From positions 126,666,001 through 126,730,000 of the forward strand of contig OZ024743.1 of NCBI GenBank assembly GCA_964016885.1: a stretch of 64,000 nucleotides of DNA, written 5' to 3'. Below are positions 1 through 64,000 of this stretch, piece after piece (the stretch's first letter is position 1; every line of letters starts with the position of its first letter). Source of the stretch: Eledone cirrhosa (taxonomy: Eukaryota). The notes under the pieces are model-generated. The model was not told the DNA's origin and did no database searches. It was given only the letters and a program-made list of their open reading frames with translations. The position numbers were made by a program, and so were the translations under genes.

Positions 1-399
1 GATGTGATTAATAAATGTTATTTAATGTGAACAATATAAGTAAAATAAGATAAGTTAATAGCATTCAAAAATGTTTATATTAGAGTTAATGTAGAAATGT
101 TTATGTTGGGTGTAAAGCAAAGGTTTAATATTTGGGATGTATATATTTATAGTTGTATCGTATGTGATATAGGTATAGTTTAAATATATGTACGAAGTAA
201 ACATTAATTCTACTGTTTTTGTTGCCATGTCAATATACGTATTAGAAAGATATTGTATAATTCATTCCTCTTTTTAGATTCTCTATTAAGGATTATTTCA
301 CGTTCCTGTCTGTGTAACTTCTGATAAGAATTATTTCACGAAGTCTAAAGATAACAATGTTTAAAAATAAGAAAAAGATATTCATATATATATATGGGA

Positions 400-1915
400 G
401 AAAAATAACAGCTGAATCTCAAATTATAAAGAAGAATTTAAAAAAGAATCCAGCGAATAAAACCCCTTTTTGAAGAAAGCAAAAATCGACACCACGAAAA
501 CTCTCACTAACACCACCCACAAAAACGCAACTCCAATATTCAGATTATCTAAGAGAACGTCAATATAGACGAGACTTTGACAGACATTTTGAAGAAAGAA
601 AAATCAGAAGATTTCCAAGACAACCTCCACCATTTCAACTCATAAATAGACCAACAAGGAGTAATAACAGACCACACACCCGGATGTACCTCAACAATCC
701 CGGACAAAACAGAATAATCACAAGGAAAATACATATAAAGACAGAACAATAAACATAAATCCAAACTTCAGAGAGAATAGACCCAACACAGGGAACTACA
801 GAAATAATTTCAGACTGAACCAAGACCAATACACAACACAAGTTTAAGGAACAGTATAAAGGATACAATAGGGAAATACATAACAATTACAAAAATTACT
901 ACATACAAAATACTAATAGGAGGAATAATATAGAATATACCTCCCTAATGACCGTTTTCTTAGAGATGAATCAGAAGTACAGGGACACGAGATGGCCCAA
1001 AGTCATGAAAAACCGAAGATAATCAGCCTTTCACAAAAATCACTAACACCCACGCAAACATATATCCTAAATAAAGGATTAACATTTACACCATCACCTC
1101 AAACACCAAATATAGCAGAAATTAAAGATGATATTTCGGATTTCTGTAAAAGACTCAGACTAGCGGAATATTTTTTTAAAGAAGATAGTGACAAATCAAT
1201 AGTAGAAAAAACAAAACAAAAACAAAAAAGAATACCAACTCCAAGGGGCTGAGATGCAGCCCTGGATGAATTCTGTGACCACATCTCAAACTTCCCAATT
1301 GAAAACCTGAAAACGCCACAAACAAAGTCAAACTTCAGTAGACAACAATGGAAACAACTAAATGAACTAAAACGGGATAAAGATATTATTATAAAAGAAG
1401 CTAGCAGAGGAGGAGGAGCAGTTGTCATAATGGGCACAGACATTATGCAGAACATGCTACGAGACATTACATACTATAAAGAAACCAAAGAATACAAACG
1501 GCATAAAGTGATGAAGTAACCCACATACATACCGAACCTGTCTAACAGACAAGGAATTTAGAGGTAAAACAAGCAATCTCTATGGACTATCTAAAGTGCA
1601 TAAACACAAACTAATTAATGAGGCATGCAAGATGATGAAAACAAACCGTGTAAATATACCCACACCAATCGTCTTAAAACTAAGACCCATCATAGCAGGC
1701 CCAATTTGTGAGACACGTTGCCTAAGTAATTCAACTTGACTTCTTATTTAAAACCGCTCATCCGGAGTTTCATACGAGATTACCTAAATTTTCTCAACCA
1801 TCTATCAAATATAGTAAGCCAAAATATTTATATAGTTTCATTTGATGTTGTGAACTTATATAGCAACTTCCCTCACGACTACGGAATCGAAGCTATCCAA
1901 TTCTGGCTAAACGCA
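400..1915 (+). mobile_element. Degraded Penelope-like retroelement (N-terminus and RT region)
   Basis: Broken frames give PLE-typical motifs: IISLSQKSLT..ILNKGLTFTP (ORF 992), IIIKEASRGGGAVVIM (~1385, cf. KxADKG), YGLSKVHK (~1581), LRPIIAG (~1680), SFDVVNLYSNFPH (ORF 1736). Multiple stops and frameshifts. Confidence 0.8.
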
Positions 1916-2820
1916 TTCTCGCTACTTGCTTGAGCAGGTCGAAGTGATGCTTCTCTTTCGAGTCACCGGAGTCGAAATGGCTTAAAGAAAAAAGTTATCT
2001 CATTTCATCCCAAGCTAGCCAGACGACTGACGCCAACCGAGATAAAGAGAAATAACAGCCAGATGTCATTCGGGGATCAGTATGTATGAAGAGATTTCGC
2101 TACACATTAATGTTTTTCATTTTTTGACACACTCTACCTTAAATGTTTGCATGCACAGACGCACACACAGATTTCATTCATGTAGGGATATTGTAAGATT
2201 TTCTTGCGCGACTAGTTGACGTAACGGAATAGCTTACGCATTGCAACAGTCTAGACTGAAAGAGGCTCGCAAATTAAAAGAAATGAGCAGACGCATTCGC
2301 TACTTGCAATTGCAAACAACGCTGATAGCTTTACGTCAACCTAGTCACACGTTCCCAAATGACTGCGGAATGCACTTCGTTTTTTTTTTCAATATATGTA
2401 GAGCAACTCACGGCCCCACGTAACTAAAGCCAGCATAAATCTCAATTCCGCAAATTTTTTCTTTTGTTTTGGAATTTCGCTACCTATTTTGTTATCGATA
2501 TGGGCGGGGAACTAATGCAACGAAATCTCTTCGCACATACTGATCCCCGAATGACATCTGGCTGCCAATTCTCTTTTTCTCGGTCGTCTGGCCAGCTTGG
2601 GGTGAAGTGAGATAAGTTTTTCTTCAAGCAAGTAATGCGATGTGGCACTTAGCATAGCAAAAAGTTTTGGCCTTGTCGACAAGGGCTCCGACAGCAATTC
2701 TTCCATCAGCACTTCAACCACACACATAATCATATGCCTCTTCATATAGACAACACAGTTCTCTTGCACAGCGAGCAAACTGCTACCTATGCTGGTATGT
2801 ACATCCTGAAACAACTTGTC
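1915..2820. repeat. Inverted pair of a dispersed repeat (1915-2110 vs 2512-2640), with a third diverged copy at ~5690-5872
   Basis: cagccagatgtcattcggggatcagtatgt (~2056) is the reverse complement of acatactgatccccgaatgacatctggctg (~2534). A similar sequence occurs at 5690-5872. Confidence 0.6.
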
Positions 2821-3074
2821 ACTTTGTAATCTAACGTAGCATAATAAACATATTATTTTTCCTTTTTGCTGAAATGAAGAAAAGTTATATCTCTAACCAG
2901 AATTATAGTATTTGTCGTGTTTATCATCCTCTTCAACAACAACCACTAACTTCGCTTCATATATATTGGTTATTAGAAAAACAAAGCACATTTGTTGACG
3001 TTCAATGATACGTTTATTAATAATAGTTTCCCTTACATGTGTTTTAGTACATTACGTAACTGACGGCCTGTGTC

Positions 3075-3432
3075 GGACGCCATGCTTTGCAGCAAAGAGT
3101 TACGGCCTTTTATGGTCTGAGTTCAAATCCCGCCAAGGTTAACTTTGCCTTTCATCCTTACGGGGTCGATAAAATAAAGTACCAGTAATACACTGAGTAA
3201 TTGCTGGCCTTGTGCCAAAAGTGGAAACAATTATTACAGGGCGGTGAATTGGCAGTATCGGTAGAGCTCAGACACCATGCTTTGCAGCATAGAGTTATGG
3301 CCGTTTATGTTCTGTGTTGAAATTCCGCCAAGGTTAACTTTGTCTTTCATCTTTACAGGGTCGATAAAATAAAGCACCAGTAATACACTGGGGTAATTGC
3401 TGGCCTTATGCGAACAGTAGAAACAATTATTA
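3075..3432 (+). mobile_element. Two tandem tRNA-derived SINE copies (Nin-domain type): partial 3075-3236, full 3239-3432
   Basis: tRNA-like head ggcggtgaattggcag...gttcaaatcccgcc, core ctttcatccttacggggtcgataaaataaagtaccag and tail aaacaattatta. The same family recurs at 10985, 20396, 21370 and 33531. Confidence 0.8.
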
Positions 3433-3485
3433 CACAGTTCATGATTACACACTACGCTGTTGCTTTAATGTATCTCACCAAAGGG

Positions 3486-3487
<2 letters not shown>

Positions 3488-3564
<77 letters not shown>
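3488..3564. repeat. (GT)n microsatellite
   Basis: Pure GT run. Confidence 0.97.
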
Positions 3565-3568
<4 letters not shown>

Positions 3569-4344
3569 ATAAGAGTGGGTAAATGGAAAAGAAAAAGAGT
3601 GAGGAGGAAATTTCATTAACCTAGAAACAATTGTGAAACTATATTGAAACATTATGTAATTCATGTACTACGACAGAAACTCCCTCTTCCTCTCATACCT
3701 CTTTGAAACATAATGGACGGTTCTTACGTTCTTTCGTTCGCTTATTATGCTACTCTGACGAACAGAACTTTAGGTGAATGTTGCCTCATCGTCCCAGTAA
3801 ACAGAATTGAAAAAGCGTTAACTCCGGAAGATATCAAGAGAGATATACTGAAAGATAATAGCCGATAGTATAAAATAGACATTCTCTAATTTCTGAAATT
3901 GTACCTTGATGTATTTTGCCTGTAGATGGTTTGGCTGATAATTGTTTTGAGAAAGCAAAATACAAATATTTCAACTGAAATTAAAAACGTCTGCAGGTAA
4001 ATAGATTAATTTGCCATTTGGCCAGGTTCCAAGTGCTGGGGAGTAACACATGTTATATCACAAACTGTGTTACTTAGAATAATTGCGTTTATTATTCCGT
4101 GTATGAAGGGATATTACTATAGTAACGCTATATATGTCATATCGATCGGTGGACCTCCGTCCGTTTCAGTGATAAGTGTTTCAGCTTTTAGATCATCGGA
4201 AAACCTTGCTCATGAAATAATCGTGTAAATGGCTGAGCATTCCAGAGACGAGTGTATTCATAACTTAAATTCTTAGGGTGATTTGATGTGACCCAGTGTG
4301 AGACAAGGCGGAAAATTTGAATTACATATATAGCCCATCCAACG

Positions 4345-4495
4345 GGTTCCCAGGCTCCCAAATAATTTCTGTCAACCCAATATTTCTCACAAGTCTTGGG
4401 CCGCCCCACAGCTATGGTAAATAACATTTGCCCAAGTGTCACGCATCGAGATTGAACCCGGGATCTAATGGTTGCAAGACAAACCTTTTCACTTT
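4345..4495 (-). mobile_element. Degraded SINE of a second family (related copy at ~8680-8836, + strand)
   Basis: Reverse complement has cccgggttcaatc...cttgggcaaatgttatttaccatagc...gggttgacagaaa, matching gaggcaagtgtcatttaccatagc...gggttgacggtaa at ~8755-8822. Confidence 0.55.
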
Positions 4496-4499
4496 TCGA

Positions 4500-5140
4500 C
4501 CATGTCTCAACGTTTTCAGTTTGTTCAGAGAGTTCTTTGAATTTGGATGCAATAGTAATCGCATACGTGGTCCTAACCTCATCAGCCAGCACTTCCCACT
4601 GTATCCGTTGCTCGAGCTGGATCTGCCAGCTTTGTGGGTTTTCTTGACTTTAGGTAGTCTCAGGGCGCAGATAACAAGATGGTGATCAGTTGACAACTCA
4701 GTCCCTCTATTAAAACAAGCATCCAGCACAGCAGTGAAGAGATTAGAGACAATAAATAAATAAGTTACTAACCCCTGCCCTCGAGTTCCCTTTTATGATG
4801 TATACTCATGGATATATTTGTGCTGGAAGGTGTTCACAATAGAGAGCCCATTACTAGAACAAAAGTTTAATAAGGCCTCTCCGTTCGCATTTCGATAGAG
4901 ATCACCGATCCTTCGAATCACTCGTTTCCATGCCAGGTGATCAGTGTCATTGAAGTGCATTGAAGTCTTCCATTGGGATATAAGACTCAGTCGCAACCTC
5001 ATCTTTCGCTGCAGTTACTTCATCAAGGAAGAATCTGTATTCGAACTCTTTGCCGTATAAACTTGCTCCATCCACGGAGATCTTTCTTTCATCCAAAGCT
5101 TCAAGAGGCAAATCCTCTTTCCCAGTGGAATCCATTCCTT
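4500..5140 (-). mobile_element. LINE (RTE-like) AP-endonuclease fragment
   Basis: Minus-strand motifs MEDFNA (GDFNA-like), NANGEALLNFCSSNGLSIVNTFQHK and RGTELSTDHHLVICALRL; frameshifted. Confidence 0.8.
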
Positions 5141-5869
5141 AACACATATTCCGGTAGAGGAGGAGCCATGCATATATATATATATATATATATATGTGTG
5201 TCGATTGTATATATTTTAGATGTAGCGTGGGAGATGACTTGAGTTCAGTATTATTGTTCGTTTTGGCGTGGCAGATGTAATTGTAATGCTGTTGGCTTGA
5301 TGGGGGATTCCGTGAATTGCTCTCTCTCATATAAGTGTTGTGAGAAAATTGTGACTTGGCAAATGAATTGAGTCAGTGTGTCGAGATGTGTGGCTGCAAT
5401 CGTTGTCATAGTCAGTAGTTGAAAGTTGACGGTTGAAAGTAAAGCTGCCATTAACAATATTCGATTAACAATAACAAACATCGCTTCTTTAAGAATTTTT
5501 ATTAAGAAATAACTCACGTGGAATCTATTGTTGACAATGCAGGAAACAACGAGGAACCAAGTGGATGTTGTGTTGTTTGAGTGGTTGGTTTGCCTGAATG
5601 CAGTAGTAGTGTGATAAGATGCATTGAGCTAACCTTTATCGAGGTACCAACCCTGTCGAGAAGGATGAAGTTTTTTTATTTTTAGCTAAGCGCTTCATTT
5701 CTCTACTACTTGAGCAACTCGAAGTGATGTCCTCTTCCGAGAAACGAGAGCGGAAAGGCTTTAAGAAAATCTTATCTCAAATAACCCTAAGTTGGCCAGT
5801 TTCTCCATATATAAAGAAAAACTGAACATCGTGTCGTTTAGGGGTCAGTATATGTGGAGAGATTTTGCT

Positions 5870-6186
<317 letters not shown>

Positions 6187-6497
6187 TACACCGCACACAT
6201 ATAAATGTATGTACACTGAACATTGCTGGATGAAGGAGAAGCGGGAGAAAGAGAAAAAAAGATGAGGAGATCCACATTTATCTTATTGTCCAGTCTGCTG
6301 GATATGTGGCTTGTTTCCGTAGCAATGTCCACTCTGTCTAAATTTGGTTGACTCATGTGTGTTGAAAGAACAGTATTGATTTGTTCCATTAGTTCAACAC
6401 ATCATGTTTAACATTTATGGCTATAGATTTTTGTATGTATGTATGTATGTATGTATGTATGTATGTATGTATGTATGTATGTATGTATGTATGTATG

Positions 6498-6870
6498 TTT
6501 CTCTTTCTCTTAATTTCGAGTACATTTTTGACCGGCCACCTTCCTGGTGGCAAGGTTGTAAAAGAAAAGAAATTGTCTTCCCTTGAATCGCAAGAAGGGT
6601 TTGCCAGATATCGCGGCCGTTTGTTCGAAGAATATGAATTAGGGAGCTGCGCTCTTTGTTCACAAATCCAAGTTCAATCATACTTTGGTTCAAGCGGGTT
6701 GGTATATAACATGTAGCTCTAATAATAATGGGTATAAAGTTGAAGGTATATCTTGGATACTGGATTTGCAAACTCCTTATCAATGGTCCGTATATGTCCT
6801 CCACCTGTATTTTTCTTACAACGTTGACATCAAGTGGCTAGCTGATCTCTACAACAGAGCACTTTTTCAA
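6498..6870 (-). mobile_element. 3' fragment of an RLE-type non-LTR retrotransposon (R4/Dong/NeSL-like)
   Basis: Minus frame KCSVVEIS*PLDVNVVRKIQVEDIYGPLIRSLQIQYPRYTFNFIPIIIRATCYIP resembles the C-terminal restriction-like endonuclease. It is flanked by (TATG)n at 6433-6497 and 6871-6890. Confidence 0.65.
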
Positions 6871-6902
6871 TGTATATATATGTATGTATGTAACAAAACC
6901 TG

Positions 6903-7360
6903 TCAAAGGGCAAAGGAGCTCTTAAGAGTCAATGACCATCCAAAATCACCGGGAGAGATGACCCCTTAGCCTTTGTCAAGGCAGAATTATAGGAGAAGGA
7001 AAACTCTGATATAAAACCTGCAACCCTGATGGTATCCAATGATGTTGACTTGTTCTTCTTTTTGGTAAATATCATCTTGGTTAAGAGAGTGGGACTGGCT
7101 TTGTGCAGTGCCTTTGTTCACTATAAAAGCTTCACGGCACAGGCATTGCTTTATATCTGGAGATCTCTCTGCACTTGTCATCACATGGTACCATGGGCCC
7201 AGCACTATGTGTCAGTAATTGTCACAAGTGTAGTGTTTGTACCAGAGTTTTCAAGTCGCTGGCTGGACTAAAAAGTCACACTCGTTCAGCGTATCGGTAG
7301 GGGTTCTCCTACATGGATATAAAGTAGTGGTCGTACTCGAAAACGAGTTGGCAACCACCA
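6903..7360. repeat. ~460 bp microsatellite-flanked dispersed repeat, copy 1
   Basis: Near-identical to 12728-13185; ends in a hairpin directly abutting (TATG)n. Confidence 0.9.
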
Positions 7361-7439
7361 TGTATGTATGTATGTATGTATGTATGTATGTATGTATGTA
7401 TGTATGTATGTATGTATGTATGTATGTATGTGAGGTCCG

Positions 7440-8105
7440 AACGAGTATCCTCTACTTCCAACTAACTTACCCTCCGCCTCAGGGTCCCGGCCGAATGGAT
7501 GGAAAATGCATTGCCATGGAGGGTGGTGAGGGAGACACGCTGGAACAGCCACTCCACCTCGTGGGGCTCACACCTGTGGGCGGCCAACTCTGCTCCGGTA
7601 GCAGTGAGCAGGAATGTGGTCCGGAGACCAAGAACGCCGGAAGTCGCCACTGTTAGAGGCTCTACCATAAACCTATCAGAGAACGGCCGATACTTGGACA
7701 GTTTTCCCTCTTCAGCCTACGGGCAGCGAAGCTTGGGCTGGTAGCCGAATGTACCAGGTTGCCGCTAGAGAAGGTGTCACAACATGTGCCATCCCAGATG
7801 AGGGGCCTACCCCTGCGTAACAGGAAGATTGCCATGTCGTCTTGCATTTTGCCGTCCTCTCGGTCTAACCCCGTTGGCTCGAGCAGGGAAGAGAATCCTG
7901 CGCCGTTCAGGCCATGATTTATGATCTCATTGAGAACAGCATGGCGTGAGAGGCGACCAGCGCTGTAACGGCATGACAGTGGGTGGTGACCAAAAGGATC
8001 CACAGTGGAACCGCAGCGGCATTTGTAAGTTTCACAAACCCAGAGGTCGAGCCTCAGGGAAACACCGATGCGCAAGCAGACACTGTCCAGCTGGGGACTA
8101 GTCAC
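7440..8105 (-). mobile_element. CRE-clade non-LTR retrotransposon 3' fragment (Zn knuckle plus RLE)
   Basis: ORF 7662-8105: CRCGSTVDPFGHHPLSC...RHAVLNEII...LEPTGLDREDGKMQD...LIWDGTCCDT. A homologous copy lies at 20755-21275. Confidence 0.8.
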
Positions 8106-8107
8106 AA

Positions 8108-8586
8108 GTGGTTGTTGTTGTTGTTGTTGTTGACGTTGGACTGACAGAGCAGGCCTCTAGTTCCATTTGCCCATCAAACCATGTTGTCGTTGTTGTTGTT
8201 GATGTTGCTGTTGTTGTTGTTGTTGTTGTTGTTAGCCTGGTAGAGCAGACCTATGGTTCCATTTGTTCATCAAATCATGTTGTTGTTGTTGGTGGTGGTC
8301 TGGTTGAGCAGAGCTATGATCAAAGGAGTTCCAGCATTCACCTTTCCGTCATGTGTAACTTACGACAACATTATCAAATGTGTTCTTCCATTTATATAGT
8401 GTGATAGGAAGGGGATTTGGTTGCTATTTCTAGCAAGTTCGTTGTTGTTTATTCAGAGGGGAAAACTTACTGAGCAAATATATAATTGGCGCGCGCGCGT
8501 ATATATGTGTGTATTTGTGTGGCGTATGCGTGTGTGTGTACGTGTGCATTGTGTATCTGTGTATGTGTGCGTGTGTGTGTGTAGTT

Positions 8587-8622
<36 letters not shown>

Positions 8623-8652
8623 ATAGTAGTAGTAGTAGTAGTAGTAGTAGTT
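8108..8652. repeat. (GTT)n, (GT)n and (TAG)n simple repeats with short interspersed units
   Basis: Direct inspection. Confidence 0.85.
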
Positions 8653-8998
8653 AAAATGCCCATTTATTTTCCTTATGGACTCAGTATTGCCAAATATTTA
8701 AGTTCGTCTCGCAATCATAAAGTTCCGGATTCGTTCGAACTGCATAGCGTCTGAGGCAAGTGTCATTTACCATAGCTTCGAATCGACCCAAGCTACGTGA
8801 AAGAATTTGGGTTGACGGTAACTGTCTGTAAGCCCGCCTGGTGAACTAACTGCACATATAAATCTGAGATTTGTGGTACACATGTCTGTGAATGCTCAGC
8901 CTCGTAAACTATATTACAATATAGACTACTTGCAATTCAATGGGTCGGTTTTGTCATGCACTGTGTCATGTTGAGTCTCCTTAAGAATGATCCTAAAG

Positions 8999-9185
8999 CA
9001 GAGTTACCCAAACTTTTTCAAACTCGGAACCCTTTTTTGTTCAGAAAAGTTTGGAGGGAACCCTAAGGTCTAATACTGTTATATGGTCGTAATATAAATA
9101 TACTCCTGTACCTTTTTTTCACAGAACTCAAGACACTCCTTTGCGGAGCCCTTGGGTTCCGCCGAACCCACTTTGGGAGCCACTG
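8999..9185. mobile_element. hAT (Charlie-like) MITE with 8 bp TSD
   Basis: TIRs cagagttacccaaact / actttgggagccactg; perfect TSD TCCTAAAG at 8991-8998 and 9186-9193. Confidence 0.88.
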
Positions 9186-9737
9186 TCCTAAAGGTAGCGT
9201 ATCGGTAGATTACTCAACATTACATTACAATATGGATTATACTTTTAATTCAAAGCGAAGCGTCAGCCTAGCCATACACTATGTCACGCTGAATCTCTCT
9301 GAGAATTATGTTAATGGTACACGTGTCTGCGGAATACTTAGCAATTTTCATGTTAATTTAGAAGTGAGGAAATGGAATTATTAACCCTAGATATGGGTCA
9401 TCCCAGATACTGTTAGCTGGAGCAAGTGACTGGGGCTTGTATAAGGTAGAGTAGTCATTATCTACTATCCAAGGTATTCCATTACCACTGATAGGAGCCT
9501 ATCCCAGGAAGTCAGCTGGAGCCAACTGTATCTGGAATTCGTGTACGGTAGAACCGTCACGCCCTACTTATAATGACTAAGCCTGCTAGTATAGTTAAAT
9601 ATTTACAGTATCTAATTTCAAAAGAGAGGAAACAGCAGGCTTTCTCTAGTGATATACGGAACACGACTAGATTTATACCTTGGGGTCCTGAGGCAGTTCA
9701 GGTTTGGTGGGACTCTCGTATAACGAGGCACACACAG

Positions 9738-9800
<63 letters not shown>

Positions 9801-10194
9801 GACATAAGCAGGAAGAGAGAGAGAGAGAGAGAGAGAGAGGGTGGGAAGAGAAAGACAGCAGAGACTGAATAGAGTGGAAATAAAGGACTCGTCATTGTGT
9901 ATATACACATACTCATACCCACACACAAGCATATAACCACACACACACACACACACACATATAAATATATGCACACATCAAGCACCATCATTGATAAACT
10001 ATACATACACATACATATGCGTACATATACACTATATGCTTTCGCCAATTCGTGTCGCTAAAGTAAAGAACCTTTGATAAATTGACACTAAAGTGACCTT
10101 AATTACATTTTTAAAAACCTACTCTCTAAGATAAAATTAACTTTTATGAAATGGGGATCCTGATCGGTGAGGGCTTTGGGCATATTTCCCTGGT

Positions 10195-10660
10195 GATATG
10201 TGGCAATACTGCCCCCCTAAGATCATTACGTACGTGGTGTTGGTGTCCCTCTGAGATCCATAGATATATGATAATGTTGTCGTCCTGAGAACAATAGATA
10301 TGTGTTGCTTCACTGAGAGCCATAGGTATGTAGTGATACCATAGATATGTGGTAATGGTGTCTCCCTGAAAGACATAGATATATAGTAATGGTGTCGCCC
10401 TGAGAGCAATGTGGGATATGTGACCACGAAAAGCAATAGGCACGTTGTAATATTGTCGGATAAGGGAGGAGGAGAAGAGAAGAAGGAAGAGGAAGTCCAC
10501 TGTTGTTTTACTGTCCAGTCAGTTGGAAATGTGGGTTGTTTCCGTAGTAATGACCACTCCATCCATATATATATATACGGCAATGGTGTCACCCTGGGAG
10601 CTATAGGTACGTGGTAGTCGCCCTGAGAGCCATAGATACGTTGTAATGTTGTCTTTCTGA
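10195..10660. repeat. Degenerate ~34 bp minisatellite interrupted by a ~100 bp dispersed repeat
   Basis: Units like gtggtaatggtgtcgccctgagagccatagatat. The insert at 10465-10570 resembles 6232-6340. Confidence 0.7.
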
Positions 10661-10717
10661 TCTTAATAATACTGATCTTATTTTTCTGTCTGAAATTGTT
10701 GTTTGTAATGTATGATT

Positions 10718-10930
10718 AGTGGAGGCGCGTGGCCTAGTGGTAAGGGCATTGGACTTACGATAATAATGCCGTGGGGGAAATGAGTACCAGCAATAGCTGG
10801 GAGTTTAACCCTACGATGGATTAGCGTCCTGACCAGGAGGAAGTCCTGTACATTCTGGCTTCATGCCATTAAACCGGGATAAGCACTGCCCTAACGAGTC
10901 TTAAATGGCTTTAGACAGACTAGAAACTTA
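10718..10930 (+). mobile_element. tRNA-derived SINE (third family, internally deleted) with 12 bp TSD
   Basis: A-box tggcctagtgg; core aaccctacgatggattagcgtcc...aaaccgggataag; TSD taatgtatgatt at 10706-10717 and 10931-10942. Confidence 0.8.
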
Positions 10931-11544
10931 TAATGTATGATTCAGCACATCTTGTATTTTTCTAAGATTAAGTATTCATTAACTTCTTTTGCCTTTCATC
11001 CTTACGGGGTCGATAAAATAAAGTACCAGTAAGGCACTGGGTAATTGCTGGCCTTGTGCCAAAAGTAAAAACAATTATATAACTTTTTCAACAGTGATAG
11101 CACCCCCACCCCTTGGCTAAGGAATAATCTCCAGTCTATAAATGATAAAATTAACAACTTCCTGTGATCTAGTCTTATCAATCAATGGGTTATATTATCT
11201 CTATTATAGAATTTCAATCTTGGAAAATAAATAGCTTCTTCCATGACAACCAATCCAATTTTTCCAGAATCTATGCAATTTTATTACAAATATTTAAACA
11301 TCTCTTATGAGATTTAGAAGTTATTTTAAATTGAACCAAATATTAAACAACAAAATAAACAACATACAAAGAAAGATAACAAAACTAACTAACGCAAGCA
11401 AATGCAAATCCCTTTGATAGAGGAAAAAAATGTTTTGAAGTTATTTTTATAACTTCGGAAAATATTTGTTATAAGATGGACAGGAAGTACCAATTTCTTC
11501 TCCCCCACCTCTCTCTGTATATATATATAGTTTTAATATAGATG

Positions 11545-11595
11545 AGATTCTACAGGTCTCGAACTGTTTCATTCTTTAGAAATCATCAGGAATCT
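11545..11595 (-). ncRNA. Candidate type I hammerhead ribozyme (probably Penelope-associated)
   Basis: Minus strand AGATTC-CTGATGA-tTTCtaaaGAAt-GAAACAG-ttcgagac-CTGTA-GAATCT: 6 bp stem I, full core, 4 bp stem III, GUA triplet. Stem II closes with a U-U mismatch. Confidence 0.65.
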
Positions 11596-11948
11596 GGCTT
11601 TCCAAAAGTAAATGTAGTGGTATTTATATCTTTTCAGGTGCATATATATGTCTTTAGACAGCATATATATGTGAAGGTATGTATATTTCCTCTGATAGTT
11701 TGTAAAATTTTTACATAGATCTATATGGTATACATACCAACACACATATATATACTAGAAACGATCGTAAAATGATGAATTTTTTAATATAAGGAACTTG
11801 TTCTTTGTTTTTATTCATTGTTTTTATTAATTTATCTTGACTCTGTTTTCCTGTGATTTTCATCGAAAAATTTTTGAATGCATCTTCTCTTTTCATGAGT
11901 TCTTCATACGGATTGGACACTACCGTATATTTTGGTAGATTTATCTAC

Positions 11949-11981
<33 letters not shown>

Positions 11982-12479
11982 TACATATACATATATATAT
12001 ATACACATACATACATACATACACATATATATATATATAATAATAAGGGTTAACGGACCCACCATATTTATCAATGTCAGTACCGGTTGTATCTCAGCGC
12101 ACTCAATGGGCAATGTAAGATACATTACCAGAGTATGCACATAGTTATTTGCCTCAACACACGTAAAACGGGTGCCTATAAGGTTCCCGAACTAATTAGT
12201 TTCTGAAAGGGGATATACATAATTTCCAAATGGAGACCATGGAGAATCCTTTCTTCACCAGGGAGTCATTCTCTGCTAAGATTCCTGGCGATTCGCAGAC
12301 ACAGGGATCGAATACAAAAATAATTCAGTGGATGGAGAAGAGCTAGCGTGGACTAAATCCCAAGCCATTGAAAACTTCACCGCCTTCCTGGTCAGCGGTA
12401 AATTCAAAAGAATCAATCACTTGACATCGAGGTTAATCAGTGAGGAGTGGGGTATACATATATATATATATATACATAT

Positions 12480-12548
<69 letters not shown>

Positions 12549-12549
<1 letters not shown>

Positions 12550-12703
12550 CGAAGGAAATGTGGTAAGGAACCAGATAGCCGTCGAAACGGCTTGAGCTCA
12601 GTCGTCGGGGTCCGACTCGTTCCTATTACCCACTCTACTACCCTAAGTATTGAGTACTTTGGTGCGGTATGGTCCACCTGGTTCCTTACCACATTTCCTT
12701 CGT
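12549..12703. mobile_element. 155 bp MITE with 26 bp perfect TIRs inserted in (TA)n
   Basis: acgaaggaaatgtggtaaggaaccag ... ctggttccttaccacatttccttcgt, flanked by TA. Confidence 0.85.
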
Positions 12704-12727
12704 TATATATATACATATATACATACA

Positions 12728-13181
12728 TCAAAGGGCAAAGGAGCTCTTAAGAGTCAATGGCCATCCAAAATCACCGGGAGAGATGACCCCTTAGCCTTTG
12801 TCAAGGCAGAATTCTAGGAGAAGGAAAACTCTGATATAAAACCTGCAACCCTGATGGTATCCAATGATGTTGACTTGTTCTTCTTTTTGGTAAATATCAT
12901 CTTGGTTAAGAGAGTGGGACTGGCTTTGTGCAGTGCCTTTGCTCACTATAAAAGCTTCATGGCACAGGCATTGCTTTATATCTGGAGATCCCTCTGCACT
13001 TGTCGTCACCTGGTACCATAGGCCCAGCACTATGTGTCAATAATTGTCACAGGTGTAGTGTTTGTACCAGAGTTTTCAAGTCGCTGGCTGGACTAAAAAG
13101 TCACACTCGTTCAGCGCATCGGTAGGGTTCTCCTACATGGATATAAAGTAGTGGCCGTACTCGAAAACGAGTTGGCAGCCA

Positions 13182-13229
<48 letters not shown>

Positions 13230-13358
13230 ATGTTGGTATGTATGTGTATATATATATATATATGTATATGTATGTGTGTGTATATATATATGGTGGCTGC
13301 CAACTCGTTTTCGAGTACGGCCACTACTTTATATCCTTGTAGGAGAACCCCTACCGAA
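12728..13358. repeat. Copy 2 of the 460 bp repeat, followed across a microsatellite by an inverted copy of its terminal ~65 bp
   Basis: 12728-13185 matches 6903-7360; 13291-13357 is the reverse complement of ~13119-13185. Confidence 0.9.
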
Positions 13359-13930
13359 TCATCTGTACTCTACCAACATGCTAAAATAGAACATAAGGGT
13401 AAATTAGAGAACATAGAAATAAAAATAGAATCTACACACAGAAAAGACGCAATGTTTAGACAAATCACAGAGGCAATAAACATAAAAGAATTACAACCAA
13501 AATTAAATAGAAAATATGAGTGGAACAGCAACATCACAACTTACAATTAAGGACAAAATGAAAAAACACACACACATAGAACAAACAACCAACTGGTAAC
13601 ATGTAAATAAACAAATATAAACACACACAGACACCCGGATGTGGCGCATGCGCAGACTGAGCACACAACACACACACAGAAACAAAATGGCGTAGGACAG
13701 AACAAAGGAGAGGCACAAAAACAAAGAAAAGAATCCCCAGTCACTGAAGAGGTCACAGAATGTGTGACGAAAGAACTTTGACAATATATAAACAACTATC
13801 TGATTGTGGAACCAACCAACCAGAAATTTGTAAATTCCTAAATTTATAAATTTATTAAATAAATTGAAGTGAAAGCAACTGGTGCGGTGTGTTTCTTATT
13901 GGCAACATGACCCTCCCAAAGTATAACAAT
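13359..13930 (+). mobile_element. Penelope-like 3' end: GIY-YIG C-terminus plus pLTR
   Basis: SVLYQHAKIEH...IKIESTHRKDAMFRQITEAINIKELQPKLNRKYEW ending at 13550, typical of the PLE endonuclease C-terminus, followed by a hammerhead-like motif. Confidence 0.75.
13740..13782 (+). ncRNA. Candidate minimal type I hammerhead ribozyme in the PLE pLTR
   Basis: GTCA-CTGAAGA-g-GTCACAgaatgTGTGAC-GAAAG-aa-CTT-TGAC: stems I and II and the core are present, stem III is minimal, triplet CUU. Confidence 0.55.
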
Positions 13931-13953
13931 ATATATATATATATACATACATA

Positions 13954-15608
<1,655 letters not shown>

Positions 15609-15609
15609 C

Positions 15610-16540
<931 letters not shown>

Positions 16541-16684
16541 AACACTCATTTATGCCAAATTTTCACTAAATGTCAGAGAAAAAAAAGCTGACTTCAGTCA
16601 AAAACTATTAAACCAGCCAAAAGGATCTATTTACATAACATTGTTAGAATAGATGTCATTTAAATTTGAGCTAGCACTCGTGAA

Positions 16685-16756
16685 GCGTCGGTGGTGTAAC
16701 GGTTAGCATGGTTGCCTTCCAAGCAGTCGATCCGGGTTCGACTCCCGGCCGACGCA
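16685..16756 (+). tRNA. trnG: tRNA-Gly(TCC), consensus sequence, isolated copy
   Basis: GCGTCGGTGGTGTAACGGTTAGCATGGTTGCCTTCCAAGCAGTCGATCCGGGTTCGACTCCCGGCCGACGCA: full cloverleaf, A and B boxes, TTTT about 11 nt downstream. Confidence 0.97.
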
Positions 16757-16879
16757 TCATGTGTTCTTTTAATTAAATTAATACACAATATAATATATTC
16801 ATTGCATGATTTATTTTTTACTTTTCTCTATATATCACTTTCTAAACTCTAAACAATATTTTCCCATGGCAATACTTTC

Positions 16880-17520
16880 GTAATAGTGTCAGTTTTGTGC
16901 AGCCAAGATATACCGCCTTGCCAAGAGTGTAGAGTTTTCCCGCCTCCGTTCTCCTTCCTCTGTTTTCATCAATTAATTTTCTTCCCCCTCACCCAACTTT
17001 TTTCTCTATTTTTTTCTCTTCCTATTTTTGCTGTTTTATCCGCGGGGCGTAGCCCCAACACCACTGCACCTTAGGCCCAGAGCCCATCACCCCCCTCCTT
17101 TTTATTCTGTTGTGGTAGAGTCCTTGCTTTTTTCCTCCTTTACTTCTCATTTATGGCATTTATATTCCTTTTCTTTACTTTCCCATACAACCAGATCTGC
17201 CCTTCTTTACTCCTTTCCCCTTTTCTCATTACTTAATTTTTCTTTTATCTTTTTTTCATATTTATGTAATCGTCGATGCTTTTTAAGCAACTTTCTGAAT
17301 AAAAGTCTCCTGTTTGATAAAAACAAAAAAAAACAAAACGGAATGTTATTTTATTCCTTTTTAAAAAAGGCTTTCATTATGTTTATTTTCTTAGTCTCTG
17401 TTATAAATTTTATTTTACACACAAAAATACTCCACATTGTACCATTTTGTGCCGTCCTATGCCGTCTTTAATGTTTTCGTAGGGTGAGCCCTGTGTGGGT
17501 AATAAAGAAACCATTATTAT
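16880..17520 (+). mobile_element. Probable 3' UTR of an L1/Tx1-like LINE
   Basis: Pyrimidine-rich tract ending gtctttaatg...gccctgtgtgggtaataaagaaa, similar to the 3' end of the LINE at 21766-21830 (gtcttgtaatg...cccctgtgccaaataaagaaa). The 5' boundary is uncertain. Confidence 0.4.
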
Positions 17521-17565
17521 ATACTTCTGTTCACAAATAATTATGTATGTGTATATTTTTATGAC

Positions 17566-19357
<1,792 letters not shown>

Positions 19358-20395
19358 TTCATGACAGTTGCTTCTTGAAAGACGTTATTACTTAAAAGAA
19401 GGTATTTTACCAATTGCATTGTTTATTTATGTCAAGGTCAGGCTGCTGTCTTCTACTGGTACCACGTAACCCAGTACAACCTGCTTCATGGTCGAATGGT
19501 CGGCGATTAAACCGGCTCACTCACCAGACCCTGGTTTGGGGAGGAATGTAAGTGAAACCCCAGCAACACAAACACCAGAGCTGTAAAAAAGACGGATGAA
19601 CTCCTCAGAGTCAACGGCCACCCACCTTAACTATAGGTTAAATAGCCTCACCAACCCGCAATTCGCCAAGTGTGGTGAGTACGGCTACACCTCTGATATG
19701 ACCACAATCAAACAGAAAAAGGTGGCGGTCAACCGGGGAGGGATTTCTCCAACAGGAGTGGGAAGGCCCTGGATTGGATTGGATTGTTTATTTATTACAC
19801 CGGGTATCTGAAGTATTTGTTATAACTTATAGAAACGACCCTTTCTGTGTAAATAAAACAGTGTAATAGTGGGGGTTGGAGGTAGAATGGACCTTAGTTG
19901 GTTTCGTCGTTGAGCGGCGATCAATGGAACAGCTACGCATGAAATTAACGTAAACCGTTAACGTAATTCTCTGAGATTCAGTGTGACATAAATGTATGAA
20001 AAGGCTAGTACTTTGAATTACAAGTGTACTGAGATTATCACAACAACAACACGTAGCCAAAAAAATAGCTATGTCATAACCGGAAATAGCTATCATAAAA
20101 CATACGTGTATTTCTCAGTCCTGTTCGTTTATGCTCAGCCAATTCTTCTCCAGTAACTAGACAGGAACTTTTGGCTGAGGAAGTCACCGAAAATTAGTTC
20201 TGCCACAGCCAGCTACTCTCCATGGCACTATCTTATCTCAATCGATATTTCCGCATCCACACATTCACTTATAAATTTCAACACTTCACAATAAAATACT
20301 ATTCTTTGAACACTACAATTAATAAGTTGTTGGCGAAATATCATGTTATATGAAACATTTTACGTATTCTGGTTGTGTTATATTTTATACACAAG

Positions 20396-20585
20396 GGCGG
20401 TGAATTGGCAGTATCGGTAGAGGGTTGGACGCCATGCTTTCTAGCATAGTTACGTCCCTTTACATTCTGAGTTCAAATCCCGCCGAGGTTAAGTTTGCCT
20501 TTCATCCTTACGGGGTCGATAAAATAAAGTACCAGTAATGCACTGGGTAATTGCTGGCCTTGTGCCTAAAGTAGAAACAGTTATA
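20396..20585 (+). mobile_element. tRNA-derived Nin-type SINE, full length
   Basis: Same family as 3239-3432. Confidence 0.85.
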
Positions 20586-20754
20586 TTTTATACATGAGGT
20601 CATCGTATTCCATGAAATGAATAAAAATATCAAAATTAGCAGTTTGGTTTCCTTGTTGGTCAGTCTCAATTCATTGTTGGTCCTCCTCGTTTATCAACCA
20701 CACTAATCAATTTGTACAACACACGGCAAAAAATCGACCAAGATTTCACCAACA

Positions 20755-21275
20755 GCCACAACACTCTTTCGGCTTCCATCCATTTTCCTGTCGCTACAGT
20801 GCCGACCGCCTTCCACGCCATACTGCTTTCAACGAGGTCATAAAGCATGGCTTGGATGCTGCAGACTTCCCCTCCCAGCTCGAGCCGGTGGGGCTGGACG
20901 GAGGGGATGGCAAAAGGCCAGACGGCATTGGCAATCTTCTCGTTCCGCGGTGGTTAACCTCATCTGGGATGCCACATGCAGCGATACATTCTCCGGCGGC
21001 AACCTGGTGCAATCTACGACTAACCCATGCTATGCTGCATTTCGGGCTGAGGAGGGTAAACTCTCCAAATATTGGTCGCTCTCCGACAGGTTTGCAGTCG
21101 AGTCCCTAGAAGTGTAGACTTCTGGTGTCCTTGGCGCTAGGGCTACCTCCCTACTTACCACTATAGGCACTGAGCTGGTGTGCCGCAGGTGTGAGCCTCG
21201 CAAGATGGACTGGCACTTCCAGTGTATCTCCCTTACCATCCTCCGGGGAATCGCTATCTCTATTCTGTCCGCCGT
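20755..21275 (+). mobile_element. CRE-clade retrotransposon 3' fragment, copy 2
   Basis: RHTAFNEVIKHGLDAADFPSQLEPVGLDGGDGKRPDG; homologous to 7440-8105. Confidence 0.8.
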
Positions 21276-21569
21276 AAGAGATGGGGAGGGCAAGGGAGAT
21301 GGAGGTGATAAAAGTGTGAGTTCGGCTCATCTGTGTTTGGACCTGGTGTACGTGTATGTGTATATTTAGAGTTACGGTCCCTGGCGGTCTGAGATCAAAT
21401 GCTGCCGAGGTTAACTTTGCCTTTCATCCTGACAGGGTTGATAAAATGCACTGGGATAATTGCTTGCTGTGTACCAAAAGTAGAAATAATTATTATAATT
21501 ATTGCTATTGTGATATTATATTAAGTCAACAAGTTATAACTATATAGTTAGTTGTTCAAGACATCGGAA

Positions 21570-21641
21570 GCGTCTGTGGTGTAACGGTTAGCATGGTTGC
21601 AGTCCAAGCAGGAGATCCGGTTTCAATTCCCGTCCGACGCA
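21570..21641 (+). pseudogene. tRNA-Gly(TCC) pseudogene, leftmost array-type copy
   Basis: About 8 substitutions from consensus, including U33>G and a damaged T-arm; the downstream flank is array spacer sequence. Confidence 0.85.
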
Positions 21642-21765
21642 TCTTTAGTTTACTTTTGTATGTAGACACTCTTCATGAAGATTTTTTCTTATTTTATTTT
21701 CACAACGATTTCTACTGCATGTTATATGTCTAACGTTTTAGACTATATATATATCTTAAGATATA

Positions 21766-24700
21766 GATAGATATCTTTCTTTATTTGGCACAGGGGCGTA
21801 CACAAATGGGACATTACAAGACGTGACGGCGGGGGTTTTACATAACATCTTTAACAATGATAAGTAACAATAAACTATATAAAAATAAAACAATTGAAAT
21901 CCCCATTAGGGGGGGGGGGGTAACGCTACTGCGGGTTGTTTTACACCCCGTGGATAGAACAACCCTCAACACCAGGAACACGTTTTGTAGGTGTTCCCGT
22001 CTTCCCTCTGTTTATCTACCTCAACCTACAGGTTTATATACAGAGATGGCCCATTCACCCGGGCCATTTTCGCCAAATTCACCCACCTTTTAGCGAATTT
22101 ACTGGGATGTAGCACCTCTCTCTCCACTCTCACCTTTCTTCTGAAGTAGTACTTAAAGAAAGGGATGAGTTGTTGTCCGGAGAGAAAGGTGCTTGCCCTC
22201 AGTCTTTTTAACCTCCTCCACCATATTACCTTTCGCCATAGCCCCCAGACAGATGAAGACCGCCTCTCCTTCATTCTTAAATGAAGGCGGCGGAGTGATC
22301 CTCACGATGAACTCGGCTGACAACTGGATGCGTCCCACACGTGACAGTAGCTGTTCGACATAATTCCACGGGTCGGTCACCCCAGGGCACTGAACATTTG
22401 CGTGCAGAACGGTTTCGATGTCCTGCTCGCATCTTGGACAGGTCATTTTGGCAGGATCTCTGCCAGGGCGTCCGTTCCTGTAGATTTTGTCTCGAACTCG
22501 TAGAGCTCCTCGGTAGCACTGCCAGACCAGAGACCTCTGGAAGTTATCCATAGGCCCTGGACGGAAAGTCCTCCCGAACAGACTGATTAGTTCGTCTTCC
22601 TCGATGCCTAGAGTTTCCCCGAGAACGTCGTCGCACTTATCCTCCACTAATCCCCTATAGAATGTCGAAGTGGAGTCTCCGCTGATTGCCATTTCCGCTT
22701 GGTAGAGAGCTGTGAGCGCCTGAGGGCACTTGAGGTGCCAGGCGCCCATTTTTGGTCTTCGCTTAACCAAGGACTGCAACTCTGTTAATGAGACGAGTTG
22801 TGGAAGAGCTCGTCTCACAAACGACAGCCACACCGGTTCGCCGGTCAGGAACACCTGGAGATGGCGTAGCCTCAGCGCGTGTTTGCGCATCATCAGCCAC
22901 GGCATGCCCAGCCCTCCGTTAGAAGGGTGTTGACAGCAGATGGCTCACCAATGGAGCCTGTTTCTTCCAGAGGAACTTGAAGAGTAGTCGTTCCATTTTG
23001 GTGAAGTATTCGCGGGGGCAAGGCACGATGACGGACGTAGTAGATGACGTAGTAGATGACGGACGCTATGTAAGTGTTCTCCACCTCCGCTCGACCTTTC
23101 AAGGAGAGTTTGCACTCAGCCCACTTCTGGGTGAGTGCAAACACCTTCGCCGTGACCTCGTTCCAGTTCTTGTCCACCTGGAGGTCTCGACCAAACCAGA
23201 CCCCGACCAATTTCACCGGTCCTTCCATCCAGCGTCCAACGACACTGTCGGAAGGCATGGGTTTGCCTCTCCATGTGCTGAGTTGCAAACCGACAGACTT
23301 GTTTGGGTTTAGTCTTGCTCCTGTCAACGTTTCGTATTCCTGTAATAGGTTGCCGATTACCCCGATGTCTGAGGTTTTCGACACCATTACGGTTATGTCG
23401 TCGGCATAGACCGACGCTGCTTTCCGCAGTCCTGGTTCGATCGGGATGCCCTGCAACAGCTCCAACTTCCGCAGTAATGGCTCGAGAGTCAGTACATACA
23501 GAATGGAGGAGAGAGGGCACCCCTGACGGATGGAACGCATGATTTGGAATGGCTCCGATAGGTAGCCATTCACCTTCACTGCCGAGTAGATGCTGGTGTG
23601 CATGGCAGCGATCCAGCCTCTGAAGACGGGACCGAAGCCGGCCGCCTTGAGAACCGCTTCCAAGTATTGTTGGTGGACCCTATCAAATGCCTTAGACTGA
23701 TCTAAATTGATCAGAGCCCCACCGAAGCTAGGTTTACACCTTACCCCCTCTATTATGTATCGCATGAGGGGGAGGCTGTCGTGTATGGACCTGGTCGGGA
23801 TTGCACACGTTTGCGCTTCCCCTACCAAGTTCTCGACGACAAGCGCCAGCCTGTCTGCTAACACCTTGGCCAAAATCTTTAACTCTGTGTTGAGCAGAGT
23901 TATGGGCCTGAAATTGCTTATCTCATCCCCCTTGTTCTCATCTTTTCTGATCAGCGTTACTACGCCTCTGCCTACAGAACTGGGAATCCTCCCGTTCTGC
24001 TGCCAGTTGCAATAGACCGCTTCGAGGACGCCAGAGAACAAGTCTGGCATGCTTATGTAAAATTCATAGGGTAGACCATCTAAACCGGGTGACTTGCGTT
24101 TCCCACAGCGACCTAGGGTATCTTCTATTTCACCCGCTGTGATCGGCCTTTCCCAACTCTCCGCATCCGTGCTCGAGAGTCGTGGTACGCCGTCGAGGTA
24201 GGAGCTGAAGTCCATCACCTCCCTTGATGTACCGCTTTACCCGAACAGTTGTGCAAAATGCTGCTGGAAGGCCGTGCACATTTGCTTGGATTCAAGTAGA
24301 ATGCGTCCATCTTTGTCTTGCAAGGACTGTATTGTGGATTTGTTGCCACTTTTCACCTCTGCCACTCGGGCCCAGCTAATAGCTTTGGCTCCCTCGTTTC
24401 TTAGAGCACGTGTTCTACTTCTGACAATACAACTTTCGTGTATCACGTTGAAGAACTGGTCTAGTGCCGTTCTCGCCGCTAGCACGTCAGCTGTACTGCC
24501 ATTCCTGAGTGCCTCTTCTACTTTAGCTACCAGTTCCTTTTCGGGTTTTTTTTTTCTAAAGCTACTTCCTTGCAAAATGCTATCAATTCTATTCTAATTG
24601 CTCTCTTGAGAGAGCTCCACCACCTGTTGTTGACGGTCGCCCCCGTCAACTGCCACTTAACTAAGGTGCTAATCCGTTTACTGTAGGCCTGACGCGTCGG

Positions 24701-26050
24701 AAGCGACATGTTTAGCTTCCAGTATCCGGGTCCCTGTCTATGTGTTCTATCAAGGTTGACTACGCAGGTGACTAATTTGTGGTCTGAATAGGCAACCATG
24801 TACATTTGTGGACAGCTTAATGTTTCCTTATCATTCTGTCTAATTAAAAATCTATCTAAATACGATCTAGAAGACCCAGTGCGGTTGCTCCACGTCCACA
24901 GTGGTACACTTAGGAAGTCTAGTCGATATCTATCAGCCAGTTGGAATTGGCTGATGAGATTTTTGAGGCTATTACACCCCCTCTATTATAACAAGCTCCT
25001 ACATAATCCCAACGTGCATCTAAGATACCATTCCAGTCCCCCGCTAACACTAAGGAGCGAGCGTTCCCAGGAATGGCTCCAGACGCTTGAAGAACTCTGG
25101 TCGCGAGATGTCCCAGTCGGGGCATATACGGCCACCAGTCTGAAAGCTCCCCCTTCACCACCATTCACGTCCAGGACCACCAAGCTGTCCTCCGGGTCCA
25201 AGTGAATCGTTTGTGCTTTGAGATCCAAGTTTTTTCGAAACAGAACAGCCCCCCCCCCCTCCACCTCCTGGCTGACAGAGAGATGCGTAGATCTCAAAGT
25301 CATCGAACATGGGGGTTAGCTGCTGCTTGTCGTGAATCCTGGACTCGACAATGGCTATCACATCTATATAATGTGACCTGAGATCATTTAAAAGCTGGCC
25401 CTGTTTCCAGGACATACCCAGGCCACGTACATTCAAACATCCAGCTTGTATAGTCGCCATGTTGGTGAAGAAGAGTTAAGGAGAGAAAAGGCAGGAACAC
25501 TTACTTTTTCGTTTCCTGGAGGTTGGGTTGTTCGATCTCCATGTCCAGATTGGGGGTGTTTGGGGAAAGAGGGAATCCTTTTAGCAGGACATGGTTAAGG
25601 GGTTTTTAGCAAGGGGGGCCCACATCATGTGGGAAGGTCCCTTTCAATGTTTCATGTTGTAGGGTTGTTACCCTGATCAGTTTGAGGTTTGGGGGAGAGT
25701 CGTTGGTGGGGAAGGTTTTCCCTTCCGTTTGGATACTAGGGTCCTTTCGGACAGTTTCTACTAGTTCTTTGTTTGTTGTTTTTATGTATGTGTAATGTGT
25801 TTTATTTTTTATGTGTACTGTTTCTATTTGTAGTTTTCTTTTTTGTGGGTGGGGTTTGTGATTGTGGTGGTGTGGGTGTTTGTTTTGTTGGTGAAGTGTT
25901 TGGTTGTGTTGGTGGTGATTGTGTTGGTGTGTTTGTCGTTTGTGGCGGTGTGTTTATGGTGGGGTTGGGTGTGTGCGTCTTTTCTGCAGAAGTTTTTGTT
26001 GTTGTGTATGTTTTATCTCTTTTTTGTTTTTTGGATTTTTGGGGTTCCTC
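21766..26050 (-). mobile_element. 5'-truncated Tx1/L1-clade LINE with frameshifted ORF2
   Basis: ORF2 pieces 25460->22026: APE (CLNVRGL, LAGDWNG, SDHKLV), RT (KSPGLDG, FRPITLLN, LDQSKAFD, RQGCPLS, YADD) and Zn knuckle CPRC-x7-H-x4-C. The ORF1 T/K-rich tail lies at ~25500-26050. AATAAA near the 3' end; candidate TSD AGATATA at 21759-21765 and 26051-26057. Confidence 0.9.
22026..25460 (-). pseudogene. LINE ORF2 (endonuclease-reverse transcriptase), disrupted
   Basis: Split over ORFs 25155-25460, 24986-25303, 24919-25164, 24527-24805, 24237-24575, 22893-24218, 22153-22905 and 22026-22274. Confidence 0.88.
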
Positions 26051-26569
26051 AGATATATCTGTGGAAGTTTAAGCTAAAGGGTCGGGAGGAAAGGCAGTTT
26101 AATATCCGGTCTCATCTCAATGTGGCTACCTTCAATTAAGGTCTAAATGCCTCCTTGAACATTGGTAATACACAAAGACAGAAATCCGTCTTTTAGTGAG
26201 AATTTTCTTTTAAATTTTACATGCAGCCCAGCTTGCCTCCCATTACCACATGTAACTGATCAGAACTGAAAATTAAATTGTGTGTCATAAATTCACATGC
26301 CAGAGAGCAATGATACGAGTAAACCTTTCTCAGTATCAAAACCCTCCGAGTACCAGCCACATAGCATGGCCTGATTTCTGTATCGAATGATTTCGTGAAG
26401 TCAACAAACATCACATAAAATACTTTGTTCTTTCCAATATTTAACATATTTATATATCATACAGAGAAAAGAAGGTATAGAAAATATGACTGAGTTCAGA
26501 GAAAACTTAAAGCAGCAACTTTGGCAGAGACAAACAATTTGTATTGATCAGTATTTTTGAATGACGGAG

Positions 26570-26641
26570 GCGTCGGTGGTGTAACGGTTAACATGGTTGC
26601 CGTCCAGGCAGTCGATCCGAATTCGACTCCATGCCGACGCA
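26570..26641 (+). pseudogene. tRNA-Gly pseudogene
   Basis: Loop CGTCCAG; T-stem broken (ccgaa/ccatg). Confidence 0.85.
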
Positions 26642-26768
26642 TTTTATTTTTTTTATGTAGACATTGTTTATTTGGATGGTTCATATTTTATTTTCCTAAC
26701 TTTTCACCTTCATGTTACATGTCTAACGTTTTAGACTATCTATCCCTGCCTAAAAATCAAGTATAAGT

Positions 26769-29700
26769 AACCATGCTAACCGTTACACCACCGACGCTTC
26801 ATACAAGTCCGATCATCATTTAAGGTACTGAACTATACAAAATACTCGTGTCTACCAAAGCTGCTGCTTTAAATATTCTCTGAATTCAGCCAAGCTTTCT
26901 CTTAACATTGCTCTCTGGCGTGAGGGCCCATGGCACACAAGTTGAACTGATGTAGTAGAAGTTGATACTTTTTAACTTCTGTCCTTTCCCTCTTTTAATT
27001 GAATTATATATAAAAAAGGAATAACATTAGAATTTGAACAAACGGAAGACGACAGACTTTAAAACACAGCATAGCTTAGCAAGGCCGTTTGCTTGCAAGC
27101 GGATCGAATATTATTATTATTATTCGATATAACCCATACTTACATTTAAAAAAGAAATGTTATGATTGAAAAGATAAAACACATCCATAAGTGACTCAGT
27201 TGCGTCTGCCAGGAGCCGAATCCGGACCTACTGCTTGGAAAGCAACCATGCTTACCGTTACACCACAGACGTCTTTCCGATGCGGTGAATCATTTAAAGA
27301 TTCTAACCTATATATAATTTTTGTGTCTATCAAAGCTGCTGTTTTAATTTTTTTGCTATATTCATCCATTTTTCTCCTTCATTGTGTGTTGGCAATGTTC
27401 GAGGAGGCATTCTGTGCTCAACTGAAGGTAGCCGCATTGAAATAAGACCTGATACTAAACTACCTTTCCTCAAGACCCGACAAGCGTGTGCGTTCTACAT
27501 TTTGCGAGTATGTAGAGAATGTATTCGTGAAATCAAAAGAGTCCTTATGCAATGTGAAGTATCATTTAAGGATACTGAAAACCTGCATCTCTCGGAGACA
27601 AATCACCAAAGTTAAGGTGTCTTCTGCCTGACTTGTCACTCTACATTGAATTACGTATAGAAGTACCATGAATATCTCCCTCAGACTCTGTTGAACAAAC
27701 AGAGAGAAAGTAGAGAAATCTCTCGATAAACCCGTTTTTAGATTATCCTTCTTGTGTATGGTTCTGAAATAAACATGAAAATCATCAATGGTGGGATTTG
27801 ATTAGGGAACGTAAAGTACATCGTTTTATATGGAGTCCACAGGGTGTAGCAGAGATATGTTTTCCAACTGAGGGTGTAGATTTCTTCTTTTCTTAATATA
27901 TATTTCTCAACTACATATACTTGACATTTAGGAAGATATAGAGAGTCTAAAATGTTAGACATGTGACATACAGTAGAGATCGTGATGAAAATATAATAAG
28001 AAAAATCTGCATGAACAGTGTCTAAACAAACAAAATTAAAGATGTGTCGGCCGGGAGTCGAACCCGGATCGACTGTTTGGAAGGCAATAATGCTAACCGT
28101 TACACCACCGAAGCCTCATGCAGACTCTATCCTCAGTTAAAGATACGAAACCATAGAAAATATTTGTGTCTACCAAAGCTGCTGCTTTAAGTTTTCTCTG
28201 AACTCAGTCATGTTTTCTATACCTTCTCTTCTTTTTTATGATATATAAATATGTTAAATATTGGAAAGATCAAAGTATTTTATGTGATCTTTGTTGACTT
28301 CACGAAATCATTCGATACAGAAATCAGACCATGCTATGTGGCTGGTACTCAGGTGACACAGAGTGAACTCCAGTTCTGAACACTTACATGCGGTAATGGA
28401 AGACAAACTGGGCTGCATACAAAATTACAACAAACATTCTCTATTTGTGTGTTGGCAATGTTCGAGGAGGCATTCTGTGCTCAACAGAAGGTAGCCGTAT
28501 TGAAATAAGACCTGATATCAAACAACCTTTTCTCGGTAACTTGTTCTTCTACAGATCACCAATTCTAGAACCCGGATCGACTGCTTGGAAGGCAACCATG
28601 CTAACCTTTATACCACCGACACCTCATACAAACTCTACCATCACTTAAAGATACTGATCTATAGAAAATATTTGTGTCTACCAAAGCTGCTGCTTTAAGT
28701 TTCCTCTCAACTCGTCATGTTTCCTATACCTTCTCTTCTCTGTATGATATATAAATATGTTAAATATTGGAAAGGACAAAGAATTGTATGTGGTCTTAGT
28801 TGACATATAGAAATTAGGTCGTGCTGTGTGGCTGGTACTGAGAGTGTTTTGATACCCAGAAAAAAGTACCCTATTCATTGCTCTCTGGTATGAGAGCTTA
28901 TGTCATACAATTTGAGTTCCAGTTCTGAACAATTACATGTTGTAATGGGAGGCAAGCTGGGCTGGAAGCAAAATTACAAAAAAAAAAAATTCAAGGAAAC
29001 ATTCTGCTGTAAACTGAAGGTAGCCACGTTGAGATGAGAGTTAATATTAAATTACCTTTCCACCTGACCTGTTAACTTGTTCTTCTACAGATATCGTCTT
29101 AAATGACAGCGGTTGAGTGTGTCATTGTTGGTACGTGGTTTCCTTTCTTTTTCTTGTTTTTCCGGATAACCAACAGTTCTTGCCATTTGTCATCATGTCC
29201 ACGAGATATATTTGAGATATATTTCGCAACTGATTTACTAGAATTTGACGTTTTCCTTTTACCTGTGCCATTTCTCTCTTTTATTGGAATTATGAAAAAA
29301 AAAAAAGAAATCTTATGATTGAAAAGACAAAGCATCTCCATAAAATATATATAAAAAAATAAGCAAGCGTCGGCCGGGAGTCGAACCCGGATCGATTGCT
29401 CGTAAGGTAACAATGCTAACCGCTGCATCACCGACGACTCTTGCACAGATATGTTAGAGTATTGTACACGAGCATTAATATATGTTTATTCAATTCATAT
29501 GTGTTAATGTCTATGTATATGTTCGAGTTTGTGTATATGAAAAGCAAGCGTACTTCTTGTACATATTAGGCGTGTGTAGAGAATGCTTTCGTGAAATCAA
29601 AAGAGTCCATATGCAATGTGCTGAATCATTTAAGGATACTGAAACTCTTCATCCCTCGGAGACAAAACACTGAATTTGTGGTGTCATTTGCCCGTCTTCT

Positions 29701-29880
29701 CATTCTCCATTCAAATCCAGGAAGAAGTACTGTGCTTTTCTTTCTCTGTTGAGCAACCAGAGAGCAAGTAGAGAAATCTCTTGATAAAAAATCTGTATTT
29801 ATATTATCCTTCTTGTGTTATGGGTTCTCAAATAAATATGAAAAGCATCACTGGTGGGATATCGGAACGTAAAGTACACA
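26769..29880 (-). repeat. Inverted block of array-type sequence carrying tRNA-Gly pseudogenes and fragments at 26769-26797, 27201-27272, 28043-28114, 28568-28622 and 29366-29437
   Basis: Reverse-complement tRNA-Gly copies and spacer motifs (e.g. taccaaagctgctgctttaagtttt); orientation returns to + near 29900. Confidence 0.85.
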
Positions 29881-30358
29881 AGTGAAGTCCACAACATGTC
29901 CACAAGATTTCTCCACGTATTCTCTGTTTGCTCAACAGAGTCAGGAGGGGAAATTAATGGTATTTCTACACGGAATTCAATGCTGAGTGAAAGGGCAAAA
30001 GGCACTAAGAATTTGATGTTTTGGTCTGAGAGATGCAGAGGTTCAGTATCCTTAAATAAAACAACACATTGCATAAGGATTCTTTTGATTTCACTAAGTG
30101 GTTATTATCTACTATAAACACACATACCCACAAACATAAACTCGAACACATACATAGACATTAACACATGTAATGAATAACCATATATTAATGCTCGTGT
30201 ACAATAGTGTAACTTATCTATTTATCATAGAAGGAAAAGAAGGAGAAAAATGATTGAATTCGGCAAAAAACTTTGTCAACCAAACCTTGTCAACAAGGTT
30301 TGGTTGACAAAGACTTTCTATTGTTTAGAATATTTAAATGATCCTGTTCGTTAAAAGG

Positions 30359-30430
30359 ATGTCGGTAGTGTAACGGTTAGCATGGTTTCTTTCATAGCAA
30401 TTGTTCGTGGTTCGACACCCGGCCGACTTA
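30359..30430 (+). pseudogene. Highly degenerate tRNA-Gly pseudogene (anticodon position reads TCA)
   Basis: Aligns gap-free to consensus with more than 12 substitutions. Confidence 0.8.
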
Positions 30431-30998
30431 CTTTTTTTTTTTTTTTATTTTAATTTCTCTTTCTTGATTAAATTTGTCTTTTTAATGATACCATTTGTTT
30501 TTCTTTGTAATTCAAATGAAATAGGGAAAGGGCAGATGTAAAAAAAGTATCAAATTCTACATCAGCTGCGAATATATCTAAGACACATCTCATGGACATA
30601 ATGAAAAATGGCGTAATTTACATTCCGAGATCAAATCCCACCAGTTGTGTCGCTGAAATTTTTTTGAGACACCATATGCAAGATGGATGACGTGAAGACG
30701 AGGATTATCGAGGAATTTCTCTGTTTATCTCATTGTGGCTACCTCCAGTTATGCAGAATGCTTCCTCCAACATTGCAAACACACAAAGGGATAATTTCGT
30801 TTTTCTGGGTATCAAAACCCTATGAGTACCAGCCATATGATACGACCTGGTATCTGTATCGAATGATTTGTTGAAGTCAACAAAGACTACATACAATGCT
30901 TTGTTATTTCTAAAGAGAAAACTTAAAGCAGCAGCTTTGCTAGACACAAACATTTTGTATAGTTCAATATCTTTAAATGATGGCAATGTTGGCATGAG

Positions 30999-31070
30999 GC
31001 GTCGGTGGTGTAACGGTTAGCATGGTTGCCTTCCAAGCAGTCGATCCGGGTTCGACTCCCGGCCGACGCA
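30999..31070 (+). tRNA. trnG: tRNA-Gly(TCC), consensus
   Basis: Identical to the 16685 copy; TTTTT terminator follows directly. Confidence 0.97.
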
Positions 31071-31909
31071 TTTTTAATTTTGTTTGTTTAGACACTCTTC
31101 ATGCAGAATTTATGTTCATAACGATTTCTACTGCATGTTACATGTCTAACATTTTAGACTATCTATCTATTTACTACTAAAACTCTGATCTTGCGTGCTT
31201 GCTTGCTTGTCTGTTATGTAATACAGCCAAAAGGGCGTATAATGGGTAAATACTTTGAAAGCAAGTTGCCTCTGAAATGGGAATACAAATTGAATTAAAC
31301 AAGTTTCGCGAAAATCTGACCCCGGGTTCCCGAGATTTGCGGGTTTTGGGGGTACCTTCGTAAATAGCCACAACGGTGCATACTGGGAAAATACCTCGAA
31401 ATTAACATAACCCTGCAAAACTTCGTAAATAGCCAAAACATTGCATAATGACAAAATACTCTGAATTAAACAAGTTTGACGTAAATCGCACATGGACAAT
31501 ATTTTCAATTTTCCAAAAATAGCAAGGAATTCATTTAAATTCAATTTATCTTATTTTATAATGAATATCGAAAGAAATAATCCATTTGTTTTTTGGTTGT
31601 CCATTCTGTAGGTAAGAGAGACAGAGAGGGGGTGAGAGGGAGAAAGAGAGAGAGTGAGGGGATGAGAGAGAGGGGGGATGACAGATAGGGAAAGAGACAG
31701 CGTCCTTAACTTTATTTATTTTAACTCTCCCCTCTATCCATAACGTTATTTCTTTCTCTCTCTTTCACAGTTATACTGCCACCGTGTGTATCTGTATCTG
31801 TATGTGTGCCAGTGCATGTGTTTACGTACTTAGAGACATGTGTGTGTGTGTATGTGTGTGTAACAGTACTTAAGTTAGAGACATATAGATATATTTATAT
31901 ATACATATA

Positions 31910-31956
<47 letters not shown>

Positions 31957-32676
31957 GATACCTTCGTAAAGTGATATAACCCCGAAATGGGGATAAAACA
32001 GGTTTGACGTAAATCGACATAAAAATATTTCTCGAATGATGAAAATAGTTTAATAATTATTAAAAAAAGATTTTTCAGAGATTTCTCAGTGAATATGATT
32101 TCAAAACTACAAGTTGTTTGTATTTCAAGTATCTATATTTCAGCTTTCTTTAAACAGACGATATTTTAATTATCAGAAAAGCATTAAGTGAATATCACTG
32201 AAAAATACCAGTTGGTGTTATACAGTAGGTATTTATATTTTTGCTTTTGTTAAAAAGAATATTTCAATTATTTAGAAATATTTTAAAGTGAATTTGATTT
32301 TACAAATAGCTTTATTTACATAGACAGTATCTTCATTTAAAAAAAAATTATTTTCAAGTGAATACGATGGAAAAAAATATTTCTTGGTATATTTAAAAAA
32401 TATTCTTAAGTCACTTAAGTGACTTAAGTGACTTAAGTGACTTGAAAAATACAAATTATTTGTACACTGAGTATATATATTTCAGCTTTCTTTAAACAGA
32501 ATATTTTAATTATTAATAAGTATTTTTTAAGTGAATATGATTTGAAAAATATGAGTTGTTTAAACAGATAATATTTTCATTATTTAGAAATATTTTTAAA
32601 TGATGATTTAAAAAAAAAATTTATTGAGGTAATAGGAATTTTTTCTAAGGTGAATACGATTTTCGATTCTTAAATA

Positions 32677-35600
32677 ATGCCTCGACGAAGAAAAAAGAAA
32701 ACATCTGGTTGGTCTATCGATAGTGGAAAGAAAGCACGGCTAAGGACAGCCGAAGAAGGTGAGCAAGATAGTGGTCAACGCAAACAAGATCGGGACAGGC
32801 ATGCGAATAGAAGGATCGATGAGACTGATAAAGCAGGGGCTGCGCGTCTGGCGGAACAGAGGGAAAGAGACAGAAGCAGGAGAGATCATGAATCGGATGG
32901 TCGGAGAGCTGAGCATCTGGCGGAACAGAAGGAAAGAGACAGAAGCAGGAGAGATCATGAATCGGATGGTCGAAGAGCTGAGCCCTCTGGCGGAACAGAA
33001 GGAAAGAGACAGAAGAAGGAGAGATCATGAATCGGACGCTCGGAGAACTGAACAACTTTGCCAACAAACCATTAGGGATAGAGCAAGGAGAGTTCAACGA
33101 CGTGACCTCTCTGCTGATGTTGGACAGATGAATAAGATCTGTCTGTTGTCATGCAATGCTTTTTCATGGTGAAACTGCTAACTTTTGCTGTATGAATGGA
33201 AAAGTCAGGTTGGAGAATCTGCAGCCTTTACCCCAGGAACTTCACAGTTTATTTAGTACTGATCAACCTAGGGCAAACGAGTTCAGGAAGAACCTCAGAC
33301 AATACAACTGCCTGTTCCAAATGACATCTTTTGGGGCCGAAGAAGTTCGTTCCTCAAGGAGTGGATGGAATCCTTCTATCGTTATTCATGGTCAAATTCA
33401 CCATTACATCGGTTCCTTAATCCCTAATCCCAACGAACAACCCCAATTTCTTCAAATTTACTTCTTGGATCCTCAGGATAGTGTTGATTTGAGGATCAGG
33501 ATACTCCATAACGATGGCATTCAGCGCGACATAATTGTTTCCACTTTTGGCACAAGGCCAGCAATTATCCCAGTGCATTACTGGTACTTTATTTTATCGA
33601 CTCCGTAAGGATGAAAGGCAAAGTTAACCTCGGCAGGATTTGAACTCAGACCGCAAAGGGACGTAACTATGCTGGAAAGCATGGCGTCCGACCCTCTACC
33701 GATACTGCCAATCCACCGCCCTTTGATTATTGGAAATAATACTCAGACAATATAACCCTTACGTTGCTTCATTTCGAATGACAAAAGAACAAATTAAAAA
33801 TATTCCCGAAGCTTCGATTATTATTGATCCTGATAGGAGACCAGCAATGGAACATGAGAGAAGATTTAATGCACAAACTGAAAACGAAGTTGCCGTTATT
33901 ATACAAAACAGCACCGAACTTCAAGCAAAAGCACGGCACATTGTGTTGAAAGAAAAAGGGTCATGAAAGAGGGTCGTGAATTGGTGCTGAAGTACATGAT
34001 CCACGGTCCGAATTGCTCTAAATTGGAAAGACGGAACGTGCAGTAAGCGGTACCCTAAGCCTTTCAATGAATATACATTGTGTGGAGAGGACTCTTATCC
34101 TGTGTACAGAAGACGGTTTCCAGGAATGGGAGGATTTGAGGGGCACCAAGAAGGAAGGGGAAGCCGAAATATAACTTCGGAATGGGTGCTTCCCTACAAT
34201 ATGAAACTATTAAAACTGTTCAACTGCCACCTAAACGTAGAGATGTACTCTTCCTAGAAATCGATCAAATACGTTATCAAATATACCATAAAGGGCAGTG
34301 ATCAGGCAATGTTTGGAGTGAACAGGGAAGATGAGATAATACAGTATTTAACAGAAAGATATATCGGTCCTTCAGAAGCTGTTGCCTTGGTACTTGGATT
34401 TCCAATTCATGAGAGAGAACCGGCCGTAGGAAAATTAAATCTTCATTCGGGTTAATCCTGCTGTTAAAGTAAACAATAACATGGCTAAGACGACTCTTGG
34501 ATCTTTGCGATCGCGATCCGTTTGCAAACACATTGTATTATGCCGATGTGCCAAAGTTTTACACTTGGAGTAATAAGAGATGGGAAAGGAGAAAGGTGGG
34601 GAAAACAGTTGAGCAGTATCCAGGGATTTTTGAGGCGAACGTTTTGGGACGAGTATAGACTGTTTCTCCACGAAGTGGTAACCTGTATTATTTAAGACTC
34701 CCTCTGCATCACGTCAAAGGGCCAGTATCCTTCAACTCTTTGAAAATGTGTGATGGAGAACTGCCATTATTCAAATACGTCTGCAGAGAGAAAGGTTTGC
34801 TTCAATCGGATGATCATTGGCAGCAGACTCTGGAAGATGCTGAGGGAACAAGGCTTCCCAAAACCATGAGAGATCTATTCATTGTGCTCCTCAAAAATAC
34901 GGAAATTGACAATTCCAGTGCTTTATGGGTTCGATTTAAGCATTCGCTGTCTGAGGATTACCTTCAAATAGAAAAAAGTGCTACCAGAAACTCCAACCTT
35001 TTGATTAGCGAGAGACATTATGATCAATGTCTTCTGTATTTTGAAGACAAACTTAATGACCTGGGCCAAATAATATTGTTGCTAATCAGGATATTGGCAA
35101 TTAGGAGTTATTGCATGAATTGCAATAACCAGAGAAGAGCAGCGACGATTTGTAGAAGAGACGGAGCCTCTATTGAATAGTGAACAAAAACACGCGTATG
35201 ACTTCGTTTGTAACAGTTTAGAGACGAACACATCTGTATTGATTTTCATTGACGCTCCAGGTGGAACAGGAAAAACATTCCTGATTAACTTAATTCTTTC
35301 AAAAGTCAGGGGAAACGGTGACGTGGCTATTGCTGTTGCGTCATCTGGCATTGCCGCAACACTGATGCCTGGTGGAAGAACAGCGCATTCTAGGTTCAAA
35401 ATACCGATAGTAGTGAAAGAAAATGGTCTGTGCAACATTGATAAAAATTCAAAGATGGCAAACCTCTTCCAGCATACAAGGCTGATTGTTTGGGATGAGT
35501 GTCCTATGATTCGGAGGGAAAGCTTCGAAGCTGTTGACGTCACTCTGCGTGACATATGCGACAACAATGAGGCATTCGTGGAATTTTGACAATTTGCTGT

Positions 35601-36496
35601 GGCGATTTCCGTCAGCTTCTTCCGGTAGTGAAAAGGGGAAATGAAGCGGGCGTGGAAAACGCCTGCATTAAAAAATCCAACTTATGGCGAAGCTTCAAAA
35701 GATTTCAGTTGAAGACAAACATGCGATTGGGTGGGGGAGCAGGAGACTATTCACAGTTCCTATTGGATATTGGAGAAGATAAGATAAAAAAAACTGAAAA
35801 TGAGGAAATTATTTTGCCAAAAGAAATGGTTCTCCAAGCAACAACTATGGAAGAATGTATTGATTTCATCTACCCCTCATTCGACAATCCAGCTGAAGTG
35901 TTTTCGAATAATTGCATCTTAGTACCTCTCAATGAAATGATGAGAAGCATCAATTCCACCTGTATCAGACGCTTCCCTGGAACCATAAAGGAGTACCGAT
36001 CCTATAATTCTGTGAGTGATGGTGCCAATGCCACTCATTTCACGACTGAATTCCTTGATTCGGTTGAACTGTCAGGACTGCCACCACAAAACCTGGAATT
36101 GAAAAAAGGATCGCCAATAATTCTTATGAGAAACTTGAATCCTCCAAGGCATTGTAATGGAACGCGCATGATCGTGGAAGAACTGTACGACAATCTCATA
36201 GTAGCAAGAATCAACACTGCTGCTTTCAGAAATGCGATCGTTATGATACCTAGAATAAGAATTAATCTATCCGAAGGTGAGGATATCCCTTTGCAGCGAA
36301 GCCAATTCCCAGTTTAATCGTGCTTTGCTATGACTATGACTATGGTTTATCTGAAACGACCTGTATTCCAACACGGTCAACTGTATGTAGCCCTTAGCCG
36401 CGGAAAACGAAAAAAAAATGTCAGAGTGTTTCTGAAGGATACCCAGTCAACTAAGAATGGTGTCATCAAAAGCATTCTTTTGAACAAACTGTAACA
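32677..36496 (+). pseudogene. Helitron Rep-Pif1 helicase ORF, disrupted
   Basis: R/E-rich 69 bp repeats (32848-33050), CCMNGKV, RQYNCLFQMTSFG, MIHGP, CSKRYPK, NCHLNVE, IKYVIKY..KG, FIDAPGGTGKT, IVWDEC, GDFRQLLPV, LMRNL..CNGTR and HGQLYVALSR. Confidence 0.9.
33531..33723 (-). mobile_element. Nin-type SINE nested in the Helitron ORF
   Basis: Reverse complement of the 20396 SINE; it splits GIQRDII / LEIILRQYNPYV. Confidence 0.88.
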
Positions 36497-37611
36497 GCGT
36501 AAATATGAGAAAATGTTGATTCCGACGTCAGAAAATGAAAGGAAAAGGAAAAACTAAGACAAGTAAGAATAATTTCTTTCAAAATTTTGTAAATAAAACC
36601 AGCTTTTCATTAACATTGCAACTTTTTAAGCAGAAAAATCTTTCAGAACAAACAGTCAAGCATCCATAGAGATATAGAAAAAAGAATTTTGAAGTGGAGT
36701 GATTGGATAGCTATTAGTGAAAAATGATTTGATATTTTCTTTGTGAAAATACTTGTGAATAATACAGTGAAAAGACAAGTTTCGCGTAATTCGGACCACG
36801 GGTTCCCGAGATACGCGGGTTTTTTCGGGTACCTTTATAAATAGCCAAATCAGCGCATAATAGGAAAATTCTTTGAAAGTAAGGTACCATTGACATGTGA
36901 ATACAAACGCAGATAGTGGTTGTGTGTGAGAGAGAGAGGGGGGGGGGGAGCTGGTGGTTTTTGTTGAATGAAATTATGACAGGTGACTTCAAAGAATTGA
37001 ATACAGCATTACTGTATCTAGCTTGAATTTGGTGACTGAATATTAAGTTATATGTATCTTATAACTTGTGTTAGGACAGGATGTATGTGTGTGCGTGTGT
37101 CTGTAACCAGTGTATATAGGCCACAGACACCCACACACACAAACATATATATATATATATATATACACACACGTACATATACACACACATACACGTATAT
37201 AGATATATATTGGCTTTCCAATGCCATTTTACATTATATACATTTTGTGTATAGTTTAATTATTTAAAAATTATTTTTAAGTGAACATGACCCAACGGGT
37301 CACGTGTGGTCTAGTATCTTCTAAAACTCAAGTATAAGTAGTTGATAAAAAGTTTTTAAGAAAAGAATAATTCTATACCCTCACTTAGACAGCATATCTC
37401 TGCTACATCTCGAAGATTTTATGTAAAACGGTGTACTTTACATTCCGATATCAAATCCAGCAGTTCTAACATAAGGTCAAAGTGGATTGGAGTGAAATGG
37501 TAAGGGCAACATGAAATACCTCTAGAATTGTTCGTTGTTAGGGAAACAAGAAAGGAATAGAAACCACGTATTGTTAATGATATCCTGGACCTCTGACGAG
37601 ATCTGTATGAG

Positions 37612-38807
37612 GCGTCGGTGGTGTAACAGTCAGCATGGTTGGCTTCCAAGCAGTTGATCCGGCTTCGACTCCAGGCCGACGAAACTTCAATTTTAAGTTC
37701 ATAATGATTTCTACTGCATGTTACATGTCTAACGTTTCAGACTCTCTGTATCTTCTAAAAGTCAAGTATAAGTAGGTGAGAAAAAGGTTTTAAGAAAAGA
37801 ATAATTATGTATCCTCACTTAGAAAAGCGTCTTTGGTAGAGAGCAAAAGATTTTTTGTTTAGAATCTTTAAATGATTTTGCCCATTGCAAAGACGTCGGT
37901 GGTGTAACAGTTAGCAAGATTGGCTTCCAAATAATCGAACTTATCTCCCATCACAGTGTGAAACTGTTCAGAACTGGACTTCACCGTGTGTGACGTGAGC
38001 TCTTTTGCCAGAGAGCAACGAGTAAACTTTCCTGTGTATCACAATCCTCTGAGTGCTAAGCCATTTAGCACGACCTAAATGCATGGAAGACATGGCTGAG
38101 TTGGGAGAAAACTTAAAGCAGCAGCTTTGGTAGAAACATACATTTTGTATAGTTTAGTATCTTTAAATGATAGCGTAAAACTTATATGAGGCGTCGGTGG
38201 TGTAACGGTTAGCATGGTTTCCTTCCAAGCAGTCGATCCGGGTTCGACTCAAGGCCGACACATAAGTTTCGTTTTTGATGGAGGTGCTTTGTCTTTTTAA
38301 TCATAACATTTCTTTGATTTTTATATATAATTCAAATAAGAGAGGGAAAGGACGGGGGTTAAAAACGTCAAATTCTTCTACATCAGTTACGAAATATATC
38401 TGACACATCTAGTGAACTTGATGACAAACGGCGTACTTTACATTGCGAGATCTAATCCCACCAGTTATGTCGTTGATATTTATTTGCGACACCATATGCA
38501 AGATGGATGGCGTGAAGAGGATAATCGAGGAATTTCTCTGTTTACTCAAAAGTCCAAGTGAAGAAAATCACAACATTTCTACCGGAAACCTACCGGAGTG
38601 CTAAGCCATTTAGCACGACCTAAATGTATGGAAAACATGGCTGAGTTGAAAGAAAACTTAAAGAAGCAGCTTTGGTAGGCACATACATTTTGTATAGTTT
38701 AGTATCTTTAAATGATAGCGTAAATCTTATATGAGGCATCGGGGGTGTAACGGTTAGCATGGTTGCTTTCCAAGCAGTCGAGCCGAGTACGACTCGCAGC
38801 CGACTCA
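37612..38807 (+). pseudogene. Cluster of degenerate tRNA-Gly copies: 37612-37683, 37893-37940 (partial), 38191-38262 and 38736-38807
   Basis: Consensus-like with stem mismatches. The last two share a duplicated upstream flank (offset 545 bp). Confidence 0.85.
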
Positions 38808-39679
38808 ACTTTATTCGATATTTTCACAGTAAACTCTGTTCATAATTATTTCTACTACATGTTACATGCCTAACGTTTTAGAATCTCTGTATCTTCTAAA
38901 AGTCAAGTATAAGTAGGCGAGGAAAAATTTTTAAGAAAAGAATAATTATATATCCTCACTTAAACAGCATATTTCTGCAACATCTCGAGAACTTGTTAGA
39001 TAACGGTGTACTTTAGGTTCTGATATCAAATCCGGCAGTTCTACCGGAGACTCAATGTGGATTGAGTGGACGGTGGAGCGCACAATGTAATACTTCTAAT
39101 ATTGATTATTAGGGAAACCAGAAAGGAAAAGAAACCACGTTTTAATAATGAGATTCTGGACATCTGATATTTACGACGAGATCTGTAAAAGAACATGTTA
39201 CCCGGTCAGGAGGAATGGTAGTTAAGTATCAGGTCTTATTTCAATGCAGCTACCTTCAGTTGAGCACAGAATGCCTCCTCGAACATTGCCAACACTCAAA
39301 GAGTGAACTTTTGTTGTAAATTTGTCTCCCATTACCACATGTAAGTGTTCAGAACTGGATATAATCCTGTGTCACCTGAGCCGTCATGCCAGAGAGCAAT
39401 GATAAGAGTAAACTTTTCTGGGTATCAAAACCCTCTAAGTACCAGCTACATAGCATGACCCGATTTCTGCATGGAATGATTTCGTGAAGTCAACAAAGAT
39501 CACATAAAATACTTTGTTCTTTCCAATATTTAACATAGTTATATGTTATAGTCCAACATTTATATTCTAATATTTAACATGTTTATATACAGAGAAGAGA
39601 AGGTATAGAAAACATGACATGTAGGCAGAAACATTTTATATAGTTCAGTATCTTTAAATGATGGTGACGTCAACGTGAA

Positions 39680-39751
39680 CCGTCGGTGGTGTAACGGTTA
39701 GCATGGTTGTCTTCCAAGCAGTCGATCCGGGTTCGACACCCGGCCACCGCA
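39680..39751 (+). pseudogene. tRNA-Gly(TCC) with broken acceptor stem
   Basis: ccgtcgg/ccaccgc acceptor mismatches. Confidence 0.8.
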
Positions 39752-41527
39752 TATTTAATTTACTTTTTTATATAGACTCTCTTCAATAAGATTTTACTTA
39801 TTTTATTTTCACAACGATTTCTACTGCATGTGACATGTCTAACGTTTAGACTACCTATATCTGCCTAAATATCAAGTATAAGTAGTTAAGAAAACTATAT
39901 TGAGAACAGAATAATTCGGCACCCTCAGCTGGACAGCATATCTCTGCTACATCTCGAAGACTTGAGGTAAAACTGTCTACTTTACATTCCGATATGAAAT
40001 CACGCCACTGATGCTTTTCATATTTATTGGAGAACCCATACACAAGAAGGATGATATAAAAACGGGTGTTATCGAGAGATTTCTCTACTTGCTCCCTGCT
40101 TGCTCTCTCCCAGAGTCAAAGAGAGCTAGCAGCGTCCTTCTTCCTGGAATTCAATGTAGAGTGTGAGCACGCGCAAAATACACAAGAAATTTGGTGTTTT
40201 GTCTCTGCGAGATGCCCGTTTTCAGTATCCTTGAATGATACAACACATTGGGTAAGGCTTCTTTTGATTTCATTAAGTGGTTATTTCTACTATACACACA
40301 CACTTACACATATATACAAAGTCGAACATATATATAGTTAACACATATGTAATGAATTAACATGTATTAATTCTCGTGAACCATCTTGATATATCATAGA
40401 GGGAGGAGAAGGAGAAAAATGACAGAATTCTGCAAAAAAATTAAAGCAGCATTTTGGGGGTACACAAAGACTTTCTATTGTTTAGAATCTTAAAATGAGG
40501 CATCCGCCTGCATAGTCGTCGGTGGTGTAATGGCTAGCATGGTTTCCTTCCAAGCAGTTGATCCGGGATCGGCTGCCGCATAGGTTTAGCTTTTGATGGA
40601 AATGCTTTGTCTTTTTAATCATAACATTTCTTTGAATTTTATATATAATTCAAATAAGAGAGGGAAAGGACAGGGGTTAAAAACGTCAAATGCTTCTACA
40701 TCAGTTGCGAAATATATCTCAGACACATCTCGTGAACCAAATGACAAACGGCGTACTTTACATTCCGAGATCAAATCCCACCAGTTATGTCGTTGATATT
40801 TATTTGGGATACCATATGCAAGATGGATAACGTGCAGTCGGGGATAATCGCAGAATTTCTCTGTTTACTCAAAAATCCAAGTGAAAAAAATGGCAACATT
40901 TCTACTGGAAACCCAAAGTGGATTGAGGGGACGTAGTAAGAGAATCTTGAAACAACTCTAGAATTGTGGGTTGTTAAGAAAAACAAAAAAAGAAATACAA
41001 CCCACGTATTAATAATGACATCCTTGATCGCTGACATTTACGAGGAGATGAGTAAAAGAAAACGTTAACAAGTCAGGAGGAAAGGTGGTTTACTGTCAGG
41101 ATTTATCTCAATGTGGCTACCTAGGGTTGAGAGTAGAATGCTTCCTCGGACATTGGCAATACACAAAGAGAGAAATTCGTCTTTTATGTTTGCATGTAGC
41201 CCAGCTTGTCTCCCACTAACTAATGTAAGTGTTCAGAACTAGAGATCAACTTGTGTCACCTAGCTCTCATGCCAGAGAGCAATGACAACAGTTGTCTTTT
41301 CTGGCTATCAAAACCCTCCGCATACTAGCCACATAACAGGGCCTGATTTCTGTATCGAGTGATTTTGTGAAGACAACAAAGACCATATAAAATTCTTTGT
41401 TATTCCCAATATTTAACATATTTATATATCATACAGAGAAAAAAACGTATAGAAAACCTGACTGAGTTGAGGGAAAACTTAAAGCAGTAGCTTTGGTAGA
41501 CAGAAAAACTTTGTATTGTACAATATC

Positions 41528-41534
41528 TTTAAAT
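41528..41534 (+). promoter_or_regulatory. TATA-like TTTAAAT at about -27 to -21 of tRNA genes (example copy)
   Basis: Same position upstream of the main array genes and of 30999, and at -26 of the isolated 16685 gene whose flanks are otherwise unrelated. Confidence 0.5.
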
Positions 41535-41554
41535 GATGGGGAAACATCCCAGAG

Positions 41555-41626
41555 GCGTCGGTGGTGTAACGGTTAGCATGGTTGCCTTCTAAGCAGTCGA
41601 TCCGGGTTCGACTCCCGGCCGACGCA
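41555..41626 (+). tRNA. tRNA-Gly body with anticodon TCT (C36T)
   Basis: Single difference from consensus at 41590; A and B boxes and TTTTT intact. Confidence 0.88.
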
Positions 41627-43449
41627 TTTTTAATGTACTTTGTTTATATAGACATTCTTCAATAAGATTTTTCTTATTTTATTTTCACAACGATTTCTAC
41701 TACATGTGACATGTCTAACGTTTTAGACTACCTATATCTGCCTAAATGTCAAGTATAAGTAGTTAAGAAAACTATATTGAGAACAGAATAATTCGGCACC
41801 CTCAGTTGGACAGCATATCTCTGCTACATCTCGAAGACTTGAGGTAAAACTGTGTACTTTACATTCCGATATGAAATAACGCCACTGATGATTTTCATAT
41901 TAAAGACACAAAAAGGATGATATAAAAACGGGTTTTATTGAGAGATTTCTCTACTTGCTCCTTGCTTGCTCTCTGACACAGTCAAAGGGAGCAAGCAGCG
42001 TCCTTCTTCCTGGAGTTCAATGTAGAGTCTGAGCACGAGCAAAATACACAAGAAATTTGGTGTTTTGTCCCTTTGAAGTGACCGTTTTCAGTATCCTTAA
42101 ATGATACAACACATTGGGTATGGCTTCTTTTGATTTCACTAAGTGGTTATTTCTACCGTAAACACACACTTACACATATATACAAAGTCGAACATATATA
42201 TAGTTAACACATATGTAATGAATTAACATGTATTAATTCTCGTGTACAATACATGAACAATACGTGAACATCTCGATATATCATTGAGGGAGAACAAGGA
42301 AAAAAATGAGAGAATTCTGCAAAAAAAAATTAAAGCAACATCTTTGGGGCACACAAAGGCTTTCTATTGTTTAGAATCTTAAAATGAGACAGCGACTACA
42401 TAGGCGCCGATGGTGTAACGCTAGCATGGTTGCATTCTAACCAGTTGATCCGTTTTCAACTCTCGGCGACGCATAGGTTTAGTTTTTGATGGAAATGCTT
42501 TGTCTTTTTAATCATAACATTTCTTTGATTTTTTATATAATTCAAATAAGAGAGGGAAAGGACAGGGGTTAGAAACGTCAAATGCTTCTACATCAGTTGC
42601 GAAATATATCTCAGACACACCTCGTGAACCAAATGACAAACGGCGTACTTTACATTCCGAGATCAAATCCCACCAGTTATATTGTTGATATTTATTTGGG
42701 ATACCATATGCAAGATGGATAACGTGCAGTCGGGGATAATCGCGGTATTTCTCTGTTTACTCAAAAATCCAAGTGAAAAAAATGGCAACATTTCTACTGG
42801 AAACCCAAAGTGGATTGAGGGGACGTAGTAAGAGAATCTTGAAACAACTCTAGAATTGTGGGTTGTTAAGAAAAACAAAAAAAAGAAATACAACCCACGT
42901 ATTAATAATGACATCCTTGATCTCTGACATTTACACGGAGATGAGTAAAAGAAAACGTTAACAAGTCAGGAGGAAAGGTTGTTTACTATCAGGATTTATC
43001 TTAATGTGGCTACCTAGGGTTGAGAGTAGAATGCTTCCTCGAACATTGGCAATACACAAAGAGAGAAACTCGTCTTTTATGTTTGCATGTAGCCCAGCTT
43101 GTCTCCCACTAACTAATGTAAGTGTTCAGAACTAGAGATCAACTTGTGTCCCATAGCTCTCATGCCAGAGAGCAATGACAACAGTTGTCTTTTCTGGCTA
43201 TCAAAACCCTCCGCGTACCAGCCACATAACAGGGCCTGATTTCTGTATCGAGTGATTTAGTGAAGATAACAAAGACCATATAAAATTCTTTGTTATTCCC
43301 AATATTTAACATATTTATATATCATACAGAGAAAAAAAAACGTATAGAAAACTTGACTGAGTTGAGGGAAAACTTAAAGCAGTAGCTTTGGTAGACAGAA
43401 ACATTTTGTATTGTGCAATATCTTTAAATGATGGAGTATCATCCTAGAG

Positions 43450-43521
43450 GCGTCGGTGGTGTAACGGTTAGCATGGTTGCCTTCCAAGCAGTCGATCCGC
43501 GTTCGACTCCCGGCCGATGCA
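43450..43521 (+). tRNA. trnG: tRNA-Gly(TCC) variant, G52C plus C70T (G3-U70)
   Basis: gatccgcgttcga at ~43500 and ccgatgca with T at 43518. Confidence 0.8.
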
Positions 43522-45338
43522 TTTTTAATGTACTTATTTTATATAGACATTCTTCAATAAGATTTTTCTTATTTTATTTTCACAACGATTTCTACTACAT
43601 GTGACATGTCTAACGTTTTAGACTACCTATATCTGCCTAAATATCAAGTATAAGTAAGAAAACTATATTGAGAACAGAATAATTCGGCACCCTCAGCTGG
43701 ACAGCATATCTCTGCTACATCTCGAAGACTTGAGGTAAAACTGTCTACTTTACATTCCGATATGAAATCACGCCACTCATAATTTTCATATTAAAGAGAC
43801 AAAAAGGATGATATAAAAACGGGTTTTATTGAGAGATTTCTCTACTTGCTCCCTGCTTGCTCTCTGCCACAGTCAAAGGGCGCAAGCAGCGTCCTTCTTC
43901 CTGGAGTTCAATGTAGAGTGTGAGCACGAGCAAAATACACAAGAAATTTGGTGTTTTGTCCCTTTGAAGTGACCGTTTTCAGTATCCTTAAATGATACAA
44001 CACATTGGGTATGGCTTCTTTTGATTTCACTAAGTGGTTATTTCTACCGTAAACACACACTTACACATATATACAAAGTCGAACATATATATAGTTAACA
44101 CATATGTAATGAATTAACATGTATTAATTCTCGTGTACAATACATGAACAATACGTGAACAACTCGATATATCATTGAGGGAGAACAAGGAAAGAAATGA
44201 CAGAATTCTGCAAAAAAAAATTAAAGCAACATCTTTGGGGCACACAAAGGCTTTCTATTGTTTAGAATCTTAAAATGAGGCAGCGACTGCACAGGCCTCG
44301 GTGGTGTAATGGCTAGCATGGTTGCATTCCAAGCAGTTGATCCGTTTTCAACTCTCGGCCGACGCATAGGTTTAGTTTTTGATGGAAATGCTTTGTCTTT
44401 TTAATCATAACATTTCTTTGATTTTTTATATAATTCAAATAAGAGAGGGAAAGGACAGGGGTTAGAAACGTCAAATGCTTCTACATCAGTTGCGAAATAT
44501 ATCTCAGACACATCTCGTGAACCAAATGACAAACGGGGTACTTTACATTCCGAGATCAATCCCACCAGTTATGTCGTTGATATTTATTTGGGATACCATA
44601 TGCAAGATGGATAACGTGAAGTCGGGGATAATCGCGGAATTTCTCTGTTTACTCAAAAGTCCAAGTGAAAAAAATGGCAACATTTCTACTGGAAACCCAA
44701 AGTGGATTGAGTGGACGTAGTAAGAGAATCTTGAAACAACTCTAGAATTGTGGGTTGTTAAGAAAAACAAAAAAAGAAATACAACCCACGTATTAATAAT
44801 GACATCCTTGATCTCTGACATTTACGAGGAGATGAGTAAAAGAAAACGTTAACAAGTCAGGAGGAAAGGTGGTTTACTGTCAGGATTTATCTCAATGTGG
44901 CTACCTAGGGTTGAGAGTAGAATGCTTCCTCGGACATTGGCAATACACAAAGAGAGAAATTCGTCTTTTATGTTTGCATGTAGCCCAGCTTTTCTCCCAC
45001 TAACTAATGTAAGTGTTCAGAACTAGAGATCAACTTGTGTCACATAGCTCTCATGCCAGAGAGTAATGACAACAGTTGTCTTTTCTGGCTATGAAAACTC
45101 TCCCCGTACTAGCCACATAACAGGGCCTGATTTCTGTATCGAGTGATTTTGTGTAGATAACAAAGACCATATAAAATTCTTTGTTATTCCCAATATTTAA
45201 CATATTTATATATCATACAGAGAAAAAAACGTATAGAAAACCTGACTGAGTTGAGGGAAAACTTAAAGCAGTAGCTTTGGTAGACAGAAAAATTTTGTAT
45301 TATTCAATATCTTTAAATGATGGGGTAACATCTTAGAG

Positions 45339-45410
45339 GCGTCGGTGGTGTAACGGTTAGCATGGTTGCCTTCCAAGCAGTCGATCCGGGTTCGACTCCC
45401 GGCCGACGCA
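45339..45410 (+). tRNA. trnG: tRNA-Gly(TCC), consensus
   Basis: Perfect match plus TTTTT. Confidence 0.97.
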
Positions 45411-47233
45411 TTTTTAATGTACTTTTTTTATATAGACATTCTTCAATAAGATTTTTTTAATTTTATTTTCACAACGATTTCTACTACATGTGACATGTCT
45501 AACGTTTTAGACTACCTATATCTGCCTAAATATCAAGTATAAGTAGTTAAGAAAACTATATTGAGAACAGAATAATTCGGCACCCTCAGTTGGACAGCAT
45601 ATCTCTGCTACATCTCGATGACTTGAGGTAAAACTGTGTACTTTACATTCCGATATGAAATAACGCCACTGATGATTTTCATATTAAAGACACAAAAAGG
45701 ATGATATAAAAACGGGTTTTATTGAGAGATTTCTCTACTTGCTCCCTGCTTGCTCTCTGCCACAGTCAAAGGGAGCAAGCAGCGTCCTTCTTCCTGGAGT
45801 TCAATGTAGAGTCTGAGCACGAGCAAAATACACAAGAAATTTGGTGTTTTGTCCCTTTGAAGTGACCGTTTTCAGTATCCTTAAATGATACAACACATTG
45901 GGTATGGCTTCTTTTGATTTCACTAAGTGGTTATTTCTACCGTAAACACACACACATATATACAAAGTCGAACATATATATAGTTAACATATATGTAATG
46001 AATTAACATGTATTAATTCTCGTGTACAATACACGAACAATACGTGAACATCTCGATATATCATAGAGGGAGGACATGGAGAAAAAATGACAGAAATCTG
46101 CAAAGAAAAAAATTAAAGCAACATCATTGGGGCACACAAAGACTTTCTATTGTTTAGAATCTTAAAATGAGGCATCCGCCTGCACAGGCGTCGGTGGTGT
46201 AATGGCTAGCATGGTTGCATTCCAAGCAGTTGATCCGTTTTCAACTCTCAGCCGACTCATAGGTTTAGTTTTTGATGGAAATGCTTTGTCTTTTTAATCA
46301 CGACATTTCTTTGATTTTTATATATAATTCAAATAAGAGAGGGAAAGGACAGGCGTTAAAAACGTCAATTTCTTCTACATCAGTTGCGAAATATATCTCA
46401 GACACATCTCGAGAACCAAATGACAAACGGCGTACTTTACATTCCGAGAACAAATCCCACCAGTTATGTCGTTGATATTTGTTTGGGATACCATATGCAA
46501 GATGGAGAACGTGAAGTCGAGGATAATCGCGGAATTTCTCTGTTTACTCAAAAGTCCAAGTGAAAAAAATGGCAACATTTCTACTGGAAACCCAAAGTGG
46601 ATTGAGGGGACGTAGTAAGAGAATCTTCAAACAACTCTAGAATTGTGGGTTGTTAAGAAAAACAAAAAAAGAAATACAACCCACTTTTTAATAATGAAAT
46701 CCTTGATCTCTGACATTTACGAGGAGATGAGTAAAAGAAAACGTTAACAAGTCAGGAGGAAAGGTTGTTTACTATCAAGATTTATCTCAATGTGGCTACC
46801 TAGGGTTGAGAGTAGAATGCTTCCTCGAACGTTGTCAATACACAAAGAGAGAAATTAGTCTTTTATGTTTGCATGTAGCCCAGCTTGTCTCCCACTAACT
46901 AATATAAGTGTTCAGAACTAGAAATCAACTTGTGTCACATAGCTCTCATGCCAGAGAGCAATGACAACAGTTGTCTTTTCTGGCTATGAAAACCCTCCTC
47001 GTACCAGCCACATAAGAGGGCCTGATTTCTATATCGAGTGATTTTGTGAAGATAACAAAGACCATATAAAATTATTTGTAATTTCCAATGTTTAACATAT
47101 TTATATATCATACAGAGAAAAAAACGTATAGAAAACCTGACTGAGTTGAGGGAAAACTTAAAGCAGTAGCTTTGGTAGACAGAAACATTTTGTATTGTAC
47201 AATATCTTTAAATGATGGGATAACATCCTAGAG

Positions 47234-47305
47234 GCGTCGGTGGTGTAACGGTTAGCATGGTTGCCTTCCAAGCAGTCGATCCGGGTTCGACTCCCGGCCG
47301 ATGCA
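47234..47305 (+). tRNA. trnG: tRNA-Gly(TCC) variant, C70T only (G3-U70)
   Basis: Single difference at 47302; TTTTT terminator. Confidence 0.92.
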
Positions 47306-49125
47306 TTTTTAATGTACTTTTTTTATATAGACATTCTTCAATAAGATTTTTCTTATTTTATTTTCACAACGATTTCTACTACATGTGAAATGTCTAACAT
47401 TTTAGACTACCTATATCTGACTAAATGTCAAGTATAAGTAGTTAAGACAACTATATTGAGAACAGAATAATTCGGCACCCTCACTTGGACAGCATATCTC
47501 TGCTACATCTCGAAGACTTGAGGTAAAATTGTGTACTTTACATTCCGATATGAAATCACGCCACTGATGATTTTCATATTAAAGAGACAAAAAGGACGAT
47601 ATAAAAACGGGTTTTATTGAGAGATTTCTCTACTTGCTCCCTGCTTGCTCTCTGCCACAGTCAAAAGGAGCAAGCAGCGTCCTTCTTCCTGGAGTTCAAT
47701 GTAGAGTGTGAGCACGAGCAAAATACACAAGAAATTTTGTGTTTTGTGAAGTGACCGTTTCAGTATCCTTAAATGATACAACACATTGGGTAAGGCTTCT
47801 TTTGATTTCACTATGTGGTTATTTCTACCATAAACACACACTTAAACATATATACAAAGTCGAACATATATATAGTTAACACATATGTAATGAATGAACA
47901 TGTATTAATTCTCGTGTACAATACACGAACAATACGTGAACATCTCGATATATCATAGAGGGAGAACATGGAGAAAAAATGACAGAAGTCTGCAAACAAA
48001 AAAATTAAAGCAACTTCTTTGGGGCACACAAAGACTTTCTATCGTTTAGAATCTTAAAATGAGACATCCGCCTGCACAGGCGTCGGTGGTGTAATGGCTA
48101 GCATGGTTGCATTCCAAGCAGTTTATCCGTTTTCAACTCTCAGCCGACTCATAGGTTTAGTTTGTGATGGAAATGCTTTGTCTTTTTAATCATAACATTT
48201 CTTTGATTTTTATATATAATTCAAATAAGAGAGGGAAAGGACAGGGGTTAAAAACGTCAAATTCTTCTACATCAGTTGCGAAATATATCTCAGACACATC
48301 TCGTGAACCAAATGATAAACGGCGTACTTTACATTCCTAGATCAAATCCCACCAGTTACGTCGTTGATATTTATTTGGGATACCATATGCAAGATGGATA
48401 ACGTGAAGTCGGGGATAATCGCGGAATTACTCTGTTTACACAAAAGTCCAAGTGAAAAAAATGGCAACATTTCCACTGGAAACCCAAAGTGGATTGAGGG
48501 GACGTAGTAAGAGAATCTTGAAACAGCTCTAGAATTGTGGGTTGTTAAGAAAAACATAAAAGATATACAACCCGCGTATTAATAATGACATCCTTGATCT
48601 CTGACATTTACGAGGAGATGAGTAAAAGAAAACGTTAACAAGTCAGGAGGAAAGGTTGTTTACTATCAGAATTTATCTCAATGTGGCTACCTAGGGTTGA
48701 GAGTAGAATGCTTCCTCGGACATTGGCAATACACAAAGAGAGAAATTAGTCTTTTATGTTTGCATGTAGCCCAGCTTGTCTCCCACTAACTAATGTAAGT
48801 GTTCAGAACTAGAGTTAAACTGGTGTCACATAGCTCTCATGCCAGAGAGCAAAGATGACAGTGGTGTTTCTGGCTATCAAAACCCTCCGCGTACCAGCCA
48901 CATAACCGGGTCTGATTTCTGTATCGAGTGAATTTGTGAAGATAACAAAGACCATATAAAATTCTTTGTTATTCCCAATATTTAACATATTTATATATCA
49001 TACAGAGAAAAGAACGTATAGAAAACCTGACTGAGTTGAGGGAAAACTTAAAGCAGTAGCCTTGGTGTAGGCAGAAAAATTTTGTATTATTCAATATCTT
49101 TAAATGATGGTATAACATCCCAGAG

Positions 49126-49197
49126 GCGTCGGTGGTGTAGCGGTTAGCATGGTTGCCTTCCAAGCAGTCGATCCGGGTTCGACTCCCGGCCGACGCA
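49126..49197 (+). tRNA. trnG: tRNA-Gly(TCC) variant A15G
   Basis: gtgtagcggtt, otherwise consensus. Confidence 0.92.
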
Positions 49198-50973
49198 TTT
49201 TTAATGTACTTTTTTTTATAGACATTCTTCAATAAGATTTTTCTTATTTTATTTTCACAATGATTTCTACTACATGTGACATGTCTAACGTTTTAGACTA
49301 CCTATATCTGCCTAAATATCAAGTATAAGTAGTTAAGAAAACTATATTGAGAACAGAATAATTCAGCACCCTCAGTTGGACAGCATATCTCTGCTACATC
49401 TCGAAGACTGGAGGTAAAACTGCGTACTTTACATTCCGATATGAAATCACGCCACTGATGATTTTCATATTAAAGAGACAAAAAGGATGATATAAAAACG
49501 GGTTTTATCGAGAGATTTCTCTACTTGCTCCCTGCTTGCTCTCTGCCACAGTCAAAAGGAGCAAGCAGCGTCCTTCTTCCTGGAGTTCAATGTAGAGTGT
49601 GAGCACGAGCAAAATACACAAGAAATTTGGTGTTTTGTCCCTGTGAAGTGACCGTTTTCAGTATCCTTAAATGATACAACATATTGCATAAGGCTTCTTT
49701 TGATTTCACTAAGTGGTTATTTCTACTATAGACACACACTTACACATATATACAAAGTCGAACATATATATAGTTAACATATATGTAATGAATTAACATG
49801 TATTAATTCTCGTGTACAATACATGAACAATACGTGAACATCTCGATATGTCATAGAGGGAGGACAAGGAGAAAAAATGACAGAATTCTGCAAAAAAGAA
49901 ATTAAAGCAACATCTTTGGCGCACACAAAGACTTTCTATTGTTTAGAACCTTAAAATGAGGCATCCGCCTGCATAGGCCTCGGTTGTGTAATGGCTAGCA
50001 TATGCTTAGTTTTTGATGGAAATGCTTTGTCTTCTTAATCATAACATTTCTTTGATTTTTATATATAATTCAAATAAGAGAGGGAAAGGTCAGGGGTTAA
50101 AAACGTCAAATTCTTCTACATCAGTTGCGAAATATATCTCAGACACATCTCGTGAACCAAATGACAAACGGGGTACTTTACATTCCGAGATCAATCCCAC
50201 CAGTTACGTCGTTGATATTTATTTGGGATACCATATGCAAGATGGATAACGTGAAGTCGGGGATAATCGCGGAATTTCTTTGTTTACTCAAAAGTCCAAG
50301 TGAAAAAAATGGCAACATTTCTACTGGAAACCCAAAGTGGATTGAGTGGACGTAGTAATAGAATCTTGAAACAACTCTAGAATTGTGGGTTGTTAAGAAA
50401 AACAAAAAAAAGATATACAACCCACTTATTAATAATGGCATCCTTGATCGCTGACATTTACGAGGAGATGAGTTAAAGAAAACGTTAACAAGTCAGGAGG
50501 AAAGGTTGTTTACTATCAGAATTTATCTCAATGTGGCTACCTAGGGTTGAGAGTAGAATGCTTCCTCGGACATCGGCAATACACAAAGAGAGAAATTCGT
50601 CTTTTATGTTTGCATGTAGCCCAGCTTGTCGCCCACTAACTAATGTAAGTGTTCAGAACTAGAGATCAACTTGTGTTACATAGCTCTTATGCCAGAGAGC
50701 AATGACAACAGTTGTCTTTTCTGGCTATCAAAACCCTCCGCGTACTAGCCACATAAGAGGGCCTGATTTCTGTATCGAGTGATTTTGAGAAGATAACAAA
50801 GACCATATACTATTCTTTGTTATTCCCAATATTTAACATATTTATATATCATACAGAGAAAAAAACGTATAGAAAACCTGACTGAGTTGAGGGAAAACTT
50901 AAAGCAGTAGCTTTGGTAGACAAAATCATTTTGTATTGTACAATATCTTTAAATGATGGGAAACATCCCAGAG

Positions 50974-51045
50974 GCGTCGGTGGTGTAACGGTTAGCATGG
51001 TTGCCTTCCAAGCAGTCGATCCGGGTTCGACTCCCGGCCGACGCA
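50974..51045 (+). tRNA. trnG: tRNA-Gly(TCC), consensus
   Basis: Perfect match plus TTTTT. Confidence 0.97.
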
Positions 51046-52865
51046 TTTTTAATGTACTTTGTTTATATAGACATTCTTCAATAAGATTTTTCTTATTTTA
51101 TTTTCACAACGATTTCTACTACATGTGAAATGTCTAACATTTTAGACTACCTATATCTGACTAAATGTCAAGTATAAGTAGTTAAGACAACTATATTGAG
51201 AACAGAATAATTCGGCACCCTCACTTGGACAGCATATCTCTGCTACATCTCGAAGACTTGAGGTAAAATTGTGTACTTTACATTCCGATATGAAATCACG
51301 CCACTGATGATTTTCATATTAAAGAGACAAAAAGGACGATATAAAAACGGGTTTTATTGAGAGATTTCTCTACTTGCTCCCTGCTTGCTCTCTGCCACAG
51401 TCAAAAGGAGCAAGCAGCGTCCTTCTTCCTGGAGTTCAATGTAGAGTGTGAGCACGAGCAAAATACACAAGAAATTTTGTGTTTTGTGAAGTGACCGTTT
51501 CAGTATCCTTAAATGATACAACACATTGGGTAAGGCTTCTTTTGATTTCACTATGTGGTTATTTCTACCATAAACACACACTTAAACATATATACAAAGT
51601 CGAACATATATATAGTTAACACATATGTAATGAATGAACATGTATTAATTCTCGTGTACAATACACGAACAATACGTGAACATCTCGATATATCATAGAG
51701 GGAGAACATGGAGAAAAAATGACAGAAGTCTGCAAACAAAAAAATTAAAGCAACTTCTTTGGGGCACACAAAGACTTTCTATCGTTTAGAATCTTAAAAT
51801 GAGACATCCGCCTGCACAGGCGTCGGTGGTGTAATGGCTAGCATGGTTGCATTCCAAGCAGTTTATCCGTTTTCAACTCTCAGCCGACTCATAGGTTTAG
51901 TTTGTGATGGAAATGCTTTGTCTTTTTAATCATAACATTTCTTTGATTTTTATATATAATTCAAATAAGAGAGGGAAAGGACAGGGGTTAAAAACGTCAA
52001 ATTCTTCTACATCAGTTGCGAAATATATCTCAGACACATCTCGTGAACCAAATGATAAACGGCGTACTTTACATTCCTAGATCAAATCCCACCAGTTACG
52101 TCGTTGATATTTATTTGGGATACCATATGCAAGATGGATAACGTGAAGTCGGGGATAATCGCGGAATTACTCTGTTTACACAAAAGTCCAAGTGAAAAAA
52201 ATGGCAACATTTCCACTGGAAACCCAAAGTGGATTGAGGGGACGTAGTAAGAGAATCTTGAAACAGCTCTAGAATTGTGGGTTGTTAAGAAAAACATAAA
52301 AGATATACAACCCGCGTATTAATAATGACATCCTTGATCTCTGACATTTACGAGGAGATGAGTAAAAGAAAACGTTAACAAGTCAGGAGGAAAGGTTGTT
52401 TACTATCAGAATTTATCTCAATGTGGCTACCTAGGGTTGAGAGTAGAATGCTTCCTCGGACATTGGCAATACACAAAGAGAGAAATTAGTCTTTTATGTT
52501 TGCATGTAGCCCAGCTTGTCTCCCACTAACTAATGTAAGTGTTCAGAACTAGAGTTAAACTGGTGTCACATAGCTCTCATGCCAGAGAGCAAAGATGACA
52601 GTGGTGTTTCTGGCTATCAAAACCCTCCGCGTACCAGCCACATAACCGGGTCTGATTTCTGTATCGAGTGAATTTGTGAAGATAACAAAGACCATATAAA
52701 ATTCTTTGTTATTCCCAATATTTAACATATTTATATATCATACAGAGAAAAGAACGTATAGAAAACCTGACTGAGTTGAGGGAAAACTTAAAGCAGTAGC
52801 CTTGGTGTAGGCAGAAAAATTTTGTATTATTCAATATCTTTAAATGATGGTATAACATCCCAGAG

Positions 52866-52937
52866 GCGTCGGTGGTGTAGCGGTTAGCATGGTTGCCTTC
52901 CAAGCAGTCGATCCGGGTTCGACTCCCGGCCGACGCA
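52866..52937 (+). tRNA. trnG: tRNA-Gly(TCC) variant A15G
   Basis: Duplicate of the 49126 copy. Confidence 0.92.
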
Positions 52938-54714
52938 TTTTTAATGTACTTTTTTTTTATAGACATTCTTCAATAAGATTTTTCTTATTTTATTTTCACA
53001 ATGATTTCTACTACATGTGACATGTCTAACGTTTTAGACTACCTATATCTGCCTAAATATCAAGTATAAGTAGTTAAGAAAACTATATTGAGAACAGAAT
53101 AATTCAGCACCCTCAGTTGGACAGCATATCTCTGCTACATCTCGAAGACTGGAGGTAAAACTGCGTACTTTACATTCCGATATGAAATCACGCCACTGAT
53201 GATTTTCATATTAAAGAGACAAAAAGGATGATATAAAAACGGGTTTTATCGAGAGATTTCTCTACTTGCTCCCTGCTTGCTCTCTGCCACAGTCAAAAGG
53301 AGCAAGCAGCGTCCTTCTTCCTGGAGTTCAATGTAGAGTGTGAGCACGAGCAAAATACACAAGAAATTTGGTGTTTTGTCCCTGTGAAGTGACCGTTTTC
53401 AGTATCCTTAAATGATACAACATATTGCATAAGGCTTCTTTTGATTTCACTAAGTGGTTATTTCTACTATAGACACACACTTACACATATATACAAAGTC
53501 GAACATATATATAGTTAACACATATGTAATGAATTAACATGTATTAATTCTCGTGTACAATACATGAACAATACGTGAACATCTCGATATGTCATAGAGG
53601 GAGGACAAGGAGAAAAAATGACAGAATTCTGCAAAAAAGAAATTAAAGCAACATCTTTGGCGCACACAAAGACTTTCTATTGTTTAGAACCTTAAAATGA
53701 GGCATCCGCCTGCATAGGCCTCGGTTGTGTAATGGCTAGCATATGCTTAGTTTTTGATGGAAATGCTTTGTCTTCTTAATCATAACATTTCTTTGATTTT
53801 TATATATAATTCAAATAAGAGAGGGAAAGGTCAGGGGTTAAAAACGTCAAATTCTTCTACATCAGTTGCGAAATATATCTCAGACACATCTCGTGAACCA
53901 AATGACAAACGGGGTACTTTACATTCCGAGATCAATCCCACCAGTTACGTCGTTGATATTTATTTGGGATACCATATGCAAGATGGATAACGTGAAGTCG
54001 GGGATAATCGCGGAATTTCTTTGTTTACTCAAAAGTCCAAGTGAAAAAAATGGCAACATTTCTACTGGAAACCCAAAGTGGATTGAGTGGACGTAGTAAT
54101 AGAATCTTGAAACAACTCTAGAATTGTGGGTTGTTAAGAAAAACAAAAAAAAGATATACAACCCACTTATTAATAATGGCATCCTTGATCGCTGACATTT
54201 ACGAGGAGATGAGTTAAAGAAAACGTTAACAAGTCAGGAGGAAAGGTTGTTTACTATCAGAATTTATCTCAATGTGGCTACCTAGGGTTGAGAGTAGAAT
54301 GCTTCCTCGGACATCGGCAATACACAAAGAGAGAAATTCGTCTTTTATGTTTGCATGTAGCCCAGCTTGTCGCCCACTAACTAATGTAAGTGTTCAGAAC
54401 TAGAGATCAACTTGTGTCACATAGCTCTTATGCCAGAGAGCAATGACAACAGTTGTCTTTTCTGGCTATCAAAACCCTCCGCGTACTAGCCACATAAGAG
54501 GGCCTGATTTCTGTATCGAGTGATTTTGAGAAGATAACAAAGACCATATACTATTCTTTGTTATTCCCAATATTTAACATATTTATATATCATACAGAGA
54601 AAAAAACGTATAGAAAACCTGACTGAGTTGAGGGAAAACTTAAAGCAGTAGCTTTGGTAGACAAAATCATTTTGTATTGTACAATATCTTTAAATGATGG
54701 GAAACATCCCAGAG

Positions 54715-54786
54715 GCGTCGGTGGTGTAACGGTTAGCATGGTTGCCTTCCAAGCAGTCGATCCGGGTTCGACTCCCGGCCGACGCA
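54715..54786 (+). tRNA. trnG: tRNA-Gly(TCC), consensus
   Basis: Perfect match plus TTTTT. Confidence 0.97.
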
Positions 54787-56603
54787 TTTTTAATGTACTT
54801 TGTTTATATAGACATTCTTCAATAAGATTTTTCTTATTTTATTTTCACAACGATTTCTACTACATGTGACATGTCTAACGTTTTAGACTACCTATATCTG
54901 CCTAAATGTCAAGTATAAGTAGTTAAGAAAACTATATTGAGAACAGAATAATTCGGCACCCTCAGTTGGACAGCATATCTCTGCTACATCTCGAAGACTT
55001 GAGGTAAAACTGTGTACTTTACATTCCGATATGAAATAACGCCACTGATGATTTTCATATTAAAGACACAAAAAGGATGATATAAAAACGGGTTTTATTG
55101 AGAGATTTCTCTACTTGCTCCTTGCTTGCTCTCTGCCACAGTCAAAAGGAGCAAGCAGCGTCCTTCTTCCTGGAGTTCAATGTAGAGTGTGAGCACGAGC
55201 AAAATACACAAGAAATTTGGTGTTTTGTCCCTGTGAAGTGACCGTTTTCAGTATCCTTAAATGATACAACACATTGGGTAAGGCTTCTTTTGATTTCACT
55301 AAGTGGTTATTTCTACCATAAACACACACTTACACATATATACAAAGTCGAACATATATATAGTTAGCACATATGTAATGAATGCACATGTATTAATTCT
55401 CGTGTACAATACACGAACAATACGTGAACATCTCGATATATCATAGAGGGAGGACAAGGAGAAAAAATGACAGAAGTCTGCAAACAAAAAAATTAAAGCA
55501 ACATCTTTGGGGCACACAAAGACTTTCTATTGTTTAGAATCTTAAAATGAGGCATCCGCCTGCACAGGCCTCGGTGGTGTAATGGCTAGCATGGTTGCAT
55601 TACAAGCAGTTGATCCGTTTTCAACTCTCGGCCGACGCATAGGTTTAGTGTTTGATGGAAGAGCTTTGTCTTTTTAATCATAACATTGTATATATAATTA
55701 AAATAAGAGAGAGAAAAAACAGGGGTTAAAAACGTCAAATTCTACTACATCAGTTGCGAAATATATCTCAGATACATCTCGTGAACCAAATGACAAACGG
55801 CGTACTTTACATTCCGAGATCAAATCCCACCAGTTATGTCGTTGATATTTATTTGTGATACCATATGCAAGATGGATAACGTGAAGTCGGGGATAATCGC
55901 GGAATTTCTCTGTTTACACAAAAGTCCAAGTGAAAAAAATGGCAACATTTCTACTGGAAACCCAAAGTGGATTGAGGGGACGTAGTAATAGAATCTTGAA
56001 ACAACTCTAGAATTGTGGGTTGTTAAGAAAAACAAAAAAAGAAATACAACCCACGTATTAATAATGACATTCCTGATCTCTGACATTTACATGGAGATGA
56101 GTAAAAGAAAACGTTAACAAGTCAGGAGGAAAGGTTGTTTACTATCAGAATTTATCTCAATGTGGCTACCTAGGGTTGAGAGTAGAGTGCTTCCTCGGAC
56201 ATTGGCAATACACAAAGAGAGAAATTCGTCTTTTATGTTTGCATGTAGCCCAGCTTTTCTCCCACTAACTAATGTAAGTGTTCAGAACTAGAGATCAACT
56301 TGTGTCACATAGTTCTCATGCCAGAGAGCAATGACAACAGTTGTCTTTTCTGGCTATCAAAAACCTCCGCGTACTAGCCACATAAGAGGGCCTGATTTCT
56401 GTATCGAGTGATTTTGAGAAGATAACAAAGACCAAATAAAATTCTTTGTTATTCCCAATATTTAACATATTTATATATCATACAGATAATAAAACCTATA
56501 GAAAACCTGACTGAGTTGAGGGAAAACTTAAAGCAGTAGCTTTGGTAGACAGAACAATTTTGTATTATTCAATATCTTTAAATGATGGGATAACGATCCA
56601 GAG

Positions 56604-56675
56604 GCGTCGGTGGTGTAACGGTTAGCATGGTTTCCTTCCAAGCAGTCGATCCGGGTTCGACTCCCGGCCCACGCA
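56604..56675 (+). tRNA. trnG: tRNA-Gly(TCC) variant G30T plus G68C, probably impaired
   Basis: ggtttccttcc and ggcccacgca: mismatches in the anticodon and acceptor stems. Confidence 0.7.
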
Positions 56676-58499
56676 TTTTTAATGTACTTTGTTTATATAG
56701 ACATTCTTCAATAAGATTTTTCTTATTTTATTTTCACAACGATTTCTACTACATGTGACATGTCTAACGTTTTAGACTACCTATATCTGCCTAAATGTCA
56801 AGTATAAGTAGTTAAGAAAACTATATTGAGAACAGAATAATTCGGCACCCTCAGTTGGACAGCATATCTCTGCTACATCTCGAATACTTGAGGTAAAACT
56901 GTGTACTTTACATTCCGATATGAAATAACACCACTGATGATTTTCATATTAAAGAGACAAAAAGGATGATATAAAAACGGGTTTTATTGAGAGATTTCTC
57001 TACTTGCTCCTTGCTTACTCTCTGCCACAGTCAAAGGGAGCAAGCAGCGTCCTTCTTCCTGGAGTTCAATGTAGAGTCTGAGCACGAGCAAAATACACAA
57101 GAAATTTGGTGTTTTGTCCCTTTGAAGTGACCGTTTTCAGTATCCTTAAATGATACAACACATTGGGTATGGCTTCTTTTGATTTCACTAAGTGGTTATT
57201 TCTACCGTAAACACACACACATATATACAAAGTCGAACATATATATAGTTAACATATATGTAATGAATTAACATGTATTAATTCTCGTGTACAATACACG
57301 AACAATACGTGAACATCTCGATATATCATAGAGGGAGGACATGGAGAAAAAATGACAGAAATCTGCAAAGAAAAAAATTAAAGCAACATCATTGGGGCAC
57401 ACAAAGACTTTCTATTGTTTAGAATCTTAAAATGAGGCATCCGCTTGCACAGGCGTCGGTGGTGTAATGGCTAGCATGGTTGCATTCCAAGCAGTTGATC
57501 CGTTTTCAACTCTCAGCCGACTCATAGGTTTAGATTTTGATGGAAATGCTTTGTCTTTTTAATCACAACATTTCTTTGATTTTTATATATAATTCAAATA
57601 AGAGTGGGAAAGGACAGGGGTTAAAAACGTCAAATTCTTCTACCTCAGTTGCGAAATATATCTCAGACACATCTCGTGAACCAAATGATAAACGGCGTAC
57701 TTTACATTCCTAGATCAAATCCCACCAGTTACGTCGTTGATATTTATTTGGGATACCATATGCAAGATGGATAACGTGAAGTCGAGGATAATCGCGGAAT
57801 TTCTCTGTTTACTCAAAAGTCCAAGTGAAAAAAATGGCAACATTTCTACTGGAAACCCAAAGTGGATTGAGGGGACGTAGTAAGAGAATCTTCAAACAAC
57901 TCTAGAATTGTGGGTTGTTAAGAAAAACAAAAAAAGATATACAACCCACGTATTAATAATGACATGATTGATCTCTGACATTTACACGGAGATGAGTAAA
58001 AGAAAACGTTAACAAGTCAGGAGGAAAGGTTGTTTACTATCAGAATTTATCTCAATGTGGCTACCTAGGGTTGAGAGTAGAATGCTTCCTCGAACATTGG
58101 CAATACACAAAGAGAGAAATTCGTCTATTATGTTTGCATGTAGCCCAGCTTGTCTCCCACTAACTAATGTAAGTGTTCAGAATTAGAGATCAACTTGTGT
58201 CACATAGCTCTCATGCCAGAGAGCAATGACAACAGTTGTCTTTTCTGGCTATCAAAAACCTCCGCGTACTAGCCACACAAGAGGGCCTGATTTCTGTATC
58301 GAGTGATTTTGAGAAGATAACAAAGACCATATAATATTCTTTGTTATTCCCAATATTTAACATATTTATATATCATTCAGAGAAAAAAAACCTATAGAAA
58401 ACCTGACTGAGTTGAGGGAAAACTTAAAGCAGTAGCTATGGTAGACAGAACAATTTTGTATTATTCAATATCTTTAAATGATGGGATAACGATCCAGAG

Positions 58500-58571
58500 G
58501 CGTCGGTGGTGTAACGGTTAGCATGGTTTCCTTCCAAGCAGTCGATCCGGGTTCGACTCCCGGCCGACGCA
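58500..58571 (+). tRNA. trnG: tRNA-Gly(TCC) variant G30T
   Basis: One anticodon-stem mismatch. Confidence 0.8.
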
Positions 58572-60388
58572 TTTTTAATGTACTTTTTTTATATAGACAT
58601 TCTTCAATAAGATTTTTCTTATTTTATTTTCACAACGATTTCTACTACATGTGACATGTCTAACGTTTTAGACTACCTATATCTGCCTAAATATCAAGTA
58701 TAAGTAGTTAAGAAAACTATATTGAGAACAGAATAATTCGGCACCCTCAGTTGGACAGCATATCTCTGCTATATCTTGAAGACTTGAGGTAAAACGGTGT
58801 ACTTTACATTCCGATATGAAATAACGCCACTGATGATTTTCATATTAAAGACACAAAAAGGATGATATAAAAACGGGTTTTATTGAGAGATTTCTCTACT
58901 TGCTCCTTGCTTGCTCTCTGCCACAGTCAAAAGGAGCAAGCAGCGTCCTTCTTCCTGGAGTTCAATGTAGAGTGTGAGCACGAGCAAAATACACAAGAAA
59001 TTTGGTGTTTTGTCCCTGTGAAGTGACCGTTTTCAGTATCCTTAAATGATACAACACATTGGGTAAGGCTTCTTTTGATTTCACTAAGTGGTTATTTCTA
59101 CCATAAACACACACTTACACATATATACAAAGTCGAACATATATATAGTTAGCACATATGTAATGAATGCACATGTATTAATTCTCGTGTACAATACACG
59201 AACAATACGTGAACATCTCGATATATCATAGAGGGAGGACAAGGAGAAAAAATGACAGAAGTCTGCAAACAAAAAAATTAAAGCAACATCTTTGGGGCAC
59301 ACAAAGACTTTCTATTGTTTAGAATCTTAAAATGAGGCATCCGCCTGCACAGGCCTCGGTGGTGTAATGGCTAGCATGGTTGCATTACAAGCAGTTGATC
59401 CGTTTTCAACTCTCGGCCGACGCATAGGTTTAGTGTTTGATGGAAGAGCTTTGTCTTTTTAATCATAACATTGTATATATAATTAAAATAAGAGAGAGAA
59501 AAAACAGGGGTTAAAAACGTCAAATTCTACTACATCAGTTGCGAAATATATCTCAGATACATCTCGTGAACCAAATGACAAACGGCGTACTTTACATTCC
59601 GAGATCAAATCCCACCAGTTATGTCGTTGATATTTATTTGTGATACCATATGCAAGATGGATAACGTGAAGTCGGGGATAATCGCGGAATTTCTCTGTTT
59701 ACACAAAAGTCCAAGTGAAAAAAATGGCAACATTTCTACTGGAAACCCAAAGTGGATTGAGGGGACGTAGTAATAGAATCTTGAAACAACTCTAGAATTG
59801 TGGGTTGTTAAGAAAAACAAAAAAAGAAATACAACCCACGTATTAATAATGACATTCCTGATCTCTGACATTTACATGGAGATGAGTAAAAGAAAACGTT
59901 AACAAGTCAGGAGGAAAGGTTGTTTACTATCAGAATTTATCTCAATGTGGCTACCTAGGGTTGAGAGTAGAGTGCTTCCTCGGACATTGGCAATACACAA
60001 AGAGAGAAATTCGTCTTTTATGTTTGCATGTAGCCCAGCTTTTCTCCCACTAACTAATGTAAGTGTTCAGAACTAGAGATCAACTTGTGTCACATAGTTC
60101 TCATGCCAGAGAGCAATGACAACAGTTGTCTTTTCTGGCTATCAAAAACCTCCGCGTACTAGCCACATAAGAGGGCCTGATTTCTGTATCGAGTGATTTT
60201 GAGAAGATAACAAAGACCATATAAAATTCTTTGTTATTCCCAATATTTAACATATTTATATATCATACAGATAATAAAACCTATAGAAAACCTGACTGAG
60301 TTGAGGGAAAACTTAAAGCAGTAGCTTTGGTAGACAGAACAATTTTGTATTATTCAATATCTTTAAATGATGGGATAACATCCTAGAG

Positions 60389-60460
60389 GCGTCGGTGGTG
60401 TAACGGTTAGCAGGGTTGCCTTCCAAGCAGTCGATCCGGGTTCGACTCCCGGCCGACGCA
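60389..60460 (+). tRNA. trnG: tRNA-Gly(TCC) variant T25G
   Basis: ttagcagggttgcc: D-stem terminal mismatch. Confidence 0.8.
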
Positions 60461-62226
60461 TTTTTAATGTACTTTTTTTATATAGACATTCTTCAATAAG
60501 ATTTTTCTTATTTTATTTTCACAACGATTTCTACTGCATGTGACATGTCTAACGTTTCAGACTACCTATATCTGCCTAAATATCAAGTATAAGTAAGAAA
60601 ACTATATTGAGAACAGAATAATTCGGCACCCTCAGTTGGACAGCATATCTCTGCTATATCTTGAAGACTTGAGGTAAAACTGTGTACTTTACATTCCGAT
60701 ATGAAATCACGCAACTGATGATTTTCATATTAAAGAGACAAAAAAGATGATATAAAAACGGGTTTTATCGAGAGATTTCTCTACTTGCTCCCTGCTTGCT
60801 CTCTGCCACAGTCAAAAGGAGCAAGCAGCGTCCTTCTTCCTGGAGTTCAATGTAGAGTGTGAGCACGAGCAAAATACACAAGAAATTTGGTGTTTTGTCC
60901 CTGTGAAGTGACCGTTTTCAGTATCCTTAAATGATACAACACATTGGGTAAGGCTTCTTTTGATTTCACTAAGTGGTTATTTCTACCATAAACACACACT
61001 TACACATATGTACAAAGTCGAACATATATATAGTTAACACATATGTAATGAATGAACATGTATTAATTCCCGTGTACAATACACGAACAATACGTGAACA
61101 TCTCGATATATCATAGTGGGAGGACAAGGAGAAAAAATGACAGAAGTTTGCAAACAAAAAAATTAAAGCAACAGCTTTGGCGCACACAAAGACTTTCTAT
61201 TGTTTAGAATCTTAAAATGAGGCATCCGCCTGCATAGGCGTCGGTTGTGTAATGGCTAGCATAGGCTTAGTTTTTGATGGAAATGCTTTGTCTTTTTAAT
61301 CATAACATTTCTTTGATTTTTATATATAATTCAAATAAGGTCAGGGGTTAAAAACGTCAAATTCTTCTACATCAGTTGCGAAATATATCTCAGACACATC
61401 TCGTGAACCAAATGACAAACGGCGTAATTTACATTCCGAGATCAAATCCCAACAGTTCCATCGTTGATATTTATTTGGGATACCATATGCAAGATGGATA
61501 ACGTGAAGTCGGGGATAATCGCGGAATTTCTCTGTTTACACAAAAGTCCAAGTGAAAAAAATGGCAACATTTCTACTGGAAACCCAAAGTGGATTGAGGG
61601 GACGTAGTAAGAGAATCTTGAAGCAACCCTAGAATTGTGGGTTGTTAAGAAAAACAAAAAAAAGAAATACAACCCACGTATTAATAATGAAATCCTTGAT
61701 CTCTGACATTTACACGGAGATGAGTAAAAGAAAACGTTAAAAAGTCAGGAGGAAAGGTTGTTTACTATCAGGATTTATCTCAATGTGGCTACCTAGGGTT
61801 GAGAGTAGAATGCCTCCTCGGACATTGGCAACACACAAAGAGAGAAATTCGTCTTTTATGTTTGCATGTAGCCCAGCTTGTCTCCCACTAACTAATGTAA
61901 GTGTTCAGAACTAGAGATCAACTTGTGTCACATAGCTCTCATGCCAGTGAGTAATGAGAACAGTTGTCTTTTCTGGCTATCAAAAACCTCCTCGTACCAG
62001 CCACATAACCGGGTCTGATTTCTGTATCGAGTGATTTTGAGAAGATAACAAAGACCATATAAAATTCTTTGTTATTCCCAATATTTAAAATATTTATATA
62101 TCATACAGATAATAAAACGTATAGAAAACCTGACTGAGTTGAGGGAAAACTTAAAGCAGTAGCTTTGGTAGACAGAAAAATTTTGTATTATTCAATATCT
62201 TTAAATGATGGTATAACATCCCAGAG

Positions 62227-62297
62227 GCGTCGGTGGTGTAACGGTTAGCATGGTTGCCTTCCAAGCAGTCGATCCGGTCCGACTCCCGGCCGACGCA
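62227..62297 (+). pseudogene. tRNA-Gly(TCC) with damaged B-box/T-arm
   Basis: gatccggtccgactcc: 1 nt deletion plus T>C. Confidence 0.75.
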
Positions 62298-64000
62298 TTT
62301 TTAATGTACTTATTTTATATAGACATTCTTCAATAAGATTTTTCTTATTTTATTTTCACAACAATTTCTACTACATGTGACATGTCTAACGTTTTAGACT
62401 ACCTATATCTGCCTAAATATCAAGTATAAGTAGTTAAGAAAACTATATTGAGAACAGAATAAATCGGCGCTCTCAGTTGGACAGCATATCTCTGCTATAT
62501 CTTGAAGACTTGAGGTAAAACGGTGTACTTTATATTCCGATATGAAATAACGCCACTGATAATTTTCATATTAAAGCGACAAAAAGGATGATATAAAAAC
62601 AGGTTTTATCGAGAGATTTCTCTACTTGCTCCATGCTTGCTCCCTGCCACAGTCAAAAGGAGCAAGCAGCGTCCTTCTTCCTGGAGTTCAATGTAGAGTG
62701 TGAGCACGAGCAAAATACACAAGAAATTTGGTGTTTTGCCCCTGTGAAGTGACCGTTTTCAGTATCCTTAAATAATACAACACATTGGGTAAGGGTTCTT
62801 TCGATTTCACTAAGTGTTTATTTATACCATAAACACACACTGACACATATATACAAAGTCGAACATATATATAGTTAACACATATGTAATGAATCAACAT
62901 GTATTAATTCTCGTGTACAATACATGAACAATACGTGAACATCTCGATATGTCATAGAGGGAGAACAAGGAGAAAAAATGACAGAATTCTGCAAAAAAAA
63001 AATTAAAGCAACATCTTTGGCGCACACAAAGACTTTCTATTGTTTAGAACCTTAAAATGAGGCATCCGCCTGCATAGGCCTCGGTGGTGTAATGGCTAGC
63101 ATAGGCTTAGTTTTTGATGGAAATGCTTTGTCTTTTTAATCATAACATTTCTTTGATTTTTATATATAATTCAAATAAGGTCAGGGGTTAAAAACGTCAA
63201 ATTCTACTACATCAGTTGCGAAATATATCTCAGACACATCTCGTGAACCAAATGACAAACGGGGTACTTTACATTCCGAGATCAAATCCCACCAGTTACG
63301 TCGTTGATATTTATTTGGGATACCATATGCAAAATGGATAACGTGAAGTCGGGGATAATCGCGGAATTTCTCTATTTACTCAAAAGTCCAAGTGAAAAAA
63401 ATGGCAACATTTCTACTGGAAACCCAAAGTGGATTGAGTGGACGTAGTAAGAGAATCTTGAAACAACTCTAGAATTGTGGGTTGTTAAGAAAGACAAAAA
63501 AAGAAATACAACCCACGTATTAATAATGACATGATTGATCTCTGACATTTACACGGAGATGAGTAAAAGAAAACGTTAACAAGTCAGGAGGAAAGGTTGT
63601 TTACTATCAGAATTTATCTCAATGTGGCTACCGAGGATTGAGAGTAGAGTGCTTCCTCGGACATTGGCAATACACAAAGAGAGAAATTCGTCTTTTATGT
63701 TTGCATGTAGCCCAGCTTTTCTCCCACTAACTAATGTAAGTGTTCAGAACTAGAGATCAACTTGTGTCACATAGCTCTCATGCCAGAGAGCAATGACAAC
63801 AGTTGTCTTTTCTGGCTATCAAAACCCTCCGCGTACTAGCCACATAAGAGGGCCTGATTTCTGTATCGAGTGATTTTTAGAAGATAACAAAGACCATATA
63901 AAATTCTTTGTTATTCCCAATATTTAACATATTTATATATCATACAGATAATAAAACCTATAGAAAACCTGACTGAGTTGAGGGAAAACTTAAAGCAGTA

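Follow-up and report, generated by a model that had tools for sequence, protein, structure and literature searches.

Genes that combine the tRNA backbone of one isotype with the anticodon of another are a known class, and backbone/anticodon mismatches of this kind are pervasive in eukaryotic tRNA gene families. Rogers & Griffiths-Jones (2014; PMC3923123) described 31 alloacceptor shifts, 28 of which arose by single-base changes and some of which were unaccompanied by any change in the tRNA body; the shifts were attributed to tRNA gene redundancy. In a 2026 survey of Caenorhabditis (PMC13010820), each species harbored 19-31 fixed isotype-switched genes together with many rare polymorphic ones; the switches were ascribed to transcription-associated mutagenesis, and widespread mischarging was judged unlikely. 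Isotype-switch alleles are usually rare and recent, and they are presumed to be mildly deleterious (PMC3923123, PMC13010820). In humans, 18 anticodon mutants were present among 84 people (Berg et al. 2019, PMC6779403).

The tRNA gene at positions 41555-41626 of a 64,000-nt stretch of the Eledone cirrhosa genome (hereafter the window, meaning the whole stretch that was analysed) is a new instance of this class. Its backbone is that of a glycine tRNA, and a substitution in the anticodon has given it an arginine anticodon. As in the published isotype-switch alleles, a single anticodon substitution occurred within a high-copy, redundant family, and it altered the third anticodon position, changes at which constitute the second commonest class of alloacceptor shift (PMC3923123, PMC13010820). 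Many, but not all, of the described shifts show covarying mutations in the tRNA body, whereas the 41555 copy has none relative to the consensus of its family. The published shifts were established from orthology and synteny or from allele frequencies; in contrast, the 41555 copy was compared only with paralogous tandem copies from one genome. Among 12 of the 32 matching passages of PMC3923123, the Gly/Arg pair is not named. The gene also resembles the human anticodon-variant tRNAs (PMC6779403; for tRNA-Ala variants, PMC12084884) in that these are natural single-nucleotide anticodon mutants, which occur among the hundreds of tRNA genes of healthy genomes. The mistranslators expected in humans, however, are serine, alanine, and leucine tRNAs, whose synthetases ignore the anticodon (PMC6779403). 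GlyRS reads both C35 and C36, and the 41555 variant is thus predicted to lose charging, unlike the human Ser, Ala, and Leu variants.

A glycine tRNA with a UCU anticodon does have a precedent in ascidian mitochondria, where tRNA-Gly(U*CU) reads AGR codons as glycine (Kondow et al. 1999, cited in PMC7047913); an earlier, sequence-only reading of the locus had cited this system, and it did so accurately. The ascidian tRNA is nevertheless the product of an additional, conserved mitochondrial gene, with a modified U34 and a fixed change of the code (PMC7047913), whereas the 41555 gene is a single nuclear copy in an animal in which standard tRNA-Arg(UCU) genes are abundant. The locus lies at 126.7 Mb on a 378.8-Mb nuclear contig of a 3.0-Gb genome, and neither a mitochondrial location nor a reassigned code applies to it. 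Because it is nuclear and the standard tRNA-Arg(UCU) genes have been kept, it is not an analogue of the ascidian system. The yeast pair of tRNA-Asp and tRNA-Arg offers a further comparison: there, positions 35 and 36 alone can carry arginine identity on a foreign body. Yeast ArgRS relies little on position 20 (PMC9976931), whereas the A20 of the native tRNA-Arg(UCU) genes of this genome suggests an ArgRS of the A20-dependent type.

The UCU copy and its relatives in the genome

The gene at 41555-41626 is 72 nt long, lies on the forward strand, and has a Gly(UCC) body with a UCU anticodon, as determined from ARAGORN, Rfam RF00005, and the consensus of the array in which it is found. Read directly, its sequence is GCGTCGG-TG-GTGT-AACGGTTA-GCAT-G-GTTGC-CTTCTAA-GCAGT-CGAT-CCGGG-TTCGACT-CCCGG-CCGACGC-A, in which the anticodon TCT (T34-C35-T36) occupies 41588-41590 within the loop CTTCTAA. 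A listing of the Gly-type copies places it at 71 identities in 72 positions with the array tRNA-Gly(UCC) consensus. The sole difference is C36T at 41590, so the description of the copy as otherwise consensus, made from the letters alone, was right. T36 is the derived base, the array consensus being C, and its context is CpA rather than CpG. ARAGORN names the gene tRNA-Arg(tct) on the forward strand. With the Rfam tRNA model (RF00005) it ranks first among the 27 tRNA matches of the window, at 62.7 bits as against 62.5 for perfect Gly copies; by score and by identity it is a cloverleaf tRNA with the sequence of the Gly(UCC) family. Minimum free energy folding gave non-cloverleaf structures for the UCU copy and a UCC copy alike (z about -1.4 to -1.6), and the covariance model is the relevant test. 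The marks of a tRNA pseudogene (broken stems, a low covariance score, a lost promoter or terminator) are absent: the copy has the top score in the window, and its flanks and internal boxes are those of its intact sisters. It has kept the glycine determinants G1-C72, C2-G71, G3-C70, and A73 (direct reading; list as in PMC9976931 and PMC3990555). Of the two anticodon determinants for glycine, C35 and C36, it has kept C35, but position 36 is U. The feature is real, a redundant tRNA-Gly gene cleanly mutated in its anticodon, and in annotation it should be flagged as an isotype mismatch and excluded from the tRNA-Arg count.

A pattern search of the animal's own genome with the 24-nt core of the anticodon arm, allowing any anticodon, returned 42 sites, 41 with TCC and one, the 41555 copy, with TCT; some of the TCC copies are dispersed, over 10 or more other contigs. 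Allowing up to two mismatches increased the number of sites to 60, and the only further Arg-type anticodons were in two decayed copies. A decayed Gly body with the anticodon TCT lies at the far end of the cluster (window coordinate 113678-113749; L006:9678-9749; C4:126779703); it is of pseudogene grade, with five further changes (in linear positions, G12A, A37C, C49G, C61T, and G67A). A dispersed, heavily mutated Gly-derived copy has TCG, also an arginine anticodon, at the anticodon position (G000:C10:31491906-31491978; L016:476-548) and is unrecognised by ARAGORN. Among the matches of the own-genome pattern search, the 41555 copy is the sole structurally intact Gly body with an Arg anticodon.

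Anticodon hits recur among the degenerate members of the cluster. Decayed Gly-derived copies at 29365-29438 (reverse strand), 55568-55642, 59353-59427, and 72681 (L002:8681-8752) have acquired the valine anticodon TAC via C35A. A mutation hotspot at C36 was also considered but is not supported, there being no clear excess of changes; the other position-36 changes (T at 42438, T at 113713, and the G of the dispersed C10 copy) are all in decayed copies, and the search with up to two mismatches favors the recovery of T36.

The arginine genes that the 41555 copy would have to resemble are well represented. A pattern running from the D loop to the anticodon of native tRNA-Arg(UCU) has at least 28 matches in the genome, and ARAGORN called Arg(tct) in five of the six native loci scanned. 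All five native genes aligned have GGATAG (with A20) and G73, whereas the 41555 copy has GGTTAG (with U20) and A73; the presence of U rather than A at position 20 had likewise been recognised in the sequence-only reading. Native genes such as that at L008:1485-1557 are 73 nt long, as against the 72 nt of the 41555 copy, and share 39-41 of 72 positions with it, including the complete anticodon loop CUUCUAA (positions 32-38). The copy thus has the UCU anticodon with C35 and U36, but it lacks both A20 and a body related to the Arg isoacceptors, and these last two grounds exclude it from the tRNA-Arg family.

The tandem array and its mutational load

The 41555 gene is part of a tandem array on the forward strand (39680-64000 within the window, delimited by ARAGORN on 124 kb and by unit lengths), made up of units of ~1.84-1.90 kb, with one of 2.08 kb. 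Each unit has a tRNA-Gly gene and, ~850 bp after it, a degenerate older tRNA-Gly copy. The array runs beyond the end of the window to about window coordinate 73.8 kb; from there, as far as about 114 kb, the tRNA-Gly cluster is organised differently. In the window, ARAGORN called 17 Gly(tcc) and one Val(tac) in addition to the Arg(tct) at 41555; over 124 kb it made 49 calls (45 Gly(tcc), two Val(tac), and two Arg(tct)), of which 11 are identical to the consensus. Tandem Repeats Finder returned six short-period rows, four of them dinucleotide microsatellites and the other two short tandem repeats with periods of 96 and 69; the 1.9-kb period is absent from its output because the longest period was 500. 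The retrieved portion of the literature on cephalopod tRNA arrays held nothing evidently relevant.

The 17 tandem units are mutually 94.6-99.9% identical. The ~1895-bp unit that holds both TCT copies, u41555 (41155-43049, forward strand; unit alignment, with the start set 400 bp upstream of the tRNA), is 94.8-97.0% identical to the 16 other 1.9-kb tandem units. The nearest of these is u43450, at 97.0%; identity to the degenerate u39680 is 89.1%. The u41555 spacer differs from the consensus at 43 of 1750 sites (2.5%), so the unit did not arise by recent duplication, and T36 falls on the branch private to it. Units u49126 and u52866 are 99.9% identical, and those two must therefore stem from a very recent duplication. 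In three units, the same deletion has left just the first ~25 nt of the pseudogene (49960-50060, 53700-53800, and 61230-61330). Past the 1.9-kb array (L002-L006, about 75-111 kb) is a higher-order repeat of about 6.5 kb, with its period at 84657, 91184, 97730, and 104281; each repeat has four Gly copies, of which the first is intact, a second has G22C/C32T/G42A, a third has G3T/T33G/G51C, and another is inverted and strongly diverged.

Elsewhere in the window, a retroelement remnant at 22156-24236 (reverse strand) comprises a 447-aa ORF with an RVT_1 match (E 3e-25) and then an ORF with a weak zf-RVT match. A PIF1-like helicase at 35122-36317 (forward strand; E 2e-45, with a Pif1 2B domain) is split over two frames near 35571-35589 and is probably a decayed Helitron-type element, although the Helitron assignment is a guess. 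The dinucleotide microsatellites are (AT)n tracts of 919 bp (15622-16540) and 252 bp (13929-14180), an (AG)n tract of 139 bp (6041-6179), and an (AC)n tract of 148 bp (18268-18415).

Mutated tRNA genes are the rule in the array: 12 of the 17 tandem units have one, in one case by a 1-nt deletion. The 16 full-length tandem copies show 13 distinct substitutions, for which the probability that at least one falls in the three anticodon positions is 0.45. With 13 variable sites in 72 and odds of that order, an anticodon mutant somewhere in the array is expected and is not surprising. Variable sites are as dense in the tRNA (14/72) as in the background spacer (311/1726; OR 1.1, p 0.75), whereas per-copy divergence is lower in the tRNA, 17/1223 or 1.4% versus 2.5% in the spacer (OR 0.55, p 0.013); these and the other Fisher tests treat the units as independent, which overstates independence because the units share ancestry, and the p-values are approximate. 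The tRNA bodies of the array are under weak constraint.

Another change in the array bears on charging. C70T, at a CpG, converts G3-C70 to G3:U70, the major AlaRS identity element, in the copies at 47234-47305 (position 47302) and 43450-43521 (position 43518), and in the former it is the sole change; a third C70T is in a degenerate inverted copy at window coordinate 107806-107877 (L006). By the logic of PMC6779403, G3:U70 variants of tRNA-Gly are predicted to insert alanine at glycine codons, and the 47234 copy arguably has a better chance of mistranslating than the UCU copy.

The degenerate tRNA-Gly-derived pseudogene of u41555 (42403-42476, forward strand; defined by alignment, 848 bp downstream of the 41555 gene and below the Rfam gathering score) also reads TCT, at 42436-42438. 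That it differs in this from its sisters had been pointed out in the sequence-only reading, and so it does: the eight full-length sisters aligned have TCC (six) or TAC (two), and three more units have only the truncated stub. The pseudogene has six private changes in 70 aligned sites, and a rough estimate (six private changes over about 72 sites) puts the chance that one of them is exactly C36T at 3-4%. Under independent neutral mutation, the T36 shared by gene and pseudogene is a coincidence only, and on that rough estimate it counts against the explanation that we favor below. A very short gene-conversion tract between the two, confined to the interval from position 32 to position 39, at both of which the two still differ, is a possible alternative source of the shared base.

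Every signal that might allow transcription of the 41555 gene has been retained. By the box consensuses, we take the Pol III A-box region to be TGGTGTAACGG (41562-41572, forward strand) and the B box to be GGTTCGACTCC (41605-41615, forward strand); both are identical in the intact sister and dispersed copies, and the B box is perfect. A TATA-like TTTAAAT at -27 to -21 (41528-41534, forward strand) and a T5 run right after A73 (41627-41631, forward strand) that resembles a Pol III terminator are common to the tandem copies, and each has a putative role in transcription. Between the TATA-like element and the gene, the inner 5' flank (-20 to -1; for this copy, 41535-41554) is the most variable part of the 1.9-kb unit across the 17 units compared: 11 of its 20 sites are variable, against 18% in the background (OR 5.6, p 2.4e-4), and its divergence is 7.7% versus 2.5% (OR 3.3, p 6.6e-7), the tRNA body being the least diverged part. 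Active tRNA genes are characterised by conserved bodies and divergent inner 5' flanks, with a peak 10-15 bases upstream and more divergence in the 5' than in the 3' flank, and transcription-associated mutagenesis at such genes generates an excess of C-to-T and G-to-A changes (Thornlow et al., PMC6130373). From the same contrast between flank and body, we infer that the array has been transcribed in the germ line, and C36T would be a typical product of that process. Like its sisters, the 41555 copy is probably a template for Pol III. Its flawless structure, its top covariance score, and the retention of all cis signals make an RNA product likely and a function conceivable, and the latter is a point against the favored explanation.

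Predicted charging and competing explanations

In every system studied, the identity of tRNA-Gly resides in C35, C36, the first three acceptor pairs, and N73 (PMC9976931). C36 is in the identity sets of E. coli, T. thermophilus, yeast, and A. pernix and is read directly by both types of GlyRS; the human and plastid enzymes read both anticodon cytosines (PMC9976931, PMC3990555, PMC10164559). Giege & Eriani (2023, PMC9976931) nevertheless list no experimentally determined identity elements for tRNA-Gly of higher eukaryotes. The core arginine set is A20, C35, and U or G at position 36, and in yeast C35 with U36 or G36 is dominant, and C35 with U36 sufficient, tRNA-Asp being a known substrate of the yeast ArgRS; an A73 discriminator is acceptable for arginine in bacteria (PMC9976931). 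A plant cytosolic ArgRS that requires A20 left UCU tRNAs without it uncharged (PMC4615739). The sequence requirement for t6A37 is matched by U36-A37-A38 (PMC13276492). The roles that the sequence-only reading had assigned to C36 (for GlyRS) and to C35 with U36 (for ArgRS) agree with this literature, and the three fates that it had envisaged for the gene product, a new tRNA-Arg, a Gly mistranslator, or an uncharged decoy, were judged to be the right ones.

Our preferred explanation, to which we assign a probability of roughly 0.6, is that the 41555 gene represents a near-neutral mutation of a redundant tRNA-Gly(UCC) copy and that its RNA would be a poor substrate for GlyRS and no more than a weak one for ArgRS. 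With its boxes, TTTAAAT, and T5 run all unchanged, the copy would be transcribed by Pol III like its sisters. Loss of C36 would remove one of the two conserved anticodon determinants for GlyRS, and glycylation of the RNA is consequently predicted to drop sharply. C35 and U36 would provide ArgRS with its anticodon determinants, but A20, which is kept in all native tRNA-Arg(UCU) genes examined, is missing, and arginylation should therefore be inefficient; any that did take place would be harmless and phenotypically silent, since arginine would be placed at AGA/AGG. A37, newly within U36-A37-A38, is predicted to become a potential target of t6A modification. Most probably, the RNA would be largely uncharged or weakly arginylated. 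On balance, the set of more than 40 Gly(UCC) gene copies would be reduced by one and miscoding would be negligible; given that 41 other Gly(UCC) sites have an intact core and that the Arg(UCU) genes number at least 28, any dosage effect should be negligible either way. Further decay of the copy, or its erasure by conversion from neighbours, would be the expected fate.

The sequence-only reading had gone further in proposing an anticodon shift caught in progress. That part is not sustained: the body shows no change towards Arg identity in a genome with at least 28 canonical tRNA-Arg(UCU) genes, and with point changes in 12 of 17 array copies, a hit in the anticodon has the chance of about 45% calculated above. 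A completed, functional shift, in which the RNA is arginylated by the cytosolic ArgRS via C35 and U36 and adds a Gly-derived member, with correct reading of AGA/AGG, to the tRNA-Arg(UCU) set, is possible but unlikely. The anticodon loop shared with native tRNA-Arg(UCU), the dominance of positions 35 and 36 in yeast, the tolerance of A73 in bacteria, and the existence of single-substitution shifts that involve no body changes, such as Asn/Lys in Drosophila (PMC3923123), all speak for it. U20 in place of the A20 of five of five native genes and a body with only 39-41 of 72 positions in common with native Arg tRNA speak against it, as do a single-copy allele that has no covarying change and the large set of native genes, which leaves no demand evident. 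If the ArgRS of this animal is of the yeast type, for which C35 and U36 suffice, the 41555 RNA would be a working tRNA-Arg. The opposite possibility, that GlyRS still charges the RNA via the acceptor stem, A73, and C35 and so delivers glycine at a low level to AGA/AGG arginine codons, we consider very unlikely. All of those elements (G1-C72, C2-G71, G3-C70, A73, and C35) are indeed kept, the ascidian mitochondrial tRNA-Gly(U*CU) demonstrates that a UCU tRNA can be glycylated (PMC7047913), and no experimentally determined identity elements are listed for tRNA-Gly of higher eukaryotes (PMC9976931). However, C36 is in the Gly identity set of every system tested and is read by both GlyRS types, natural mistranslation is known mainly from tRNAs for Ala, Ser, and Leu, which are charged by synthetases that ignore the anticodon (PMC6779403, PMC13010820), and one gene among more than 40 Gly copies, set against at least 28 Arg(UCU) genes, would yield very little product.

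Two further explanations were considered. Large tRNA arrays often hold many inactive copies, and the array, or this copy, might be transcriptionally silent, in which case C36T is a mere substitution in repeated DNA; mutations in 12 of 17 copies and a density of variable sites in the tRNA equal to that of the spacer are in keeping with silence. None of the runs listed as matching the stretch is an RNA run, which is a blank and does not argue for silence. We regard silence as quite unlikely, because the tRNA body has diverged per copy about half as much as the spacer (p 0.013), divergence in the inner 5' flank is 3-fold that of the background (p 6.6e-7), a signature linked to active tRNA genes (PMC6130373), and the promoter and terminator elements are intact. 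Alternatively, the T at 41590 might be an assembly or consensus error, or a variant unrepresentative of the individual, which we rate the least probable of all. The read-derived records come from two kinds of run, Logan contigs of a single sample (three runs) and RAD-seq of other individuals (three runs). Among the records listed, none spans 41590 without a differing letter, and those that span it come from TCC sister copies: in run X3, the contig over 41590 bears C and derives from sister copies (again among the records listed). In run X4, five of five reads have C there, but 84% of the X4 matches run into unlike sequence, and these reads are thus from other loci; the RAD-seq reads of other individuals that were compared are from other loci. 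Logan contigs fragment at each paralogous variant and drop rare ones, so the absence of T from the records listed proves nothing. Repeat collapse or polishing would pull the base towards the consensus C, not away from it, and the search with the 24-nt core found no other copy from which an otherwise intact gene could have received the T. The unit-specific upstream flank 41525-41568 has an exact match in an independent 58-nt contig (depth about 9.6x), and the 2.5% private divergence of the unit makes a real substitution far more probable a priori.

Implications for the tRNA gene family

Should this nuclear tRNA-Gly(UCU) be expressed and yet remain a substrate of GlyRS, the animal would have a standing source of low-level Arg-to-Gly mistranslation at AGA/AGG. 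We think this highly improbable. Such a tRNA would parallel, in the nucleus, the tRNA-Gly(U*CU) of ascidian mitochondria; the C36T of the adjacent pseudogene would then hint at a recurrent or converted origin within the unit; and the gene would offer a first handle on C36 as a GlyRS determinant in a higher eukaryote.

On the preferred explanation, of a redundant glycine gene that has suffered a near-neutral anticodon mutation, the 41555 change by itself matters little. The copy is nonetheless a ready natural test substrate, a clean C36U variant beside wild-type copies, for the dependence of animal GlyRS and ArgRS on position 36 and on A20. More generally, the array illustrates the mutational load of large, transcribed tRNA gene arrays, which here includes an anticodon mutant, a pair of G3:U70 copies, and several copies with structural damage.

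Follow-up and report, generated by a model that had tools for sequence, protein, structure and literature searches.

The gene at position 47,234 of the analysed stretch of Eledone cirrhosa DNA (64,000 nucleotides, hereafter the window) is, in the assembly, a tRNA-Gly(UCC) gene in which a single substitution turns the acceptor-stem pair G3-C70 into G3-U70, the main determinant for alanyl-tRNA synthetase (AlaRS). We favour, at a probability of about 55%, the reading that it is a point mutant in a redundant and mutation-laden array, likely transcribed and predicted to be charged in part with alanine. It would then misread as Ala at most a few percent of GGA codons, an error that would be unselected and is likely tolerated. 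The gene and its immediate surroundings comprise the following features.

47207..47213 (+), TTTAAAT, a TATA-like element common to nearly all array units
47214..47233 (+), inner 5' flank, 20 bases that vary more than any others in the array unit
47234..47305 (+), tRNA-Gly(TCC) gene with an intact cloverleaf, its lone change C70T giving G3:U70
47236 (+), G3 of the acceptor stem
47241..47251 (+), presumed A box (internal Pol III promoter), identical to unchanged copies
47267..47269 (+), anticodon TCC, not altered
47284..47294 (+), presumed B box region (G52-C62), identical to unchanged copies
47302 (+), T70, in a CpG (C70-G71) of the majority sequence
47305 (+), discriminator A73
47306..47310 (+), T5 run, likely the Pol III terminator, followed by a T7 run at 47318-47324

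The C>T at 47302 (gene base 69, Sprinzl position 70) is the sole difference between this gene and the majority tRNA-Gly(TCC). Pair and sequence comparison agree on this point and on the resulting G3-U70, as the sequence-only reading had it, and the A73, A and B boxes, upstream TTTAAAT and TTTTT terminator that it described as intact were all located and are the same as in unchanged copies. The segments at 47241..47251 and 47284..47294 are what we take to be the A and B boxes. As assessed by a cloverleaf pair check, there are no mismatched stem pairs, the acceptor stem reading G1:C72, C2:G71, G3:U70 and U4:A69 before A73. ARAGORN and the Rfam model RF00005 both find a glycine tRNA body and an anticodon with C35/C36. 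The RF00005 score is 60.1 bits, compared with 62.5 for unchanged copies and 49.8 for the copy at 43450 described below, and C70T costs the cloverleaf 1.8 kcal/mol. Pair checks and cloverleaf energies were used because minimum free energy folding gave no cloverleaf even for an unchanged copy. In the source genome (G000, 3.0 Gb), U70 occurs in 2 of 39 exact 3' ends, position 70 being C in the 37 others.

The gene is part of a tandem array situated inside a cluster of ~100 kb. Each unit holds one near-intact tRNA-Gly(TCC), most also hold one degenerate copy, and ARAGORN called 19 tRNA genes in the window, 17 of them as Gly(TCC). The relevant parts of the array are listed here.

40555..64000 (+), tandem array of ~1.9-kb units, continuing ~10 kb beyond the window end
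43450..43521 (+), second G3:U70 copy (43518), with G52C (43500) breaking T-stem pair 52:62
45339..45410 (+), unchanged G3:C70 copy between the two U70 copies
46188..46259 (+), degenerate tRNA-Gly copy in the repeat, 10 substitutions
48080..48151 (+), degenerate tRNA-Gly copy in the repeat, 11 substitutions

Seventeen core units were analysed, two divergent end units being left out. Of the 17 core tRNAs, five are unchanged and 12 mutated. C70T is found in two, one of them otherwise intact, and the other lesions are C36T, A15G (twice), G30T (twice), T25G, G22C, C56T, a deletion, or several changes. We also assembled 102 full-length copies from the window and the regions around the best matches (17 of 20 regions held full-length copies or belonged to two clusters). 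This set comprises 22 unchanged copies, nine that are substituted with paired stems, 61 with broken stems and 10 with indels; in the cluster alone, broken stems or indels affect 68 of 85 full-length copies. Across the 102 copies, 119 of 216 possible substitutions occur, some of them alignment noise in degenerate copies, and a dead copy, substituted at 11 positions, carries a third C70T that again gives G3:U70. Because most units carry a plainly dead second tRNA copy, amplification needs no function. Elsewhere in the array, the copy at window 41555-41626 (+) has had its anticodon changed to TCT (C36T, Arg AGA) in a tRNA-Gly body that is not otherwise altered. Having lost a GlyRS determinant, it is likely poorly charged and would be at most a weak reader placing Gly at Arg codons. 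One array unit has an insertion of ~190 bases with a degenerate tRNA-like head, possibly a SINE.

The second U70 copy, at 43450, was confirmed to combine C70T (43518) with G52C (G>C at 43500). Its acceptor stem is paired and followed by A73, and the pair check shows a C52:C62 mismatch. The proposal that the change had been copied within the array is unproven: the flanks of the 47234 and 43450 units differ by 4.7%, the two share no exclusive allele besides U70, and differences 11 bases upstream, at G52 and 15 bases downstream leave only 35 identical bases around the site. Recurrence and a short conversion tract both fit. Descent from a sister unit was rejected, the 47234 unit sharing 11 exclusive alleles with unit 50974 and only U70 with 43450. 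Conversion from a tRNA-Gly(GCC/CCC) gene, whose last 13-14 bases match the variant, would need a tract of <15 bases between unlinked families and is not favoured.

Is the allele beyond what mutation alone would give? The array tRNA has 14 distinct alleles, where spacer rates by base context predict 17.6 (P=0.235), and no tRNA allele is found in more than two units. Across the array, 213 of 379 minor alleles occur in at least two units. Variant-bearing tRNA copies number 17, compared with the 41 that the spacer would predict (as low a value is found in 7% of 142 spacer windows); the array tRNA is thus subject to some purifying selection or homogenisation. Hypermutation of CpG was not seen within the tRNA: 2 of 18 tRNA CpG bases have a transition allele in at least one of the 17 units, compared with 16 of 80 in the spacer. 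From these frequencies, C70T had roughly a 10-20% chance of appearing in the array. The U70 allele is thus not more than chance gives, and within this assembly no conservation or expansion of it beyond background mutation was found, considering that it is in one of 41 intact genes, that its sharing is ordinary and that a dead copy has it too.

Evidence for T70 in reads was taken from three Logan contig sets, which represent one sample, perhaps the source of the assembly, and so are not independent. Contigs were compared over a 52-base stretch spanning the site in the 43450 copy, on which seven pieces were placed. Two of these, from two of the three sets, match the C52+T70 combination of the 43450 type without difference, the X2 piece being 61 bases long at depth 16.1 and the X3 piece 96 bases at depth 27.2. 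To one side of the site each has 30 letters, one fewer than the bridging rule of the comparison demands. Three pieces of high depth (98-164) have two differences, as expected of the majority type (G52+C70), and two end short of the site. RAD run X5 gave no read on the stretch, and X4 and X5 are too thin at the site. The allele that the sequence-only reading took from the assembly is therefore seen in short-read contigs for the 43450 type, whereas the 47234 type (G52+T70) is in none of the seven pieces. T70 at 47302 might then be an assembly or polishing error, or a single-haplotype variant, carried over from the neighbouring 43450 unit, the sole other copy with a U70 3' end, which lies two units away. 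The lack of G52+T70 where C52+T70 and high-depth G52+C70 pieces do occur points in this direction. However, rare variants are lost from contigs, and these likewise lack many other private alleles of the 47234 unit. The unit also has flanks of its own, 3.5-6.6% from all other core units, so that reads are placeable on it, and we regard an error at this base as rather improbable.

Taking T70 as real, signs of transcription can be read from the array. Its inner 5' flank has 13 alleles versus 4.0 expected (P=0.00026), the top of 83 windows compared, and a hypervariable 5' flank is reported to be most divergent in active tRNA genes of human and mouse (PMC6130373). This makes expression plausible, the signal being that of the array as a whole and not of the 47234 unit. 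None of six public sequencing runs is recorded as RNA, which bears on expression in neither direction. Within the tRNA, C>T, G>T and G>C changes on the RNA-like strand number 11 versus 0 mirror changes, compared with 78 versus 78 in the spacer (P=0.0006), in classes picked after viewing the data and with the proviso that selection for G-U pairs could favour C>T. Transcription is expected to give an excess of C>T on the non-template strand (PMC6130373). The idea that C70T was born by CpG deamination is possible, but the tRNA shows no enrichment of CpG transitions, and damage linked to transcription, as suggested by the strand bias, would fit at least as well. In the mechanism that we propose, array tRNAs are transcribed in the germ line and mutate fast there, and redundancy would let damaged copies persist. 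A bacterial promoter scan was set aside, as it does not apply to Pol III.

How such a tRNA would be charged can be judged from known enzymes and from the host genes. G3-U70 is reported as the main AlaRS determinant, and its transplantation to other tRNAs confers alanine acceptance (PMC9976931, PMC6055181). On this the sequence-only reading is biochemically sound, and the host itself keeps G3:U70 in 14 of 15 tRNA-Ala genes found with a pattern that left position 70 free. AlaRS, which ignores the anticodon and charges G3-U70 stems, would be expected to act on the 47234 tRNA as well. Pairs 2:71 and 4:69 are C:G and U:A in this tRNA versus G:C and G:C in all 15 tRNA-Ala, and these differences may lower its alanylation. 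Host cytosolic AlaRS keeps the Asp416 motif and has Ser at the position of human Asn317 (G000:C15:20913059-20913205 (-), L051:1507-1653), one of two residues by which the human enzyme reads G3-U70 (PMC6055181). Position 317 is Ser in 6 of 120 homologues, including the three closest full-length ones, and Asn in 113; being common to the closest homologues, Ser317 is not an assembly error. Human AlaRS N317A is reported to charge G3:U70 normally (relative kcat/Km 0.78) and to let G3:C70 through (PMC6055181), so that Ser317 would not weaken charging of G3:U70.

Glycine would still compete for the same tRNA. Yeast GlyRS reads pairs 2:71 and 3:70, and, according to the same source, no glycine identity set is known for higher eukaryotes (PMC9976931). 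Host GlyRS probably still charges the 47234 tRNA, as it must accept both G3-C70 and A3-U70. The host genome contains DTD and ATD genes with their motifs present. G3-U70 is reported to raise the activity of E. coli DTD on Gly-tRNA-Gly more than tenfold (PMC5409826) and to give ~tenfold discrimination by mouse DTD (PMC6097841). Given this preference, the U70 tRNA would likely lose its Gly to DTD more quickly than normal Gly-tRNA-Gly does, which would shift the charged pool toward Ala. The activity described for ATD concerns G4-U69 (10.1101/123919), which is not present in this tRNA (pair 4:69 is U:A), and we found no editing route for Ala on a G3:U70 tRNA in the literature. On the preferred reading, the 47234 tRNA is likely a dual Gly/Ala acceptor arising from ordinary tRNA mutation load.

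The dose of such an acceptor depends on the other glycine tRNAs. An Rfam family search intended as a genome-wide census gave mostly a tRNA-like repeat and tRNA-Thr, and patterns were therefore used instead. All 81 genes matched by a GCC/CCC pattern were read (66 GCC and 15 CCC). Those with GCC have A3:U70 without exception (66/66), and those with CCC have A3:U70 in 12 cases, G3:C70 in two and G3:U70 in one, so host GlyRS must accept U70. The G3:U70 gene of the CCC family (G000:C4:11787746-11787816 (+), L098:7746-7816) carries A3G, as does the human tRNA-Gly-CCC-1-1 variant; the pair is thus reached by both routes, C70U and A3G, in one genome. About 1-2% of glycine tRNA genes have G3:U70, which is what one-step mutation would give. 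Synonymous anticodon switches also occur, a GCC-type body having TCC at L102 (G000:C4, near 11857800, -) and a TCC-type body having CCC at L112 (G000:C17, near 1017900, +). A TCC-family pattern (intact anticodon and T-arm) gave 43 matches, from which a GCC-type body and an unrelated match were set aside. This leaves the intact U70 gene as one of 41 TCC-family genes, or one of 23 if unchanged genes only are counted, these counts being lower bounds on gene number. Competition with ~40 normal GGA readers would cap the error, so that Ala would be placed at GGA at most ~2-5% of the time, given equal expression and full alanylation. The share would be lower at GGG, because the 15 tRNA-Gly(CCC) genes also serve that codon. 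The significance as a Gly-to-Ala mistranslator that had been implied for these copies is not supported by a single intact gene among 41, a second copy with a damaged T stem and an array full of random lesions.

Three other readings accept the base and depart from ours in what becomes of it. The copy could be silent, i.e. real but not transcribed, degraded or a poor AlaRS substrate, with no measurable Ala at Gly codons. Most copies in the cluster are dead, human tRNA genes are classed as inactive in 254 of 596 cases (PMC6130373), C2:G71 and U4:A69 are unlike native tRNA-Ala, and the cloverleaf is weakened by C70T, all of which give this reading some weight. It is opposed by an internal promoter, TTTAAAT and T5 run that are identical to those of unchanged copies, by the flank signature, which suggests that array units are transcribed, and by the report that a human G3-U70 tRNA-Gly mistranslates in cells (PMC11212642). 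We consider silence possible but on the whole unlikely.

It is highly improbable that U70 is instead under selection as a regulated Gly-to-Ala mistranslator and owes its copying within the array to that role. This reading draws on the double occurrence of U70, on the G3:U70 tRNA-Gly(CCC) as a third such glycine tRNA, and on the Ser at Asn317 of host AlaRS, since loss of human Asn317 relaxes 3:70 selectivity (PMC6055181). Against it, shared minor alleles are the majority in the array, one of the two copies is damaged, their units are not sisters and the allele has not expanded; the same change is found in a dead copy, and its frequency among glycine tRNA genes is that of one-step mutation. Scarcely less doubtful is a loosened Gly/Ala boundary, in which Ser317 would let normal G3-C70 tRNA-Gly(UCC) be slightly alanylated, and G3-U70 UCC and CCC tRNAs would persist, and be expressed, as a lasting source of Gly-to-Ala variation. 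We therefore retain the low-dose, unselected point mutant as the preferred reading.

The phenomenon itself is already published for humans. Berg et al. (2019) describe six G3:U70 tRNA-Gly variants in people, two of them in high-confidence genes, at allele frequencies of ~1% and 5% (PMC6779403). In mammalian cells, such human variants are reported, in a review by the group that tested them, to insert Ala at Gly codons with no significant toxicity (PMC11212642, PMC11415595; Hasan et al. 2023 as described in PMC11212642). Like the 47234 gene, they are natural, arise by one substitution and belong to multicopy families. The 47234 gene differs in that a UCC isoacceptor gets the pair by C70U from G3-C70, in an invertebrate tandem array; by analogy, it likely works like the human variants at low dose. 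The same G3:C70 to G3:U70 change makes E. coli tRNA-Lys C70U an Ala-charged alanine missense suppressor (1984; PMC11212642), although that is a laboratory-selected, bacterial lysine tRNA. A yeast tRNA-Pro G3:U70 suppressor, another non-Ala tRNA, is tolerated at ~3-6% Ala misreading (PMC6779403, PMC11212642), but is a proline tRNA that was selected or engineered. The tRNA-Thr(G4-U69)/ATD system (10.1101/123919, PMC7302879) likewise has a non-Ala tRNA charged by animal AlaRS via a G-U pair, and the host has an ATD gene; it differs in having its pair at 4:69, in being widespread and in its dedicated editing, whereas the 47234 tRNA has U4:A69 and G3:U70.

The array also shares with transcription-associated tRNA mutation load (PMC6130373) a 5' flank hypervariable over 20 bases and, in multicopy families, a wealth of rare alleles that are damaged or change identity, except that variation here is between paralogous units of one assembly and not between individuals. 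Rare isotype-switch alleles of nematodes have been attributed to such load (PMC13010820). In the main texts of the open-access literature, we found no earlier report of a G3-U70 tRNA-Gly in invertebrates or in this lineage; supplementary tables of the ATD papers could hold genome-wide lists of non-Ala tRNAs with G3-U70. If expressed, the gene would be a natural and testable Gly-to-Ala misreader in an invertebrate, and would show that variants like the human ones arise generally as by-products wherever tRNA families are large. It leaves our view of the genetic code unchanged, the ceiling being a few percent of one codon, and Asn317Ser in AlaRS is a more unusual lead than the U70 tRNA.

Several other tRNA-like elements were noted. 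Dispersed tRNA-like repeats with scrambled anticodons (GGC, AGC, GAC, GTC, GGT) and no G3:U70 (L025, L027-L035) form what is probably a tRNA-derived SINE family called tRNA-Ala by ARAGORN. The copy at window 30359-30430 and six related ones derive from tRNA-Gly, have TCA as anticodon and are degenerate, with 13-17 substitutions and broken stems; they are pseudogenes rather than UGA suppressors. After the 1.9-kb array comes a second tandem repeat of ~6.5 kb (G000:C4:126740000-126778000, L002-L005), whose unit contains ~ten tRNA-Gly-derived pieces on both strands, at most one of them unchanged. Finally, an (AT)n microsatellite of 919 bases (window 15622-16540) ends 145 bases upstream of an unchanged tRNA-Gly(TCC) at 16685.
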